Below are positions 1 to 64,000 of a DNA stretch of 64,000 nt, piece by piece (positions within the stretch are counted from its first letter, which is position 1; every line of letters starts with the position of its first letter). The translations under genes were made by a program, and so were the position numbers. The notes beneath the pieces were generated by a model. It did no database searches. It was given only the letters and a program-made list of their open reading frames with translations, and had not been told where the DNA came from. Location of the stretch: the NCBI GenBank assembly GCA_964291315.2, contig OZ219753.1, positions 1,056,001 to 1,120,000 on the forward strand, read 5' to 3'. The DNA is from Candidatus Poribacteria bacterium. GTDB taxonomy: Bacteria > Poribacteria > WGA-4E > WGA-3G.

Positions 1-847
1 CCGCACTGCCAGACGACGATTCTATACCCACCGCCGCCTCATACAACGCACGGAAGTAGTCCCGACGACCCGCATACCGCAACCAACCTTTTCTCTCAAG
101 AAAACGCAGAAACATCAAACGATTCAACAGACGCTGCGTATACAACCGACGCTCATCCGCCTCGCTCTTTGGGATCCCTGACAGTGCCGCCTCCACTAAT
201 TCGAAGACGCTCTTATACTCACGGAAAAACTGATCCGTCACAGCCGCCACATCAAACGCACGCTGCCATTTAGCAACCCACGCTTGCGACGACGAAAAAC
301 CGCCACGCGGAAACGCCAGAGCCGGCAGGTTGTATTCACACAGCGTCCGAAGGTGCGTATCCCCACGATCCCACGAGAATATAGACAGCACCGCATCCTG
401 CCAAGACGCACCCGCACCTGCGAAGTGGGCAAACGCAAACCGATGAAAATCAGCAGTCGTGCAGATGAATAGCAGATGATCCAGCTCCCACGCAGGCAGC
501 CGTGCGTCTCGGGCGCGCCTTTCAACCAGACCCCGCAGAACCCGCCGCAACTCCGTGCGATACACCCGCTCACTGCTGAATTCAACAAAGAAGATGCCCC
601 ACGGCTGCGAGCCGACCTCGGGAGAAAATCCCAACGCCTCGCGCGCGAACGGCGGCAGCTGCAGACAGTCAGCGACTCGTGCCTCAGCCGTTTCATCAAG
701 ATCCAGCTCTGCTGACGACCACGGGAAAGCTATCTCGCCGAGCGTCACGTCTTCGGGGATCGGCCAGTCGAGAGTGTCACGAAAGAACGCTAAGAGCGTC
801 TCAAAGTCAGTTATAGTATCAACAGTTTCAACGGGTATATATGACAT
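1..847 (-). CDS. N-terminal part of Eco57I/TaqI-like adenine DNA methyltransferase (copy 1, runs off left edge)
   Basis: ATG at 847; sequence colinear and nearly identical (offset 22133) to the 5' end of the MTase gene starting at 22980. Confidence 0.8.
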   Translation of the reverse strand, partial: MSYIPVETVDTITDFETLLAFFRDTLDWPIPEDVTLGEIAFPWSSAELDLDETAEARVADCLQLPPFAREALGFSPEVGSQPWGIFFVEFSSERVYRTELRRVLRGLVERRARDARLPAWELDHLLFICTTADFHRFAFAHFAGAGASWQDAVLSIFSWDRGDTHLRTLCEYNLPALAFPRGGFSSSQAWVAKWQRAFDVAAVTDQFFREYKSVFELVEAALSGIPKSEADERRLYTQRLLNRLMFLRFLERKGWLRYAGRRDYFRALYEAAVGIESSSGSA

Positions 848-938
848 TGGTATTCCTCAAGGGTTAGGCGATAAGTAAACGGATAACGGACATCTTGGAA
901 AATAGACCCGACCAACGAGACGGGTGCTTCACTCTCCT

Positions 939-967
939 AATATAGCACGCACCGCTTGTTTTGTCAA
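939..967 (-). promoter_or_regulatory. sigma70-type promoter of MTase copy 1
   Basis: Minus strand TTGACA-17 nt-TATATT with extended TGn. Confidence 0.75.
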
Positions 968-1064
968 ATGTAGCACAACAGGCGTACCGGGTGTAGAACA
1001 TTAATCTTTAGTATGTACGCAAAACGTTACTTCGAATCACGAGGCATCTACAGTACCTATCAAT

Positions 1065-1093
1065 TTGACACGCCTTCCCCTTTGTGATAAAAT
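1065..1093 (+). promoter_or_regulatory. sigma70-type promoter of lpdA
   Basis: TTGACA-17 nt-TAAAAT upstream of AGGAG RBS and ATG 1123. Confidence 0.7.
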
Positions 1094-1122
1094 TAAATTC
1101 ATCTCAAAAGATAGGAGCAGTT

Positions 1123-2511
1123 ATGTCTACATACGATGTCATAATTATCGGCGGCGGGCCGGGCGGATACGTTGCAGCCATCAAAGCTGCACAACTCGGT
1201 GGAACGGTCTGCCTGATAGAAAAAGGGGCGTGGGGCGGAACTTGTCTGAACCGAGGGTGTATTCCAACAAAAACCCTTTTTGCTGTTGCGAATCTCGCTA
1301 CACAGATGCAGCAAGCTTCTGCTTTCGGTGTACATATCAACGGGGAGACGACAATTGATTATACGCAAGTGTTGAACCACAAAACCACTGTTGTCCAACA
1401 GTTAGAACGGGGCATCGCGCAATTATTGAAGGCGAACGTGGTCGATGTCCGTAACGGAACAGCCGAGCTTATCGATAAAAATACGATCATTGTCAACAAG
1501 CCTGATGGTGCAACTGAACAGTTGCACACGAAAAATGTTATTATTGCGACAGGTTCAGAACCCGCGAAACCACCGCTCTTTGAGATCGATGAGAACCAAG
1601 TTTTGACGACAACAGGCATTCTCAATCTTACAGAGCTTCCTGAAAGCCTGCTAATCGTTGGCGGCGGTGTATCCGGATGCGAATTTGCTTCTATCTTCAA
1701 TGCCCTCGGGTGCCGAGTGACAATAGTGGAACTTCTCCCTACCATTTTGGTGTCCGAAGATATTCAAGTTATCCGACACATTCAGCACTTCATGAAGCGC
1801 AAAGGCATCACGATCCATACCGGTGTGAAACTTACCGGTGTCAAAAAAACAGGCACACAGGTAACAGCTGTGCTTAACTCCGGCGAAGAGATCACTGCAG
1901 AAAAAATGCTTGTTTCAATCGGCAGGCGCTACAATACAGATAGGGTAGGTTTAGAAAAAGTTGGTATTCGCACCAATGGCGGGAAAATCGTTGTGGATGC
2001 ACAGATGCGCACGAACGTTTTCAATATTTATTCGGTCGGAGATGTGGCCAGCCGTTATCTGTTGGCACACGTGGCATCGGCAGAAGGGAAAGTCGCCGCA
2101 CAAAACTGCCTTGGTGCCGGCGTTGAGATGGATTATCAGGTCATTCCATGGTGTGTTTTCACCTTACCCGAAATTGGACACGTCGGAATGACAGAAGAAG
2201 AAGCAACACTTGAAGGGTATGAAGTAAAAATCGGTCGATTCCCTTACGCAGCGAACGCAAAAGCGTTAGGACTACGTCAAACAGATGGATTTGTCAAAAC
2301 TGTCTCTGATGCCGATAGCGGCGATATTCTCGGCATTCACATCGTCGGCGCGCACGCGTCAACACTTATTCATGAAGCCGCCGTCGCCCTCCGATTGGGA
2401 GCAACAGCAAGCGACATTGCACAGACTGTTCATGCACATCCTACCCTTTCAGAAATGATCATGGAATCCGCCGAAGCCGTGATGGGCAAGGCAATTCACA
2501 GTGTGCGTTAA
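1123..2511 (+). CDS. lpdA: dihydrolipoamide dehydrogenase
   Basis: GGGPGG FAD motif, GGTCLNRGCIP redox disulfide, C-terminal HAHPTLSE. Confidence 0.95.
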   Translation: MSTYDVIIIGGGPGGYVAAIKAAQLGGTVCLIEKGAWGGTCLNRGCIPTKTLFAVANLATQMQQASAFGVHINGETTIDYTQVLNHKTTVVQQLERGIAQLLKANVVDVRNGTAELIDKNTIIVNKPDGATEQLHTKNVIIATGSEPAKPPLFEIDENQVLTTTGILNLTELPESLLIVGGGVSGCEFASIFNALGCRVTIVELLPTILVSEDIQVIRHIQHFMKRKGITIHTGVKLTGVKKTGTQVTAVLNSGEEITAEKMLVSIGRRYNTDRVGLEKVGIRTNGGKIVVDAQMRTNVFNIYSVGDVASRYLLAHVASAEGKVAAQNCLGAGVEMDYQVIPWCVFTLPEIGHVGMTEEEATLEGYEVKIGRFPYAANAKALGLRQTDGFVKTVSDADSGDILGIHIVGAHASTLIHEAAVALRLGATASDIAQTVHAHPTLSEMIMESAEAVMGKAIHSVR

Positions 2512-3413
2512 AAACGGACAGCTTCTTGGAGTTCATCATAGCGCGCCAAAATTTCAGAAAACCGAACGCGCTTTTGTCTGTCAACGCTGAAATCTTCAAT
2601 ATTAAAAGAGGCAAGAACCGTGCCGTAAATCATTGCACTGCGTACCGCCTTCTCAGAAGTATCGTCAACCGATGCAAGATACCCCATCATGCCCCCCGCA
2701 AAACTATCTCCTGCCCCTGTAGGATCTGTTACCTGTGTGAGTGGATACGCAGGCGCACTAAAGAAGGACGACTCTGTGACGCTGATAGCACCATGCTCCC
2801 CCTTTTTAATGATAACCCTTTTTGGACCATAACGTAGAATCTCTCGGGCCGCCCGCATCAAATTGGAATCACCGGTGAACAAGCGCGCCTCACTGTCATT
2901 TAAAATGAGAACATCTACACGTCTTAAGAGGGCTTCTAATGCCTCCCGCTCCTCATTAATCCAAAAATCCATCGTATCGCAAACAATGAACTTCGAATCC
3001 TTCGCTTGTTCAATGATGCTCAATTGTAGCAGCGGGGAATTATTCGCTAAAAAAAGATACGGAGTCTCCCTATAAGTTTCAGGTAAAACAGGCTGGAAAT
3101 CCCTAACAACATTTAATTCTGTGAAAAGTGTATCTCGTACGTTAAAATCTGCGGCATAACGCCCGCCCCATCGAAACGATTTGCCAGAATCAATCTGCTT
3201 TAGACCTTGGAGATCGATGCCTTGAGTCTCAAGGAACTCTGTGTACGCACCCGGGAAATCAGCACCGATAACACCAACAAGCTGCACAGCGTTCTTAAAA
3301 AAATTCGCCGCGACAGCGGCGTACACGCCAGAACCACCTAGTACATCTTCAACGCGTGTACTCGGGGTCTCCACCGTATCTAAAGTAACTGTTCCAACGA
3401 CCAAAACTCCCAT
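2508..3413 (-). CDS. PfkB-family carbohydrate/nucleoside kinase
   Basis: GGSG N-terminal motif and DPTGAGDSFAGG signature. Confidence 0.9.
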   Translation of the reverse strand: MGVLVVGTVTLDTVETPSTRVEDVLGGSGVYAAVAANFFKNAVQLVGVIGADFPGAYTEFLETQGIDLQGLKQIDSGKSFRWGGRYAADFNVRDTLFTELNVVRDFQPVLPETYRETPYLFLANNSPLLQLSIIEQAKDSKFIVCDTMDFWINEEREALEALLRRVDVLILNDSEARLFTGDSNLMRAAREILRYGPKRVIIKKGEHGAISVTESSFFSAPAYPLTQVTDPTGAGDSFAGGMMGYLASVDDTSEKAVRSAMIYGTVLASFNIEDFSVDRQKRVRFSEILARYDELQEAVRF

Positions 3414-3466
3414 ACCTTAAGTTTCTGTTTCCCCAAATATATAGGCGCAAATTCCTGTTTTTAAAA

Positions 3467-3712
3467 TCAGAAAGGCCCCGGCCTATTTTTATTTTCGCGT
3501 AATGCATGCATAACCCGTCGCAAACGCCGAACAACGATTACACCAAGTACAACAACTATCGGATACTGCAAGATACCCAAGACCTTTAACAACGACGCAG
3601 GCAAAGGCAACGCTATTTTCTGAGAGGATGCCATGATTGGAAATAAAAGGACCGCGGATACAAGCAGTATAATCCATTCCCAAATCTCTGATTTTTTCAT
3701 AAGCCACCCCAT
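3467..3712 (-). CDS. small membrane protein
   Basis: Two hydrophobic segments and a basic tail; co-oriented between ahcY and pfkB. Confidence 0.55.
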   Translation of the reverse strand: MGWLMKKSEIWEWIILLVSAVLLFPIMASSQKIALPLPASLLKVLGILQYPIVVVLGVIVVRRLRRVMHALRENKNRPGPF

Positions 3713-3736
3713 AAAGCGCTAACGTTCACAACAGAG

Positions 3737-5002
3737 CTAAGTTCCGATTTCCCACGAGTTAAGGTATTTTTCTTGCTCAGGCGTGAGTGTGTCAATATGA
3801 ATGCCGAACGCTTGTAGCTTCAATTGAGCCACGCTTTCGTCGATAGATTTAGGAACATTGTATACACGGTTTTCAAGACTGTCACGGTTCTTAGCGATGT
3901 ATTCAACGGATAATGCCTGATTCGCAAAACTCATATCCATGACACTAGCAGGATGCCCTTCTGCCGCAGCGAGGTTTACCAATCTGCCTTCACCTACGAG
4001 GTAGAGTTTCCTGCCATCCGCGAGTGTATACACGTTTACATACGGTCGCGCGTTCCCTATGTCGCAGCTTAGCTTTTCCAACGCAGGGATATCAATTTCT
4101 ACGTCGAAATGACCGGAATTCGCGATAATCGCGCCATCCTTCATCACTTCAAAATGTTCCTTACGCAAAACGTGAATATCCCCTGTAAGCGTCACGACCA
4201 AACCGGCTTCTTGAACCGCTTGTTGCATCGGCATAACTCTGAATCCGTCCATCACGGCTTCTAACGCTCTCAATGGATCGACTTCAGTTACAATAACGTT
4301 TGCCCCTAAACCGCGTGCACGACTGGCAACCCCTCTCCCGCACCACCCGTAGCCCGCTATGACAACTGTCGTCCCAGCAATCAGAAGATTGGTCGCCCTG
4401 ATAATACCGTCAAGTGTGCTCTGCCCTGTACCGTATCGGTTGTCAAAAAAATGTTTTGTATGAGCGTCGTTGACAGCAAGGATAGGATATCTCAGGACAC
4501 CCTCGTTCGCCATACTTTTGAGACGGATGACCCCGGTGGTTGTTTCCTCTGTTCCAGCAACCACCCGCTCAATTAACGCAGGGTTAGTTTCTTCAGAGTG
4601 AAGCCTTGAGACAAGATCAGCCCCATCGTCCATGGTAATCGCAGGTTGTGTATCAAGGACCGCATCAATGTGTTTATAATAGGTTTCTGTGTCCACACCG
4701 TCAACTGCAAAAACACCGATCTTTTCGTCAACAACAAGAGAGGCAGCGACATCATCTTGAGTGCTGAGCGGGTTTGATGCACACACAACTGCCTCCGCGC
4801 CGCCTGCTTTCAACGTCTTCATCAAATTTGCTGTTTCAGTTGTAACGTGCAAACAGGCTGCTATCCTTAATCCCTCCAAAGGCCGTTCCCTCGCGAACCG
4901 TTCTCGGATGGATTCCAGTACTGGCATGAATCGATGTGCCCAATCGATTCGTTGTTTCCCTGTTGACGCGAGGTCTGTTGTTTTAATATCGTAGTTCATC
5001 AC
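3737..5002 (-). CDS. ahcY: adenosylhomocysteinase
   Basis: [33 protein letters not shown] and [13 protein letters not shown] motifs. Confidence 0.97.
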
Positions 5003-5038
5003 TTTCCTTTTTCGCTAATATTTTCGATCTTCTTCAAA

Positions 5039-6166
5039 CTACCGGAGTTTTTCGATGTAATCGGTTTCTTCCCAAGTAAAACCAGGGGCTTCGCGCCCGA
5101 AATGCCCGTAGGCAGCTGTGTTTTGATAGATAGGCCGACGCAACTTCAACCGTTCAATAATACCGATTGGCGTTAAATCAAAATGGGTGTTAACAAGTTT
5201 TGTAAGGGCTTCATCATCACCTGTCCCGAAGGTATCTACCATGACAGAAATGGGGTCCGCTCTCCCGATTGCATAAGAAATTTGGATCTCACAACGTTCC
5301 GCACGCCCAGCTGCAACGATGTTTTTAGCAACATGCCGAGCTGCATAAGTCGCACTTCGATCTACTTTAGTTGGATCCTTCCCAGAAAGTGCCCCACCAC
5401 CATGTCGTCCCATGCCCCCATACGTATCAGCAATAATCTTTCGCCCGGTTAATCCGGCATCCCCTTGCGGACCTCCGGTTACAAAGCGTCCTGTTGGATT
5501 AATATGATATTTAATATCTGGACTTCGGAGATTTTCAGGTATAACTTTTTTGATTACCTCTTCGATAATTGATTCCCGGAGGCGAGTATCCACGTCGACA
5601 TCCGGATCATGTTGTGAGGAGATAACAACTGTCGTAACAGCCTTAGGTTCATTATCGGCATATTCAACTGTCACTTGAGATTTCCCATCAGGCCGAATAA
5701 AGGGAAGGATACCGTCCTTCCGAACTTCTGCCAAGCGCCTCGTTAATTGATGCGCAAGAGTAATCGGCAACGGCATTAATTCTGGCGTTTCGGTGCAAGC
5801 GTATCCAAACATCAAACCTTGGTCGCCCGCACCGCCTAGGTCCACCCCCAGCGCAATATCAGGCGATTGTTTATCAATGATGCTCAAGACAGCGCTTCGG
5901 TCAGCGTCAAAACCGTATTCAATATGAGTGTACCCGATATCGGTAAGTACGCGCCGTGCAATTTGCTTATCGTCGTAGTTTGTAGTTGTAGTGATCTCGC
6001 CAGCGATAACAACAAGCCCTGTTGTGACCAAAGTCTCACAGCCGACTCTACCCATAGGGTCGGTTGCTAGTATAGCATCAAGCACCGCGTCGGAGATCTG
6101 GTCTGCGACTTTGTCCGGATGTCCCTCAGTGACAGACTCGGACGTAAATAGAAAATTTTTGCTCAA
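5039..6166 (-). CDS. metK: S-adenosylmethionine synthetase
   Basis: [28 protein letters not shown]; probable TTG start at 6166 after GGAG. Confidence 0.97.
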
Positions 6167-6405
6167 TTCCGGGGCTCCCAGTTTATATATGTATCTCTCA
6201 ACCGTATCATAATTGCTAAACTTTAGGTGTAAGAGATGAAGAGTGGATCCCAAGACCCACTCTTACACATAAATGTAGAAAACGGACAGACTTAACCTCC
6301 ACGTCTACACTTAAATGTCAACATCTCTGTAGCAAGGTTTTCTTCTAGGCACCTGTTTCCACACCGAAAGCGTGAATCTGGTCCGGGCAGAAGATACAAG
6401 GGACG

Positions 6406-8619
6406 TTAATTCTCGGAGTTCTCAGTATTCTCGGTATTCGCGGTATTCTCAGAACTCTCAGTGCTCTCCAAACTTTCAGCGTTTGACTTACCCATTTCTT
6501 CTTTGAGTAGATGCCCCAGTGTCGTGGGAGTTTCCTCGTGTGCCGGCATTCGGCGTCGGGGTGTCCTTTCTCGCCGTGGACGAGGCGGACGCTCGTACCG
6601 TTTTTCCTTTTGAGTTGGCTGCGCCTCCTCAGGGGCTGCCGCCCGTTCTTGTTCGGCAATGAGCGCTTTCAAGCTAAGCCCGATGCGCCGTTCTTTTGGA
6701 AACAGATTAATCACTTTTAGGTCTAGCTCGTCTCCAACAGAAACAATCTCTTCCGGTTTTTCAATCCGGTGGTTCGCAAGTTCAGAGATATGAATTAAAC
6801 CTTCAATGCCCTCCTCAAGCTTTGTGAACGCCCCAAAACTGGTGAGATTGACGATTGTGCCTCGGACAACAGAACCAACTTTGTACTTCTCTGGCACTTC
6901 TTCCCAAGGATCCGGCTGCACCTGCTTCAGCCCAAGTGAAACCCGCCGCTCAGCAGCGTCAATTTGTAGCACAACTACCTCAATTTCACTACCTTCTTTA
7001 AGGTCCGCATTGGCTGCAGCTCCCCGTTTCGTCCATGAGATATCCGAAGTATGAATCAAACCGTCGATCCCGGGTTCGATTTCAACAAATACACCAAAAT
7101 TCGTCAAGTTTCGAATACGCCCGGTGATTTTGCTACCAACCGGGGCTCGTTCTTCTAAAAGCTCCCAAGGATTCTGTTGCAGCTGCTTAAGTCCAAGTGA
7201 AATACGTTTGTCTCCCCTTGAGATTTCAAGCACGACCGCTTCAATTTTATCGCCTTTGTTGACAATCCTTGATGGCGCGACATTGCGCCGAGTCCATGCC
7301 ATTTCAGATACATGAATCAGTCCTTCTACACCTTCTTCAAGCTGCAAAAATGCCCCATAGTTGACAATGTTCACAACAACACCATTAACTCTGGAGCCAA
7401 TTGGGTACTTCTCCTCAATGTTTGCCCATGGATCTGGCGTTTTCTGTTTCAAACCCAACGAAATCTTCTCGTTCTCCGGATCGATACCGATGACTTGGAC
7501 CTCAATTTCTTCTCCAACTGAAACAACGTCAGAGGGGTGATGGATGCGTTTCCAGGCCAGGTCTGTTTTATGGAGCAACCCATCAACACCACCAAGATCC
7601 ACAAATGCCCCGAAAGCCGTAATATTTTTTACCACGCCCTTGACGAGTTGACCTACTTCAAGCGCACTGAGGACTTCCAAGCGCTTTTTCACCAATTCTG
7701 CCTCTAAGCAGGCGCGACGAGACAAGACGATGTTGTGCCGGCGCTTACTGAGACTGATAACTGTCATGTCAAGCGTCTGACCCACATACTGCTCAAGGTT
7801 CTGGATGGGCCGGAGTTCAACCTGTGAAGCCGGCAAAAAACCTCGCAGAGAGCCGATAGTTACCCGTAATCCACCTTTAATACGTTGGGTGATACGACCT
7901 TTGACAGGTGCGCTAGTCTCATACGCGGTCGCTATCTCATCCCAAATGAGAGTCTGGTCAGCTATCTTCTTTGAAAGAACTATTTGCCCTTCCGAGTCTT
8001 CACGCCTAACAATGTAGACATCGATTTGATCCCCGGCCTGTAAAGCAGGTAAATCGTTTTCCCCAATATCAAATTCGGATGCTGGAATGTAGCCCTCCGA
8101 CTTAAAGCCTATATCGATCATCACCTCATCGCGGGTGACATCCACGACGGTTCCTTTAACAATCTCACCGTCGGTAAATGCTTTGATCGAATTATCATAC
8201 GCTTCTTCAAGAGATTCAGCGCTCATCGGTTCTAGTGACTCTTCCGGCGCTGCCACTTCCTCTTCAGATACGTTTTCATCAGTAACCTCTGCCGCTTGTT
8301 CACTATCCGCCTCACTCTCAGGAATCGCCTCCGCACCCTCTTCAGGTTCGGTCTCAACTATCTGTTCAGGCGGGGCTTCATCCGTAGATGATACCGCTTG
8401 TTCAGAGTCTAGATCCCCTGCAGCCGTTTCTACTTCACTGCTCGAAGCTTCTTCATGCATCTCAATCTCTGCATCGGTTGTTGAAGCTGCCTGCACAGCT
8501 TCTAGAGATTCTGTCTCGCTTGCCGTATCCTGATGTACCTCAACCGAGTTTTCAGTTGAAGACTGTTCTTCTTCCACATCAACAGTGGATACGCTTGTAT
8601 TTGCTTGTTCGTTGTTCAT
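6406..8619 (-). CDS. rpsA: 30S ribosomal protein S1 with long acidic N-terminal extension
   Basis: DIGFKSEG, FLPASQV and repeated S1 motifs (FGAFV..GVDGLLH, EGLIHVSE). Confidence 0.93.
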   Translation of the reverse strand: MNNEQANTSVSTVDVEEEQSSTENSVEVHQDTASETESLEAVQAASTTDAEIEMHEEASSSEVETAAGDLDSEQAVSSTDEAPPEQIVETEPEEGAEAIPESEADSEQAAEVTDENVSEEEVAAPEESLEPMSAESLEEAYDNSIKAFTDGEIVKGTVVDVTRDEVMIDIGFKSEGYIPASEFDIGENDLPALQAGDQIDVYIVRREDSEGQIVLSKKIADQTLIWDEIATAYETSAPVKGRITQRIKGGLRVTIGSLRGFLPASQVELRPIQNLEQYVGQTLDMTVISLSKRRHNIVLSRRACLEAELVKKRLEVLSALEVGQLVKGVVKNITAFGAFVDLGGVDGLLHKTDLAWKRIHHPSDVVSVGEEIEVQVIGIDPENEKISLGLKQKTPDPWANIEEKYPIGSRVNGVVVNIVNYGAFLQLEEGVEGLIHVSEMAWTRRNVAPSRIVNKGDKIEAVVLEISRGDKRISLGLKQLQQNPWELLEERAPVGSKITGRIRNLTNFGVFVEIEPGIDGLIHTSDISWTKRGAAANADLKEGSEIEVVVLQIDAAERRVSLGLKQVQPDPWEEVPEKYKVGSVVRGTIVNLTSFGAFTKLEEGIEGLIHISELANHRIEKPEEIVSVGDELDLKVINLFPKERRIGLSLKALIAEQERAAAPEEAQPTQKEKRYERPPRPRRERTPRRRMPAHEETPTTLGHLLKEEMGKSNAESLESTESSENTANTENTENSEN

Positions 8620-8820
8620 TAAGATACCTGGTCCATTTAAAAACGCACAACCGCGTTAATCCGCCAGTTCCTCCTTATATTCAAAGTGCTTTTAACACTT
8701 CCAAATCGGTTACATAATAGTATACCATAAATGCGGTCAGAAAAGCAACAATTTTTTGCATCGCGATTTGATCTCCCTAAAAAAACGACCATACCTCGAT
8801 ATTCAATGACAAAATTTTGC

Positions 8821-8849
8821 TTGACTTTTTCCTTGAATTAAGATAGAAT
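8821..8849 (+). promoter_or_regulatory. sigma70-type promoter
   Basis: TTGACT-17 nt-TAGAAT upstream of the STAS gene. Confidence 0.65.
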
Positions 8850-8906
8850 TCACAGAAAACAATCCTAATTAAGCCGACTAGTCATCTATAAGAAGAGGTA
8901 ATTTCT

Positions 8907-9260
8907 ATGGACTCAACCCAATTAATGAAACTCCGCGAGGAGTCCGGCATTAAGATCATCGAGATAAAAACAGACTTAAGTAGTTACGGAGCATCTGATT
9001 TACGGAAAGTACTTGAAGACCTTTTAGTCGAGAAAGTGGACAGAGTGGTCGTTAACCTCAGCGAAGTAAGTCATATCAATAGTACCGCCGTGGGGGCACT
9101 TGTAGGTGTTGCCAAACGTCTCCGACAGAATGGCGGCGACCTTAAAATTTGCGCACTTGCCGACAACTTGGCGCGCACCTTCCACCTTATCGGGGCTTCA
9201 AGTGTCCTTGAAATCTATGAATCAGAACACAGCGCCCTCGCTGCATTTGAAACCTATTAA
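8907..9260 (+). CDS. STAS-domain anti-sigma-factor antagonist (RsbV/SpoIIAA-like)
   Basis: VVVNLSEVSHINSTAVGALV motif. Confidence 0.88.
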   Translation: MDSTQLMKLREESGIKIIEIKTDLSSYGASDLRKVLEDLLVEKVDRVVVNLSEVSHINSTAVGALVGVAKRLRQNGGDLKICALADNLARTFHLIGASSVLEIYESEHSALAAFETY

Positions 9261-9270
9261 ATCTTAACAT

Positions 9271-9726
9271 ATGGCGAAAGCAGAAATTGAACTTAATATC
9301 CCAAGCACCGTTTTTTATATTGAACCTGTCCGAGCGTTCATCGGGACCTTGGCCCAAAGCCTCGGATTTTCTAGAAAACGCCTCGCAGACATCCAACTCG
9401 TGCTTGACGAAGTTTGTAGCAACGCAGTACATCACGGTTCAGCTAATGCTGCAGTTGGTATCAAATTGCAGATAAGTGCGGACACACATGCCCTTGAAAT
9501 TGTAGTGAGGGATACTGGGCCGGGAGATGTCAGCGGAAAGTGTTGGTTAACTTGTGAAAGACTTTTGGAAATTGAGGCAAATCGTTCTCCAACCAATGAG
9601 CGAGGACACGGCATTTTCATCGCGAAATCTCTTTCTGATACTCATGAGATGCGATGCAACGAGACCGGCGGTACAGATGTCCGAGTTGTTTTCCATCTCT
9701 TAAGATCTAGCAAATCCAAGCTTTAA
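9271..9726 (+). CDS. anti-sigma factor / Ser kinase (RsbW-like)
   Basis: DEVCSNAVHHG N-box, DTGPG and ERGHGIFI G-box. Confidence 0.88.
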   Translation: MAKAEIELNIPSTVFYIEPVRAFIGTLAQSLGFSRKRLADIQLVLDEVCSNAVHHGSANAAVGIKLQISADTHALEIVVRDTGPGDVSGKCWLTCERLLEIEANRSPTNERGHGIFIAKSLSDTHEMRCNETGGTDVRVVFHLLRSSKSKL

Positions 9727-10913
9727 TCGCCTCCGACAGCCTCAATCGCAATAAGTGTTAGATCATCGTCTTTCGGACAGTTCACTGTGAAAGTATCGAC
9801 TGCTTTTGAAACACTTGAGATGAGCTCCGCTGCTGGCTGCGCCGCACACTCGCTCACCAATTTTTGGAGGTTTTCTATCGTGAATTCTTCCCCTTGTGGA
9901 TTCTTGGCCTCGTAAACACCATCGGTATAAAGAAATATCTTGCTTAATCGACTGAACGGGTAATGTGCAGTTTCATAAACTGATTCCCGCCAAATGCCTA
10001 AACCGTTTCCAATATTTTTATCGCCGATAGCATAATAGGTTTGTTGATGCTCGTCATACAAGAAAGGAAAAGAATGTCCAGCATTTGCACAAATCAGTTC
10101 TTCTTTGCCGAGATCAATGATCCCACAAAACGCAGTCGCAAACATAAACAGCCGTGAACTAATCAGATCGTTAAAACGAGTGTTCAATCCTTCGAGCAGA
10201 TGCCCCGGATTATCCTCAACCAATTCTTGGAATTCCGCCAAAATCGTTTTAATGAAGACAGTCACAAAAGCGGCTGAAACGCCATGACCCATAACATCCG
10301 AGATAAAAACCCCCAGCCGATTCGGCATGATTTCCCAAACATCAAAGAAATCCCCACCGACAGCCATTTCCGGGCAACACCGGGAAGCAATCCGAAACCC
10401 AGATAATTCCTGAACCCCGTTCTGAGGAATCAGAATCTCCTGGATACTCCGTGCCATTTGGAGCTCTTCTTCCAAACGAGCATTATGTCTGGCTAGTGTG
10501 TCCTGATACCCCTTGATCCGTAGGAGAGAGCGGACTCGCGCCAAGACTTCTAAACTATCAAAGGGTTTTTCGATAAAATCATCGGCACCCACTTCAATAG
10601 ACTCAATTCGGTTTTCGCGCGTATCGCGCAGCGCAGTTATCATCACAATCGGAATAAATTCAGTCGTCTTATTTGCACGAACCTGCTTGACGACTTCAAA
10701 GCCATTCATCTTAGGCATGTTAATATCAAGTAAGATCAGATCCGGTTTCTCTTTCTCAAGAATATCGAGTGCCTCAACGCCATCCTCAGCGGTACAAACG
10801 TTGTAACCTTGCGCATTGAGATGGATCTCTAGTATTCTAACATTCTTAGGTTCATCATCAACCACAAGAATTTTAGAGGCTTTTTGTGCTTCCGGAGTCG
10901 TTTCAGAATTCAT
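9723..10913 (-). CDS. receiver domain + PP2C/SpoIIE phosphatase (RsbU/RsbP-like)
   Basis: REC (VVDDE, LLDINMP, KPF) followed by VGGDFFD, DVMGHG, YTDGVYE, DDLT. Confidence 0.92.
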   Translation of the reverse strand: MNSETTPEAQKASKILVVDDEPKNVRILEIHLNAQGYNVCTAEDGVEALDILEKEKPDLILLDINMPKMNGFEVVKQVRANKTTEFIPIVMITALRDTRENRIESIEVGADDFIEKPFDSLEVLARVRSLLRIKGYQDTLARHNARLEEELQMARSIQEILIPQNGVQELSGFRIASRCCPEMAVGGDFFDVWEIMPNRLGVFISDVMGHGVSAAFVTVFIKTILAEFQELVEDNPGHLLEGLNTRFNDLISSRLFMFATAFCGIIDLGKEELICANAGHSFPFLYDEHQQTYYAIGDKNIGNGLGIWRESVYETAHYPFSRLSKIFLYTDGVYEAKNPQGEEFTIENLQKLVSECAAQPAAELISSVSKAVDTFTVNCPKDDDLTLIAIEAVGGD

Positions 10914-11347
10914 GTTTCTGTCCTTCTAAGATGGGCTTCTACGCGTTCTACGAGTACCTTAATGTCAATAGGTTTACTGAGGTAGTCATCGCACCCTGCT
11001 TTGAGAATCCGTTCCCTGTCACCAGACATTGCTGCAGCTGTTAATGCAATAATCGGTATATCTCCCCAATCAATGCTGGCTTTAATGCTCTGCGCCAATT
11101 CCTCACCACTTTGCCCCGGTAACGCAATATCCAAGAGAATGAGTTGTGGCGTGGTATTTTCTAGACTAGCAATGGCCTCAACAGCATCAGTCGCCTCAAC
11201 AACTGTATAGCCCTTCGACTGCAACACAATCCGGACAACTTTGCGGTTCAACTCTTGGTCCTCAATTACCAAGATGCGTTTCGGTGTTTCTGCCCCTCTT
11301 TTGACAGGGCACAATTCTTCGCTTTTCACGGGTTGCCCTCTATTCAT
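10910..11347 (-). CDS. single-domain response regulator (DivK/CheY-like)
   Basis: VIED, LLDIALP, ALTA, GCDDYLSKP. Confidence 0.9.
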   Translation of the reverse strand: MNRGQPVKSEELCPVKRGAETPKRILVIEDQELNRKVVRIVLQSKGYTVVEATDAVEAIASLENTTPQLILLDIALPGQSGEELAQSIKASIDWGDIPIIALTAAAMSGDRERILKAGCDDYLSKPIDIKVLVERVEAHLRRTET

Positions 11348-11401
11348 GCCCGCAGCCCGAAATCAACCGGAGTTGCAGCACTAAGTTTCCATTCCCGAAA
11401 T

Positions 11402-13747
11402 CTATGCTATTCCATCAGACTCGTTACTAGTTTCAATTTCCAAACGTCGCAGCGGAATTATCACGGTGAAATTGCTCCCTTGCCCTTCCTGACTTTTAAC
11501 GCTAATTTCGCCGCCATGCAAGCCAACCAATCTCTGCGTTAATGCTAAACCCAGCCCGGTCCCTCCATACCGGCGAGACTTTGATGTATCAATTTGTGTA
11601 AATGGGGCAAAGAGTTTGGTTTGATCTGCTTCAGAAATACCTATCCCTGTATCTATAACCTGCGCACGCAACATTGTCTCAGTGAATTCTAACTTTGTCG
11701 TAACTTTTCCGCCTTCTGGCGTAAACTTTACCGCATTGGAGAGTAAATTGTAAAAGATCTGTTTAAGTTTGATCCGGTCGGCTTCAATTGTACAGGTCTG
11801 TTTATATGTCAAGGTAAGATCCAGCCCCTTTTTCAGAGCGAGTGCGGTGATAATAGCGTTCACCTCTTCCACGGCTTCAACAATAGAGAACTTTTCTATT
11901 TGCAGCACCATCTTGCCAGCTTCAATTTTTGATAAGTCGAGAATGTCGTTAATCATCTCCAATAAATGCTGACCACTTATATGAATATCGTTGATACATT
12001 CTTTCTGTTCAGCGTTGATGCTTCCAACAAGCTCGTCTCTCAAAATTTCGGCGAATCCGATGATCGCATTTAGTGGTGTGCGGAGCTCATGGCTCATATT
12101 TGCAAGGAAATCGCTTTTTGCACGACTTGCATATTCAGCGACTTCCTTTGCTTGTTGCATCGCTTTCTGGGTTTTTATTCGCTCCGTAACGTTCAGTGCC
12201 ATACTAATGCCCAAGCGCTTGTTGTCCGGAAGCTCCCCAAGCAAAGATGAACTAAATTCCCAGATCTGCTTTTCGCCTGGCTTGGTGAGAATCTCGTACT
12301 CGCCCTCTGCCACTCGTTCTGTGGAATGATACAATTGACCAAGGTGGGTCCGGATTGCTTCAGCCTCCTTACTGCTGGCCTGTTCAAGCCACTTCGAGAC
12401 CGTAGGAACGTCTACATGGGTATACCCAGTTAATTCCGTCCATGCACGGCTGATTTGCAAGATTTCCCCATCTTCGGAGTGAATCATGATTGGCAACGGG
12501 GCATTCAGCACAGCACGCCGAAAGCGCTCCTCGCTCCGCTGCAATTCGATTTCCGCCTGCTTTCGATCGGTTATATCTGTTGAAGTCATCACGAAGCCTA
12601 CCAGCTGACCCTCATGCTTGATGGGCCCTAGACAGGAGGCGTACCAATATCTGCTCACCTGCCCTTGAACTTCATAGGTGGCGACTCCACCAGTTTCAAT
12701 GACTCGGGCACAAGCCACCCTAAACCGTTCATGATGTTCCTCCGTGAGAAAATCAAAAATGCTTTTCCCGATAACGTTTTGAGCGTTCAACCCAGTGCCA
12801 GCTGGAAACCTATTGACAAAGGTCAGACGACAATCAAGATCCATAGTTGAGATAGTATCCGGCGCACTCTCAACAAGAGAACGCCATTTCGCTTCAGAAT
12901 CCTGGACTGCTTGTTGGACGCGATAGTATTCAGTTATGTCTCTTGAGATACCACACGTCCCTTTAATACGACCGTCTCTATCGAGAATCGGAACTTTCGT
13001 GGTTGACACCCACGTGTCTTGTTCATCTGGCCACGTCTCTTTTTCCTGTTTCGCTTCGATCGGTTTCCCAGATTTGATAACGCTCTGCTCATCTTGATAG
13101 GCTTGCTGTGCATGTTCACGTGTGAAAAAATCAAAATCTGTTTTTAGTACCGCTTCTGATGGACTTTTCAAACCAAAATGTGCCGCTAAAGATCGATTAA
13201 TTCGAATAAATCGACTTTCTGTATCCTTAAAATAGATGTGATCTGGCGTATTTTCCATCAGGGTATGCAAGAAGTCGCTTTCTTCAGTATGCTTTACCAC
13301 CAGCTGCTGGAAACGTGTTTCATTTTCTTTCACCTTCGCTTCCAACTCTTTTCGCAGCGTGATGTCCCTGATGACTAGATAACAGATCTTTTTCTTAGAA
13401 CACTTTGTAACATGCCATTTCAACCACTTATACGACGTGTCTTTACACTGAAAGCGGTTCTCAAAGTTAACGCTCTCACATTCGCCAATCTTTACTTTTT
13501 CAACTTCGGCAAGGGTCTTCTGTCTATCCTCGGAGTGTATGTAGGTACCCCACTGTTGTCCTCGTATTTCTGAAGGAGGGATTCCCAGGATGGTTTGCCA
13601 GGCCGAGTTAATCGCAACAATACCTCCGTCACACCTAATATATCCAAACATGTCAGTGGAGATTTCAAGAAAAGGATTAATTTCGACGATATCTTCTGTT
13701 ACGTCTGTTACGTCAAGCGCGCGCGCTACGTTTTTAAGCTGCTTCAT
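11402..13747 (-). CDS. multi-PAS sensor histidine kinase
   Basis: Four PAS/PAC repeats, FLANMSHELRTPL H-box, NLLSNAVKFT, GTGLGL; start at 13747 after GGAG. Confidence 0.93.
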   Translation of the reverse strand: MKQLKNVARALDVTDVTEDIVEINPFLEISTDMFGYIRCDGGIVAINSAWQTILGIPPSEIRGQQWGTYIHSEDRQKTLAEVEKVKIGECESVNFENRFQCKDTSYKWLKWHVTKCSKKKICYLVIRDITLRKELEAKVKENETRFQQLVVKHTEESDFLHTLMENTPDHIYFKDTESRFIRINRSLAAHFGLKSPSEAVLKTDFDFFTREHAQQAYQDEQSVIKSGKPIEAKQEKETWPDEQDTWVSTTKVPILDRDGRIKGTCGISRDITEYYRVQQAVQDSEAKWRSLVESAPDTISTMDLDCRLTFVNRFPAGTGLNAQNVIGKSIFDFLTEEHHERFRVACARVIETGGVATYEVQGQVSRYWYASCLGPIKHEGQLVGFVMTSTDITDRKQAEIELQRSEERFRRAVLNAPLPIMIHSEDGEILQISRAWTELTGYTHVDVPTVSKWLEQASSKEAEAIRTHLGQLYHSTERVAEGEYEILTKPGEKQIWEFSSSLLGELPDNKRLGISMALNVTERIKTQKAMQQAKEVAEYASRAKSDFLANMSHELRTPLNAIIGFAEILRDELVGSINAEQKECINDIHISGQHLLEMINDILDLSKIEAGKMVLQIEKFSIVEAVEEVNAIITALALKKGLDLTLTYKQTCTIEADRIKLKQIFYNLLSNAVKFTPEGGKVTTKLEFTETMLRAQVIDTGIGISEADQTKLFAPFTQIDTSKSRRYGGTGLGLALTQRLVGLHGGEISVKSQEGQGSNFTVIIPLRRLEIETSNESDGIA

Positions 13748-13811
13748 GTTTCCGCTCCAATAGTTACGAGTCAGAGGCACCTTGCACTGCACAGTCACGC
13801 TTGCTAGCGAG

Positions 13812-14573
13812 CTACCTAGTTACCAACACCGCACGGCTCGCTAGTTTAACAACAGTTTGTGTCGTACTTTGAAAAACAAGTTCGTATAGCCTACCGTGAT
13901 GACTTGCACTCAGGGCAATTAAATCGCAATCGTTTGCTTCTGCATTTTCCAGAACATTCGCTCCGGTAAAGCCGCGGGCAGTCAGGAAATCGGCTTCAAC
14001 GTCATAGTATTCCAGGTACGCAGCCATCTGCTGTTTAATTTGAGTGGCTTCAAATTGCGTATTTGAGAGCGCGAGTCCAAGGATCGAGGCTTTCGTCAGC
14101 TCACCGATTTCCGCAACAAGCCCTAAAACATTATCGGAGTAGACATCCCCATGATGGACAGCGAGAATCTTCCGCAAAAGTGTACACTGTTCATGCACCA
14201 CGATAATAGGTCTTGTAATATGCAGCAGAACATCATCAATTTGATTCTGAATATATTTCAGGCGTCCTGATTTTACATCTTCAGGAAGACCTACAACCAC
14301 GAGGTCGGCGGATTGTGCCTTTTCGCAGATCATTTGTCGCGGGTTACCAGCCACTGCTTCAACATGATAATCCAAAAAGTCGTAAAGCGCACATTCTGCT
14401 TCCGTTCGACGCAGAATAGGTTCGGCAACCTCAGCGTTTCCACCATGGCTGCTGTCTTGAAAGAAAACGCATGATAGATGGGTCTCTAAAAGCACCGCCA
14501 ATTGCCCAGCATACTCAAAAGCATTTTTTTCATAATCCGTACTGCCAATAGCGACGAGGATGTTTTTAATCAT
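13812..14573 (-). CDS. tandem universal stress protein
   Basis: MIKNILVAI start, two USP-like halves, C-terminal STTQTVVKLASRAVLV. Confidence 0.8.
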   Translation of the reverse strand: MIKNILVAIGSTDYEKNAFEYAGQLAVLLETHLSCVFFQDSSHGGNAEVAEPILRRTEAECALYDFLDYHVEAVAGNPRQMICEKAQSADLVVVGLPEDVKSGRLKYIQNQIDDVLLHITRPIIVVHEQCTLLRKILAVHHGDVYSDNVLGLVAEIGELTKASILGLALSNTQFEATQIKQQMAAYLEYYDVEADFLTARGFTGANVLENAEANDCDLIALSASHHGRLYELVFQSTTQTVVKLASRAVLVTR

Positions 14574-14671
14574 GAGATGTCCTTTATAATTGTGATACTT
14601 ACTGGATTACTTGCAGGTCTTACGAACCAAGCTACGCTGCAATCAAAATTAAGCCAGCCAGAACTCCACTG

Positions 14672-15019
14672 CTAGTGACGTAGCAAGGCAGCAATAGCTT
14701 CTTCTTCACTCTCAAAACTGTTAAAAACGGTGATTAACCGCGCCATGACGATGAGGTTTTTGACCTGCTTGTTCACATTAATCACAGCGATTTCGCCCCC
14801 ACGCGGGTGAATATCGGAATACACTTTCATTAATACACCGAGCCCAGAACTATCCATTCCAGTTACTTCTTTAAAGTCAAATAGGAATTTTGGCGGAGAG
14901 GTTTGGGTTACTAAAGCTGCTTCTACAGCTTCCGATATCTCTTTGACACCGGGGGCGATCATTCTACCCGTCAATCTAAAAATCACTACCCCTTCCCTCT
15001 CCGACACAGTGATTGCCAT
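14672..15019 (-). CDS. STAS-domain anti-sigma-factor antagonist
   Basis: FDFKEVTGMDSSGLGVL. Confidence 0.88.
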   Translation of the reverse strand: MAITVSEREGVVIFRLTGRMIAPGVKEISEAVEAALVTQTSPPKFLFDFKEVTGMDSSGLGVLMKVYSDIHPRGGEIAVINVNKQVKNLIVMARLITVFNSFESEEEAIAALLRH

Positions 15020-15539
15020 AATATTGTGTTCCTTTAAGTTTAGATACATCTCATAAAAGACGACAAATTTAACCCCGAAATTCCTGTCTCAAACCGTTGC
15101 CACTCGGTATACTAACCGAAGGCACTGATACATTACGATCTTATAGGACGTTCAGTAGCGTTTGTCGACTCCGCAAACTGAACAACATATCATATGATGT
15201 AGACTTTGAATGCCGATTTATTCATCAATAGGTAGCCTCTTCGGCGATTTGGCTAGACCGGAACTCGCCGCTTTGAAGGCCTACCAGCACTTTCGCCTCA
15301 GTGCTTCATAGTGCTGAGCATCCGAAGAAGCTGCTGGACCGGGGGGCAGCACGTTCTCAACAAAACTCTGTTTCCCCAAGTCTATAACTTTCTCAGTGTG
15401 ATCATCCGATAAAACGCTCCAAAAACTACTCATCCTCATGTATAAATTTTTCTGTTTTCCACAAGGTTTGAATGTTTTAGGAGACTCTCCTAAGACTCCA
15501 ATCCATTTGAAGCGTCGGATAGTCTCCGAACAACACAAT

Positions 15540-15887
15540 TTAACGCTCACTTGATAGTTCCGTAACCGCCTCCTGCTCACTATTAAAATGTTCAAAGATG
15601 CTAACAAGCCGGCTTCGAACTATCAGATTTTTGATATTTCTTCCCACATTAATGACTCCAATACGACCGTTCTTGCGCGTTGCGGTAACGTGGGCACCCA
15701 TGAGTGTACCGAGACCAGAACTATCCATCATATTAACGCGTTCAAAATTAATGAGAATGCGTGGTTCATCAATGGCATCTATTTGTGAAACAATCGCCTC
15801 GCGTAACTCTGAAACTGCCGATCCCATTATCTTTCCACTCGGTTCTAAAATCGCAACACCATCTTTTTGACGAATCGTGGTTGGCAT
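15540..15887 (-). CDS. STAS-domain anti-sigma-factor antagonist
   Basis: INFERVNMMDSSGLGTL; AAGGAG RBS. Confidence 0.9.
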   Translation of the reverse strand: MPTTIRQKDGVAILEPSGKIMGSAVSELREAIVSQIDAIDEPRILINFERVNMMDSSGLGTLMGAHVTATRKNGRIGVINVGRNIKNLIVRSRLVSIFEHFNSEQEAVTELSSER

Positions 15888-15939
15888 AATCTTCTCCTTT
15901 TTATTTCCTTATAATACTGAACTCGAACCTATTTTTTTA

Positions 15940-15968
15940 ATTTTACACTTTTTTTAATTATTTGTCAA
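15940..15968 (-). promoter_or_regulatory. sigma70-type promoter
   Basis: TTGACA-17 nt-TAAAAT on minus strand. Confidence 0.65.
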
Positions 15969-16105
15969 CAATCAATTTAAGCTGCTTACGGCTACTCCTT
16001 CTTCGACTTTTGGAAAACAGACACAATTAAGACCTCTTCTTATCAAAATTCCCGCTACAACTCCTCGTTTCTCTGTGTCGGAATGAGGTGTGTCAAGCAG
16101 ATAAT

Positions 16106-16133
16106 TTGACAATTTCGGTAAATGTCGTATAAT
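16106..16133 (+). promoter_or_regulatory. sigma70-type promoter
   Basis: TTGACA-16 nt-TATAAT followed by AAGGAGG RBS. Confidence 0.7.
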
Positions 16134-16156
16134 AGCGGACAATCAATAAAGGAGGA

Positions 16157-16963
16157 GTGAAGATGAAAATTAGAAATTGGACAGAATTTGCCACAATCTC
16201 GTTGATCGTTATCGCTTTTGGGATCTTAGTTGCAAGTATTGGTTCTTTTGCTGTGCTTGATCCGAAAACCGTTGAGGTCGCTTATCTTTTTGATGAGGGG
16301 AGAGGTAGTGTTGCCAAAGATCTCTCTGAAAACCGTAGAGACGGAGAAATATCTGGGGCGAAATACACTAAAGGAGTGTTTGGAACATGTCTGGATTACG
16401 ACGGTAAAGATGATAATTTAGTTATCACCGGCTACGCCGGGATTGGAGGAACAGACCCCCGAACAACAGTTTTCTGGTTTAAAGCCGGAGACACAAGAGA
16501 ACATTCATGGGTGAAGTGGGGCCCCGACCAGACAGGAGAAAAATATTATGTGCGGGCACACCTGAGAGGCGCTGAGTGCAACTTAAGAATTGAGGTCGCT
16601 GGCGGGCAAAATTACGGGGCAGACAACGTCTGTGATAAAGAATGGCATCACATGGCAGTGGTTTTTCCCAAGGGGGCAGGCGCAGTGAAAGACCACGATC
16701 TCTACGTCGACGGCGAGCTTCAAACCAAAGAGGGCAACGATCAAGTAATGGACACCAATGACAAGGCTCAGGAGGTGAATATAGGTGACTTCTTAGCACA
16801 CCATGACTTTATGTTCGGGCTCTTCGATGAAGTCGCCATTTTTAGCGTGGACCTGACTGAAGATCAAATTAAGGCAATCAGGGATAATGGATTACAAGCA
16901 GCGCTCGGTGTGGATCCACAACGGAAATTAACCACCAGCTGGGGGATAATTAAAAAATATTAA
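16157..16963 (+). CDS. secreted LamG/concanavalin-like domain protein with Poribacteria-type C-terminal motif
   Basis: Signal peptide, YLFDEG..AKD.S, WHHMAVV, LYVDG, GLFDEVAIF; ends VDPQRKLTTSWGIIKKY. Confidence 0.85.
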   Translation: MKMKIRNWTEFATISLIVIAFGILVASIGSFAVLDPKTVEVAYLFDEGRGSVAKDLSENRRDGEISGAKYTKGVFGTCLDYDGKDDNLVITGYAGIGGTDPRTTVFWFKAGDTREHSWVKWGPDQTGEKYYVRAHLRGAECNLRIEVAGGQNYGADNVCDKEWHHMAVVFPKGAGAVKDHDLYVDGELQTKEGNDQVMDTNDKAQEVNIGDFLAHHDFMFGLFDEVAIFSVDLTEDQIKAIRDNGLQAALGVDPQRKLTTSWGIIKKY

Positions 16964-17785
16964 TTAATCCCACAGATCCAGTCCGAGTAGTTTCCGCCCC
17001 AAAGATGTCAGTTCCGCGGGCCCATAATTTTGGGCTTCCCAACCGCGCGGGTCCCCTGGATAAGGACCTCGTCCAAGTGCCCGGCGCTCCCTCCATAATG
17101 TGATCCGTTCTTGCCGTCTCGCTTCATCCATCGGATTAGGAACAGGGTAGAAGTTCATGTATTGCGCCAATCGCGGTTTATGAGCCGTATTTCGGCCATT
17201 GCCGTGTGGAAGGGCTACATGCCAAATCAGCATCGAACCCGCCTTCCCAGGCACCTGAACGAACTTTTCAGGGGAAATCTCTGGCACCCACGGATTTTCC
17301 TCAGCAATTAAAGACTTATGCGCGCCCGGCCAGCAGACAAATGAACCCTGATTGTCAGCCGTATCTGTCAGAAATAGTACACCTTGTGTGTGGAAACGAA
17401 TAGGTAGCTTTGAGGTGTCGGCATCCCAATGGTACATGCCCTTATGGTCCCACTCAGGATAGTCGGGATGCCTCGGCGGTTTCATGTTGACTCGGTCCGG
17501 ATGCACCCAAATACGATGAGTGCCGTAGACCTCGGTATAGATTTGGTGGATCGGCGGATGTTGGTAGACGTTCCACATCGCTTGGTGTTGATACATCTCC
17601 ACCATCCCCGCGCCAGGTTTATGAGGCGCGCGATACCAATCGTTTGGATCTGAAGCATCCATTTCCAAAAACGCAAAAATTGCATCAACGACTGCATCAC
17701 ATAGCTCTGTTGGAACAGCGTTTTCGATGACCATGTAACCGTATTCATCAAAATGGCTACGATGTGTTTGTGTGAGTATTCCCAT
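16964..17785 (-). CDS. phytanoyl-CoA dioxygenase (PhyH) family protein
   Basis: FDEYGYMVI, HWD, HGNGRN...R motifs. Confidence 0.88.
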   Translation of the reverse strand: MGILTQTHRSHFDEYGYMVIENAVPTELCDAVVDAIFAFLEMDASDPNDWYRAPHKPGAGMVEMYQHQAMWNVYQHPPIHQIYTEVYGTHRIWVHPDRVNMKPPRHPDYPEWDHKGMYHWDADTSKLPIRFHTQGVLFLTDTADNQGSFVCWPGAHKSLIAEENPWVPEISPEKFVQVPGKAGSMLIWHVALPHGNGRNTAHKPRLAQYMNFYPVPNPMDEARRQERITLWRERRALGRGPYPGDPRGWEAQNYGPAELTSLGRKLLGLDLWD

Positions 17786-17898
17786 CAGGCTCCCTTTCGT
17801 GTGAATGTTTTGTATTTATTAAAATAGTAGCAGCTTCATCATTCAAAGTCAATAGCATAAGCAAGCGTTGTTTCTGATAGCGGATGGAGTGCATAGGT

Positions 17899-19407
17899 TT
17901 ACCTGACGACTCTGCCATCAACAGCGTGTTGCGCAAAGGTGTGTCCACACAGGCTTAACACCGTTGGAAAAATATCAACCGAACGGATGTGCTTTTCGGC
18001 GATCGGGTAGCTCGTTGCAAGTGGGATGGACAGATGCTCCGCGATTAGGGCACCGTGTGTCGCCTGATGTTTAGGTACTTCGTAACGGGCGCGAAGATCA
18101 TAACCACTTTCAGCGCTGAGAACCAGATCCCCCGTTCGTTCGCTCCTGAAAATCTGCCACAATTGGACGATGCCATCCGGGTACCGGCTGTCGTACGTTT
18201 CATGTAATGCCTCATGTGAGGACAGATTTTCGTAGCAGACAGCGTATCCGAGCGGGTCTGTTCCAGTAAACCGATAGGAGAAGCGCAGCGAATCTGCATG
18301 TTTAAAGGGGGACTGTGCCGGTTGTGAAGTGTCGTGCTCTACATCTTGTGAATAGCACCTGATTCTGCCTTGGCCCGTTCGACTTTGCACGATAATGTCG
18401 CCTGTTTCGCTCTGCCCCGCGACCAGACCCAATCCATCCAATTCAATCAATGAAGCAGGAACTCCCGTCTGTTGAAGTTTCTCGAAAGATGTGCGTCCAC
18501 CCCATCCTTTTTTAGCAGATCTGTTTTTAAAATAGAGATGTGTCATCCCGTTTCCTGATACCATACTAGCGGACACCGCGCTCTGCCGCCAGATCTTCGG
18601 ATAATGCAGGCAAGGCCAACCGTTGTTGTCTAAATGTTGTGGAATATCAATGTGCGTATGTGTGTCCGTCATTCCGTGGTCACTAGTAATCAGAATGAGC
18701 GTTTCCTCTAGGGTATTCGCTTTTTGTAAAGAGTGGACTAGATGTCCAATAGCCGTATCTATCTCTCTATAGGTCTGAAGCACATGTGCAGAACGTATAT
18801 CTGTGAGATGTGAAAAGGTATCGACCGCTGGAAAAAGGCACATCACGAACTTGTCCCCGGCTTCAGCAGCTTCGTACAAATACCGGGTTGCTGCCCGATT
18901 GACAAAACTCCATCTATGCGAAAAATGGGCATAAGTGTAGAAAAACGGTTTTATCCACCGAGTCAGGTTTTTAGAAGGTAGACAGCCACGAGTGAGAAGG
19001 TTGTAGATATTGCTTGCAGATGAGAAAAAGTTGAAGAGTGTTGGATAACCTGCCGGTAGATCGGCTTCAAAATACAGCCCATCAATTCCCATATAACTGC
19101 AGATGCCGGGGCGTTTGAAACGGTGCGGGGACTGAAATTCTGATTTGGATAACCAACGGATACCCGGGATATTGGCTGTGCCCGGGTATAACCCCATGAA
19201 AAAAGGCACAAAGGCAGGCCCCGTTGTTGATGGAAAAACAGAGATCGCTCTGTTCAGACCGCCGCGGTCTACAACATGCCTTTTAATGTTCGGAAGATCA
19301 CCATTCTCAAGCAACTCTCTAAAGATCGCATAAGGGGCACCATCAATTAAGATGAAAACGAAGCGTTTGAAGTATGGTTCGTTTAATGTCATCGGTTCTC
19401 TGCCCAC
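17899..19407 (-). CDS. alkaline phosphatase / nucleotide pyrophosphatase family protein
   Basis: LIDG, FPSTTGP (Thr nucleophile), DTFSH, TSDHG, THG. Confidence 0.85.
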   Translation of the reverse strand: MGREPMTLNEPYFKRFVFILIDGAPYAIFRELLENGDLPNIKRHVVDRGGLNRAISVFPSTTGPAFVPFFMGLYPGTANIPGIRWLSKSEFQSPHRFKRPGICSYMGIDGLYFEADLPAGYPTLFNFFSSASNIYNLLTRGCLPSKNLTRWIKPFFYTYAHFSHRWSFVNRAATRYLYEAAEAGDKFVMCLFPAVDTFSHLTDIRSAHVLQTYREIDTAIGHLVHSLQKANTLEETLILITSDHGMTDTHTHIDIPQHLDNNGWPCLHYPKIWRQSAVSASMVSGNGMTHLYFKNRSAKKGWGGRTSFEKLQQTGVPASLIELDGLGLVAGQSETGDIIVQSRTGQGRIRCYSQDVEHDTSQPAQSPFKHADSLRFSYRFTGTDPLGYAVCYENLSSHEALHETYDSRYPDGIVQLWQIFRSERTGDLVLSAESGYDLRARYEVPKHQATHGALIAEHLSIPLATSYPIAEKHIRSVDIFPTVLSLCGHTFAQHAVDGRVVR

Positions 19408-19745
19408 ATATCGTTTCTTTGCCGAAATAAAATTTCAGGTGCGATCGCACCAGCACTTTGAAAAGACACTGAGCCAACGCTAAGGAGGATTCGGTGTCTG
19501 CCAAGCTCAGACCCACACAGTGGAGGTCAGACACGGATGCACAAAAAGATCGCCTAGATTCTTACCCGAAGGAATCTCTCAGGGGCACTTTGATAAAACT
19601 TAAATAATTCGTCTTTGTATAACTTACACTACAAGCACTAGTATATGTGTGTATTAAAAATATAATCAAGTCAAAAATATATGGCGGTTCACTCTTCACG
19701 CCTCCATGGAACCGAAGATATGCGGCTCCGAATCGCTATTAGATC

Positions 19746-22700
19746 TCACACCGCCATCCCCGCCTCACGATACGTCTGCTCAATCAACGCGATCTCCGCA
19801 TCCGTTAGCTCATACACCCGATACACCCGCTCATCTATCTCCCGCTCGATCTCCTGCACGCCCTCGCTCTCTGGATCTGCCAATATCTGCTCGACGAGCC
19901 GCGACAGCTCCACTTTCTGTGCATCAGTCCGATCTGCTATTGGGGTACGGCGCATATACTGAGACTTGAAACGCAAACCGCCACCCATCCACGGGTCGTT
20001 GAGGCTCTGAAATTTATGACGTGCATACCAATCAAGCAGTGTGCTGTTTAAGATAGCAAGCAAGGAGAGATCATAGGTCGGTATGAAGTATGTTGTGTCT
20101 AACCCAAATGAGTTCGTTGTATCATAGCAAGCGCGCATAAATGGATTAATATCCGCATAAACAATCTTCGGTTTTTCGAACTCGGCATAGTAGGCACACG
20201 ATCGAAGTTCCCAATAAAATTTACCCTGAGCATCCCTTTTAGTCAAACGTTCGCGATAACCATGCAGATGTTGATAGATTGCAGGATAAGTTCTTCGAAA
20301 AACCTGTTCTGCTTCTGAGGTGCTTTTTACATCTGACCAGGGCCACTCTCTATTCGCACTGCTCTCTATCACTATTAGGTATTCATTTGCCGGTATTGCC
20401 TTCCATTTCTGAAGATTGCGCCCTCTGAGCAAAGGTTTTATCAGTTCCCGGCTCTTTGGATCCCCGGAAATCAGTTGCTGACGCATAGACTCATCGATGA
20501 TAAATGCATCATTGCGTCCAGTTATCACACCTATGTAAAGATCACCTTTTACATATTTTTCTAACAACGTACCAGTCTGTTGAAGTTTTCCAAGTAGTCG
20601 CAGCGCGTCGGGGGATGTCAATGTCCAGCTCTCCGTTGATAAATCACGCGGATGCAGCCGAAACGCCCGATCCCGAAACGCCGCAGACAGCCGCGGCACA
20701 TCAGACGCATCCCGAAACGTCGCCACCGAAACAGGCTCTCCATCTGATGTGGCATTTTCAAGGATCAGGATACAGGTATCCACACTCGCTTTGAAGACAG
20801 CGACACTCCCAAAGTCAAGCAATCTGTGGAGCCGTTGGGCATCGGTAAAGAAAGACCGTAGTTTCCTGCCATACGCCGCCCGCAAAAACTTGTTTGAGGA
20901 GATATACGCCAAGATGCCGTGCCTACGCAGCAGCTCCGTGCCGCGCTTGTAAAAATAGACGTAGAGGTCTGCTCTCCCCACATAGACTTCTGGAAACAAG
21001 CGTGCCAAAGTCGGCTTCATCGGTCCGATAAGTTGATCTCTCACATAAGGCGGGTTGCCGATCACAACATCAAAACCGCCGGCTTGAAAAACCTCCGGAA
21101 ACTCAACCTGCCAGACAAACGCCTCCTCCGGGGCATCTTGCCAGCCTTGAAGATCCGCTCGGAGTGCGGCGATCTCCGCTCGGAGTGCCTCTTTCTTTGC
21201 GTCCCCGTGTGTGATGAAATAGTCCGCTTGTTTCTCCTGTATCGCTTGGATCAACGGCCTTTCAAGCGTCAGCTGTTCCGGGGCTGCACCGGTCAGGCTG
21301 TCCCCCACCGCCACTTTGTAATCCAAGTTCGGCAGCGGCTGCGGCACGTCGCCTTCATAGTCTACTGTGAGGCTCAGCCACAGGCGCAACATCGCAATGT
21401 TGACAGCGAAGTCGTCTCTGTCCACGCCGTAAAGGTTCCGCTGAATAATATCCAGCTTGCGTTCATACACCGTGCCGGGATCGGTCTGATCGCTTTGGAA
21501 GAGAGCATCGCGCAGGCGAAGCAGTTCGCCCATCATCCCGAGTAGATACGCACCGCTCCCACACGCAGGATCACACACCCGTAAGTTCTGCAGCACCGCT
21601 AACACACCTTCTGAATCGCGGATCCCCGCGGCATCGCCTCTGTCAACAAACTGTGTCAGGCACGCCGCGCTCTCCGTTGTCTGCGTCTCGAGGCAGAGCT
21701 TCAGGCTCTCCCGACACATGAAGGAGACAACCGCACGCGGCGTGTAGTAGCTCCCACTGGCGTGCCGCCCCGTGACCAGTTCCTCAAACACCTTACCCAG
21801 CATCTCCGGGTCTACTGCAACCTCTATGTCTAGCGGCGTGGACTCGGTGATCGTGAAGTTATAACGTTCGAAGAGGTTGAGGATGTCGGCAAAGGTGTCG
21901 TTCGGGAGATGCACTGCGTTTCGTTCGTCATACGGCTGCATCTCGAAGAGGCCACCGTTGAGGAACGGCACATCGCCGCGCCGGGTGCGAGCGGCGGCAT
22001 CTTCGGATCCGGACTCACCGGCGGGATTGCTGAGACCGTGGAAGAAGACGTAATAGAGCCGGTCGTTGAGCAAGCTCTCTGTCCGAGGCTCCTTGTGCTT
22101 ATCAGAGATTACCCCCCCCGCTTCTTATAGATTCCGCACTGCCAGAGAGAGTCTCGATGCCCATTGCAGCCTCATACAACGCACGCAAGTAGTCCCGGCG
22201 ACCCGCATACCGCAACCAACCCTTTCTCTCAAGAAAACGCAGAAACATCAAACGATTCAACAGACGCTGCGTATACAACCGACGAGCCTCCACAGCGCTC
22301 TCCGGGATCCCTGACAGCGAGGCCTCCACCAACGCAAAGACGCTCTTATACTCACGGAAAAACTGATCCGTCACAGCCGCCACATCAAACGCACGCTGCC
22401 ATTTAGCAACCCACGCTTGCGACGACGAAAAACCGCCACGCGGAAACGCCAGAGCCGGCAGGTTGTATTCACACAGCGTCCGAAGGTGCGTATCCCCACG
22501 ATCCCACGAGAATATAGACAGCACCGCATCCTGCCAAGACGCACCCGCACCTGCGAAGTGGGCAAACGCAAACCGATGAAAATCAGCAGTCGTGCAGATG
22601 AATAGCAGATGATCCGGCTCCCACGCAGGCAACCGTGCGTCTCGGGTGCGCCTCTCCACCAGACCTCGCAGAACCCGCCGCAACTCCGTGCGATACACCC

Positions 22701-22980
22701 GCTCACTGCTGAATTCAACAAAGAAGATGCCCCACGGCTGCGAGCCGACCTCGGGAGAAAATCCCAACGCCTCGCGCGCGAACGGCGGCAGCTGCAGACA
22801 GTCAGCGACTCGTGCCTCAGCCGTTTCATCAAGCTCCAGCTCTGATGACGACCACGGGAAAGCTATCTCGCCGAGCGTCACGTCTTCGGGGATCGGCCAG
22901 TCGAGAGTGTCACGAAAAAACGCTAAGAGCGTCTCAAAGTCAGTTATAGTATCAACAGTTTCAACGGGTATATATGACAT
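19746..22980 (-). pseudogene. Eco57I/TaqI-like N6-adenine DNA methyltransferase with TRD, frameshifted at a G8 tract (possible phase-variable OFF allele)
   Basis: ORF 22102-22980 and ORF 19746-22073 (GSYYTPR, DPACGSGAYL, GNPPY, TaqI_C-like TRD) join in frame if the C8 run at 22112-22119 is 7 or 10 long. Confidence 0.8.
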
Positions 22981-23100
22981 TGGTATTCCTCAAGGGTTAG
23001 GCGATAAGTAAACGGATAACGGACATCTTGGAAAATAGACCCGACCAACGAGACGGGTGCTTCACTCTCCTAATATAGCACGCACCGCTTGTTTTGTCAA
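22134..23100. repeat. ~970-bp direct repeat, copy 2 (partner 1-967)
   Basis: Near-identical to window start and includes the same promoter (23072-23100). Confidence 0.95.
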
Positions 23101-23331
23101 GCGAGGATAGCAGAGAGCAAATGCCGTCTGCCGCACGGGTTGCGAAAATCTCGGATATCTGCTAATATATTCAGCAGATGGCGAGCGTTCGCTTTCGTCA
23201 TGATACACCTCAAAATACAGGATTTTATACAATGAGGTCTCTTCTATCAGAGATAACCTGAAATCTCACGCTATCCTCTAATAGGACCCCAAACATACAC
23301 ATACGGAAACCACGCTTCGCAGTAAAAAATT

Positions 23332-24072
23332 ATGTTAGCCGTTATCCTTAAAGATCTCCACTGCTATGTCAATTCCCGGAGATATCGACGTATCCAATTC
23401 ATCGTTTTATGTGTGCTTTCACTCTTGCTCTTTGTAGCGGCAGTTGAGTTCTATGCATATCGCAGAACGGTGCATGCAATTGACGTGGGGCAACAAACAT
23501 ATGTCCTCTTCATTATAGCCATTTTTGTTGCCCAATTTTGGATGCCGAGGCATGCCGTTGAAGCAATGGCCACAGAGCATCTGGCGGGGAAATGTCGTGG
23601 AGAGAACCGTGTGCTCCTTGCGTTAACCCCTTTGGCAAATTGGCAGATCTTGGCGGGCAAGCTCACTGCTCTTGTGTTTTGGGCACTATGGAATATTTGG
23701 CTGACGGTTCCCTTGTTGGCACTATCAAGTTATATAGGGGGGTTAGCATTATCGCAGTGGATGAAATGCAGTGTGGTGTTATTGGTGAGCTCTATCTTTT
23801 TTGCGCTCGTCGGTATCACGGTGGCGTTACAGACCTGTCCGACTCGGGCAAAAGGAATAAGTTACGGAGTCATTCTACTATTAACGTTCTGTCCTTTCAC
23901 CCCTTTTTCACTGTTTGAAGCGATGCCGATGTTGGCAGCGATAAGTCCATTGTCCACCCTCTTGTCGATTCTTCGAGCAGATCTAACGCATTTATGGCTC
24001 TGGAATATAGGGATGTTTTGTGGGGCATCCACCCTGATGTTCGCCCTTTTAATTAAACGAATGCCTTTATAA
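23332..24072 (+). CDS. ABC-2-type permease-like membrane protein
   Basis: ~6 TM helices; LLALTPL..WQILAGK motif. Confidence 0.7.
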   Translation: MLAVILKDLHCYVNSRRYRRIQFIVLCVLSLLLFVAAVEFYAYRRTVHAIDVGQQTYVLFIIAIFVAQFWMPRHAVEAMATEHLAGKCRGENRVLLALTPLANWQILAGKLTALVFWALWNIWLTVPLLALSSYIGGLALSQWMKCSVVLLVSSIFFALVGITVALQTCPTRAKGISYGVILLLTFCPFTPFSLFEAMPMLAAISPLSTLLSILRADLTHLWLWNIGMFCGASTLMFALLIKRMPL

Positions 24073-24161
24073 TTTGAACGCTTGTTTTGTCGACATGACA
24101 GACAGACTGCCCAGACGATAAAATTGTTCTCTTCCACTTAGCTTAGACACAGAAATCATTT

Positions 24162-26111
24162 ATGGAAACCAGCACTTTAAAGTATTCAACACAACTTCAA
24201 GAAACGCCGCAATCCGCTGACCCGGGTGTCACCTTTCGCGCAGTTCTGCTGGGTATCATACTCATCCCGCCGAATAGCTATTTTATCATGGCAAACCACC
24301 TCCGTTTCTGGAGCACCTTGCCCACAACGATGTCATTGATTTACAATGTCGTGGTGACTTTGGTAGTTTTGACTTGCTTGAATTTTTTGTGCAAACTACT
24401 CTTTCCGCGTTTTGTGCTCCGTCAAGGAGAACTGCTAACTATCTATGTCATTCTCTCGATTTCCTCCGCGATCGCCGGACACGATATGATGCAGACCGTG
24501 GTCCCAATTATTCCGAACGGTTTCTGGTTCGCAACCCCTGAAAACGAATGGCAACAACTTTTCTGGCGTTACCTACCAAGCTGGATGACCCTTAGCGATA
24601 TCTCAGTCTTGCAAGATTTTTACGACGGCGATACAAGCTTCTATACCCAAAGATATCTCGTTGCATGGTGGAAACCAATTTTGTGGTGGACTATCTTTCT
24701 CACCGTCTTAATTTGGGTGATGATTTGCATCGATCTGATCCTCCGGAAACAATGGGTCGATCGAGAACGACTCACCTATCCAATCGTCCGATTACCGATA
24801 GAACTGACATACTCCGATGGACGACTTTTTAAAAACAAGATGCTGTGGGCAGGATTCGCAATCGCCGGGAGCATTGACCTAATTAACGGGATTCACGCAT
24901 TCTTTCCCACATTTCCAGAGATACCAGTCCGTAAGGCGGACCTTGGAATTTACTTCACTGAAAAACCCTGGAGCGCAATAGGTTGGACTCCCCTTTATAT
25001 CCTCTCGTTCGGTGTTGGCCTCGCTTTTTTGATGCCCTTGGAAATGTCGTTCTCTCTCTGGTTTTTCTATCTATTCTGGAAAGGTGAACGTATATTGGGC
25101 AGCGCGATGGGATTACAAGTATTACCCGGATTTCCATATGATGGCCCACAAGGCGTAGGAGCGTACTTGGCTATCGCTTGTTTTGGACTCTACGGCGGAC
25201 GTAAGCATTTTTATGCAGTGTTCAGTAGCCTGATCAAAAAGAAAGAAAAAAAACTACCACCAGAGAGCCAAGATGCTACAAATTACCGATGGCCAGTTAT
25301 AGGATTAATAGGCGGACTTCTCTTTCTTTTTATTTTTTCCAAGCGTGGTGGAATGGCAGTCTGGATGATAGCTCTGTATTTTGCTATCTACTATCTACTT
25401 GCCCTTGGGATTACACGCGTTCGCGCCGAGGTAGGACCACCAACACATGAGATGTTTGTCGCCAACCCACGCCAATTTATTATTGATTCCCTCGGCTCAC
25501 GGAGGATTCCACCACCCAGCCTGACTATGATGTCCATCTATTTCGCCTTCAATCGCGGATACCGAGCACATCCAATGCCACATACACTAGAGGCTTTTAA
25601 ACTCGTAGAGGTCGCAAACATGCGAGCGGGACGGATGGTTGTAGCACTCATGTGTGGCATCTTCTTTGGTATCCTCGCTTCGTTTTGGGCCTATCTGCAT
25701 GTCTCCTATGATATCGGCGCGAATCCCGGCCTAGGAAGCGGCGGCTATAATCTGCTCCGGTCATGGCTCTATTATCCCACAGAGACAAATTTCCCAGCAG
25801 TAGCGTTCATGGGAGTCGGATTCGTGTTTACAGGTCTATTGTGGTGGTTACGAACCCGATTCCCAATGTTCCCCTTCCATCCAACAGGCTACGCCGTCGC
25901 AAGCAGTATATGGACGTTCGGGTGGCTCTGGTTTTCAGTATTGATCAGTTGGACAATCAAGAACCTTGTTTTACGTTTTGGTGGCATTCGTCTTTATCAT
26001 AAGGTACTCCCCCTCTTTTTAGGACTGATCCTTGGACAATTCGTCGTCGGAGGCATGTGGGTACTCATTCGACTTATTTGGGGAATCTCTGTCTATTCAT
26101 TTTACCGTTAG
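24162..26111 (+). CDS. polytopic membrane protein, DUF6785/DUF6784-like putative transporter
   Basis: GVTFRAVLLG, RKQWVDRERLTYPIV, TRVRAEVG, PFHPTGY; paralog of 38701-40740. Confidence 0.75.
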   Translation: METSTLKYSTQLQETPQSADPGVTFRAVLLGIILIPPNSYFIMANHLRFWSTLPTTMSLIYNVVVTLVVLTCLNFLCKLLFPRFVLRQGELLTIYVILSISSAIAGHDMMQTVVPIIPNGFWFATPENEWQQLFWRYLPSWMTLSDISVLQDFYDGDTSFYTQRYLVAWWKPILWWTIFLTVLIWVMICIDLILRKQWVDRERLTYPIVRLPIELTYSDGRLFKNKMLWAGFAIAGSIDLINGIHAFFPTFPEIPVRKADLGIYFTEKPWSAIGWTPLYILSFGVGLAFLMPLEMSFSLWFFYLFWKGERILGSAMGLQVLPGFPYDGPQGVGAYLAIACFGLYGGRKHFYAVFSSLIKKKEKKLPPESQDATNYRWPVIGLIGGLLFLFIFSKRGGMAVWMIALYFAIYYLLALGITRVRAEVGPPTHEMFVANPRQFIIDSLGSRRIPPPSLTMMSIYFAFNRGYRAHPMPHTLEAFKLVEVANMRAGRMVVALMCGIFFGILASFWAYLHVSYDIGANPGLGSGGYNLLRSWLYYPTETNFPAVAFMGVGFVFTGLLWWLRTRFPMFPFHPTGYAVASSIWTFGWLWFSVLISWTIKNLVLRFGGIRLYHKVLPLFLGLILGQFVVGGMWVLIRLIWGISVYSFYR

Positions 26112-26169
26112 CCGCGACCCGTTTGGAAGCACCCCTACAAGTATTCAGCGAAGGGGTCACGGATACGAC

Positions 26170-26369
26170 CCCTGTCTGTATTGTCAACGAAACCGAGACT
26201 GAACCATCCGGCGTAGCTCTGTTGGTTCAATGGGGCAAACAGGGCCACAAAGTTTTCGGAAAGAGAGGCAGTCCGTTCCATATTAGAAATCCAGCACTGT
26301 GTTCGGGGACCCTGTCGTTTACTGAGCCCCACCGTTCCGCGTAAGGTTAAGGTTTCGGGGCATTTCAGG
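26170..26369. ncRNA. candidate 6S-RNA-like long hairpin RNA
   Basis: Nested pairings CGAAACC/GGTTTCG, TGGGGC/GCCCCA, ACAGGG/CCCTGT around a central bubble with a TGAACC..GGTTCA element; ~200 nt, almost entirely intergenic. Confidence 0.35.
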
Positions 26370-27744
26370 TTAGCAACTGTTTTTCCCACCAAGCCACGTA
26401 ATCTGCATCACTGATATGGTGTGAGAGTCCTCGTCTTTCCATGCCCGCTTTAAATTGTTCCGCCATGTTCTCATCCCAGTAAGTGGTGACCGCTAAAGGT
26501 TCAGGCGTTTCGCCCATGTCTCTTGTTTCTGCCATCCAAGTGTCGAGGCGGGCAGCGAGTTCGCTACACAGAAGCCCATAATCTGAATCGGCAGCAAGGT
26601 TATTGACTTCATAAGGATCTGCTTCGAGATCATACAACTCTTCAACCGGACGCGTCTCTTGCATGAACTGCTGTTGCACCGGAGTCAACTCACCCTTTTT
26701 TGAAAGCAGCGGCATCAAGCTCCAGAGCGGATACTGCTGCTTTTTGTAAGCGTTAAATTGCATATAGGGCCGTTCCGGATGGTAATTACGAATGAGTTTG
26801 TAACGCTGGGTTCGGACACACCGTATTCTGTCGTCTGTTCCGTCGCATCGATCCCGTGCTGCGAAGATTGCGTTGCGTGAGGTCGCCTTTGGCCCAGCGA
26901 AAATCTGTCCTTGCATAAAGTTGGGCACCTCGATACCCGCAAGTGCAAGCGTCGTCGGGGCGATATCGACACCGCTAATAAGTTGTTCACTGACACTATC
27001 AGATTCAATGTGCCCAGGCCAGCGGACGATGAGCGGGATATGGATGCCGCCGTCGTAAAGAAACTGCTTGCAGCGCACATGCGCGCGCCCGTGATCACTC
27101 AGGAAAAAGATAATTGTATTCTCGGTGAGTCCCTCAGAATCTAGGCGGTCAAGGATTCGCCCTACTTTCTTATCTAAAATCTGAATGCTTTCGAGATACA
27201 GAGCCCAGTCTTTGCGAGTCAACGGATGATCTGGATAGTAAGGCGGTAATTCGACCGCCTCTGGAGAAATCGGACGTTCTAGATCGGGTTTGAAAACGCG
27301 GTGCGTATCTGGAATGTTGATCTGGGCATAGAAAGGCTGCGCTTCAGCCCGTCCTTTCCAGTCTATACCCTCAAAAGGGCGTTCCCGTTGGAAGTTAAAA
27401 TCGGTCTTTCCGGGACGGCTGTAGGGCGGACCTGGACTGTTGCAGGTGAAATAACCGGCTTCCGTGAAACAGTCAGTGATAAGTCTCATATCCGCCCGGA
27501 GTGGTTTATCGCGATTGCTACGGTGGTTATGTGCATCAAAGGCAGTCTGATACGTGCCCGTGATCAACGCAGAACGACTTGGCGAACAAACCGGACATGT
27601 AACGAAAGCATTGGTGTAGCGAGTACCTTCCGACGCGAGCCGGTCGATGTTTGGAGTTCTCACAGCAGACGTGCCGTAACAGCCCAGATCAGGAGAAAGA
27701 TCCTCACCGTAAATCCAGAGAACGTTTGGTTTCTTTGTAGACAC
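26365..27744 (-). CDS. sulfatase
   Basis: KPNVLWI, CSPSR formylglycine motif, SDHG, ELYDL..DPYE..NLA. Confidence 0.93.
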   Translation of the reverse strand: MSTKKPNVLWIYGEDLSPDLGCYGTSAVRTPNIDRLASEGTRYTNAFVTCPVCSPSRSALITGTYQTAFDAHNHRSNRDKPLRADMRLITDCFTEAGYFTCNSPGPPYSRPGKTDFNFQRERPFEGIDWKGRAEAQPFYAQINIPDTHRVFKPDLERPISPEAVELPPYYPDHPLTRKDWALYLESIQILDKKVGRILDRLDSEGLTENTIIFFLSDHGRAHVRCKQFLYDGGIHIPLIVRWPGHIESDSVSEQLISGVDIAPTTLALAGIEVPNFMQGQIFAGPKATSRNAIFAARDRCDGTDDRIRCVRTQRYKLIRNYHPERPYMQFNAYKKQQYPLWSLMPLLSKKGELTPVQQQFMQETRPVEELYDLEADPYEVNNLAADSDYGLLCSELAARLDTWMAETRDMGETPEPLAVTTYWDENMAEQFKAGMERRGLSHHISDADYVAWWEKQLLT

Positions 27745-27998
27745 AACTGTTTCCTTTCAGGGATTATGATTCAAGAGATTGTGCTCCATTGGTGTCGTCC
27801 ACTACATACCCACTTCAGAACAAAATAGACTGTGCAAGTTGCATTTCCGCGAGAGGTTTGACTCTGCTTTGTAAATTTCGCGAAGCCGCTGTCACTCTCA
27901 ACGACACTCCCTAATTGTTGTCGATCTTTATTGTTGACCATGAAAGCTCCATGCTCTGACAATCCCTTCGCGTGTAGATTTCCGAATTGCTACCTAAG

Positions 27999-28610
27999 TT
28001 ACCGCTGACTGTGGGTTTTTAACACGCGAAGCATGTGCCGAGCGTAACTCACTGTGGAAATAAAAACAAATACCAAGGCGAAACAGAGACTGTAAAACTC
28101 AATATTCTCCGGTAAGAATGACGTGAGCGGACGAAGTAGATAAAGCATAATAGCAATTGACAAAAAGAAACTGGAACCTTTACCCCATAAGTTGGAACGG
28201 GTAATCACTCTTGCCTTATATGCTAAAATGCCATTTCCTATCAAGATTGAGACATCACGAATAACAATTACAAGGAACGCCCACTCCGGGAAAGTAGATT
28301 TTAATATAGCAAGCGCGAAGACCGCCGCAGTAATTGCTAGCTTGTCTGCCACAGGATCTAAGATATAACCAAGTTCAGTGTGCTGGTGTAGACGCCGGGC
28401 ACAGAACCCGTCTAATAGATCCGTGATAACAGCTATGCCGCCAGAAATAATCGCATACATCCACTGCTCACGGTAGATAAAGTAAAAAATAAGCGGAGCC
28501 GTGATGAACCGAGATAACGACAGAATATTGCTGACATAGAAAAAATCTCGAAGCGCAATCCGGATCGATTGGGTTTCAGTAAATTGATGGATAGGAGCCT
28601 TTAGTGCCAT
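27999..28610 (-). CDS. CDP-alcohol phosphatidyltransferase
   Basis: TDLLDGFCAR....TELGYILDPVADK. Confidence 0.9.
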   Translation of the reverse strand: MALKAPIHQFTETQSIRIALRDFFYVSNILSLSRFITAPLIFYFIYREQWMYAIISGGIAVITDLLDGFCARRLHQHTELGYILDPVADKLAITAAVFALAILKSTFPEWAFLVIVIRDVSILIGNGILAYKARVITRSNLWGKGSSFFLSIAIMLYLLRPLTSFLPENIEFYSLCFALVFVFISTVSYARHMLRVLKTHSQR

Positions 28611-28620
28611 TCTGAAAATG

Positions 28621-29289
28621 TCAATTGTTTTTCGCTGCTAGCTGGAAAGCGATCCGCCGATTCTCGTCTGTCAGAATTTCGGTTTCGCGCGTGAGGAGTT
28701 TCGCTAATGGGATTGTTTCCAATAAGGACTGTTTTTCTTCCAATGAAATACGGAGGCGCGTCGCGATCTGATACGCAAGCTCCCGCGGATCCTCAGGACG
28801 TTCCTCCGGCGGTTGCCAGCCAAAAATTAATCGGCTAGATAATGCCTCGTACGCTTTGTACAACTCTTCCGTCCCGATCGAGAGCGATTTTGATACCGAT
28901 TCAGTTTCAGCGTCCGGGTCGTCTAACATCCGAATATGACCTGTGAGATAAGAGTGATGCTCCAAAACCTCAAGGATCTGAAACCTATACTCACCAGCTG
29001 TGATGATATACATGCGACCCTCCTCTAAGTGTTCAACGCGAAGAATACGGACAGCCGTTCCAACTTCATGCGGGACAGCAGCTTCATCCACTTCCTCTCC
29101 TTCTCTAATGAGCACAACACCAAATTCAGACTCATGTTCCAAGCAGAATTTAACCATCGTTCGATAACGCGGTTCAAAAATATGGAGTGGTAAGAGCCCA
29201 CCAGGAAACAAAACAACTTGTAATGGAAAAAGTGGAATCTGGCGTTCGTAAAGTGTTTGACCTTTCAGCGAATCTTGGGCATTCCGCAT
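28621..29289 (-). CDS. LON substrate-binding (LON_N) domain protein
   Basis: IPLFPL.VVLFPG..LPLHIFEPRY. Confidence 0.9.
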   Translation of the reverse strand: MRNAQDSLKGQTLYERQIPLFPLQVVLFPGGLLPLHIFEPRYRTMVKFCLEHESEFGVVLIREGEEVDEAAVPHEVGTAVRILRVEHLEEGRMYIITAGEYRFQILEVLEHHSYLTGHIRMLDDPDAETESVSKSLSIGTEELYKAYEALSSRLIFGWQPPEERPEDPRELAYQIATRLRISLEEKQSLLETIPLAKLLTRETEILTDENRRIAFQLAAKNN

Positions 29290-29500
29290 GTGAAAACTCC
29301 CCTTTCCAGAATGTTGACCTACTCAAATAAACTTAGTCTTAACAACCGAACGTAACTTTCACAGCGCACCCGTGTTCACTGCGCATCTGATAGACCCCGG
29401 TTTCTAATCGCAAATCTCTATATATTCTTGCACAAAACGTGTGATTCGTCAAGCGTTTTTTATCAAAAACCAGGATCATTGTAGTTTGGAACGAGACCCC

Positions 29501-29529
29501 TTGACATTCGAACAGATTTTCGCTACAAT
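29501..29529 (+). promoter_or_regulatory. sigma70-type promoter
   Basis: TTGACA-17 nt-TACAAT. Confidence 0.65.
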
Positions 29530-29592
29530 ACATCCAAAGAGTGTGTATAAACACAGATACTAGCGAATACCTTATCTATACCGTAATAATGA

Positions 29593-30105
29593 TTGGAGAA
29601 TATCGTGATCTCAGAAAATTTGAGAAGCGCTTTAACAACCTCTAAGGACATCACCATCAGCCTCTTGGGAAAAGTACTATTTCAATCCCGAGTAGAACCA
29701 ATTGGCGATGCAGATCGGATAACCGGTGTAAAAGCCCAATGGGTGAGCAAACAATCGGATAACTCAGTGAACATCAGCTCGTCCTCAGGAAGCGCCGGTA
29801 TCAAAATAGAGGGTAGCACAGCACCGACTATTGAGTACGTACAAGAAGACGAGAAACGGACAATTGCTGTCAAACATATCGAAAGTATTTCATGCGAACT
29901 CGAGCGGGAAACCTTGGACCGGATCGCCTCTCCCAAAGGAGCAGGAATTGCGATGGGTGTTGGAGCCGGCATCGGGTTGTTGAGCTGGTTTTTAATCGCA
30001 GTGATGCGTTCCCTGCTTGTTCCACGGGCCACACAGACTCAGCAGGAAATCCCACAGATTGCTTCGGAAGAAGCTAGCGCTCAACCCGCGGAACCTACAA
30101 AATGA
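29593..30105 (+). CDS. hypothetical protein with C-terminal TM helix
   Basis: 170-aa ORF downstream of the promoter; GxxxG-rich TM segment. Confidence 0.55.
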   Translation: MENIVISENLRSALTTSKDITISLLGKVLFQSRVEPIGDADRITGVKAQWVSKQSDNSVNISSSSGSAGIKIEGSTAPTIEYVQEDEKRTIAVKHIESISCELERETLDRIASPKGAGIAMGVGAGIGLLSWFLIAVMRSLLVPRATQTQQEIPQIASEEASAQPAEPTK

Positions 30106-30661
30106 ATAGGCATGAAAATTACCGCAGCTGATCCGTTTTATTTCTGGAGAACTGACATGGGCCGAAAAACCGACTGCCCCTGATGCAGTTAATGACTATG
30201 GCACACTCACGCGTCCATTTACACCCGAAAAATATCGCCAAAAACACATTCGAGCGAATCTCAGGTAATGAGTAAAACAGCCTGACCTAACAGCTATCCT
30301 AACATACTGTTTTGCCAGACACACTACACTTTTCAACTTTTTTGCAACACTATTTTCTAATAGGTGTATCTATAGGACGAAAAAACGGACAAAAGGTTAC
30401 CAAATTCGGTATGCACATTGAGATTACCTTCGGAGATTCACATCATTTCCAAAGATTTTCAGAACTTGGAACGATCGAATCGCGCGTTTATCGATCTAGT
30501 AGCCCGAACGCGCCCCGCCGGCAAATTACGACCAAAACAGGGCGTGAACAGAGGCGGCAACCGAGCAGTCGTTACGGTAATAACTTTTACAGATTCTTCT
30601 TTGACCCTGAATTCGAATTTAATCTACAAACTGAAGTTAATTAAGATAAAGGAGGCACAAA

Positions 30662-33391
30662 ATGCAAAGAATAGTATTGGCTCTCTCCACTTTTGCAGTG
30701 CTCATATTTGTGAGCGTTCCGTTCGCAGCGGCAGAATGGCAGATGAACCTCGTAACAAACAATACAAATGAAAATTTGTATGTAATCAGGAGCACATGGC
30801 AAGCTGAGGATACTAACAAGGGCATCCCCGCAGGGTTCTGGACCCGCGGCTCCTACCGGCTTGCTCCCGGGAAGTCCCGCATCTTTTATTCCTGGTCTAC
30901 TAACAGCATCTATTTCCGTATTTCAAACGCACAGAGTGCACTAAAACCACAGGGCAGCTCGGAGACGTTCCCCTTCTGGGTGCATCCCGACCGGTCGTTC
31001 CGCGTCGTCTCGGAGGGCTTTGAATCGTCTGTGACGGTGGATCAACTGCTCTACTCGGATCGCTCAAGCAATCAGTTAGTCCACTCGGACGGGTTTATGG
31101 AATATACGGGCGGTTCCGAAGTGATAGTGACTACGGAGTGGGTATCGCTGAGTGGGGTGCCGACAGCTCCAGCCAATGATGCGCTAGGCGATGGAGATAG
31201 TGGAAACGCCGGTGAGACTGACGCTGTTCCGGAATGGGTAGCGAGCGTGATAACAAATGCCACGGAAGCCGATCTATATGTAGTCTACGCGACGTGGAAG
31301 CTGGAGAACCTGAAAAAGGGGTGGCCTGAAGGGTTTCGGACGCGCGGCACGTATCGCATTCGTCCTGGGAAGGGGCGCGTGTTTCATGCGTGGTCAGATA
31401 ATGAGATCTATTTCCGGATTGCCAACGCTGCGGGTGCGTTAAAACCGGAGGTCAGCTCGGAGACGTTTGGGTTCTGGTTGCATCCGCGTCGTTCGTTTCG
31501 TTTGGTCTCGGATCAGGTTTCTGCGACAGTAGAGCAGTCGGGTCTGAGTTACTCGGATCGTTCGCCGGCGGATTTAGTGCGGTCAGATGGTTTTATGGTA
31601 TATGAGAATGGTTCGGAAGTGACGGTGACTGCTGATTGGGTGCCGTTAGCTCCTGTAGATGATGGGAATAACGGCAACGGGAATGCCGGTGACGATGGCA
31701 CTCCAGTGCCGCCTGAAACGCCAGCGCCTCCGGTAAACCCGTCAGCTCCTGCGGGCATGGTGTTGATCCCCGCGGGCACCTTCCAAATGGGCAGCACCAC
31801 CGGCGATGCGGATGAAAGCCCTGTTCACGCTGTGTCTTTAGATGCGTTTTATATGGATACGCATGAAGTGACGAACGCAGAATACGCCGCATTTCTCAAC
31901 GCAAAAGGCAAACACGCCGACGCAGACCATAAGTGGTTGGCTCTCGGTAGCAGTGATGCCCGCATAGAACGGATAGACGGAAGATATAGTGTGAAGGCAG
32001 GCTATGAGAACCATCCTGTCGTTCGCGTCTCTTGGTATGGCGCCATGGCATACGCCGCATGGGCAGGCAAACGACTCCCCACCGAGGCCGAGTGGGAATA
32101 CGCCGCACGCGGCGGCTTAGCCGGCAAGCAATATCCCTGGGGCGATACGATTGACACCCCCCAGGCGAACTACGGATGGAATATCGGGGACACAACCGCA
32201 GGCGGGGCATACGCTGCGAACGGCTATGGTCTCTACGATATGGCAGGAAACGTATTTGAGTGGTGTCTCGATACGTATCTCGACAACTTCTATGACACCT
32301 CTCCCGCGCAGAACCCGTTGTCAGGCGACAGCACCGTAATAGACACCTATATAACCATTGACTCGCAGCGTGTGTTGCGTGGCGGCTCTTGGTTCTATTC
32401 CGCCTCGGTTGTTCGCGTGTCGAATCGTGACTATAGTTTCCCGATGAGCACGGGCGGTGATCTCGGGTTTCGGTGTGTGAAGTCGGTGTCCACTGCCTCA
32501 TTTACGACAACCCGCGGTTCAGAGACCCCGGATGGCACGAGTGGAAACCCGGATACCACTCCGGTGCCTGATCAAAGCGATGCTCCTGCGGGCATGGTGT
32601 TGATCCCCGCGGGCACCTTCCAAATGGGCAGGACCACCGGTGATGCGGATGAACGCCTTGTTCACACTGTCACTTTAGACGCATTTTACATGGATACACA
32701 TGAAGTGACAAACGCAGAATACGCGGCATTTCTCAACGCAACGGGCAAACATGAAAGAGGCTGGTGGCGGTGGATTTATATCAATCGTTTTCCTTCTACA
32801 ACCATTAACTTAGTAGACGGTGTGTATCGCCCACAAGCAGGCTATGAGAATCATCCTGTCACTTATGTAACCTGGTGGGGTGCAATGGAATATGCTGGGT
32901 GGGCAGGAAAGCGACTGCCAACCGAAGCAGAGTGGGAGTATGCCGCACGCGGCGGGTTAGCCGGCAAGCAATATCCCTGGGGAGACACCATAGATAAAAC
33001 CAAGGCGAACTATGATAACCCCGGCCGCGGCCGTTCGACGCCAGTCGGTAGTTATCCGCCGAACGGGTACGGTCTCTATGATATGATCGGGAATGCAACG
33101 GAGTGGTGTCTCGATGCGTATGATGCTGACTACTACGCAAAATCTCCGACCCACAATCCGGTGTCGTTGTCGATTGCAACCAGTATCCAAGACCTATTAG
33201 ATAACTATAACGCGAACCTGGATATTTTCTCGCCCTCGAATAGGTTTGGAAATCGCCACTACCGCGTCGTTCGCGGCGGTAACTGGTACAGGCAAGGCTT
33301 GTACTTGTCGGTCACCAGTCGCCAGGGATATTCGACTCGCGGTAGTTCCAATACCTTCGGTTTTCGGTGCGTGAAGCCTGTAACCCCGTGA
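30662..33391 (+). CDS. secreted protein: two unknown ~140-aa beta repeats + two FGE-sulfatase (CLec-fold) domains
   Basis: AAGGAGG RBS, signal peptide, two copies of MVLIPAG.F.MG...RLPTEAEWEYAARGG...NGYGLYDM.GN..EW...RGG.W...GFRC; catalytic FGE Cys pair absent. Confidence 0.88.
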   Translation: MQRIVLALSTFAVLIFVSVPFAAAEWQMNLVTNNTNENLYVIRSTWQAEDTNKGIPAGFWTRGSYRLAPGKSRIFYSWSTNSIYFRISNAQSALKPQGSSETFPFWVHPDRSFRVVSEGFESSVTVDQLLYSDRSSNQLVHSDGFMEYTGGSEVIVTTEWVSLSGVPTAPANDALGDGDSGNAGETDAVPEWVASVITNATEADLYVVYATWKLENLKKGWPEGFRTRGTYRIRPGKGRVFHAWSDNEIYFRIANAAGALKPEVSSETFGFWLHPRRSFRLVSDQVSATVEQSGLSYSDRSPADLVRSDGFMVYENGSEVTVTADWVPLAPVDDGNNGNGNAGDDGTPVPPETPAPPVNPSAPAGMVLIPAGTFQMGSTTGDADESPVHAVSLDAFYMDTHEVTNAEYAAFLNAKGKHADADHKWLALGSSDARIERIDGRYSVKAGYENHPVVRVSWYGAMAYAAWAGKRLPTEAEWEYAARGGLAGKQYPWGDTIDTPQANYGWNIGDTTAGGAYAANGYGLYDMAGNVFEWCLDTYLDNFYDTSPAQNPLSGDSTVIDTYITIDSQRVLRGGSWFYSASVVRVSNRDYSFPMSTGGDLGFRCVKSVSTASFTTTRGSETPDGTSGNPDTTPVPDQSDAPAGMVLIPAGTFQMGRTTGDADERLVHTVTLDAFYMDTHEVTNAEYAAFLNATGKHERGWWRWIYINRFPSTTINLVDGVYRPQAGYENHPVTYVTWWGAMEYAGWAGKRLPTEAEWEYAARGGLAGKQYPWGDTIDKTKANYDNPGRGRSTPVGSYPPNGYGLYDMIGNATEWCLDAYDADYYAKSPTHNPVSLSIATSIQDLLDNYNANLDIFSPSNRFGNRHYRVVRGGNWYRQGLYLSVTSRQGYSTRGSSNTFGFRCVKPVTP

Positions 33392-33395
33392 CCTT

Positions 33396-33433
33396 TACGG
33401 CTTAAGGTACCTTATACGGCTTAAGGTACCTTA
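33396..33433. repeat. 2 x 19-bp tandem repeat containing palindrome TAAGGTACCTTA; possible terminator
   Basis: TACGGCTTAAGGTACCTTA twice, followed by a T run, between convergent genes. Confidence 0.8.
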
Positions 33434-33512
33434 TTTTTATCTGAATCGCGAATTGAGGATAGGATAGCATTAACATAAAAAATAGCAGCATCTGCCCCCA
33501 ATCATTGTAATG

Positions 33513-34118
33513 CTATGCTTGCAACCCCTTGATCGTCGTCTCAATTATTGTCTCAATTAAGGTCTCTTTTTCTCTCCAAGGGAAGTCAGGAAAATCAATT
33601 AAGAGTAGAGTGACCCCATGAACCGCTGCCCACATTACCTGCCCTGTCATCTCGATATCCATTCGGCGGAACTTCTTCTGACGGATGCATTCGGAGACCA
33701 CTGTTCGTAAGTAATTAAACACCCGTTCACCAATTGATCCCTCTTCAAGCCCCAAACCCTTCTGGAACTGGGGCCGGATCACAAAGGTTAATTTGTAATC
33801 TTGCGGATATTTTAAACCGAACTCGACGTAGACTTTCCCGCTTTTTCTCAAAGTCTCGACGGGATCGACGGTATCCCGTCTTAGCTTCTCCAATGTGTTC
33901 AACAGGTGCAAGAGCGTTTCCTGGCAAACGGAATCTAAGAGATCCGCTTTATCTTTAAAATAAAGATAGATCGTTGTCGGGGAATATTCGATCTTGTCGG
34001 CAATCCTTCGCATGGAAACATTCTCATAGCCCTCATTGACGAAGAGTTCCCGCGCAGCAAGTAAGATTTGTTGCCGCAGCTGTTCTTTTTCCCTTTGTCT
34101 CCGTTCTTTTATGCCCAT
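33513..34118 (-). CDS. TetR/AcrR family regulator
   Basis: AARELF...GYENVSMRRIADKIEYSPTTIYLYFKDK HTH; W...HG C-terminal motif. Confidence 0.93.
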   Translation of the reverse strand: MGIKERRQREKEQLRQQILLAARELFVNEGYENVSMRRIADKIEYSPTTIYLYFKDKADLLDSVCQETLLHLLNTLEKLRRDTVDPVETLRKSGKVYVEFGLKYPQDYKLTFVIRPQFQKGLGLEEGSIGERVFNYLRTVVSECIRQKKFRRMDIEMTGQVMWAAVHGVTLLLIDFPDFPWREKETLIETIIETTIKGLQA

Positions 34119-34150
34119 TGCTCCAACCTCTGTCTACAGGTCAATCTAAC

Positions 34151-34194
34151 TTAACGACGTTAATATTATATCACACTTTTCCCTTATTGTCAGA
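34151..34194 (-). promoter_or_regulatory. tetR promoter with adjacent palindromic operator
   Basis: CTGACA-17 nt-TATAAT, directly followed by TTAACG-N-CGTTAA (34151-34163). Confidence 0.65.
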
Positions 34195-34320
34195 TTTATT
34201 TCGGGCATAAAAGACATGAATTCTACTGATTCGTTGAGGGCTACCTCCTGCCCTCACGCTCTAAATTCCTTAGGTCGAATCTGAAATTTGCGATAGAGCA
34301 CAAGGCAACAGGCGCACAGG

Positions 34321-36774
34321 TTATTTTTTTATCAACATCTTCCGGGTGGCGGTGAATTCACCTGCGGTGAGCGTATAGAAATAGAGACCGCTTGCCACGC
34401 GTTCCCCCAACTCATTCTTACCGTCCCAATGCGCCGCACGGCTTTTGGTTTGATAGACACCGGCAGGTTGATGCCCGAGGTCCAATGCCCGAACCAATGC
34501 CCCGTTCGGCGCGTAAATCCGCAAGGTTACCTCTGCAGGCTGGGCGAGCAGATAGGGGATCCACGTCTCCGGATTGAACGGGTTGGGGTAGTTGGAGAGG
34601 AGCACTGTCTCTGTCGGACGTGACTGTATTAGCAGCTGTCTTAACACCGCGATGCCTCTTTGGAAAATGGCATCGCCAGAGTTGTGCTGCGCTGCTTCAA
34701 GAATCCACCGTTGTAAATTCGCTGTAGCTAGCAGGTTTGGGGCAGCCGGGGCGCCTTCCTGAGACTCCAACGCCTCCACAATCAATAGCAGATCCTCGCG
34801 ATTCACAAAACCGTCGTTGTTCACATCAGCGTTGGCGTTGATTCTACGGACAACGGTTGTGCCGAAGTGAGCGGCAACTATCATCAAGTCCTCCAGATCG
34901 ATTACCCCGTCACTATTGGTATCAACCTGTGCGACACCCTCCAAGCCGATAGGAAACGACTTCAGCATGTAGTTGCCCGACACATCAATCACTCGAAGGG
35001 TTATCTCCGTCGCGGGTCCAGGGTTTACTTGGGCGGTCTTAAATTGAATGAGGTTGCTTTCACCCTTTAATTCTTGGCAGCTGTGCAGCTTCAGACCGCC
35101 CGCCGGATCAAGAACGCCGGTCGGAATCGTCAGCTGCGCTTGATGGAGCCCATCCGCATCGGTGACTTCAAAACGGAAATGGATCGTATTCTGCGGCAAT
35201 TCAAGAGGCGTGAGCATTGTAATCGTCGCGGGTTCGTCATAGGAGCTCTGATGCGTGTTGAAGTAGGGGTGGGCATCCAACCACTCGGCTGCACAGCGGG
35301 ACAATTGATTCGGGTTTGACCCGTAAGACATCAGATAGGCTTCATCCCGAAAATCGTGCTCTAATCCGAAGGCGTGTCCGAGCTCATGCCCAACGGTATC
35401 ACTGGCAAAACAGGCTCCAGAAGCAGGGACGATTGCCCTCCCGCCGAACCAATGGCTTCCGCCTTTCCCGCACCATTGGAGATCAATGCTTTCGCTGCCG
35501 GTCTCTATCGCAATTAGGTAGATATTTGTGGACAGACTGAACCGTTCCTCAATTTCCTCCGTGACTTTATCGAGCGTCTGAGAGTCGTAATACGCATCGG
35601 TAAATCCTCCATTTACATGATGGACGACTGCATTTCCGGTTGCGTCGGTTTCAAACGTAAACGTTTTTCTGCCGAATCCGTGGGCGTGCATCTGTTCTGC
35701 GTAAAATTGTTGTGTATCCTTTATGAGGGTATCTAATTTCGTGTTGATATCGGGCTGTGCTCTCCTATTCAACGGAAGGAAGTAGATGAGGCGGACCGTT
35801 TTCCGCTGTTGCATTGAGCGTAGATGCGGCTCTATATTATGAATCAGCACGGTACCGTCGTCGCCGCTACTGGCGAGCGTTTTTCCATCAGGGGCGAAGG
35901 TCGCGCCGTAGCTCCAGGCAGCGTGCCCCGTCAAAGAGGTGATTTGCATCCCGTTGTCGACCGACCAAAGGGTTACTACCCCGTGTCCGGTACTGACCAA
36001 TATTTTTCCATCTGGAGAGAAGTCGAGGGCATACGTTGTGCCTCGATTTTGGAGGGTGCCGAGGAGTGCCCAATTGGAGACAGCCCACAATTTAATTTGC
36101 CCGTTGTATCCGGCGCTTGCCAAGATTCTACCATCGGGCGAAAAAGCGAGGGTATAAACCCTGTCTGCGTCCAACTCAAGCCGAGAAACAACCTGTCGTT
36201 TTCGAATGTCCCAGATCTTGACGAGTCCTGCTCCGTCTCCTGAAGCGTGGAGCTGTCCATCCGGTGAAAACGCTGATGCCCAGACATACTCATCGTGCTC
36301 CACAGTTGCCATTTCAGTTTGGCTGTTGACGTTCCAGAGCTTTAGATGGCTGCCGGCAGTGGCAAGGAGCTGTCCATCCGGAGAGAACGCGACCGCCTTG
36401 ATTTGCGAACGCGTTCGGTCTGTAATGTGTTCCAGGGTGGCGATGTTCTGTTGCGTGCGGACATCCCACAACTTGAAGCGCCAATCATCTCCACCGCTGG
36501 CGAGCAATTGCCCGTCTGGGGAGAATGCCACCGAGTTAACTTGATCCGTGTGACCTCTGAGGGTGGCTACAGTGCTGTCCCGCAAATTCCACAATTTAAT
36601 AGTGTTGCTGTCCCCGGCACTAGCAATCAGTGCGTTATTGACAGGCGAGAATTTGACCGTCCGAACAGAACCGCCGTGCTTAAGAATCGTGGGGCCCTGT
36701 GCAAAATTTAGGAGCAAGAAATTGAAAAACAGAATTATTGTAGAAGATAAAAGTTTGAATTTGTTAAACGACAT
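34321..36774 (-). CDS. secreted WD40 repeat + zinc metallopeptidase + dockerin-like + FlgD-like C-terminal domain protein
   Basis: Seven WD40-like repeats, HELGHAFGLEH with LMSY Met-turn, DTNSDG/DVNNDG Ca-binding loops, NYPNPFNPETWIPY...RKMLIKK. Confidence 0.88.
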   Translation of the reverse strand: MSFNKFKLLSSTIILFFNFLLLNFAQGPTILKHGGSVRTVKFSPVNNALIASAGDSNTIKLWNLRDSTVATLRGHTDQVNSVAFSPDGQLLASGGDDWRFKLWDVRTQQNIATLEHITDRTRSQIKAVAFSPDGQLLATAGSHLKLWNVNSQTEMATVEHDEYVWASAFSPDGQLHASGDGAGLVKIWDIRKRQVVSRLELDADRVYTLAFSPDGRILASAGYNGQIKLWAVSNWALLGTLQNRGTTYALDFSPDGKILVSTGHGVVTLWSVDNGMQITSLTGHAAWSYGATFAPDGKTLASSGDDGTVLIHNIEPHLRSMQQRKTVRLIYFLPLNRRAQPDINTKLDTLIKDTQQFYAEQMHAHGFGRKTFTFETDATGNAVVHHVNGGFTDAYYDSQTLDKVTEEIEERFSLSTNIYLIAIETGSESIDLQWCGKGGSHWFGGRAIVPASGACFASDTVGHELGHAFGLEHDFRDEAYLMSYGSNPNQLSRCAAEWLDAHPYFNTHQSSYDEPATITMLTPLELPQNTIHFRFEVTDADGLHQAQLTIPTGVLDPAGGLKLHSCQELKGESNLIQFKTAQVNPGPATEITLRVIDVSGNYMLKSFPIGLEGVAQVDTNSDGVIDLEDLMIVAAHFGTTVVRRINANADVNNDGFVNREDLLLIVEALESQEGAPAAPNLLATANLQRWILEAAQHNSGDAIFQRGIAVLRQLLIQSRPTETVLLSNYPNPFNPETWIPYLLAQPAEVTLRIYAPNGALVRALDLGHQPAGVYQTKSRAAHWDGKNELGERVASGLYFYTLTAGEFTATRKMLIKK

Positions 36775-37150
36775 AAAGTTTCCTGTTGATAAATTGATAA
36801 AATGAGGTTGACTTAAAGATTCACGCAGTCTATGGCATACCGCCAGATATCTTACCTCAAACACGCGTCATAGTAGTGCTTGAGAGTAAAATCAATTGGG
36901 GTTTGTACATCGAGGCGCGGTATTTATCAGGATCGTCTACTCTGGAATAGAGAATCTCCCTGTATTTGAATAATAGGTGTAAATTGACCTTCTTTTCAAG
37001 ACACCAAACAGCTGTTTCTCATAAAATGACATCTCATCTAACGGGAAACGGACTTCGTGCATCTCCTTGTAAAAGTCTAGATCGATGTATGCCCACACGC
37101 CATCCCATATGGATTTCTAACGCCTTTCTAAAGACAGGGTTAAGTCCTGC

Positions 37151-37349
37151 TTATTTCCGCATCAACATCTTCCGCGTGGCCGTGAACTCACCTGCGGTGA
37201 GCGTATAAAAATAGAGACCGCTGGCCACGCGTTCCCCCAACTCATTCCTGCCATCCCAATGCGCCGCACGTCCTTTACTCTGATAGTTTCCTGCGGGTTG
37301 ATGCCCGAGGTCCAACGCCCCGTTCAATGCGTAAATCCGCGAAGTTACC
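37151..37349 (-). pseudogene. orphan remnant of the FlgD-like C-terminal domain
   Basis: Highly similar to 34321-34531 with a 12-nt microhomology deletion; no plausible N-terminal part. Confidence 0.75.
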
Positions 37350-37595
37350 GCCGGCGGACCCTTTGAGGGGTTAGCGAAATTCCCCTGGTGCAGCGAATAG
37401 GTTGTTGATGGTTTTGCCACAAATAGAACGGACAGAGATAACTCATTGCGATGACAAAGACTGCAAACAGGTATCTTAAAGCAAAGTAACATCGGGTAAA
37501 TATGCAAGAGACGTTTTGTCAAATATTTTTTTATCGATACGTACCTCTCTTTAAGGCGCTCGGACACCTAACGGTATTTACGCAGATATCAGGGA

Positions 37596-38654
37596 TTAGA
37601 ATTCCCCGGAGACAGAGATGCGTTGTGAACCACCAAGGGTGTGGGTGTTGAAAGCGTAGTTAATAAAGAAGGACATGGTCTCTATCCGTAAATGAAGCCC
37701 GACACCTGCTGCGAGTCCGTGCCCGTTCCACCCGCCGCGGAGAGCGACAGTATTGAGGAGCCAGTATTCTGCGCCGATGCGAGGGACGATTGCACTGCCG
37801 CTGTCTTCGCTCTCAAGATCGGCTTGGTCGGTCTCAAGGTCTGCGCCGATTGTGCCTTTCCCCAAACGTGGCACAGTAAAGTGGTATGCTGCGCCGACTC
37901 GGAATCTGCGCGTGCGCGTGAACGTGGGTTTATCGGCAGTGTCCCATCGAATTTGTGTGCCTGTCGCATCCAATACCATTGCCCCAGCGCGCAAGCCTTT
38001 GTAAGGTTCTGCAATCAAGCCGATGTCAATACCGAAGCCGTTTCCACTGTTTTCAAAGATGGACTGGTTGAGAAGTTTGAGGTTGCCGCCGACAGCAACC
38101 CTTGAGTGGACTTGCCGCGCATAAGAGATAAGTAAGGCGTTATCGGTATTACTGAAATATTCAGCAACTGTCGGTTTGTCGATATACGGTTCACCGTCTT
38201 CCTTGATGCCGTTGCCGTTTTTATCTTGGAAGTCACCGAGGAAACCGTTGTTGTTAACGTCGATGAAGGTCGTGCGCGGTATATCGTCGATACCCAGGCG
38301 GATCCAGCTCAGACCGACGCTGCCGATGTCCTCGATTTGATAGACGTAGTTAAGAAAGTTGTAAGTAACCAGGCCCCTGCTGAGCCACGCACCATCTCCG
38401 CTGCTGAAAGTGTCCGAATACATAGCGGAAAAGCTATGTTTTTTGACCTTAGTAAGACCAGCCGGATTCCAATAGGTAGCGGTTGCATCGTCAGCGATAG
38501 CAACGAACGCGTTTCCCATTCCCAAGGCGCGTGCACCTACACCGTGACTGAGGAATTCAGCGGCATGCGCCCCTTCGTCCGCCGCCAAAGCGGTGGCAGT
38601 TGGCATGAGACACACAATGAAAATAAGAAAGTAAAAGCCTCGAATTCTGTTCAT
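37596..38654 (-). CDS. PorV/PorQ (UPF0164)-like outer-membrane beta-barrel
   Basis: FL..GVGARALGMGNAFVAIADDATATYWNPAGL; C-terminal Phe. Confidence 0.85.
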   Translation of the reverse strand: MNRIRGFYFLIFIVCLMPTATALAADEGAHAAEFLSHGVGARALGMGNAFVAIADDATATYWNPAGLTKVKKHSFSAMYSDTFSSGDGAWLSRGLVTYNFLNYVYQIEDIGSVGLSWIRLGIDDIPRTTFIDVNNNGFLGDFQDKNGNGIKEDGEPYIDKPTVAEYFSNTDNALLISYARQVHSRVAVGGNLKLLNQSIFENSGNGFGIDIGLIAEPYKGLRAGAMVLDATGTQIRWDTADKPTFTRTRRFRVGAAYHFTVPRLGKGTIGADLETDQADLESEDSGSAIVPRIGAEYWLLNTVALRGGWNGHGLAAGVGLHLRIETMSFFINYAFNTHTLGGSQRISVSGEF

Positions 38655-38700
38655 AAATTATCAGCTGAAGCCCTATATACCGGCTGCGGACTGCGTTCTA

Positions 38701-40740
38701 CTAACCCGGGGCGAAGTCGTAGATCGGTTCCCGAATAATCACGCTTAGGACGCTCCAGAATGCCCCGACGCAATATTCGCCGAGGATAACCCCGAAAAAG
38801 AAGAGTACCATCGTTCGATACGTTCCCGGCCCCCCGAATCGGAGTGCCATCCACTTGAGGAAACTACTAATAATTAGACAGCTCCAAAAGTAGCCGACAC
38901 CGAAGGTCATAGAGATAGGATAGCCTGCGGGATGTAGGGGCCACCAGATGAAACGCATCCGCATGAACATTAAGAGGAACGTGAAACCCATACCGCCCGC
39001 CATAAATGCCATTGCCGGAACGTTTGGATCGCGTGGGAAGGCGAACAGACCGGCCAGCCAACCGAACTGCCCGATATGTCCAACCGAGGGGCCAATGCCG
39101 CCGCCTGCACCGGTAACTGCCCCGCCGAGACGGTAGAGTTCGCTCAGTGTTGCCCAAAATGAAGCCAGAGACCCCAGGATCAGAGAAATGACCATGGCAA
39201 GTACCAGGCGTTTCGTATTCATATTGGCGCGTTCCGCCATTTTGAAGGCTTCAAGTTGATGCGGCATAATGTGTTCACGATAACCACGACCGCTGAAGAA
39301 CCAAAAATACGGAAAGACCGTGAGATTGTTGGGGCCAATACGGCGCGTCCCCAAAATGTTGATTAAGAATTGTTGGGCGTTGCACATCCCTGCCATCTCA
39401 TGCGCTGGAGGCCCAAGCTCCGCGCGCACGCGCGTGATAGCCACCGAGATCGCAAAAAAGAAGGCGAAGAAAGGCAATATAATCGGGAGCGTCATTCCTG
39501 CCCTCAGACAGAACCAAATAATATAGAGACTCGCGACGAGAATGAGCAGCAGTGCGGTTCGGTAGCGAATAGGCTCTCGTGAATCATCAATCGCCCCGGG
39601 CATCCCTAAGATTGTGCGGAAAACGTTCGCAATATGCTTGCGGGTTACAATCAGCGCGATCACAAAAATCGCCATCCAGCCGCCGATAGACTGTTCACTC
39701 CCGTAGGGAAAGGGCGCTGGAATTGCAAGCAGGCTCCCTGCAACGCGCTGGAGTTTCTCAAATATGTAGAAAAACCACAAAGAAAACGAAAGGTCAAGCG
39801 GTAAAAGGAAACCTAAGCCGATGACAAAGGGGTAGAGCGGCACCGGGATATTGCCGACAGCGTTCCATGGTTTTTCGGTGAAAAATGCACCCCAGTTCCG
39901 AGCGTTATGCCGGACGCTGAAATCAGGGAGTATTGGAAAGAAGTGTGCCAAGCCGTGCCAGATGTTCACGGCTGCAGCAATGATGAACCCGTACCACAGC
40001 ACACGATTTCGGAAAAGCTGAGCCGCACCGCCTTTCTCTGTAATCGCCATTGGAAGTTGAATAATCGGATACGCTAATTTTTCATGCTCCGTCCACTGTT
40101 TCCGAATCAGCACATTCAGGCAGATCATAATAGTACCGAGAGCAAGAACCAGAGAGGTCCACCACAACGTCGGCATGATCCACGCACCACCAATCTTGGC
40201 GTTATAAAAAGGCGTATTGCCCTCGTAGAAACCGCGGATAATTTCCTTGTCCGCAACAACAAGATGCGGGGGAATGTAAGTGTGGAACATGTCCGCCCAG
40301 TCGTTCTCAATCGTCGCGAACCAGAAAGCATGCGGAAGTGCCGGAATCGTTAAAGCCAAGGTATCGTGACCTGCCAAACCAGACGCTATGGAGAGCATGG
40401 CGTAGATCGTAATCATCTCCCCTTGTGTTAACGCTGACCTCGGAGCAACACGCTTTAGGAATAGGTTGATTAAGATCAGAAAAAAAATATTGAGGACAAC
40501 ATTCCAGAATAGAGAAATAGTCGTCGGATGTCCCGAGTGCCAAACACATTCAACTTCGATGACCCAAAAGACGTTGGGCGGAATTAAAAAGATGGCAATA
40601 AGTATGGCGCGCCAGGTGACACCAGACCCACGCCGCTCGTTTCGTTGATCTAAATTTTCCACAGTTAATTCTTCACTTTCTTTGTCGCAGTCAGCCGTTG
40701 GTGATTGACTATCAGCACTTTGAGAAGCAAACCTACACAT
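38701..40740 (-). CDS. DUF6785/DUF6784-like putative transporter (paralog)
   Basis: GVTWRAILI, RKQWTEHEKLAYPII, TRVRAELG, WPLHPAGY; true start perhaps GTG 40662. Confidence 0.75.
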   Translation of the reverse strand: MCRFASQSADSQSPTADCDKESEELTVENLDQRNERRGSGVTWRAILIAIFLIPPNVFWVIEVECVWHSGHPTTISLFWNVVLNIFFLILINLFLKRVAPRSALTQGEMITIYAMLSIASGLAGHDTLALTIPALPHAFWFATIENDWADMFHTYIPPHLVVADKEIIRGFYEGNTPFYNAKIGGAWIMPTLWWTSLVLALGTIMICLNVLIRKQWTEHEKLAYPIIQLPMAITEKGGAAQLFRNRVLWYGFIIAAAVNIWHGLAHFFPILPDFSVRHNARNWGAFFTEKPWNAVGNIPVPLYPFVIGLGFLLPLDLSFSLWFFYIFEKLQRVAGSLLAIPAPFPYGSEQSIGGWMAIFVIALIVTRKHIANVFRTILGMPGAIDDSREPIRYRTALLLILVASLYIIWFCLRAGMTLPIILPFFAFFFAISVAITRVRAELGPPAHEMAGMCNAQQFLINILGTRRIGPNNLTVFPYFWFFSGRGYREHIMPHQLEAFKMAERANMNTKRLVLAMVISLILGSLASFWATLSELYRLGGAVTGAGGGIGPSVGHIGQFGWLAGLFAFPRDPNVPAMAFMAGGMGFTFLLMFMRMRFIWWPLHPAGYPISMTFGVGYFWSCLIISSFLKWMALRFGGPGTYRTMVLFFFGVILGEYCVGAFWSVLSVIIREPIYDFAPG

Positions 40741-40790
40741 GAGTTCGCTTGACTGAATTACTAGCGGCTGACTGCTGATAGCCGTTCGTT
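40687..40790. repeat. small palindromic REP/MITE-like element
   Basis: GCAGTCAGCCG (40687) / CGGCTGACTGC (40765) perfect 11-bp inverted repeat plus CTATCAGCA/TGCTGATAG. Confidence 0.55.
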
Positions 40791-42333
40791 AGAAGTGTGT
40801 AGGAGGTTCGAGTTCCTTCAATTCCCACAAAATGTGTCCAAATTCAGACGCCCCCGCAGCGTTACCGCTAACCAGCTCCGCGTCAATCCCCCATGCCAAT
40901 TTGTAAGCCGCGAGGATCTGTGTCAGTGAACTTTCTACGCTGCCATGACAGAGCAGGGCAGCAGTGCCACCGCCGCCGCCACCCGTAATTTTAGCACCGT
41001 AGATACCGCCGCGTTTCCCGATCTTCCAAGCGATATCTACGAGACCATCAACTTCAGGAGAACCAAGTCCAGCCAAGTCACGATAACTCACGTTGGATTC
41101 GTACATCAGGCTCCCCGCCTCTTCAAGATAGCCAGAAGTGTTCACTGGATCTTTATCTACGTTTTTTAGAGCTGTTATGAACTGCTGAACGCGTGCATTC
41201 TCATAAACAGCATGTTCTACTCGGTTTTTCACGACATAGGTCTTCTCGGGCTCTACCTGTGTAGCTGTATCAACGGTTTCACCGTACCTTTCAAGAAACA
41301 CCTTACCCTTTATCTTTGCAGGCAGAAGGTGCTCACACTGGTTGTGAAAATCTTGTACAGAAAGATTGCACAAGTAGTTATCCGCTAATGCCTCCGATAT
41401 TTTGCGAGCTTGATTGTCTAATTTATGCCCCGAGCTCTCTTCTACAAGAACCGTATCTGACGCAAAAGCTGCTTTGAGGATAGTCAACCCGATAAAAGTC
41501 CCGATGCGTGTGTCAATATAGGCATCACTCGCGGTGCTCCTATGCACCTTCGTGTAGATGCCGACAAAGCTCACATTTGACGGAAGTGACATGAATTCCA
41601 GAATCTCAGCAGGTTGACAGAGCAGTGAGAGAATCTTTGTCGACCGGCCTGCGACAGAGGTTACCTGATCCATAATGCCACAAGGAGCACCGACAATCCG
41701 GTTCTCAACGGTTTGTGCCAGTCCTGCGATCTCCATCATGTCTAGCTCTAAATTATAAAGTTCATTGAGCACCATCAACGTTGCAACCTCAATGGCTGCA
41801 GAGGATGCTATGCCGCCCCCCATCGGAATATTGCTATTGATAACAATAGTCCCACCGTGTGGAAATCGGTCAATTTTTCCCTCCTGAAGAAGTACATAAA
41901 ATGCCCCGAGTATGTACCCTGCCCAGGCTGTCTTAGGGTCTTTTTTAAAGCATTCTCGGACCTCCGGATACGTTTTAAGGGTGCTACCAGCATAGAAATT
42001 ATCAAGTGAGAGATAAAAATGAGGTCTCAATTTGCTCCCGGCGTTGAGCGTAACCGCACACAGCTTTCTATCATCTCTGGCCTGCCCCGCGGCGATCGCA
42101 TTTCGATTCAGCGTCATCTCAAGTACGTTCGCACCACAGTAATCGGCGATGCCGCCCATGATATCGAGCCTCGCGGGCGCACAAGCTACAATTATCCTTC
42201 CCCTTTTCTGTAGACCATGCGAAAAGAAAAGCTCTGGCGAGTCGTCCTGTAACAGGTATTCCAACTCAGAGACCTGAAAAGGTTGCACCCTGGGGCCGTG
42301 GAGTTTTTCAACTTTCATCTGTCTTAATTCCAA
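40789..42333 (-). CDS. GHMP kinase, L-arabinokinase/galactokinase-like
   Basis: APARLDIMGGIADY, PMGGGIASSAA, CGIMDQ, GAKITGGGGGG. Confidence 0.85.
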   Translation of the reverse strand: MELRQMKVEKLHGPRVQPFQVSELEYLLQDDSPELFFSHGLQKRGRIIVACAPARLDIMGGIADYCGANVLEMTLNRNAIAAGQARDDRKLCAVTLNAGSKLRPHFYLSLDNFYAGSTLKTYPEVRECFKKDPKTAWAGYILGAFYVLLQEGKIDRFPHGGTIVINSNIPMGGGIASSAAIEVATLMVLNELYNLELDMMEIAGLAQTVENRIVGAPCGIMDQVTSVAGRSTKILSLLCQPAEILEFMSLPSNVSFVGIYTKVHRSTASDAYIDTRIGTFIGLTILKAAFASDTVLVEESSGHKLDNQARKISEALADNYLCNLSVQDFHNQCEHLLPAKIKGKVFLERYGETVDTATQVEPEKTYVVKNRVEHAVYENARVQQFITALKNVDKDPVNTSGYLEEAGSLMYESNVSYRDLAGLGSPEVDGLVDIAWKIGKRGGIYGAKITGGGGGGTAALLCHGSVESSLTQILAAYKLAWGIDAELVSGNAAGASEFGHILWELKELEPPTHF

Positions 42334-42425
42334 GCTATTCCGTTTATCAATCTCTTGTCACAGAGGTTCACTGGTTCCTTCTGGGATCAGGAAAAAGTTT
42401 CGATAGGATCCGGCAGCCAAAAGAA

Positions 42426-43760
42426 TCACGGAACCTGAACAACTCGTTCCTCGAATTCAGAGCGCTCAATCTGCTTAAGAGTGTTTTGCCCTCGCTTTTC
42501 ATAAAAAGTCCAGCGGTCAGGCTTCTTCTCATTAGCGAATATGCCGAAGAGGGCATCAGTAACTGCTAGATACGATTGTAACTGTTCTACGCCGGGCCCT
42601 ATATATCCAATTTTCTTGCATTCCGCAATAGCTAGCAGTTTTTTTTTCCCATCAGTAAGCACAACGTCAGCTCTCCCGGTATAGGATCCCATCTGAATTT
42701 CATATTGTAGTTCTATAGAATATTTGGGAAATTGCCTCCTAAAATAGCCCACAACAGCCCGTTCGACCACAACTTCACTTGGTACTTCATTTAGACTGCC
42801 TATAGGTAAGTAATTAAAAAGCAGATTTTGCTCTACAGGTATTACTTTGGTCTTATAGGTTTTATAGGGAATTTTACCGTAAGTACCATTGGGCCGAACA
42901 GCCTCTAATACATCGTCTACTTCGTCAATAAGGATCGCGCCATTTTTGATTAATTCATGACACCCTCTTGAACGTTCCGAGAGAATCTGGCCAGGGACTG
43001 CAAACACCTTTCGTCCTTGCTTGTGTGCGTGTTTGGCTGTTATAAGCGATCCACTGTCTATGGGTGCTTCCACTACGATTGTGCCGAGCGTTAAGCCGCT
43101 AATGATACGGTTACGTATTGGAAAATTTTTCCTTTTTGGAGGCGTGTCCATCGGGAATTCAGAGATAAACGCCCCAGATCGTGCGATTTGTTCAGCGAGA
43201 TCAGAATGCTCAGCGGGGTAGATAGTGCTTAACCCGTTCCCCAAAACCGCGATCGTTCTACCGCCGCCATCAAGCGCACCGCGGTGTGCGCAAGCATCAA
43301 TGCCTTTTGCCAATCCGCTGACCACCGTCGTTCCTCTTTTGGCGAGTTGAGAACTGAGCCGATAGCTTACTCGCCGCCCGTAATCCTGTGCCTCCCGAGG
43401 GCCAACTATGGAGATACTGCGCATATCCTCGGGCTTCAATTCGCCTTTAACATAGAGCACCGGCGGTGGAGAATTAATGTTTTTTAGAAGCAGTGGATAC
43501 GCGTCATCGTAAAACGTTAGGATACTGCACCGATGTTGGCGAATAAGCTCTAACTCACGTTCTAGTGGATAGTGAACCAACCTAAAACCCGCAGGTATAG
43601 TGCCACCAATCTTCTGAAGTTCCTCCTGTATCTCCGCATCTGATGCTTTCAGCACTGCTACAGCACTGCCAAAAGCTTCAACCAATTGCCGAACTGTTTT
43701 CGAACCCACTCCCTGCATCAAGTTGAGATGAATTAGACCTATTGTTTCATCCGATAACAC
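42426..43760 (-). CDS. dprA: DNA-processing protein DprA fused to a C-terminal HsdR-N-like nuclease domain
   Basis: PPVLYVKG, VSGLAKGIDACAH, FPIRNRIISGL, SGSLITA, VFAVPG; C-terminus RADVVL...AIAECKK...EQLQSY. Confidence 0.85.
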   Translation of the reverse strand: MLSDETIGLIHLNLMQGVGSKTVRQLVEAFGSAVAVLKASDAEIQEELQKIGGTIPAGFRLVHYPLERELELIRQHRCSILTFYDDAYPLLLKNINSPPPVLYVKGELKPEDMRSISIVGPREAQDYGRRVSYRLSSQLAKRGTTVVSGLAKGIDACAHRGALDGGGRTIAVLGNGLSTIYPAEHSDLAEQIARSGAFISEFPMDTPPKRKNFPIRNRIISGLTLGTIVVEAPIDSGSLITAKHAHKQGRKVFAVPGQILSERSRGCHELIKNGAILIDEVDDVLEAVRPNGTYGKIPYKTYKTKVIPVEQNLLFNYLPIGSLNEVPSEVVVERAVVGYFRRQFPKYSIELQYEIQMGSYTGRADVVLTDGKKKLLAIAECKKIGYIGPGVEQLQSYLAVTDALFGIFANEKKPDRWTFYEKRGQNTLKQIERSEFEERVVQVP

Positions 43761-43905
43761 GATGTTGATCCTAGTAACACGCTCCGAGTTTCACTCGAAG
43801 AGTCAAGGTTTGCTATCATGTTATGTCAACTGGGTTAATTTATCAACTCTTTTTATTTTTGGACTTATACGGATTAATCCGGGTCGCCGCATGAGAAACA
43901 AGCCT

Positions 43906-45510
43906 CTAAGGATTGACGACCCTAACATCTTCTCCATCTTTCAGCGAGTGTTGTCCTGCCGTAACGACAGCCTCTCCTTCCATAAGCCCACTCAATACTT
44001 CAGCATCACTGCCCCGCAGCAGACCAATTTCCACTGTGCGCCGCCGGCTAACACTGTCTTCAACGATAAAGATATTTTGTGTTTTGGTAGCGGTATCATC
44101 AATCAGTGAAGCACGCGGAATCAGAAGAGCATCCGTATTCACTTTAACAGGCACGGTGACTTTCGCAAACATTCCCGGCTTGAGAATCCCCTGCGGATTC
44201 TCAATAAGAACCTCAGCGGTGGCGGTTCGTCGAGCCGCTTGTAGCGTAGGACTAATAAAAGTAATAATACCTGACAGCGGCGTATCTATACCCTCGATCT
44301 CTATTGTTGCCTCCCGATCCAGCCCTAATTGGCTCAACTGCGTCTCTATAACATCAACAGTGGCAGTGACAGTATCAGTATTAACAATCTCAAAAATTGG
44401 CGCTGCCGGAAGCGCCATCCCACCTAAATCTAAGTAGCATTTGGAGATGATCCCAGAAATCGGCGCGTAAATTGTGGCATCCTTTAAACGCTTTTGAGCA
44501 AGTTTGACGGCGATGTGTGCTTGGGTCCGCGCAGTTTTCGCCGCCGTAATCTCTCCCTCCCAACTTCTTGCAGTCTCTAAGGCCTTGGCGGTCTGCAGTC
44601 CAGCACGGGCGGTTTCTACCTGTGAATGTGCGAGTTCAATGTCTTTTTCCCAGGTTCTTGTAGCAAATTGGGTTTCTGCCAATCTGAGAGAAGCCTCTGC
44701 TTGCTCAACCTGCGCCTCCATGGCCTGCACATCCTCAACACGCGCACCGTTATCTATCAGTTGGAGCTGCTCCGTAGCAATCCTATGCTGTGCTACAGCG
44801 ATGTCCAACTGCGTCTTCGCGCTCTCAAGAGATTGCTGGCTAATCGCCCCGTTCTCGTAGAGGCGCGCCATCCGATCATAATTGCTCCTAACGTTACTGA
44901 GATTCGCGTCGGCTTGGCTTAGACCCGCTTCTGCTTGCCTCCGGTCTTCATCGCGGGCCCCGCTTTTAATCTTCTGAAGATTAGCGACAAGTGATTCTAA
45001 TGCTGCCTGAGCCTGTTCTATCTGTGTGACTATTCGGACTTCAGAGAGGTCAACTACCTGTTGGCGTGCAATTTCTGCGGCGCGAAGTTGTGCTTCTGCT
45101 TGGATAACTTGTGAATGCACCCTGACTTCCGCAAGCTGTTGTGCTTGCGAATAGGCGATGTCCGCCGATTCTAGCACAGCTTCTGATTGTTCCACTGCAA
45201 GTTGTAACTCTTCGTACTCCACAGTGGCGAGCGGCGCATCCCTTTGCACACGGTCCCCTTCATCCACATTTAAGGTAACAAGCCGTCCAGCAATCTTCGG
45301 GTAAACGCTGACTTGGGATTCTGCTTGAATCGTTCCAGACAGCTGATGCTCTAAACGAATCTCACCTCGTTTGACTTTTGTGATTTCTACCGGCTTAAGC
45401 GTGACAACCGAGGCTTGTTGAGACACCGGTTTTTGACCTTGCATGAACCTGGGTACAGCCAAAACTGCGACCGCTAATAATATGCCGATACCTATCAGTA
45501 CTTTCTTCAT
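43906..45510 (-). CDS. efflux RND periplasmic adaptor (MFP)
   Basis: Lipoyl-like halves flanking a long coiled coil; LKPGMFA; GL..GE.VVT.G. Confidence 0.9.
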   Translation of the reverse strand: MKKVLIGIGILLAVAVLAVPRFMQGQKPVSQQASVVTLKPVEITKVKRGEIRLEHQLSGTIQAESQVSVYPKIAGRLVTLNVDEGDRVQRDAPLATVEYEELQLAVEQSEAVLESADIAYSQAQQLAEVRVHSQVIQAEAQLRAAEIARQQVVDLSEVRIVTQIEQAQAALESLVANLQKIKSGARDEDRRQAEAGLSQADANLSNVRSNYDRMARLYENGAISQQSLESAKTQLDIAVAQHRIATEQLQLIDNGARVEDVQAMEAQVEQAEASLRLAETQFATRTWEKDIELAHSQVETARAGLQTAKALETARSWEGEITAAKTARTQAHIAVKLAQKRLKDATIYAPISGIISKCYLDLGGMALPAAPIFEIVNTDTVTATVDVIETQLSQLGLDREATIEIEGIDTPLSGIITFISPTLQAARRTATAEVLIENPQGILKPGMFAKVTVPVKVNTDALLIPRASLIDDTATKTQNIFIVEDSVSRRRTVEIGLLRGSDAEVLSGLMEGEAVVTAGQHSLKDGEDVRVVNP

Positions 45511-45544
45511 TTTTTCTCCTTATAACCGGCCTCGTTAGGCAATT

Positions 45545-45642
45545 GTATCTGTTTTATAGCCGTTCGTTCTCGGATGTTTTTTATCACTGCACATGCTTCG
45601 TAGACCATGACGTATCTGTTTTATAGCTGTTAGTTCTCGGAT
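45545..45642. repeat. two 31-bp direct repeats separated by 36 bp
   Basis: GTATCTGTTTTATAGCCGTTCGTTCTCGGAT vs GTATCTGTTTTATAGCTGTTAGTTCTCGGAT (29/31). Confidence 0.85.
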
Positions 45643-45681
45643 CCGTAGCTATCAGTAAGTAGTTGTAGGCTTGCGGTTATT

Positions 45682-47085
45682 CTATTGCAGCGCTTGTCCT
45701 ACCGCTTTTTCCAACCTCGTCAAGCCGACCACGTAATCGTGATGTGCTTGGAGACGGTTAACTTCTGCTTGAGCAAGGGCAAGTTGCGTGTCAGTCAACG
45801 CAACCGTGGTAATAATACCATTTTCGAACTGTAGGTTCGCAATTCGGACGCTCTCCCGGGCTTGAGCAACGGCCTCACGTTGAACATCGATAAGCGTTTG
45901 CGCACTCAAGAGGTTAAGATAGGCAGCCCGGACCTCCAATTCGACACCCGATTTAACTTGGTTTCCACCTAACTGAACCTGTTTTAGAGCGTATTCCGTT
46001 TGTTGCACAGCCGCACTCGTTGCGAAGCCATCGAAAATCGGAATATTAATTTGGAAACCGACGCTCCATATCCTATTCATTTCGGTTAGTCTTTCATTCC
46101 GTGAAATTTGGTAGTTTGAGAACAGACCGAGATCAGGAAGGTGCCGAGTTTTGGCAATATCGATCTGTTTGCGAGCCGCTCGCTCGCTCAGCTGCGTGCG
46201 ATGCACCTCAGGCCGGTTTTCAAGCGCCCGTTGTACCAATTCGTCGAGATTTAACGCCAGTCTTTGGCGGTCTCCCGGTATTTCGAGGGTACCGTCGACA
46301 GTTACATCTCCAGCAATCGGTATGTTAAGCACTGTTTTATAAGTGTTTTTAGAAATGCGGACCCCATTCTCGGCCCGAATGAGACCCGACTTGGCGTTCG
46401 CAAGTTGCACCTTCGCGCGAAGCACATCAAAATCAGTCGCCGCACCAACCTCAACGGATGCTTCTGCGATTCCAAGCTGCTTTTCGACGAGTGAGACACT
46501 CTGTTGGGCAACCCTGACGAACTCCTGCGCAACCAAAGCGCTATAAAAAGCCTCGGATACGTCTAAACGAAGTTGGTTATAAGCCGCATCAACCTCGCGC
46601 TGAGTTGCTTCGTAATTGAGTTTAGCGGTCTGATAGCCGTAATAATAACGGCCCCAGGCAAAAACTGGCTGTGTTAGGTTGACAGTGCCTTGGAGGTTGT
46701 GATGTGCCCCAAATTCCAATTCGATCAACTCTGCCTCATTCTCCACACTAGGGGGCGGCATTTCATTCATCTCTCCGCCCGGCATGGGAAACCCAAAACC
46801 ACCCTCAGCTCGGATTACTGATTTTTGAACATCTTTGAAATAGGTGTAGTTACCATTAGCTGTAACACGAGGTAAAAGCCCTCCAAGAGCAGCGCGAACT
46901 TGTGACTCGGCAGCTTTCAGGTTTTGCTCAGCAATCTGAATGGCCAAATTGCTTTCCTTGGCAATTTCGATGCTTTCTTCTAATGTTAAAACTTTAGGTT
47001 CCCGCGCCGTAGCAGAAAAGTTTAGTAAGAGTAATAGCAAGGCTCCGCCAACACCGACGAAATGGCAGAACCGCGGTAGATGCAT
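45682..47085 (-). CDS. TolC-family outer-membrane efflux protein
   Basis: LTLEESIEIA..N, two OEP repeats, INIPIFDG. Confidence 0.9.
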   Translation of the reverse strand: MHLPRFCHFVGVGGALLLLLLNFSATAREPKVLTLEESIEIAKESNLAIQIAEQNLKAAESQVRAALGGLLPRVTANGNYTYFKDVQKSVIRAEGGFGFPMPGGEMNEMPPPSVENEAELIELEFGAHHNLQGTVNLTQPVFAWGRYYYGYQTAKLNYEATQREVDAAYNQLRLDVSEAFYSALVAQEFVRVAQQSVSLVEKQLGIAEASVEVGAATDFDVLRAKVQLANAKSGLIRAENGVRISKNTYKTVLNIPIAGDVTVDGTLEIPGDRQRLALNLDELVQRALENRPEVHRTQLSERAARKQIDIAKTRHLPDLGLFSNYQISRNERLTEMNRIWSVGFQINIPIFDGFATSAAVQQTEYALKQVQLGGNQVKSGVELEVRAAYLNLLSAQTLIDVQREAVAQARESVRIANLQFENGIITTVALTDTQLALAQAEVNRLQAHHDYVVGLTRLEKAVGQALQ

Positions 47086-47206
47086 CGTGGTCGTATCCTC
47101 CGGGATTTAGGTAAAGGCGTTTTCCACAAAAGTTCGCCTCTGTGAGTAACATTTATGAAATAGGTAGACAATCGATCTTACCCACCTATAATTAGGGAAA
47201 CAAAAT

Positions 47207-49096
47207 TTAATAACGGATGATGGTGGTACCATCGCCAACTGCCCAAATTTGCCCGCTTGGAGTTTTAACGAGATCCCATAGATCGCTTTCCGTAGGTGAT
47301 TTTTGCGTCAGCCAAGTGACTCCTCCATCGGTTGTGTGGAGAATTGAACCTCTTTCCCCAGCTGCCCAACCTTCATTAGCATCGCGGAAGAGAACAGCAT
47401 TGAGGTTTGCATCCGTAGGTACCGTCTGATCAATCCATGTAGCTCCACCGTCGGTTGTCGCCATAATGGTACCTTGATCACCAGCAATCCAAGCTGTCTG
47501 ATCGCTAACGGCGTAGACATCGTTCAACTTCGGCCCTTGCAAGATAGAGATCCAGTTTTGTCCACCATCCATAGTTTTCGCAATAGTTCCCGCGTCTCCA
47601 ACTATCCATCCAATATTGTCGTCTATGAAGTGGACACCGTAGAGATTATTAAAACCTGCACCTGTCATCATTGGATCCATCTCTTGTCCATGCCATGTCT
47701 GCCCCGCGTCTTTTGTATGCATAACGCGTCCGGTTTCACCGACCGCCCAAGCGTGTGTTGACGTTCCGAAGCTCATCCCGTAGGATCCCATCGCGCTCCG
47801 CCAACTCATTACACCTTCAAAAATGATGCGCTCAGCCGTGCCGTGCCCCTCATCACCCGGATCACTAACCCCGTGCCACGTTTTCCCGCCATCGAGCGTT
47901 TCCGCCAATGCTGCATTACTTCCAACAATATACCCCTTGTTTTCATCAACGAATCCAACACCGAAGAGCTCAAAGACATTTCCACTCGATTGCGGGTTCC
48001 AGGTTTCGCCGCCATCGTTAGTGTGGAGAACACTTCCTGATAAACCGACTGCCCAACCAACGTTGTCATCGTGGAAATGCACACTCCGTAGATGACTCGA
48101 ACTAGAGATGACATCCCAAGTATCGCCCCCATCGGTTGTGTGTAGGATGGTTGCGTCGTTTCCAACCATCCATGCTTCAGTTGGACTGAGCATGTGGATA
48201 CCTTGTAGGCGCGATGCCACCGGTCGATATTCAAGCGGTGTCCAAGTGGTACCACCGTCTGTTGTACGCAAAATTACACCAAATTCAGCGGCAGCAATAC
48301 CGACGTTTTCATCGACGAAATGGACATCCCAAATAGGCTCGGGCATCCCGTTAGAATGTGGGACCCTGCTCTTTTGATCTTCCCACTTTGTGCCATAAAC
48401 TGTTGCGACGATAGCTCCACCGGCCCCGACTGCCCAACCAACTTTGTCATTTAACATAAAGATAGCATCAAGTGTGTTGACTGTTGCGCTGGTTTGGAAT
48501 TTCCATGTTTCTCCTCCGTTTTTGGTATGTAGAAGCGTGCCGCCGCCACCTGCTGCCCAACCAACTGTAGGACTCACAAAATGGATCCCTTCGATTGTAT
48601 TGTTTGTATCGAGCTGCTGTTTTGTCCACGTTGTTCCGCCATTTTTGGTATGGATGATGAGCCCGCCGTCCCCGCTTGCCCAACCGTGTTGCGCATCGGC
48701 GAAAGAGACAGCTAACAAGGCAGTGAGAGTACCCGTGCTTTTTTTCATCCATGTCTGCCCGCCATCGGTCGTTTTCAGGACCGTACCGTCGTCTCCAACA
48801 ACCCAGCCGGTTTGCCGGTCGATAAAGCGGACCTTCTTTAGCACAATGTCAAATGGCAGCGGTTGACTCGGCTGTCTGTTCCAAGTCTTCCCACCGTCAA
48901 TCGTATGTAAAATTATTGAATTGCTACCTACAATCCAGCCGTGTTGCGCGTCTACAAAAAAGACATCCGAAAAGTGCGCATGCCACTCAGATTCACTCAC
49001 TTTCATCCACGCTTTTTCCGCGATCGCAAACTGCACGGTGCAGAGCAGGAACAAGGTTACTAGAATAGATAATATTTGTTCTCTTAGTTTCATCAA
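47207..49096 (-). CDS. YCF48/BNR-repeat beta-propeller secreted protein
   Basis: Many repeats of V.F.D...GW.VG..G.IL.T.DGG.TW. Confidence 0.9.
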   Translation of the reverse strand: MMKLREQILSILVTLFLLCTVQFAIAEKAWMKVSESEWHAHFSDVFFVDAQHGWIVGSNSIILHTIDGGKTWNRQPSQPLPFDIVLKKVRFIDRQTGWVVGDDGTVLKTTDGGQTWMKKSTGTLTALLAVSFADAQHGWASGDGGLIIHTKNGGTTWTKQQLDTNNTIEGIHFVSPTVGWAAGGGGTLLHTKNGGETWKFQTSATVNTLDAIFMLNDKVGWAVGAGGAIVATVYGTKWEDQKSRVPHSNGMPEPIWDVHFVDENVGIAAAEFGVILRTTDGGTTWTPLEYRPVASRLQGIHMLSPTEAWMVGNDATILHTTDGGDTWDVISSSSHLRSVHFHDDNVGWAVGLSGSVLHTNDGGETWNPQSSGNVFELFGVGFVDENKGYIVGSNAALAETLDGGKTWHGVSDPGDEGHGTAERIIFEGVMSWRSAMGSYGMSFGTSTHAWAVGETGRVMHTKDAGQTWHGQEMDPMMTGAGFNNLYGVHFIDDNIGWIVGDAGTIAKTMDGGQNWISILQGPKLNDVYAVSDQTAWIAGDQGTIMATTDGGATWIDQTVPTDANLNAVLFRDANEGWAAGERGSILHTTDGGVTWLTQKSPTESDLWDLVKTPSGQIWAVGDGTTIIRY

Positions 49097-49438
49097 GCTT
49101 CACAGCGTTAAAACACACCCATCAGATGTAGAGTCAACGCTGACCTCCTTACTTCTTAGAGAGCGGCCCGCAAGCAACGCCCTTCGTGTTAAATAGTGGT
49201 TCGTACCGTTGAATAACCGGGATCTCAAGTTTATATGATTCGTCCTACATTTCATTATATACTACCACTACTTCGCAATTCATGTCAACGGAAAACTAGC
49301 ATCACTTCAGAGCACTCAGTTTCCTCATCGGGCGGATTTCCAAATTTCGACCAAGACACCTCTGAGAAAAATACTCGTTTGTTAATTCCCGTAAACCTCA
49401 CCACGCAGAGTGCTTCTACACCAGCTATCACACTTTTC

Positions 49439-49467
49439 TTGACATCAATTCATCCGTATGCCATACT
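49439..49467 (+). promoter_or_regulatory. sigma70-type promoter
   Basis: TTGACA-17 nt-CATACT with TGn. Confidence 0.55.
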
Positions 49468-49558
49468 AACTAAAAGCCTTTTTCGGGCTTGTTATGCAAC
49501 TGTTAACATCGATCAAGAGATGCTAAGACTTCATTTTCAGAAAGGAACATCTATTATT

Positions 49559-50614
49559 ATGGACCCAGTAAAAGTGGGCGTGATTGGTTGTGGTGTCATC
49601 GGAAGCAGACATCTCAGTATCGCCTCAGAGGCCCCGCACATTGAGCTGATCGCCGCAGCGGACCTAATCGAAGCGAACAGAAAAACTGCCACCGAACGCT
49701 TCAATCCACCCCAAATGTACGCTAACGGTTTTGACCTGCTTGAGGATGAGACGATTGAAGCGGTTGTTCTCGCCTTTCCGACGCAGTACCGAACTGAGAT
49801 AGCCCTACGGGCATTTGAGAAAGGTAAGCACGTTCTAATTGAAAAACCAATCGCGATGAACGCTGCTGAGGTTGGAGAACTCATCGCTGCCCGAGGAAAC
49901 TTGGTCTCAGGATGCTGCTCCTCACGCAAACGTTTCACGTCAGCTGCACAACTTGCAACGCAGCTCATCACAACAGGCGGGTTGGGAGACCTCCGGACCG
50001 TTCACTGCCGCGCTATCATCGGGGCGCGAGAGAAACCAGACAACCCTCGACCAGCTTGGCGACTCACTAAGGCACTCAACGGCGGCGGTATACTTGTCAA
50101 CTGGGGCTGCTATGACCTTGATTATCTGCTCGGCATCACCGGTTGGCAGCTGAGACCACAAACCGTATTTGCCCAAACGTGGACTATACCTCAAGTGTTT
50201 GAATCACACATCGCCCCCGGTTCCGACGCTGAAACGCACTATACTGCACTCATCCGATGCCAAGGTAATATTGTTCTAAGCGTGGAGCGCGGAGAGTTCA
50301 TGACAATGCACTCGCATGCAGCATGGGAAATTATCGGTACAGAAGGTTCTCTTAAACTGAATATGCAAGATGAAAAACTGAAGAGCAGCATTTACAACCG
50401 CACAACTACAGAAGGCGGCGTAGAGACTGTATCGCTTTATGAAGCAGGCGAAGCACCCGAAATTCCACATAGCACCCCTTTGGCTGATTTCGCTGCTGCT
50501 ATCAGGGAAAACCGGCAACCCTCGACAAATTTGGAAAAAGCACTTGTTGTTCAAAAAATAACCGATGCCATTTACACTTCCGCAGAGACAGGGAATGCTG
50601 TGGAAATAGACTAA
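49559..50614 (+). CDS. Gfo/Idh/MocA oxidoreductase
   Basis: VGVIGCGVIG, KHVLIEKP, GGG.L; start ATG 49559 after AAAGGA. Confidence 0.9.
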   Translation: MDPVKVGVIGCGVIGSRHLSIASEAPHIELIAAADLIEANRKTATERFNPPQMYANGFDLLEDETIEAVVLAFPTQYRTEIALRAFEKGKHVLIEKPIAMNAAEVGELIAARGNLVSGCCSSRKRFTSAAQLATQLITTGGLGDLRTVHCRAIIGAREKPDNPRPAWRLTKALNGGGILVNWGCYDLDYLLGITGWQLRPQTVFAQTWTIPQVFESHIAPGSDAETHYTALIRCQGNIVLSVERGEFMTMHSHAAWEIIGTEGSLKLNMQDEKLKSSIYNRTTTEGGVETVSLYEAGEAPEIPHSTPLADFAAAIRENRQPSTNLEKALVVQKITDAIYTSAETGNAVEID

Positions 50615-50641
50615 AAACCCAACAACTAGTTTTACATATCA

Positions 50642-50665
50642 AGGCGCGCTGTGCAAAGCGCGCCT
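50642..50665. terminator. GC-rich hairpin between convergent genes
   Basis: AGGCGCGCT-gtgcaa-AGCGCGCCT. Confidence 0.6.
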
Positions 50666-50681
50666 ACATAGACAAGTGAAT

Positions 50682-51668
50682 CTACACGAAAAATTTCTTG
50701 GCAACCTGGGTTATGAAATTCTTGCCCATAACATTGTAGCCTTCCGCATCCGGATGCAGAGCATCTGGCAGTAGATGAACGTGCTCATGTCCAAACACAC
50801 TTAACCCGTCGACGTAATGAACGTGCATGTCACCTTGTGATTGCAGCGCTTCGACAGCAGCTCGTATCTCTTCCCGCATCCCTTTCAAGTGGAATCCCAC
50901 TGCATTCGGAGTCTCCTCCCGTGGTGGAGAACAGATAGGCGACATTAACACAAGTGGGGTATCTGGGTGTTTCTCACGGATAATCTGAGTAACCCCGATA
51001 ACTGCAGGCCGGAACGCACGCGGCCCCAAACTAGATGCTCCCTGGATATTGATACCCAGGCACATTGAGATATAATCAGCAGGTAAATCGCGAATCATCC
51101 GCGCTACCATTCCATCGAGATGACACTGTCCCCCATAACCAAGACATGTTAAATTCAACCCGCTTTCACGCGCGACAATCGCCGGCCATGTCTGTGTCGG
51201 TGAGGCCGCTGTCCGACACTGAGTGATGGAACTACCGTAAGTCACCCACCGAGGGCGCGTGTCAATAAACCGACCCAGAGTTGCACTGTCATCTATCTCC
51301 AAGTTACGGAGTCGAAAATTTCCGAACTGCGGCAACCATAGCTCAATCAATTTTTCGGTATTGCGTAAGCCGTTGAAGGTAAAATTATCTTTCTGTGTCA
51401 AGTCAAGCGATGCCACAACTTCACCGTCACAACAAAGTTCAAGTATACCCGTTTCGCTCTGCGCTACGATATTACCTGCAACCCGTGTGGTATTGCTCCG
51501 AAAACTGATACGAACCCCTGCAGGCATCGCCGAACGTTCAAGTAAAGGCCCTGGAAATAGGACATGCGTTTGGTGCGGCGTCCGCCAGGGCATCACCCAG
51601 TCTTCGGTTTTCTGTAGAGAAATGACCCCCTGCCAAGTCAATTGCGGGGCGTCTGGTTTTAATTGCAT
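50682..51668 (-). CDS. SGNH/GDSL hydrolase
   Basis: YGSSITQ, GIN, DALHP. Confidence 0.85.
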   Translation of the reverse strand: MQLKPDAPQLTWQGVISLQKTEDWVMPWRTPHQTHVLFPGPLLERSAMPAGVRISFRSNTTRVAGNIVAQSETGILELCCDGEVVASLDLTQKDNFTFNGLRNTEKLIELWLPQFGNFRLRNLEIDDSATLGRFIDTRPRWVTYGSSITQCRTAASPTQTWPAIVARESGLNLTCLGYGGQCHLDGMVARMIRDLPADYISMCLGINIQGASSLGPRAFRPAVIGVTQIIREKHPDTPLVLMSPICSPPREETPNAVGFHLKGMREEIRAAVEALQSQGDMHVHYVDGLSVFGHEHVHLLPDALHPDAEGYNVMGKNFITQVAKKFFV

Positions 51669-51694
51669 CGTGCTCCTCCTATACCTGCAAATCC

Positions 51695-52507
51695 CTACAT
51701 TGCCTCAATGACACCGCGTAGTTGACGTATGCCGCTCAGCATGTCTTCGGGCTGTCCCCAATGCTCAATGCTCGCTGAGCCCGTGAAGCCATCAGCAACC
51801 AACGTCTCCAGGATCTGCTCATAATTCAAACCTGTATCGCTGATCGGATTAAGATTTTTCTTGCTATTGGGCTTTACATGTACATGCCGTACCAAGCCCT
51901 TAATATGAGCATATCCATCCGGCAAAGGGTTTTCTCCGCAGTGTAAACCGTTATTGACATCCCAACAAGAGGTAAGGGCGGCGCTGTTTCCAAGCGCATC
52001 GATGACAGCCCGGGTCTCTTCACAGGTCCCCGCAAGACACGCGCTCTCGTTTTCAAAACACATTGTAACCTGCGCACTTTCTGCGATCGGAACAACAACT
52101 GCAAGCTTTTCGACAATCCGCTCCATGTAGTCGTTAATATCCGGACGCGGCGCGCCTTTAATCCGACGATTCGGGTTCCAAAAAGTGAAACAGCGAATGA
52201 CTTCAGTATCAAAAGCATGCGCTAGTGTCACCATCCGATCGAAGTGTCTTCGGTGTTCCTCATACGCTTGCGGATCGTCGATCGAGCATTTCCCAAACGG
52301 CGACCCGATGCTTGCAACGCGGACATTATAGGTACCCAAAACGTCTTGGACACGTTTAACATCCTCACCGTCAATTTCGGTTACGTGTTTACCCCAAACA
52401 CCACCGCGGATTTCAACAGTGTTGGCCCCCGCTTCAACACCGAGTTTGATAGCTTCCTCAAAATCGGTTTTAGAAACCTCGTCAGCAAAAAAGCAGACAT
52501 CAATCAT
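51695..52507 (-). CDS. sugar-phosphate isomerase/epimerase (AP endonuclease 2 TIM barrel)
   Basis: ENE, WD..N, HVHVK, SIE metal-ligand motifs. Confidence 0.8.
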   Translation of the reverse strand: MIDVCFFADEVSKTDFEEAIKLGVEAGANTVEIRGGVWGKHVTEIDGEDVKRVQDVLGTYNVRVASIGSPFGKCSIDDPQAYEEHRRHFDRMVTLAHAFDTEVIRCFTFWNPNRRIKGAPRPDINDYMERIVEKLAVVVPIAESAQVTMCFENESACLAGTCEETRAVIDALGNSAALTSCWDVNNGLHCGENPLPDGYAHIKGLVRHVHVKPNSKKNLNPISDTGLNYEQILETLVADGFTGSASIEHWGQPEDMLSGIRQLRGVIEAM

Positions 52508-52529
52508 ATTAGATAAATCCTTTCACAAT

Positions 52530-53177
52530 TTACATTTTTTTTAATGCTGTGATAATCTGGTCAGGCCCGAGACGCCCTCCAGTTTTAACATCAAGAAATT
52601 TCCATGCAACGCGGCCGCCCCCATCAATAATATAGGTTGCCGGCCGCGCGATATCGGCATCGCCCGGATCACGGACATTATACGCAATAATCACCTCGCT
52701 GTTTTTATCCGAAAGCAACGGATAAGTGACCTCAAGTGCTTGCTGTGTTGAATCTACAACAGCCAGTGGATCCGAGCTGATAGCGATAAGTTCTGCACCT
52801 TCAGCTCGGATGTCTTCATAGCCTGTTTGCAACTCACCGAGTTGCGTACGACAAATCCCTCATGTGCCCATTCGATAGAACACAATAACGAGTTTTTGTC
52901 CTCGATACTGCGAAAGGTTATGAGCATCTCCGCTACTATCCGGTATCGAAAAATCTGGAGCCAGCGCTCCGATATCCAGACCTTCGCCCTGAGGTAGACG
53001 TTCAACCGCCTCTTCCGCGGAAGTAACGATCTGTGTTGCCTGTTCTGTATTATCGCAGGCAAAGCACAGAAAAACGACAGCTACTGCAACAAAAAATCCA
53101 GCCAAACTGCCGTTACCCGAGAACGGTGTATAACGTTTCAGAGTGATGAAATGATTCCTCATCGCTTCAGATTTCAT
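52530..53177 (-). CDS. selenocysteine-containing AhpC/TSA (redoxin) lipoprotein, 215 aa
   Basis: ORFs 52860-53177 and 52530-52832 are one frame across TGA 52860-52862, giving FYRMGT-U-GICRTQLGELQ; APDF, ISSD, RPATYIID motifs; lipobox-like CFAC. Confidence 0.85.
52829..52845 (-). promoter_or_regulatory. SECIS-like element
   Basis: GCAACTC-GGT-GAGTTGC; loop 21 nt after UGA. Confidence 0.75.
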
Positions 53178-54493
53178 GTTTCACGTTTCCCCTCATCGTT
53201 TTGTGAATGCATCCACTTTCGAACGTCTGACCGCATCTTCTCAAGGGTTGGACGCATATCGAGGTTAAAGGCCAGGTTGTTGAACTCGTACGGATCACGA
53301 GTCACATCGTACAGTTCCTCTACGGGATGGTGTTGCATGAGATAAACGAGTTGCGCAACTTGTGGGTCTGACTCGGCTTTTCTTATCCAACTCTTCCATA
53401 CTTCAGCGTGGCTATCTGGAATACCTATAACTTCGGTAAAATGGGTGCTCCACCTGTTTTCAGGCATCAAATTCAAAATATATTTATACCTCCTATCACG
53501 CACACAACGCTGCGGAAAAACGTTCATATTTCCGTCACGAGTGTGTGTGCCGTAAATTTTATCGCGAAAAGTTAGCTCTTTCCCGAGCAAAACGTTCTTA
53601 AAACTTCTACCATCCAAACCCTCCGGCGGCGCGCCGCCCGCGATATCTACAAGCGTCGGTAAGACATCGACGTGTGAGACCAGCGCATCCGAGACCGTAT
53701 TCGCTGGAATCTCGCTGTACCATTTCGCGAGGAACGGCAGGCGAATACCGGTGTCATACAACGTCCATTTACAGTGGGGCCACTCGGAACCATGGTCGGT
53801 TGTGTAAATAAAAAGCGTGTTGTCGAAATATCCATATGCTTTTAGCATTTTATCGACCTCACCGAGGCGGGTATCCATCGTGGTAATGTCCTGATAATAG
53901 TTAGCAAGTGCTCTGCGAGCAACCGGCGTATCAGCAATATAGGGCGGGAGCGGCAAAGCATCCGGATTATAAATCTTGTTGGGTTCCCATGTCACATGTG
54001 GACTGCTGTCCCCAAGGATAAGGCAAATAGGTTGGTGCCGCTTTTCTCTTCGATGGCTTGAAAGGAAACGTTCAACAGGTTCAGTATCAAGTCCTTCTTG
54101 TCGGTATTTCCGGTTATGCTCGACACGTTTCGGGCGGAATCCACCAATATATTCAAAATTGAAGAGGGCTTCAGGCTTTACGTGCGTTTTTCCGGCGATA
54201 GCAACTCGATAACCGAGATCCCGAAGCATGCTGGGCAAAGTCTTAAGAGACGCTCGGCACTCTGTGTGGTTTCCCATCGCCCCGTGCCGTGCCGGGTAAA
54301 GCCCCGTATAAAGTGTGGAACGCGACGGCGCACACGTCGGTGTGACGGTGAAGGCGTACGTAAAACGAATACCTTCTTCTGCCAGACTGTCTAAGTGGGG
54401 TGTCTGGATATGCTTGTTCCCGTAGCAACCGAGATGCTCCCATCCGTGGTCATCAGAGAGATAGACAACGATATTCGGTTTCTCCCTTGACAT
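53174..54493 (-). CDS. sulfatase
   Basis: KPNIVVYLSDD, CAPSR, GKTH, DHG. Confidence 0.93.
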   Translation of the reverse strand: MSREKPNIVVYLSDDHGWEHLGCYGNKHIQTPHLDSLAEEGIRFTYAFTVTPTCAPSRSTLYTGLYPARHGAMGNHTECRASLKTLPSMLRDLGYRVAIAGKTHVKPEALFNFEYIGGFRPKRVEHNRKYRQEGLDTEPVERFLSSHRREKRHQPICLILGDSSPHVTWEPNKIYNPDALPLPPYIADTPVARRALANYYQDITTMDTRLGEVDKMLKAYGYFDNTLFIYTTDHGSEWPHCKWTLYDTGIRLPFLAKWYSEIPANTVSDALVSHVDVLPTLVDIAGGAPPEGLDGRSFKNVLLGKELTFRDKIYGTHTRDGNMNVFPQRCVRDRRYKYILNLMPENRWSTHFTEVIGIPDSHAEVWKSWIRKAESDPQVAQLVYLMQHHPVEELYDVTRDPYEFNNLAFNLDMRPTLEKMRSDVRKWMHSQNDEGKRET

Positions 54494-54497
54494 TATG

Positions 54498-55352
54498 CTA
54501 ACCCTTAGCAGGTGGAAACGGCCTTAGTGGTTGATTCGTTCGATTCCCACGTGAAACGGCTTCCGGCGGAAATTGTGTACACACTTTACCGTTCTTCATT
54601 CCCCATTTGCTGTTGGGGAAAAAACGTTCACTCTTTTTGTTAATCTCTGGATTTGTTAAAACACCAGCAACGGCAATACGACTTTTCTCACTCGGATTCG
54701 GTGGACTGTAATGCCACATATTACTATGCCAAAAAACTGCATCTCCCGTGTCTAACTCAATATGGTGTACGCCGCACTTTTCGATCATCCCCCGAACGAC
54801 TTTACGTGGGATTTCCCCATGGATGCTATCGGCATATAAGACGTGTTCAATAACCTCAGTTTTATGGCTCTTAGGTATGAACTGCATGCATCCATTTTCT
54901 TGAACTGCGGGCTCAAGCGCTATCCAGAAATTGAAAGATTCAGTATCCCCATCGCGCCAGAGGCCATTGTCTTGGTGCCATGGGGTCGCAGCACCGGTGC
55001 GCGCCGGTTTAAGAAAACAACTGTTGAACTTTACAATGATGTCATCGCCGAGGAAGTAGCGCGCAATGTTGAGCAGGGCAGGCCCGGCATGAACGTTGTG
55101 CCATATCAGCGGAGATTCAACGCAGAAGTTGGCGAGTTTTCGAAAGCGGGCAATGCGGCCTTGTGGCGAGCCGTCCATCGGATCCATGGGGTCATAGTCA
55201 GCAAACTCACCGGCGTTCGGGAGCATCAGAACATTACGAATGACCCCACGGAGCTGTGCTGCCAAGTCTTCTGAGATAACATTGCGAAGAATAAAATAGC
55301 CCTCAATTTCGTATTGTGATTTTTGGACAGCGGTTGGCTGCCATTGTGTCAT
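54498..55352 (-). CDS. PhyH-family dioxygenase
   Basis: PWHQD, ENGCM, HYSPPN.S..SR; start 55352 after AGGAGG. Confidence 0.88.
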   Translation of the reverse strand: MTQWQPTAVQKSQYEIEGYFILRNVISEDLAAQLRGVIRNVLMLPNAGEFADYDPMDPMDGSPQGRIARFRKLANFCVESPLIWHNVHAGPALLNIARYFLGDDIIVKFNSCFLKPARTGAATPWHQDNGLWRDGDTESFNFWIALEPAVQENGCMQFIPKSHKTEVIEHVLYADSIHGEIPRKVVRGMIEKCGVHHIELDTGDAVFWHSNMWHYSPPNPSEKSRIAVAGVLTNPEINKKSERFFPNSKWGMKNGKVCTQFPPEAVSRGNRTNQPLRPFPPAKG

Positions 55353-55678
55353 CGTTGTAATCCTCCTTTTTTGTAGATCGGAAGGACACTCCGCGGGCCA
55401 GAGCACGACAAAAGTCTACAACGTATACAACGCTCCTTAAACGAAGATGTCTTGAACGTGACACAGGACTCCTTCAATAACATCCCCTGCACCAAAAGGT
55501 ATCGCTCTGCCGTTAGATGAAACCCACACTTGAGCAATAGGCCTCTACATTACATATCCTAATTTTTGTACAAGTTTAGCATAAAAAAGAAAATATCTCA
55601 AGGGTTTGGACAGCTTGAGGAAATCTTTTCCGTTGAATTATTTAGCGCGATATGATAGATTAAAGAAAATATTGCTAT

Positions 55679-56431
55679 GTGAATCAAACAATGTTGACGC
55701 AAAAAATGGTAGCTGATGTTCCATCAGATCCAGGGGTCTATTTTTTTCGCAGCGCTACAGGAAGGCTTCTCTATATCGGTAAGGCAAAATGCCTACGCAA
55801 ACGGGTCCGTTCTTATCTCCATAAGGTAAAAAAACGCCCCCGCAAAATCAAACAACTTATCCGATGGACGACAGATGTTCGATATCAGGTTTGTCGTTCG
55901 GAGCAAGAAGCACTCTTCTTAGAATCGCGGTTAATCCAAGAGTACCAGCCCTCCTATAATACCGCTATGAAGTACGGACGGCGCCCTTGGTATATACGCA
56001 TAGATGTTGCAGAACCATTCCCACGACTTGAACGAGTGTCTGAAACACAACCCGATGGCGCAAGGTATTTCGGACCGCTGTCGAGCCGACGATGGACAGA
56101 TGAAGCGATTGATGTGTTACAACGAATTTTCCCCGTACGCACATGTGAAAGCGAAATCACTCCAAAACCAGGGTTCCGCGCCTGTTTTGAGTACGATTTG
56201 AAACGTTGTAACGCACCATGCGCAGCACTGATTACAAGTCAACTCTATAAAGAGACAATAACCGATATTGTTAATCTATTGGATGGCGAGTATCAAAAGG
56301 TACAGGAAAGTCTCGTCACAAAACGGGATAGCGCATCCGAAGCACTGGAGTTTGAGCGGGCTGTGAGATTTCACAAACAGCTACAACGAATCCAGAAGGT
56401 ATTTACCTTCCTAGATGTACACCGGAGGTAA
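55679..56431 (+). CDS. GIY-YIG nuclease, UvrC N-terminal/Cho-like
   Basis: PGVYFF...LYIGKAK.LRKRVRSY, Cys-rich region, UVR motif; no RNaseH/HhH half. Confidence 0.85.
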   Translation: MNQTMLTQKMVADVPSDPGVYFFRSATGRLLYIGKAKCLRKRVRSYLHKVKKRPRKIKQLIRWTTDVRYQVCRSEQEALFLESRLIQEYQPSYNTAMKYGRRPWYIRIDVAEPFPRLERVSETQPDGARYFGPLSSRRWTDEAIDVLQRIFPVRTCESEITPKPGFRACFEYDLKRCNAPCAALITSQLYKETITDIVNLLDGEYQKVQESLVTKRDSASEALEFERAVRFHKQLQRIQKVFTFLDVHRR

Positions 56432-56435
56432 CTTC

Positions 56436-56765
56436 ATGACATCCCGAAAGATAGAAAAAGAGGTTCTTGGCGGTACCAATGGAACAGCACGTTGTAGCTG
56501 TGGCCGGCTCCGCTACCCGCGTTACAGGTTATGTCCGAAGTGTTACTATGCAACGCCTCCAAACACCCCAGATCCCAAGAAGCTGTCTCGTGCTGAACTC
56601 CTGAAGATGCAGGCTTCAAAAACGATGCCTCTTTCGGACCGGCAGGAACGGATCCTATTCCTAGAAAAACGGTACGGTGCACAGTTCCGAGGACAAGACA
56701 TTCGCTTTATGAAGAACTCGCAACTCTATGCATTATCCGAACAAGCAGGTTATCGTCGACGCTAA
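56436..56765 (+). CDS. small basic hypothetical protein with possible Zn ribbon
   Basis: GGAGG RBS; CSC...CPKC. Confidence 0.6.
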   Translation: MTSRKIEKEVLGGTNGTARCSCGRLRYPRYRLCPKCYYATPPNTPDPKKLSRAELLKMQASKTMPLSDRQERILFLEKRYGAQFRGQDIRFMKNSQLYALSEQAGYRRR

Positions 56766-56810
56766 ATTTTTGTCTATACCGTAGACATTCTTTCAATCTG
56801 TAAAAATATC

Positions 56811-56839
56811 TTGCTAAAAAAACAAATATCTGTTAAAAT
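56811..56839 (+). promoter_or_regulatory. sigma70-type promoter of the HMA selenoprotein pair
   Basis: TTGCTA-17 nt-TAAAAT with TGn, followed by TAAGGAGG RBS. Confidence 0.6.
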
Positions 56840-56875
56840 AATAGAGACATATAATTATTCTAAGGAGGTTAACCC

Positions 56876-57271
56876 ATGCGTATCGCGAAATTATCGCTGA
56901 TTGCCCTAGTCGCCTTTGCTTTTATAGTAGGGTGCGGCATGATCGGGAAGAAAGCAGAAATGCCAGAGACTACCCCTACTTCCATCGAAACTGCCACAAC
57001 GCAATCTGAAGCCAAGGCTGACGACATGTCAGCATCCATGGAGGGAGCCGCCGTTGAAGAGGTAACACTGAACGTCACAGGTATGACATGAGGATCCTGT
57101 ACCGGTAAAGTGCAGGATGCACTTAGCAAGGTCACAGGCGTTTCGGAAGTGGTAAGTGTTTCTTCGGATACGAATACGGCTGTCGTAAGAATCAAAAAGG
57201 GTAAAGTGACGACTGCAGCGCTTACCGAGGCAGTTAAAGGTGCTGGTTTTAGTGCCAAGGTTGCCCAATAG
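56876..57271 (+). CDS. selenocysteine-containing HMA (CopZ/MerP-like) lipoprotein 1, 131 aa
   Basis: Lipobox IVGC; VTLNVTGMT-U(TGA 57089)-GSCTGKVQDALSKVTGV...AVKGAGFSA; stop TAG at 57271. Confidence 0.88.
57108..57124 (+). promoter_or_regulatory. SECIS-like element
   Basis: AAGTGCA-GGA-TGCACTT; loop 23 nt after UGA. Confidence 0.75.
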
Positions 57272-57385
57272 GACATAATTTTGAAGGGGTGAGGTTTGCT
57301 CGCCCCTTCAATTGAGCAGATTGTAATGCAGAACATTAAAAGCTGCGTCTCGAAAACCGCTGCTATAAATGAGAGGTACAAACCT

Positions 57386-57730
57386 ATGTATCAATTAAAT
57401 GTAAGAATACTATTTGTCTGTCTCGCGGCACTTTTGCTCGTCGTTGCATGTGCGGACACAGAAAAGAAAACAACAGAAGCTCCAAGTCAGACAACGGAAG
57501 CAAACATTGAAGAGGTGACACTCGCTGTAACCGGCATGACTTGAGGTAGTTGTACTAGTAAGGTGCAGGATGCACTTACAAAGGTCGCCGGTGTTTCTGA
57601 AGTTGTCAGCGTTTCTATGCAAGAAAACAAGGCTGTCGTGAAAATTGAAAAGGGTAAAGTTGATAACAACGCACTTGTGAAGGCTATTGAAGGAGCAGGG
57701 GCAGGCTTTAGAGCCCAAGTTACCCACTAA
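57386..57730 (+). CDS. selenocysteine-containing HMA lipoprotein 2, 114 aa
   Basis: GAGAGG RBS; lipobox VVAC; VTLAVTGMT-U(TGA 57542)-GSCTSKVQDALTKVAGV...; stop TAA at 57730. Confidence 0.88.
57558..57579 (+). promoter_or_regulatory. SECIS-like element
   Basis: GTAA-g-GTGCA-GGA-TGCAC-TTAC; loop 23 nt after UGA. Confidence 0.75.
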
Positions 57731-57775
57731 GCACGAATCAGTAGAGCGATATCGGTTTGCGCTTCGTTCTATGAG

Positions 57776-57808
57776 AAAAAAGCGAGGTCCCAGGATCTCG
57801 CTTTTTTT
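57776..57808. terminator. bidirectional intrinsic terminator
   Basis: AAAAAAGCGAG...CTCGCTTTTTTT between convergent genes. Confidence 0.85.
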
Positions 57809-57837
57809 ATGGAAGGTAAGGCCGCTTGGTGTTTAAC

Positions 57838-58698
57838 TTACTGCTGCTTCGTGTAGAGCGGCGTTTCAAGCAAAGATTGCACTTCATAAATGGAACCCTT
57901 CCGCTCAGCGTGGGGTTCCGGCATACGGACAGGTGCAGCTACGATGCGAGGCTCATTCGTCGGCTCACCACGGATAATAAAGCTATTAAAAGTGTGCCAA
58001 TCCGGGATACCCTTCAGGGGCCACGCGTCTACGGCACAATATTGGAACAGGAGCAAGCGGCGCGGCTTCTCAGATGTATTCGGGGCAGAACCGTGTAACG
58101 TTCGCACATGATGAATAGTGATACCCCCTGCTTTTAACTCGATAGGTACAGCACCCGCTGGCGTGAAATTGGGATCCGTTACCGCCCCAACAAACACCCC
58201 ATTTTGATGGTGATCCAAAGTCGGGCCCTTGTGTGAACCCGGAAGTATCATCAAGGCACCGTTCTCCACGCTCATATCATCAATAACAACCCCTACTGCC
58301 AGCAAACTATCGTTGGTATGTGGATAGAACGCCCAATCCTGATGCCATTCAACCGGGCTCCCGAACTCCGGATATTTCATATTCAGTTTATGCCCATTAT
58401 ATCGAACCCCCGGGCCAATGAGTTGTTCCACGATATCTAGAATCCTCGGATGCCGTAAAGCCCGATCATAAACAGTGTGGTGGATCCCCGGATTTTTGAT
58501 GCGCCGTACACGCGGGGTAGCAGAAGTATGCCCTGGTTCTAGGTCAAAAATATCAGTGTGTTTGGTAACTTCCCTCGATTTTTCAACGAATTCATCGGTG
58601 ATGCGCTGAAGATCAACGACCTCCTCTGACGTTAATACGGCTTCAACGCCGATATAGCCACTCCTGTTATAAAAATCAAGTTGTTCTCGTGTCAGCAC
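57838..58698 (-). CDS. PhyH-family dioxygenase
   Basis: EWHQD, ENGAL, PGSH, HGSAPNTS..PRR. Confidence 0.9.
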   Translation of the reverse strand: MLTREQLDFYNRSGYIGVEAVLTSEEVVDLQRITDEFVEKSREVTKHTDIFDLEPGHTSATPRVRRIKNPGIHHTVYDRALRHPRILDIVEQLIGPGVRYNGHKLNMKYPEFGSPVEWHQDWAFYPHTNDSLLAVGVVIDDMSVENGALMILPGSHKGPTLDHHQNGVFVGAVTDPNFTPAGAVPIELKAGGITIHHVRTLHGSAPNTSEKPRRLLLFQYCAVDAWPLKGIPDWHTFNSFIIRGEPTNEPRIVAAPVRMPEPHAERKGSIYEVQSLLETPLYTKQQ

Positions 58699-58753
58699 TG
58701 TACTGCCTCCTATCTGCAGCGTTTACCGTTTTACGCAAATTCAAACCGTTTTT

Positions 58754-59062
58754 TTATCTACCCGGCCGCTGGCGTAAGGTTTCCCTAAATACCTCAAGGC
58801 TTGGGGTTTTGGGAATTGCGCGTAACAACGCTTTTAGATGATCTAAGTCCTCAATTTTTTCAAGGTCATCCTTTAACGTTTGCACAGACTCGGGCTGGAA
58901 CTGGTCACTCAGTAATTCAAGGATCAACTCAATAGCGCACTTCCTCTGCCCGCGTTCTAACCCGCGTTCTAACCCGCGTTCTAACCCGCGTTCTAACCCA
59001 CGTGCCATAGCGCGTTCTTCTGCTTCTCGAACGTATTCGCGGAAAAAAGGAGATTCTTGCAT
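58754..59062 (-). CDS. putative internally initiated small Rpn product (antitoxin-like, 102 aa)
   Basis: In-frame ATG (MQESPFF) preceded by GGAGG at 5-nt spacing. Confidence 0.55.
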   Translation of the reverse strand: MQESPFFREYVREAEERAMARGLERGLERGLERGLERGQRKCAIELILELLSDQFQPESVQTLKDDLEKIEDLDHLKALLRAIPKTPSLEVFRETLRQRPGR

Positions 59063-59698
59063 AATACCCTCCGGCAAAAATTGTTTTATCACTTGAGGAT
59101 CATGGACTAAACCACCAAAGACCCCCAAAGCAGCAAGCAGGAGATCTCGGTCGTTCTGATCCACGTTTGAGGTGAAGGTAGCATCAATACATGTTTCTAA
59201 CCAGCGCGTCGGCTCCATGTGTTCAGGCGGTCTCATTAACGGAGAGAGCGGCAGTAACCCGGGAACCGCAGCCTCCAAGATTGATTGCCCCTCTATGTCG
59301 ATGAGCCGAATTACCCTATACTTAAGCTTGTATTCACATCCATAGCCGACATACTCATAGTATCCAGGGTCATTTCTGCCCGCATGCGGGTGAAGGTAGA
59401 GAACACTCGAATAAGTTTTCAATCTATGTTCTCTGATAAGGAATCCGTTATAACCTGCAATCCGAAGCGGCATTGGTTCACGACTATCATATGCCTGAAA
59501 CTCGTTATGAAGGATAGCAACTTCATCACCGAAACGGACCTTCAGAGTGCTATCTGTTTCACGCGTCTTAAGCACGATTTGTTCAGTCGCTAAATTCTCC
59601 AATACTGTGACTTTTGGATATTTGAGGATGAGTTCTACAAAAGGTTCGGTATATTCGTTCGTTACAAATTTCGCTACATTATCATAACGATGTTTCAT
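58754..59698 (-). CDS. Rpn/YhgA-like (PD-(D/E)XK) recombination-promoting nuclease family protein
   Basis: RETDS...ILHNEFQ...MPLRIAGY; C-terminal (RGLE)n repeats and helical tail. Confidence 0.8.
   Translation of the reverse strand: MKHRYDNVAKFVTNEYTEPFVELILKYPKVTVLENLATEQIVLKTRETDSTLKVRFGDEVAILHNEFQAYDSREPMPLRIAGYNGFLIREHRLKTYSSVLYLHPHAGRNDPGYYEYVGYGCEYKLKYRVIRLIDIEGQSILEAAVPGLLPLSPLMRPPEHMEPTRWLETCIDATFTSNVDQNDRDLLLAALGVFGGLVHDPQVIKQFLPEGIMQESPFFREYVREAEERAMARGLERGLERGLERGLERGQRKCAIELILELLSDQFQPESVQTLKDDLEKIEDLDHLKALLRAIPKTPSLEVFRETLRQRPGR
58949..58996. repeat. 4 x 12-bp tandem repeat CCCGCGTTCTAA (encodes LERG)
   Basis: Four exact copies. Confidence 0.95.
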
Positions 59699-59704
59699 AT
59701 AGAT

Positions 59705-59734
59705 AGTATACCCTAATATGTTAATCTCTGTCAA
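59705..59734 (-). promoter_or_regulatory. promoter giving a probably leaderless rpn mRNA
   Basis: TTGACA-18 nt-TATACT; ATG begins 7 nt downstream with no SD. Confidence 0.55.
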
Positions 59735-59793
59735 CATCTTTTATTATAAAAATTTGGTTTCTCAGAAAGTTCTACTCCGCACAATCGCGCACA

Positions 59794-60906
59794 TTATACC
59801 AATACACCACTGCCACGGGCACCAAGCACGTATTCATAAACTTCTTGTACTTTTTGGACGTGTGTTTCAACGCTGAAAGCCCCCTCCGCATATTTTCTTG
59901 CACGTTGCCCCATAGCGGCGCTTTGCCTCCGGTCTGTAGCAAGTTCCATAATCTTGTCTGCAATTTCCTGCGTCGATTCTGGCGGCATGATGTATCCCGT
60001 TACGCCGTGGACAATCATCTCAGATGCGCTCCCTACTGCCGTTCCGAGGACCGGCGTGCCCGCTGCCATCGCTTCCGCAATAACGCTCCCCGCTGAAAGC
60101 GTCACAAGCAGATCAAGCCCTTGCATCACCTCAGGCATATCAGTACGGTGGCCCATGAAGTGGACCGTCCCGTGCAACTGGTACTTCGCTACCAGTTCAT
60201 GGACTTCTCGATTATAGGCACGGTGATCCGGGGTGTCTAGTGCTGCACCTACGATGTAAAACCGAACGCTGCCTGTCTGCGCAGCGACCCTAGCCGCTAT
60301 TTCAATGAACAATTTTTGACGTTTGAAAGGTTCAATCCTGCCTACAATACCAACAACATATTCCGCGGAAGTTGTTTTTAGGGGAGCGGGACGGAAATCC
60401 GATAAATTGACGCAATTCAGTATAACCGCAACCTTGTGAGCGTCAATTCCTGATCGAATAAGCCAGTTTTTGCTCCGCTCCGAGATAGCAACAATGCTGT
60501 CCATCCGATTAAACCTGTATTTCTTCACTTGCGACGAGGTTAGCAGCGTCCGAACATGTGAAATAGCAGGTATTTTCAACCGCTTTCTAAGATGCCATAG
60601 GTACGGGTTGAACCATGAATCGGAGGTGTGGATGAGTTTTGCCTCATGAGCCTCGGCAAGTGCGGCTAATTTTTTCGCCGCACTATACCGCACTAGCAAC
60701 GATTTTGCTTTCCGCCACGACGGGAGACCGAGAACCACCGTTGGAATACCAACACTCCTTAGGTATTCCGCGAAAACACCATCATCAGGACAAACAACAA
60801 GGGGTTGATAGTGTGACCGGTCAATATTCTCCACAAGATGCGCCAGCTGCTTTTCACCGCCGCCGATGCTTGAACCACAATGGCTGAGATACAGGATCGG
60901 AATCAT
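59794..60906 (-). CDS. glycosyltransferase family 4
   Basis: GGGE, VGRIEPFKRQ, EAMAAGTPV. Confidence 0.9.
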   Translation of the reverse strand: MIPILYLSHCGSSIGGGEKQLAHLVENIDRSHYQPLVVCPDDGVFAEYLRSVGIPTVVLGLPSWRKAKSLLVRYSAAKKLAALAEAHEAKLIHTSDSWFNPYLWHLRKRLKIPAISHVRTLLTSSQVKKYRFNRMDSIVAISERSKNWLIRSGIDAHKVAVILNCVNLSDFRPAPLKTTSAEYVVGIVGRIEPFKRQKLFIEIAARVAAQTGSVRFYIVGAALDTPDHRAYNREVHELVAKYQLHGTVHFMGHRTDMPEVMQGLDLLVTLSAGSVIAEAMAAGTPVLGTAVGSASEMIVHGVTGYIMPPESTQEIADKIMELATDRRQSAAMGQRARKYAEGAFSVETHVQKVQEVYEYVLGARGSGVLV

Positions 60907-60943
60907 CTGTGCTTATCGCTACTATAAACAGACTTTTCATGAG

Positions 60944-61939
60944 TTACACGGGGAAGTTGAGATGCTGATCCCGGAAAACCTGGCTGACTGAACGATGCTG
61001 ATGGACCCGCAATATGGCCTCAGAGAGAAGGGGCGCAATAGATAGCACCTTAATTTTCCCACCTAACTGCTTTTCAGCAGGCACAGGGATTGTATTAGTA
61101 GTAACAACCTCACGAATAGACGGATGAGTGATCCGTTCCAACGAAATTCCAACAAGCACAGCATGGGCAACACTTACATAAGCAGGCTCCGCGCCAGCTG
61201 CTGCTAACGCGAGAGCTTGCTGGTAAATGCTACCACCCGTCTGTATTTCATCGTCAATAATGATCGGCGTCTTCCCTTTAACCTCTCCAACAAGCTCTAC
61301 GAATTTAACCGTCTGCCCATCAACACCTGTCCGCCGCTTGTGCATCACAGCCAACGGAAGATGCAGAATATCCGCATATTTTTCCGCTAATTTGACGCGA
61401 CCCGCATCCGGGGCAACGACTACACCGTTTTCAACCCGCCTTTCGCGAAAATAGTTTGTCAAAGTTGTTAAAGCTGTCAAGTGGTCCATGGGGATATCGA
61501 AAAAACCTTGTATCTGGGGAACGTGTAGATCAATAGCCATCACACGACTCGCACCGGCTGTAGTCAAAAGGTTCGCCACAAGCTTCGCGCTGATAGGCTC
61601 ACGACCCGTCGTTTTGTGATCTTGCCGGGAGTACCCAAAATACGGAATAATAGCCGTGATCTGCCGAGCCGAAGCACGTTTCATCGCGTCAATCGCGATG
61701 AGCAGCTCCATAAGATTCTCATTCGCCGGTTGACTCGTTGGCTGCACCACGTAAATATCCGTGCCGCGGATACTTTCCTCAATTTGGACACGAGTCTCAT
61801 CGTTCGGAAATGGACTAATTGAAATCTTACTGAGTTCAACGCCTAAAATCGCAGCGATCTCCTTCGCTAACGCCGGATTCGCGCGCCCAGCAAATAGCCT
61901 GAAATCCGGCCTAATTGATTGGCCAATCGGGGTAGACAT
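60944..61939 (-). CDS. prs: ribose-phosphate pyrophosphokinase
   Basis: PYFGYSRQD, DLHVPQIQGFF, VAPDAG, IIDDEIQTGGS. Confidence 0.95.
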   Translation of the reverse strand: MSTPIGQSIRPDFRLFAGRANPALAKEIAAILGVELSKISISPFPNDETRVQIEESIRGTDIYVVQPTSQPANENLMELLIAIDAMKRASARQITAIIPYFGYSRQDHKTTGREPISAKLVANLLTTAGASRVMAIDLHVPQIQGFFDIPMDHLTALTTLTNYFRERRVENGVVVAPDAGRVKLAEKYADILHLPLAVMHKRRTGVDGQTVKFVELVGEVKGKTPIIIDDEIQTGGSIYQQALALAAAGAEPAYVSVAHAVLVGISLERITHPSIREVVTTNTIPVPAEKQLGGKIKVLSIAPLLSEAILRVHQHRSVSQVFRDQHLNFPV

Positions 61940-62000
61940 GCCAAAACCTCCTTTATTGGACAAAGTTTCTCTTTATTTTGAACCATCTATCTATGCGGTT

Positions 62001-64000
62001 TTATTTTTTAACAAGCTGCGACCCTTCTAAAGGTCCGGGTGTCCCCGAGTCTAAAGACAATGCCGGCAAACGCTTAACAATCGCTACCGTCCGAAGACTG
62101 ACAGTGATAACGCGCGCCACTAAATCCACAATATACCGCGGCGCATCCGCACAATTCGGATCGGTAACCAGCCCGCTCCGACTGTGCGTCTTCACACGAT
62201 ACTGATCTATCACCCACTCCAACGCTGAACGAGTGCCTGACCGATACGCAAACGCCTCGGCTGGAATGCCCTCCAACGTCAAGAACTCGTTATATTTCAA
62301 CTGTGTCTTGTCTTTGGACAACCGCATCTTTTCGACGCGCCAGTTGAGCGGCACCTTGGGGTTCTGCATCAACCTGAGTTTTTCGTATTTCGGTTGAGAT
62401 TCGTAGTTAACGTGGAGGTCTGCGAGTTGTGCGCCTGCGGTAGCGAACGCCCAGAAGTCTGTGGTGAAGAGGATATGCGGCAGATCGCGTTTGAGGTTCG
62501 CCTCGTATCTCTGGCGGTAATCCGGATGATGTAGGAGCCCATAGGTGTAGTGGAAGATGTCCCACTTGCTGATGGTATCGTCCCTGTAGTGAGAGCGGAA
62601 CGTGGATAACGTCCAGTCGGTGATATTTTCGCGGCGGTTGCTCCCGTCTTCGTCATAGGTGTAGAAAGGAAAGCATTGGGTTGGTGATCCAAACCCGCCC
62701 GTTACTACAAGGTTAGGAGTACAAGCAGCCATCAAACAAGTAAAGGGTTTTTCTAGCGTCACGTTGACACAGATTACCCGATTTTCTGATTCAGTTTCTG
62801 GTGTAGGAAAGATAGATGGAAACATAGCAAGCCTGTCGTCCATTGTTTGATCAAAGTAGAGATTTAAAGTCGTAAACGGACGATAAAGTGATGTTCGTAT
62901 TTTCGCCTCTGTAAATACTGTGGTCTGACCCCTCTGTAGTTTCCGCTTTAACGTCGAACTCCACTTGATCTTCGTGGCATCGGAAATCAGAAAATTATCA
63001 ACGTTCGCCTCCCTATTTGTTCCTTGTGTCCAACGCGCCCCCTCTGCGTTGTAATTTTCTATCATCCTGCTTATATTTTCAGTGAGTGCGTCTCGGTTGA
63101 AATTGTAGACCCACGCATCACGATTTGTACTGATACCGAGACTGTAAGTTTTGAAAAGAACACCCTCTGTCTCTCCCGCAGAGGCTTTTGCTGCCTTAGT
63201 CCCCATCGGCGTGAAGGTGTCAAACTCAGGGTCCAGACTTTCTGTCAGCCATGCGTGCCGCGCATCGGGTTCAATGGACCGCCACGCAACACCGCCCACA
63301 TGCTGACATTTATTCAAGAACTCGAACTTCTGCTCTCTATTCCACAACTCATCCGTGCGATAGTAAAAGATACGCGGCTTCTCTGATGACTTGTCTCTAT
63401 TTTTCACGAATAGATTGATACTCACCCCTATCCGAATGTTGAATACATTCGCATGAGAGACCTTTAACCCGCGCTGCACATTCCCGCCTAAGTCGAGAAC
63501 GTAGAGGGCATCGAAGTCTGCCGCAAGGTGTTTTCGCACCCCATCAAACGCGATGCCGTCCAGAAAACTGTTATTCGTTACCAGAGCCACAACGCCCTCC
63601 TCTCCAATACGATCGGATGCCCATCGGATCGCCTTCACATACGGATCGTAGAGGTTATTTGGGGTCTGTGCTGCAGAGTCTTTGACATACGTCTCCGCAA
63701 CTCGTGCGTCCATGAGCGGGTGTTTCCTATTCTTGTTGTTGTCGTTCTCACTCCGCTGCCCGGCGTTATAAGGCGGGTTGCCGATCACTACGAACATGTC
63801 CGCCGACTTCTGCTCCTGCACCCGCTCTGTGTTTTCGCGCGTGAAGAGCTGTCCCTGCTCCTGCTCAAGCAGCTCGAACGTATCCGCCAGCACGATACCC
63901 TCAAACGGCAGATACGCACCCGTCCGACGGAAATACTCCTGCTCAATGTTCAAACTCGCAATGTAATACGGCAAAAGCATCACCTCGTTGCAGTGGAGTT
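62001..64000 (-). CDS. Type ISP (LlaBIII/LlaGI-like) restriction-modification enzyme, MTase + specificity C-terminal part (runs off right edge)
   Basis: NEVMLLPYYIA.LNIE, GNPPY, RDAWVYNF, YRPF, DIFHYTYGLLH...YR.RY..NLKR.LP, SALEWVIDQY. Confidence 0.85.
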   Translation of the reverse strand, partial: LHCNEVMLLPYYIASLNIEQEYFRRTGAYLPFEGIVLADTFELLEQEQGQLFTRENTERVQEQKSADMFVVIGNPPYNAGQRSENDNNKNRKHPLMDARVAETYVKDSAAQTPNNLYDPYVKAIRWASDRIGEEGVVALVTNNSFLDGIAFDGVRKHLAADFDALYVLDLGGNVQRGLKVSHANVFNIRIGVSINLFVKNRDKSSEKPRIFYYRTDELWNREQKFEFLNKCQHVGGVAWRSIEPDARHAWLTESLDPEFDTFTPMGTKAAKASAGETEGVLFKTYSLGISTNRDAWVYNFNRDALTENISRMIENYNAEGARWTQGTNREANVDNFLISDATKIKWSSTLKRKLQRGQTTVFTEAKIRTSLYRPFTTLNLYFDQTMDDRLAMFPSIFPTPETESENRVICVNVTLEKPFTCLMAACTPNLVVTGGFGSPTQCFPFYTYDEDGSNRRENITDWTLSTFRSHYRDDTISKWDIFHYTYGLLHHPDYRQRYEANLKRDLPHILFTTDFWAFATAGAQLADLHVNYESQPKYEKLRLMQNPKVPLNWRVEKMRLSKDKTQLKYNEFLTLEGIPAEAFAYRSGTRSALEWVIDQYRVKTHSRSGLVTDPNCADAPRYIVDLVARVITVSLRTVAIVKRLPALSLDSGTPGPLEGSQLVKK

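Follow-up and report, generated by a model that had tools for sequence, protein, structure and literature searches.

Two adjacent genes of a Candidatus Poribacteria bacterium, a sponge symbiont, are each interrupted by a TGA at the point where the metal site of an HMA domain begins. Are these codons stops, or do they specify selenocysteine (Sec) in a pair of intact metal-binding lipoproteins, and if so, what might such proteins do? We analyzed the pair within the window, by which we mean the whole stretch of 64,000 nucleotides under study, and compared it with the rest of the genome and with related genomes.

A pair of HMA genes with one in-frame TGA each

When the frames were re-read, the coordinates of both genes matched the original prediction exactly, as did the placement of the TGA, which in both paralogs takes the place of the first Cys codon in the GMT-C-xx-C motif of the HMA domain. 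Each gene contains this single in-frame TGA:

56876..57271, + strand: gene A, a predicted 131-aa HMA lipoprotein with Sec72 in the motif GMT-U-GSC (reading frame, HMA match, TGA-bearing orthologues, AF2 model)
57089..57091, + strand: putative UGA (Sec) codon of gene A, codon 72 (sequence; kept in strain X3)
57386..57730, + strand: gene B, a predicted 114-aa HMA lipoprotein with Sec53 in GMT-U-GSC and a lipobox, VVA-C22 (reading frame, HMA match, orthologues)
57542..57544, + strand: putative UGA (Sec) codon of gene B, codon 53 (sequence; kept in strain X3)

Gene B most likely starts at the ATG at 57386, giving MYQLNV... (MRQLNV or MLHLNV in orthologues), rather than at the TTG at 57296 taken by the ORF lister. 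The A and B proteins share 57% identity. In keeping with the proposal that a complete HMA domain lies across each TGA, the read-through proteins both exceed the Pfam HMA (PF00403) gathering threshold of 24.8 bits, with scores of 43.8 bits for A and 42.7 bits for B.

Decoding machinery and conservation of the TGA

The Sec machinery whose presence had been set as a check on the prediction is encoded by this genome: selA (588.9 bits), selB (328.8 bits), which adjoins the gene for tRNA-Sec (78.1 bits), and selD (357.3 bits), which has a single in-frame TGA of its own, all score above the curated cut-offs. TGA is otherwise an ordinary stop, terminating 400 of the 1871 ORFs in the genome that are 300 aa or longer.

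A match was found in 40 of 41 related genomes and, at E <= 1e-12, in 138 of the 151 Candidatus Poribacteria genomes that made up the phylum sample. In three Poribacteria families all of the genomes sampled have the pair (99/99, 10/10 and 26/26; 135/135 together), as do 2/4 genomes of a fourth; for other families the count is 0/11. Among the matches listed from these 151 genomes, 144 of 150 have one in-frame TGA and 6 of 150 have none, and all 128 of the distinct Sec-type sequences that were gathered have the motif UxxC. This pattern of TGA at the HMA site is far beyond chance. Cys occupies the Sec position in the distant homologues P0048 and P0050, which read GMTCGSC, in one Poribacteria lineage with TGC at the site (L057), and in the terminal domains of multi-HMA proteins; both expectations of the prediction, a TGA kept in relatives and Cys farther afield, were thus borne out. 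Contigs of the related strain X3 differ at bases 57088 and 57541, just 5′ of each TGA, and retain both TGAs, rather than the TGC or TGT that had been named as counting against the proposal. Finally, the frame 3′ of the TGA has a median dN/dS of 0.154 (112 pairs) and 0.20 (126 pairs), indicating that purifying selection acts on it, again as expected of a translated sequence under the original prediction.

A frozen hairpin 3′ of the UGA

Bacterial SECIS elements are stem-loops that lie shortly 3′ of the UGA and have a G in the apical loop, according to the consensus in the description of bSECISearch. The downstream SECIS presupposed by the prediction has a conserved counterpart in both genes:

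57109..57123, + strand: SECIS-like hairpin of A, AGUGCA-GGA-UGCACU, beginning 20 nt 3′ of the first UGA base (folding, alignment)
57562..57576, + strand: SECIS-like hairpin of B, GGUGCA-GGA-UGCACU (folding, alignment, codon analysis)

The consensus is a 6-bp stem, (A/G)GUGCA with UGCACU, and an apical loop G-N-N; in 53 distinct sequences the six stem pairs are paired in 99.1% of cells and loop G27 is invariant. One pair covaries, from A-U to G-C, in 2 of the 53 sequences. Since the stem is almost invariant, classical covariation is thin, and the case rests on the invariance of synonymous sites. In the 128 distinct Sec-type sequences, the hairpin codons +7 to +10 lack synonymous variation altogether, with GTG for Val+7 (128/128), CAG for Gln+8 (125/125), GAT for Asp+9 (78/78) and GCA for Ala+10 (128/128). 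By comparison, all four codons are used in the other Val columns tabulated (5/5), in the Gly columns (3/3) and in 3/4 Thr columns; the Thr -1 column also uses all four, but 120/127 sequences fall on two of them. The motif occurs 10 times in the genome, and three of these occurrences are spaced exactly 21 nt from a preceding in-frame TGA, all three in HMA domains. Its placement, loop G and frozen codons all agree with what is expected of a SECIS, and we regard the hairpin as a putative element of this type; being compact and frozen in sequence, it would offer a usable search key for hidden members, and a third was found in this genome.

A search of the whole window against Rfam at gathering thresholds returned no match, so the hairpin is without a curated RNA family, and ARAGORN found nothing over the window. 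In the 62-nt folds 3′ of each UGA, the global structures of A and B differ and the local hairpin alone is common to both. A lower helix pairing columns 11-15 with columns 42-47 was also considered; it is only 77% paired with weak covariation, and is not claimed.

On the strength of the machinery, the conservation of the TGA, the hairpin constraint and the purifying selection, we infer that the TGA is almost certainly read as Sec and that the proteins are intact. It might instead be that the TGAs are true stops, the products being short lipopeptides with separate GTG-started C-terminal pieces, or that the genes are decayed pseudogenes, and public gene calls do match such a reading, with pieces of 72-83 aa that end in GMT and others that start with MQDALSK. 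However, stops at these positions would cut through the HMA fold, separating strand 1 from helix 1, and neither the conservation of the TGA together with its downstream frame (144/150 among the matches listed; dN/dS 0.15-0.20), nor the frozen hairpin codons, nor the presence of the Sec machinery fits with them; this reading is extremely improbable and close to refuted. Recoding of TGA to Trp, Gly or Cys in an alternative genetic code finds an echo in the database entries P0008, P0023 and P0024, which print W at the site (GMTWGAC), but the use of TGA to end 400 of 1871 long ORFs speaks against it, as does the fact that the in-frame TGAs found fall on Cys/Sec sites in HMA domains and in SelD, and we give it next to no chance.

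Predicted lipoprotein signals, linkers and fold

The N-terminal parts of the two proteins resemble those of lipoproteins, and in A they were delimited as follows:

56876..56935, + strand: predicted signal peptide and lipobox of A, ...AFIVG-C20 (pattern match)
56936..57052, + strand: flexible linker of A (pLDDT <50 for residues 21-50 and 52-54 in the AF2 model)

The lipobox claimed for each gene was recovered as a pattern match, IVGC leading to Cys20 in A and VVAC leading to Cys22 in B. The same pattern occurs at 137 of 157 Sec-type sites in Poribacteria loci, and Cys20 reaches at least 90% conservation in alignment A2. A and B are accordingly best described as predicted bacterial lipoproteins, a designation that comes from the lipobox pattern, and they would be exported. 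The linkers proposed for both proteins are real; across orthologues the A linker is rich in Met, Ala and Glu, so that S/T/E-rich is too simple a description of it, and the B linker is rich in Ala, Thr, Glu, Gln and Pro. Met makes up 12.7% of A-type linkers (n=51), compared to 1.86% genome-wide and 0.9% in B-type linkers.

In the AF2 model of A, residues 60-130 are predicted at a pLDDT of about 95 and form a strand (60-68), a helix (73-84), two strands (89-96 and 101-107), a helix (113-122) and a final strand (126-129), which is the beta-alpha-beta-beta-alpha-beta order of the HMA fold. The metal motif is on the loop that joins strand 1 to helix 1, with U72 and C75 modeled in the loop and at the start of the helix. 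The top Foldseek hits are all HMA proteins, and the best solved match is MerP (1osd; TM 0.93, rmsd 1.1, 44% identity). Judged from the sequences and this model, A and B are very probably real Sec lipoproteins.

Expression signals and gene neighborhood

The pair had also been credited with its own promoter and a terminator. The following signals were found around the two genes:

56811..56839, + strand: promoter-like site TTGCTA, 17-nt spacer, TAAAAT, with TG preceding the -10 hexamer (9/12 match)
56862..56868, + strand: Shine-Dalgarno sequence of gene A, AAGGAGG (sequence and upstream alignment)
57281..57311, + strand: strong hairpin between A and B without a U run (folding: -26.2 kcal/mol, z -4.9)
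57775..57808, + strand: terminator-like hairpin followed by a U run, 3′ of the pair (folding: -20.6 kcal/mol, z -5.7)

For the promoter, both hexamers are largely conserved upstream in relatives (15 upstream regions aligned, window included), but the promoter scan found 5 such sites in the region with 2.0 expected by chance and is therefore weak taken alone, so that this part of the prediction is partly supported. In the same 15 aligned regions, the Shine-Dalgarno columns A117-A118 and G120-A121-G122-G123 are invariant and G119 is at least 90% conserved. None of 200 shuffles folded as well as the hairpin between A and B, which may terminate transcription in part or stabilise the transcript. 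Folding supports the terminator 3′ of the pair, although a simple terminator pattern scan of the region did not list this hairpin and its U run and reported no terminators.

No P-type ATPase or mer gene was found among the 14 neighboring ORFs scanned (45.7-64 kb), in agreement with the original description of the locus. Within the family, the syntenic neighbors encode GIY-YIG, PhyH, sulfatase, glycosyltransferase and PRPP synthetase proteins, which are unrelated to metals; the flanking GIY-YIG gene is syntenic in 44/48 loci and the PhyH gene in 43/48. The loci of more distant families have different, unrelated neighbors, and no conserved metal-related neighbor gene was found in the neighborhood comparison, which included the 48 loci.

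Relation to known HMA proteins and selenoproteins

HMA selenoproteins are rare but have already been described and catalogued, as UxxU proteins (NF041115) and as UxxC P-type ATPases, and A and B appear to be an unannotated variant of them. The statement that Sec-containing HMA proteins had only been predicted sporadically was too narrow, given that they have curated NCBIfam models, NF041115 and NF045683, and are listed in reviews. NF041115 (UxxU_metal_bind) is the second-best NCBIfam match for both proteins and the top one among selenoprotein models, and likewise describes an HMA-type domain that stands alone and has Sec in its metal motif. However, A and B reach only 49.2 and 56.8 bits against its cut-off of 95, have one Sec (UxxC) instead of two, and carry a lipoprotein signal and a linker. 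NF045683, a MerT/CopZ fusion-like selenoprotein, has an HMA-like part that A and B match weakly (about 44 bits, with a cut-off of 375 bits), and they are without its MerT membrane part. In the UxxC P-type ATPase selenoprotein, Sec lies in the HMA domain. This cation-transporting protein, which is listed in PMC2398784, PMC9312934 and PMC13188914, shares the UxxC motif type with A and B but has a large cytoplasm-facing pump domain, whereas A and B have 114-131 aa and end after one HMA domain, with E1-E2 ATPase domains absent. The CopZ/Atx1 copper chaperones have the same fold and site geometry, but are cytoplasmic and use Cys only.

Two apparent precedents were set aside. The UGSC-containing selenoprotein NF041046 gave no match at E <= 0.01 and has only four motif letters in common with the pair; these are coincidental, because the orthologues read UGAC, UGGC, USNC, UDNC and others. 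The GOS 'MerP selenoprotein' of PMC2398784 (supplement file 3) consists of a read fragment of 33 residues whose motif differs.

A probable selenolate metal site in the periplasm

We consider it likely, as the best explanation overall, that A and B are intact, lipid-anchored, periplasm-facing UxxC HMA proteins with hairpin-directed Sec that bind soft metals. Each protein would begin with a lipoprotein signal peptide, continue through about 20-40 residues of flexible linker and end in a single MerP-like HMA domain with Sec as the first metal ligand of its CxxC site (U-x-x-C), the UGA being decoded by SelB and tRNA-Sec under the guidance of the compact hairpin within the coding sequence. The selenolate/thiolate pair would bind a soft metal ion in the periplasm, with Cu(I) favored and Hg(II) possible, and the proteins would serve as a tethered buffer or relay and would not be enzymes. 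At neutral pH, a selenolate is fully ionised, and an Se-S bond is reduced more easily than an S-S bond; therefore, a U-x-x-C site could stay metal-competent in an oxidising compartment. The membrane-anchored extracytoplasmic selenolate metal binder of the original prediction fits the lipoboxes, the MerP-like fold and the lack of an adjacent ATPase or mer gene, and we likewise infer that metal binding is probably the function of A and B.

Cu(I) may be the main metal, a tentative choice that falls somewhat below an even chance. Met-rich sequence has been linked to Cu(I), and the hints for copper are the Met-rich A linkers, the presence in the same genome of a Cys-type CopZ-like protein (68 aa) and a P-type ATPase that also has Cys, not Sec, and the fact that all three TGA-carrying HMA domains in the genome are in proteins with export signals.

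A rival reading involves another metal. If A and B were MerP equivalents, they would scavenge Hg(II) in the periplasm and pass it to an uptake and reduction system. The affinity of selenolate for Hg is very high, MerP (1osd, 1afi; TIGR02052), which is likewise exported and made up of one HMA domain bearing a GMT-C-xx-C-type site, is the best structural and sequence relative among single-domain proteins at 44% identity, and other curated HMA selenoproteins carry mercury names (NF041115 'putative mercuric reductase', NF045683 MerT/CopZ fusion). Nevertheless, A and B differ from MerP in their Sec first ligand, lipid anchor and long linker, and lie outside any mer operon, with no such neighbors. 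They score 49.4 and 44.8 bits, below the TIGR02052 equivalog cut-off of 92.55, MerT was not found in the genome (95.2% complete), and the best match to the MerA model (396 bits) falls short of its cut-off of 454. Moreover, the pair is a core gene of the whole order, unlike the accessory mer operons, and a role as MerP equivalents is unlikely. The U-x-x-C motif could also be a redox center of a periplasmic selenol/thiol oxidoreductase or peroxide scavenger and not a metal site, since the bacterial UxxC selenoproteins listed in the reviews (PMC2398784, PMC9312934, PMC13188914) are for the most part redox proteins of thioredoxin-like fold, the neighborhood contains no partner gene for metal handling, and MerP crystallises in an oxidised disulfide form too (1osd title). 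Yet the fold of A and B is HMA and not thioredoxin-like, their close solved relatives are all metal binders, they retain in full the GMT-x-x-x-C motif that is typical of metal sites, and the A linkers are Met-rich, which makes a redox function very unlikely.

A possible rule of exported Sec and cytoplasmic Cys

Under the metal-binding reading, HMA domains with Sec, known in cytoplasmic or pump-attached forms, would extend to proteins predicted to be lipid-anchored and periplasmic. In this genome, each of the HMA domains predicted to be exported has Sec as its first ligand, namely those of A, B and a protein that combines CxxCH, a WD40 propeller and an HMA domain, while the two cytoplasmic HMA domains, those of the CopZ-like protein and the P-type ATPase, have Cys. 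This contrast between exported Sec-HMA and cytoplasmic Cys-HMA within one genome is a natural setting in which to ask why a metal site would use selenium instead of sulfur. It might reflect a rule of compartments in Poribacteria, with Sec in exported and Cys in cytoplasmic HMA domains, in which Sec keeps the Cu(I)/Hg(II) site reduced and A and B form a relay; we put this forward as a speculation that is doubtful as it stands. If it is true, Sec would hold a two-chalcogen site reduced and metal-binding in the oxidising periplasm, the Met-rich-tethered A and the Pro/Thr-tethered B would be a core periplasmic relay taking metal from the ATPase, and an aerobic animal symbiont would have a selenium-dependent branch of copper homeostasis.

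In public protein collections the pair is present only as fragments or as misreadings with W for TGA, and for this reason neither selenoproteome counts nor surveys of metal homeostasis in sponge symbionts register it. Peptides that would arise by read-through beyond the UGA include VQDALSK and VTGVSEVVSVSSDTNTAVVR.

Genes A and B as a hidden selenoprotein pair

The neighbouring genes A and B are well supported as a real hidden selenoprotein pair: both are intact, conserved genes in which the UGA is followed by a constrained hairpin, they lie in a genome with Sec machinery, and they encode an HMA fold behind lipobox patterns. They had been predicted as two HMA genes, each interrupted by a TGA within the motif GMT-U-GSC, and the sequence is as described. 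The shared read-through motif is …VTGMT-U-GSC-T…, the Pfam HMA model matches across the entire domain including the TGA (43.8 bits for A and 42.7 bits for B; cut-off 24.8), and A and B share 57% identity over 94 residues. The most likely start of gene B is ATG 57386 (MYQLNV…), the position at which its orthologues also begin (MRQLNV or MLHLNV), and not the TTG at 57296 given by the ORF lister.

Features of the A/B transcription unit (window positions)
56811-56839, + strand: promoter-like site, TTGCTA, 17 nt, TAAAAT; weak match taken alone
56876-57271, + strand: gene A, ATG to TAG; 131 aa on read-through, in-frame TGA at 57089-57091
57281-57311, + strand: intergenic A-B hairpin, 13-bp perfect, no U run; -26.2 kcal/mol, z -4.9
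57386 (most likely start) to 57730 (TAA), + strand: gene B; 114 aa on read-through, in-frame TGA at 57542-57544
57775-57808, + strand: hairpin then U run at the end of the pair; -20.6 kcal/mol, z -5.7

The original prediction also gave the pair its own promoter and a terminator. The terminator corresponds to the hairpin with a U run behind gene B. The promoter site is a weak match on its own; both of its hexamers are largely conserved among relatives in an alignment of 15 upstream regions that includes the window's. In the same 15 regions, six of the seven bases of the Shine-Dalgarno sequence AAGGAGG are invariant and the seventh is at least 90% conserved. The hairpin between the genes may adjust how strongly A is expressed relative to B, or shield the transcript.

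Conservation of the TGA and selection on the downstream frame

A match was present in 40 of 41 related genomes, and the listed orthologues of both genes have exactly one TGA. Across a sample of the phylum, 138 of 151 genomes had a match at E <= 1e-12; by family, matches were found in 99/99 genomes of f1, 10/10 of f2, 26/26 of f3, 2/4 of f4 and 0/11 of the five remaining families. The pair belongs to the core genes of a Poribacteria order. Among the 150 matches listed, which leave out 121 further matches, 144 have one TGA and six have none. The TGA-free matches of read sequence (locus L040 of the relative G002, and database proteins P0003-P0025) are Cys-type repeats at the C-terminus of multi-domain HMA proteins, which occur in a few genomes, and the remaining listed ones, known from their coordinates alone, agree with the same reading. 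Cys at the U position, which the prediction led us to look for in homologues, is found in the more distant exported proteins P0048 and P0050 (GMTCGSC) and in one Poribacteria lineage (locus L057).

The contigs of sequencing run X3, from a related strain that is 95-99% alike, have neither TGC nor TGT at these sites: both TGAs are kept among 18 listed differences from the window, which include positions 57088 and 57541, each the last base of the Thr codon immediately ahead of a TGA. The contigs of runs X1 and X2 give no independent support because they are identical to the window and possibly its source. Purifying selection, named beforehand as a test of the prediction, acts on the 45 codons after the TGA: the median NG86 dN/dS is 0.154 across 112 pairs for A and 0.20 across 126 pairs for B, 20 and 6 of the 132 comparisons per gene having been dropped for saturated or undefined dS.

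A SECIS-like hairpin downstream of the UGA

A gap-free alignment of 53 distinct 57-nt sequences from the UGA onward contains a single local hairpin, in which columns 21-26 pair with columns 30-35, (A/G)GUGCA - GNN - UGCACU, as found both by RNAalifold and by our own pair count, with 99.1% pairing across the set. Four of the six pairs are constant, one is A-U or G-U, and at the closing pair 47 sequences have A-U, two have G-C, one has G-U and three are unpaired; classical covariation is therefore thin. The both-sided change to G-C occurs in loci L047 and L050, at a protein cost of Gln to Arg and Asp to Ala.

The invariance of synonymous sites is stronger evidence for a SECIS than covariation. 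Among 128 distinct Sec-type sequences, with codons counted from the TGA, Val+7 is always GTG (128/128), Gln+8 CAG (125/125), Asp+9 GAT (78/78) and Ala+10 GCA (128/128), whereas all five other Val columns, the three Gly columns and, of the four tabulated Thr columns, three use all four codons; in the Thr column at -1 all four codons occur, but two account for 120 of 127. In a small sample of six Cys-type domains, Val+7 is GTA in four and the stem is broken. A degenerate form of the hairpin motif occurs ten times in the genome, and three of these occurrences, all in HMA domains, are located exactly 21 nt downstream of an in-frame TGA. A possible lower helix, seen when A is folded by itself, reaches only 77% pairing in the family as a whole. 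An Rfam search of the window at gathering thresholds gave no match.

Sec machinery and genetic code

Named homologues and MAG records assign the window to Candidatus Poribacteria, a sponge-associated phylum, and the genome containing the window (4 contigs, 95.2% complete) was searched for selA, selB, selC and selD, as had been proposed. It encodes selA (588.9 bits), selB (328.8 bits) adjoining a tRNA-Sec gene (78.1 bits), and selD (357.3 bits), which has one in-frame TGA. Stop usage among 1871 ORFs of at least 300 aa (TGA 400, TAA 880, TAG 591) indicates that TGA is an ordinary stop in this genome, and global TGA reassignment is therefore excluded. At the UGA codons of A and B, Sec would be inserted in a SelB-dependent manner.

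SelD is itself a selenoprotein here (…VKCAG-U-ASK…; contig C4:721940-722863, locus L011), with a 5-bp GCUCC/GGAGC hairpin and a small G-rich loop, AGG, 15 nt after its UGA.

Export signal, tether and fold

The N-termini of both proteins have a positive charge, a hydrophobic stretch and a lipobox-like motif (FIVG-C20 in A, VVA-C22 in B), and a scripted pattern match, as distinct from a trained predictor, assigned a lipoprotein-like start to 137 of the 157 Sec-type sites of the Poribacteria loci; those left unassigned, 20 in number, are presumably internal repeats or cut loci. A and B are thus predicted to be exported and lipidated. In an AlphaFold2 model of A (32-row alignment), residues 60-130 have a pLDDT of about 95 and form a beta-alpha-beta-beta-alpha-beta fold, with U72 on the loop past strand 1 and C75 within helix 1, at its first turn. 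A pLDDT below 50 at residues 21-50 and 52-54 marks a flexible tether. Both residues between U and C are free to vary (GA, GS, GG, SN, GN, DN, DV, SA, SL, GV and others), and U and C themselves are invariant among orthologues.

Among solved structures, the best match is 1osd, the MerP of Cupriavidus (Ralstonia) metallidurans (TM 0.93, rmsd 1.1 Å, 44% identity), followed by copper ATPase HMA domains, CopZ and MerP 1afi. The linkers tell the two paralogues apart: the 51 of A type contain 12.7% Met, compared with 0.9% in the 60 of B type and 1.86% in the long ORFs of the genome, and those of B type have much Ala, Thr, Glu, Gln and Pro. Periplasmic proteins that handle Cu(I), such as CusF, CopC/PcoC and CueO, typically contain Met-rich segments.

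Relation to known families

A and B are an unannotated UxxC form, predicted to be lipid-anchored, of a known kind of protein domain, the Sec-containing HMA metal-binding domain. The public protein collection holds the family only in pieces: N-terminal ones (72-83 aa) with …GMT as their last residues, C-terminal ones begun at a GTG (MQDALSK…), and a few entries with W at the TGA. Where named, Candidatus Poribacteria records read 'cation transporter' or 'hypothetical protein', and the JGI names are 'uncharacterized protein YceK' and 'copper chaperone CopZ'. NCBIfam has two selenoprotein models of HMA type, NF041115 ('UxxU_metal_bind') and NF045683 ('MerT/CopZ fusion-like … selenoprotein'); A and B score under the cut-offs of both, as well as that of the MerP model.

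A and B differ from the proteins of these models in the UxxC motif with a single Sec and in the lipoprotein and tether architecture. Sec-containing HMA-type proteins have thus already been catalogued (see also PMC9312934, PMC13188914 and PMC2398784), and full-text searches on MerP- or CopZ-type selenoproteins led only to these catalogues and reviews. Keyword look-ups in a 2026 review gave no PF00403, lipoprotein, sponge or Poribacteria entry, and no description of the A/B family was found on HMA selenoproteins or on selenocysteine and selenoproteins in Poribacteria in a full-text library that takes in few subscription-journal papers. The GOS 'MerP' selenoprotein was rejected as a precedent, being an unrelated 33-residue fragment.

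HMA inventory and the predicted metal

The genome has five HMA domains, two with Cys and three with TGA. The Cys-type domains are a 68-aa CopZ-like protein without a signal peptide and the N-terminus of an E1-E2 ATPase; the TGA-type domains are those of A and B and the C-terminal one of another hidden HMA selenoprotein, which lies outside the window.

C3:361661-363289 (another contig of the genome; locus L147:1662-3290): third hidden HMA selenoprotein, ~540 aa

This protein has a hydrophobic N-terminus, a CxxCH (haem-c-type) motif, a WD40 beta-propeller and a C-terminal HMA domain (…VTGMT-U-QAC…), an architecture established in its own genome only, and its hairpin (GUGCG-GGU-UGCAC, 21 nt after the TGA) is like that of A and B. 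In relatives, 27 of 29 among the matches listed in open frames of 515-587 aa have one TGA.

For A and B we infer a metal-binding function, in which the selenolate/thiolate pair at the end of the flexible tether would bind a soft metal ion. Cu(I) is favoured because of the Met-rich tether and because this genome also has the export route of CopZ plus ATPase. The main alternative is Hg(II), since MerP is the closest relative and the affinity of selenolate for mercury is very high; MerT was not found in the genome, and the best genome score of the MerA model was 396 bits against a cut-off of 454. A redox role of the U-x-x-C pair is possible, but is a poor fit to the HMA fold. With metal binding as the preferred function, a chemical reason for Sec is plausible from general knowledge: CxxC tends to close as a disulfide in the oxidising periplasm; at neutral pH a selenolate is ionised, and it is easier to reduce a selenenylsulfide.

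Some Poribacteria genomes also encode tandem HMA proteins of two to four repeats (L040 of G002, L100, L101; P0003-P0025), with TGA in the leading repeats and Cys in the last (GMMCDACP); gene callers begin these proteins at an internal MQDALSK.

Genomic neighbourhood

The pair had been described as having no adjacent P-type ATPase or mer genes, and indeed a scan of 14 ORFs between 45.7 and 64 kb of the window found no metal-related domain in any of them. These ORFs include OEP, a BNR protein, GFO/IDH, a GDSL lipase, a sulfatase, two PhyH dioxygenases, GIY-YIG, a glycosyltransferase, PRPP synthetase and a Type ISP enzyme. The genes next to the pair are syntenic across the family, GIY-YIG in 44 and PhyH in 43 of 48 loci, and in loci of other families the neighbours are unrelated. 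The PhyH paralogues (54498-55406 and 57838-58698, - strand) flank GIY-YIG and the selenoprotein pair, with the sulfatase adjoining, an order kept in most related loci.

58754-59737, - strand: 327-aa ORF, no Pfam match, tandem (RGLE)n repeat (…ARGLERGLERGLERGLERGQ…)
62001-63983, - strand: Type ISP restriction-modification enzyme, Type_ISP_C 334.8 bits

Because just 3 of 48 related loci have the (RGLE)n ORF, it has probably been inserted between PhyH and the glycosyltransferase, and the Type ISP enzyme, absent from all 48 related loci examined, is for that reason likely a strain-specific defence gene.
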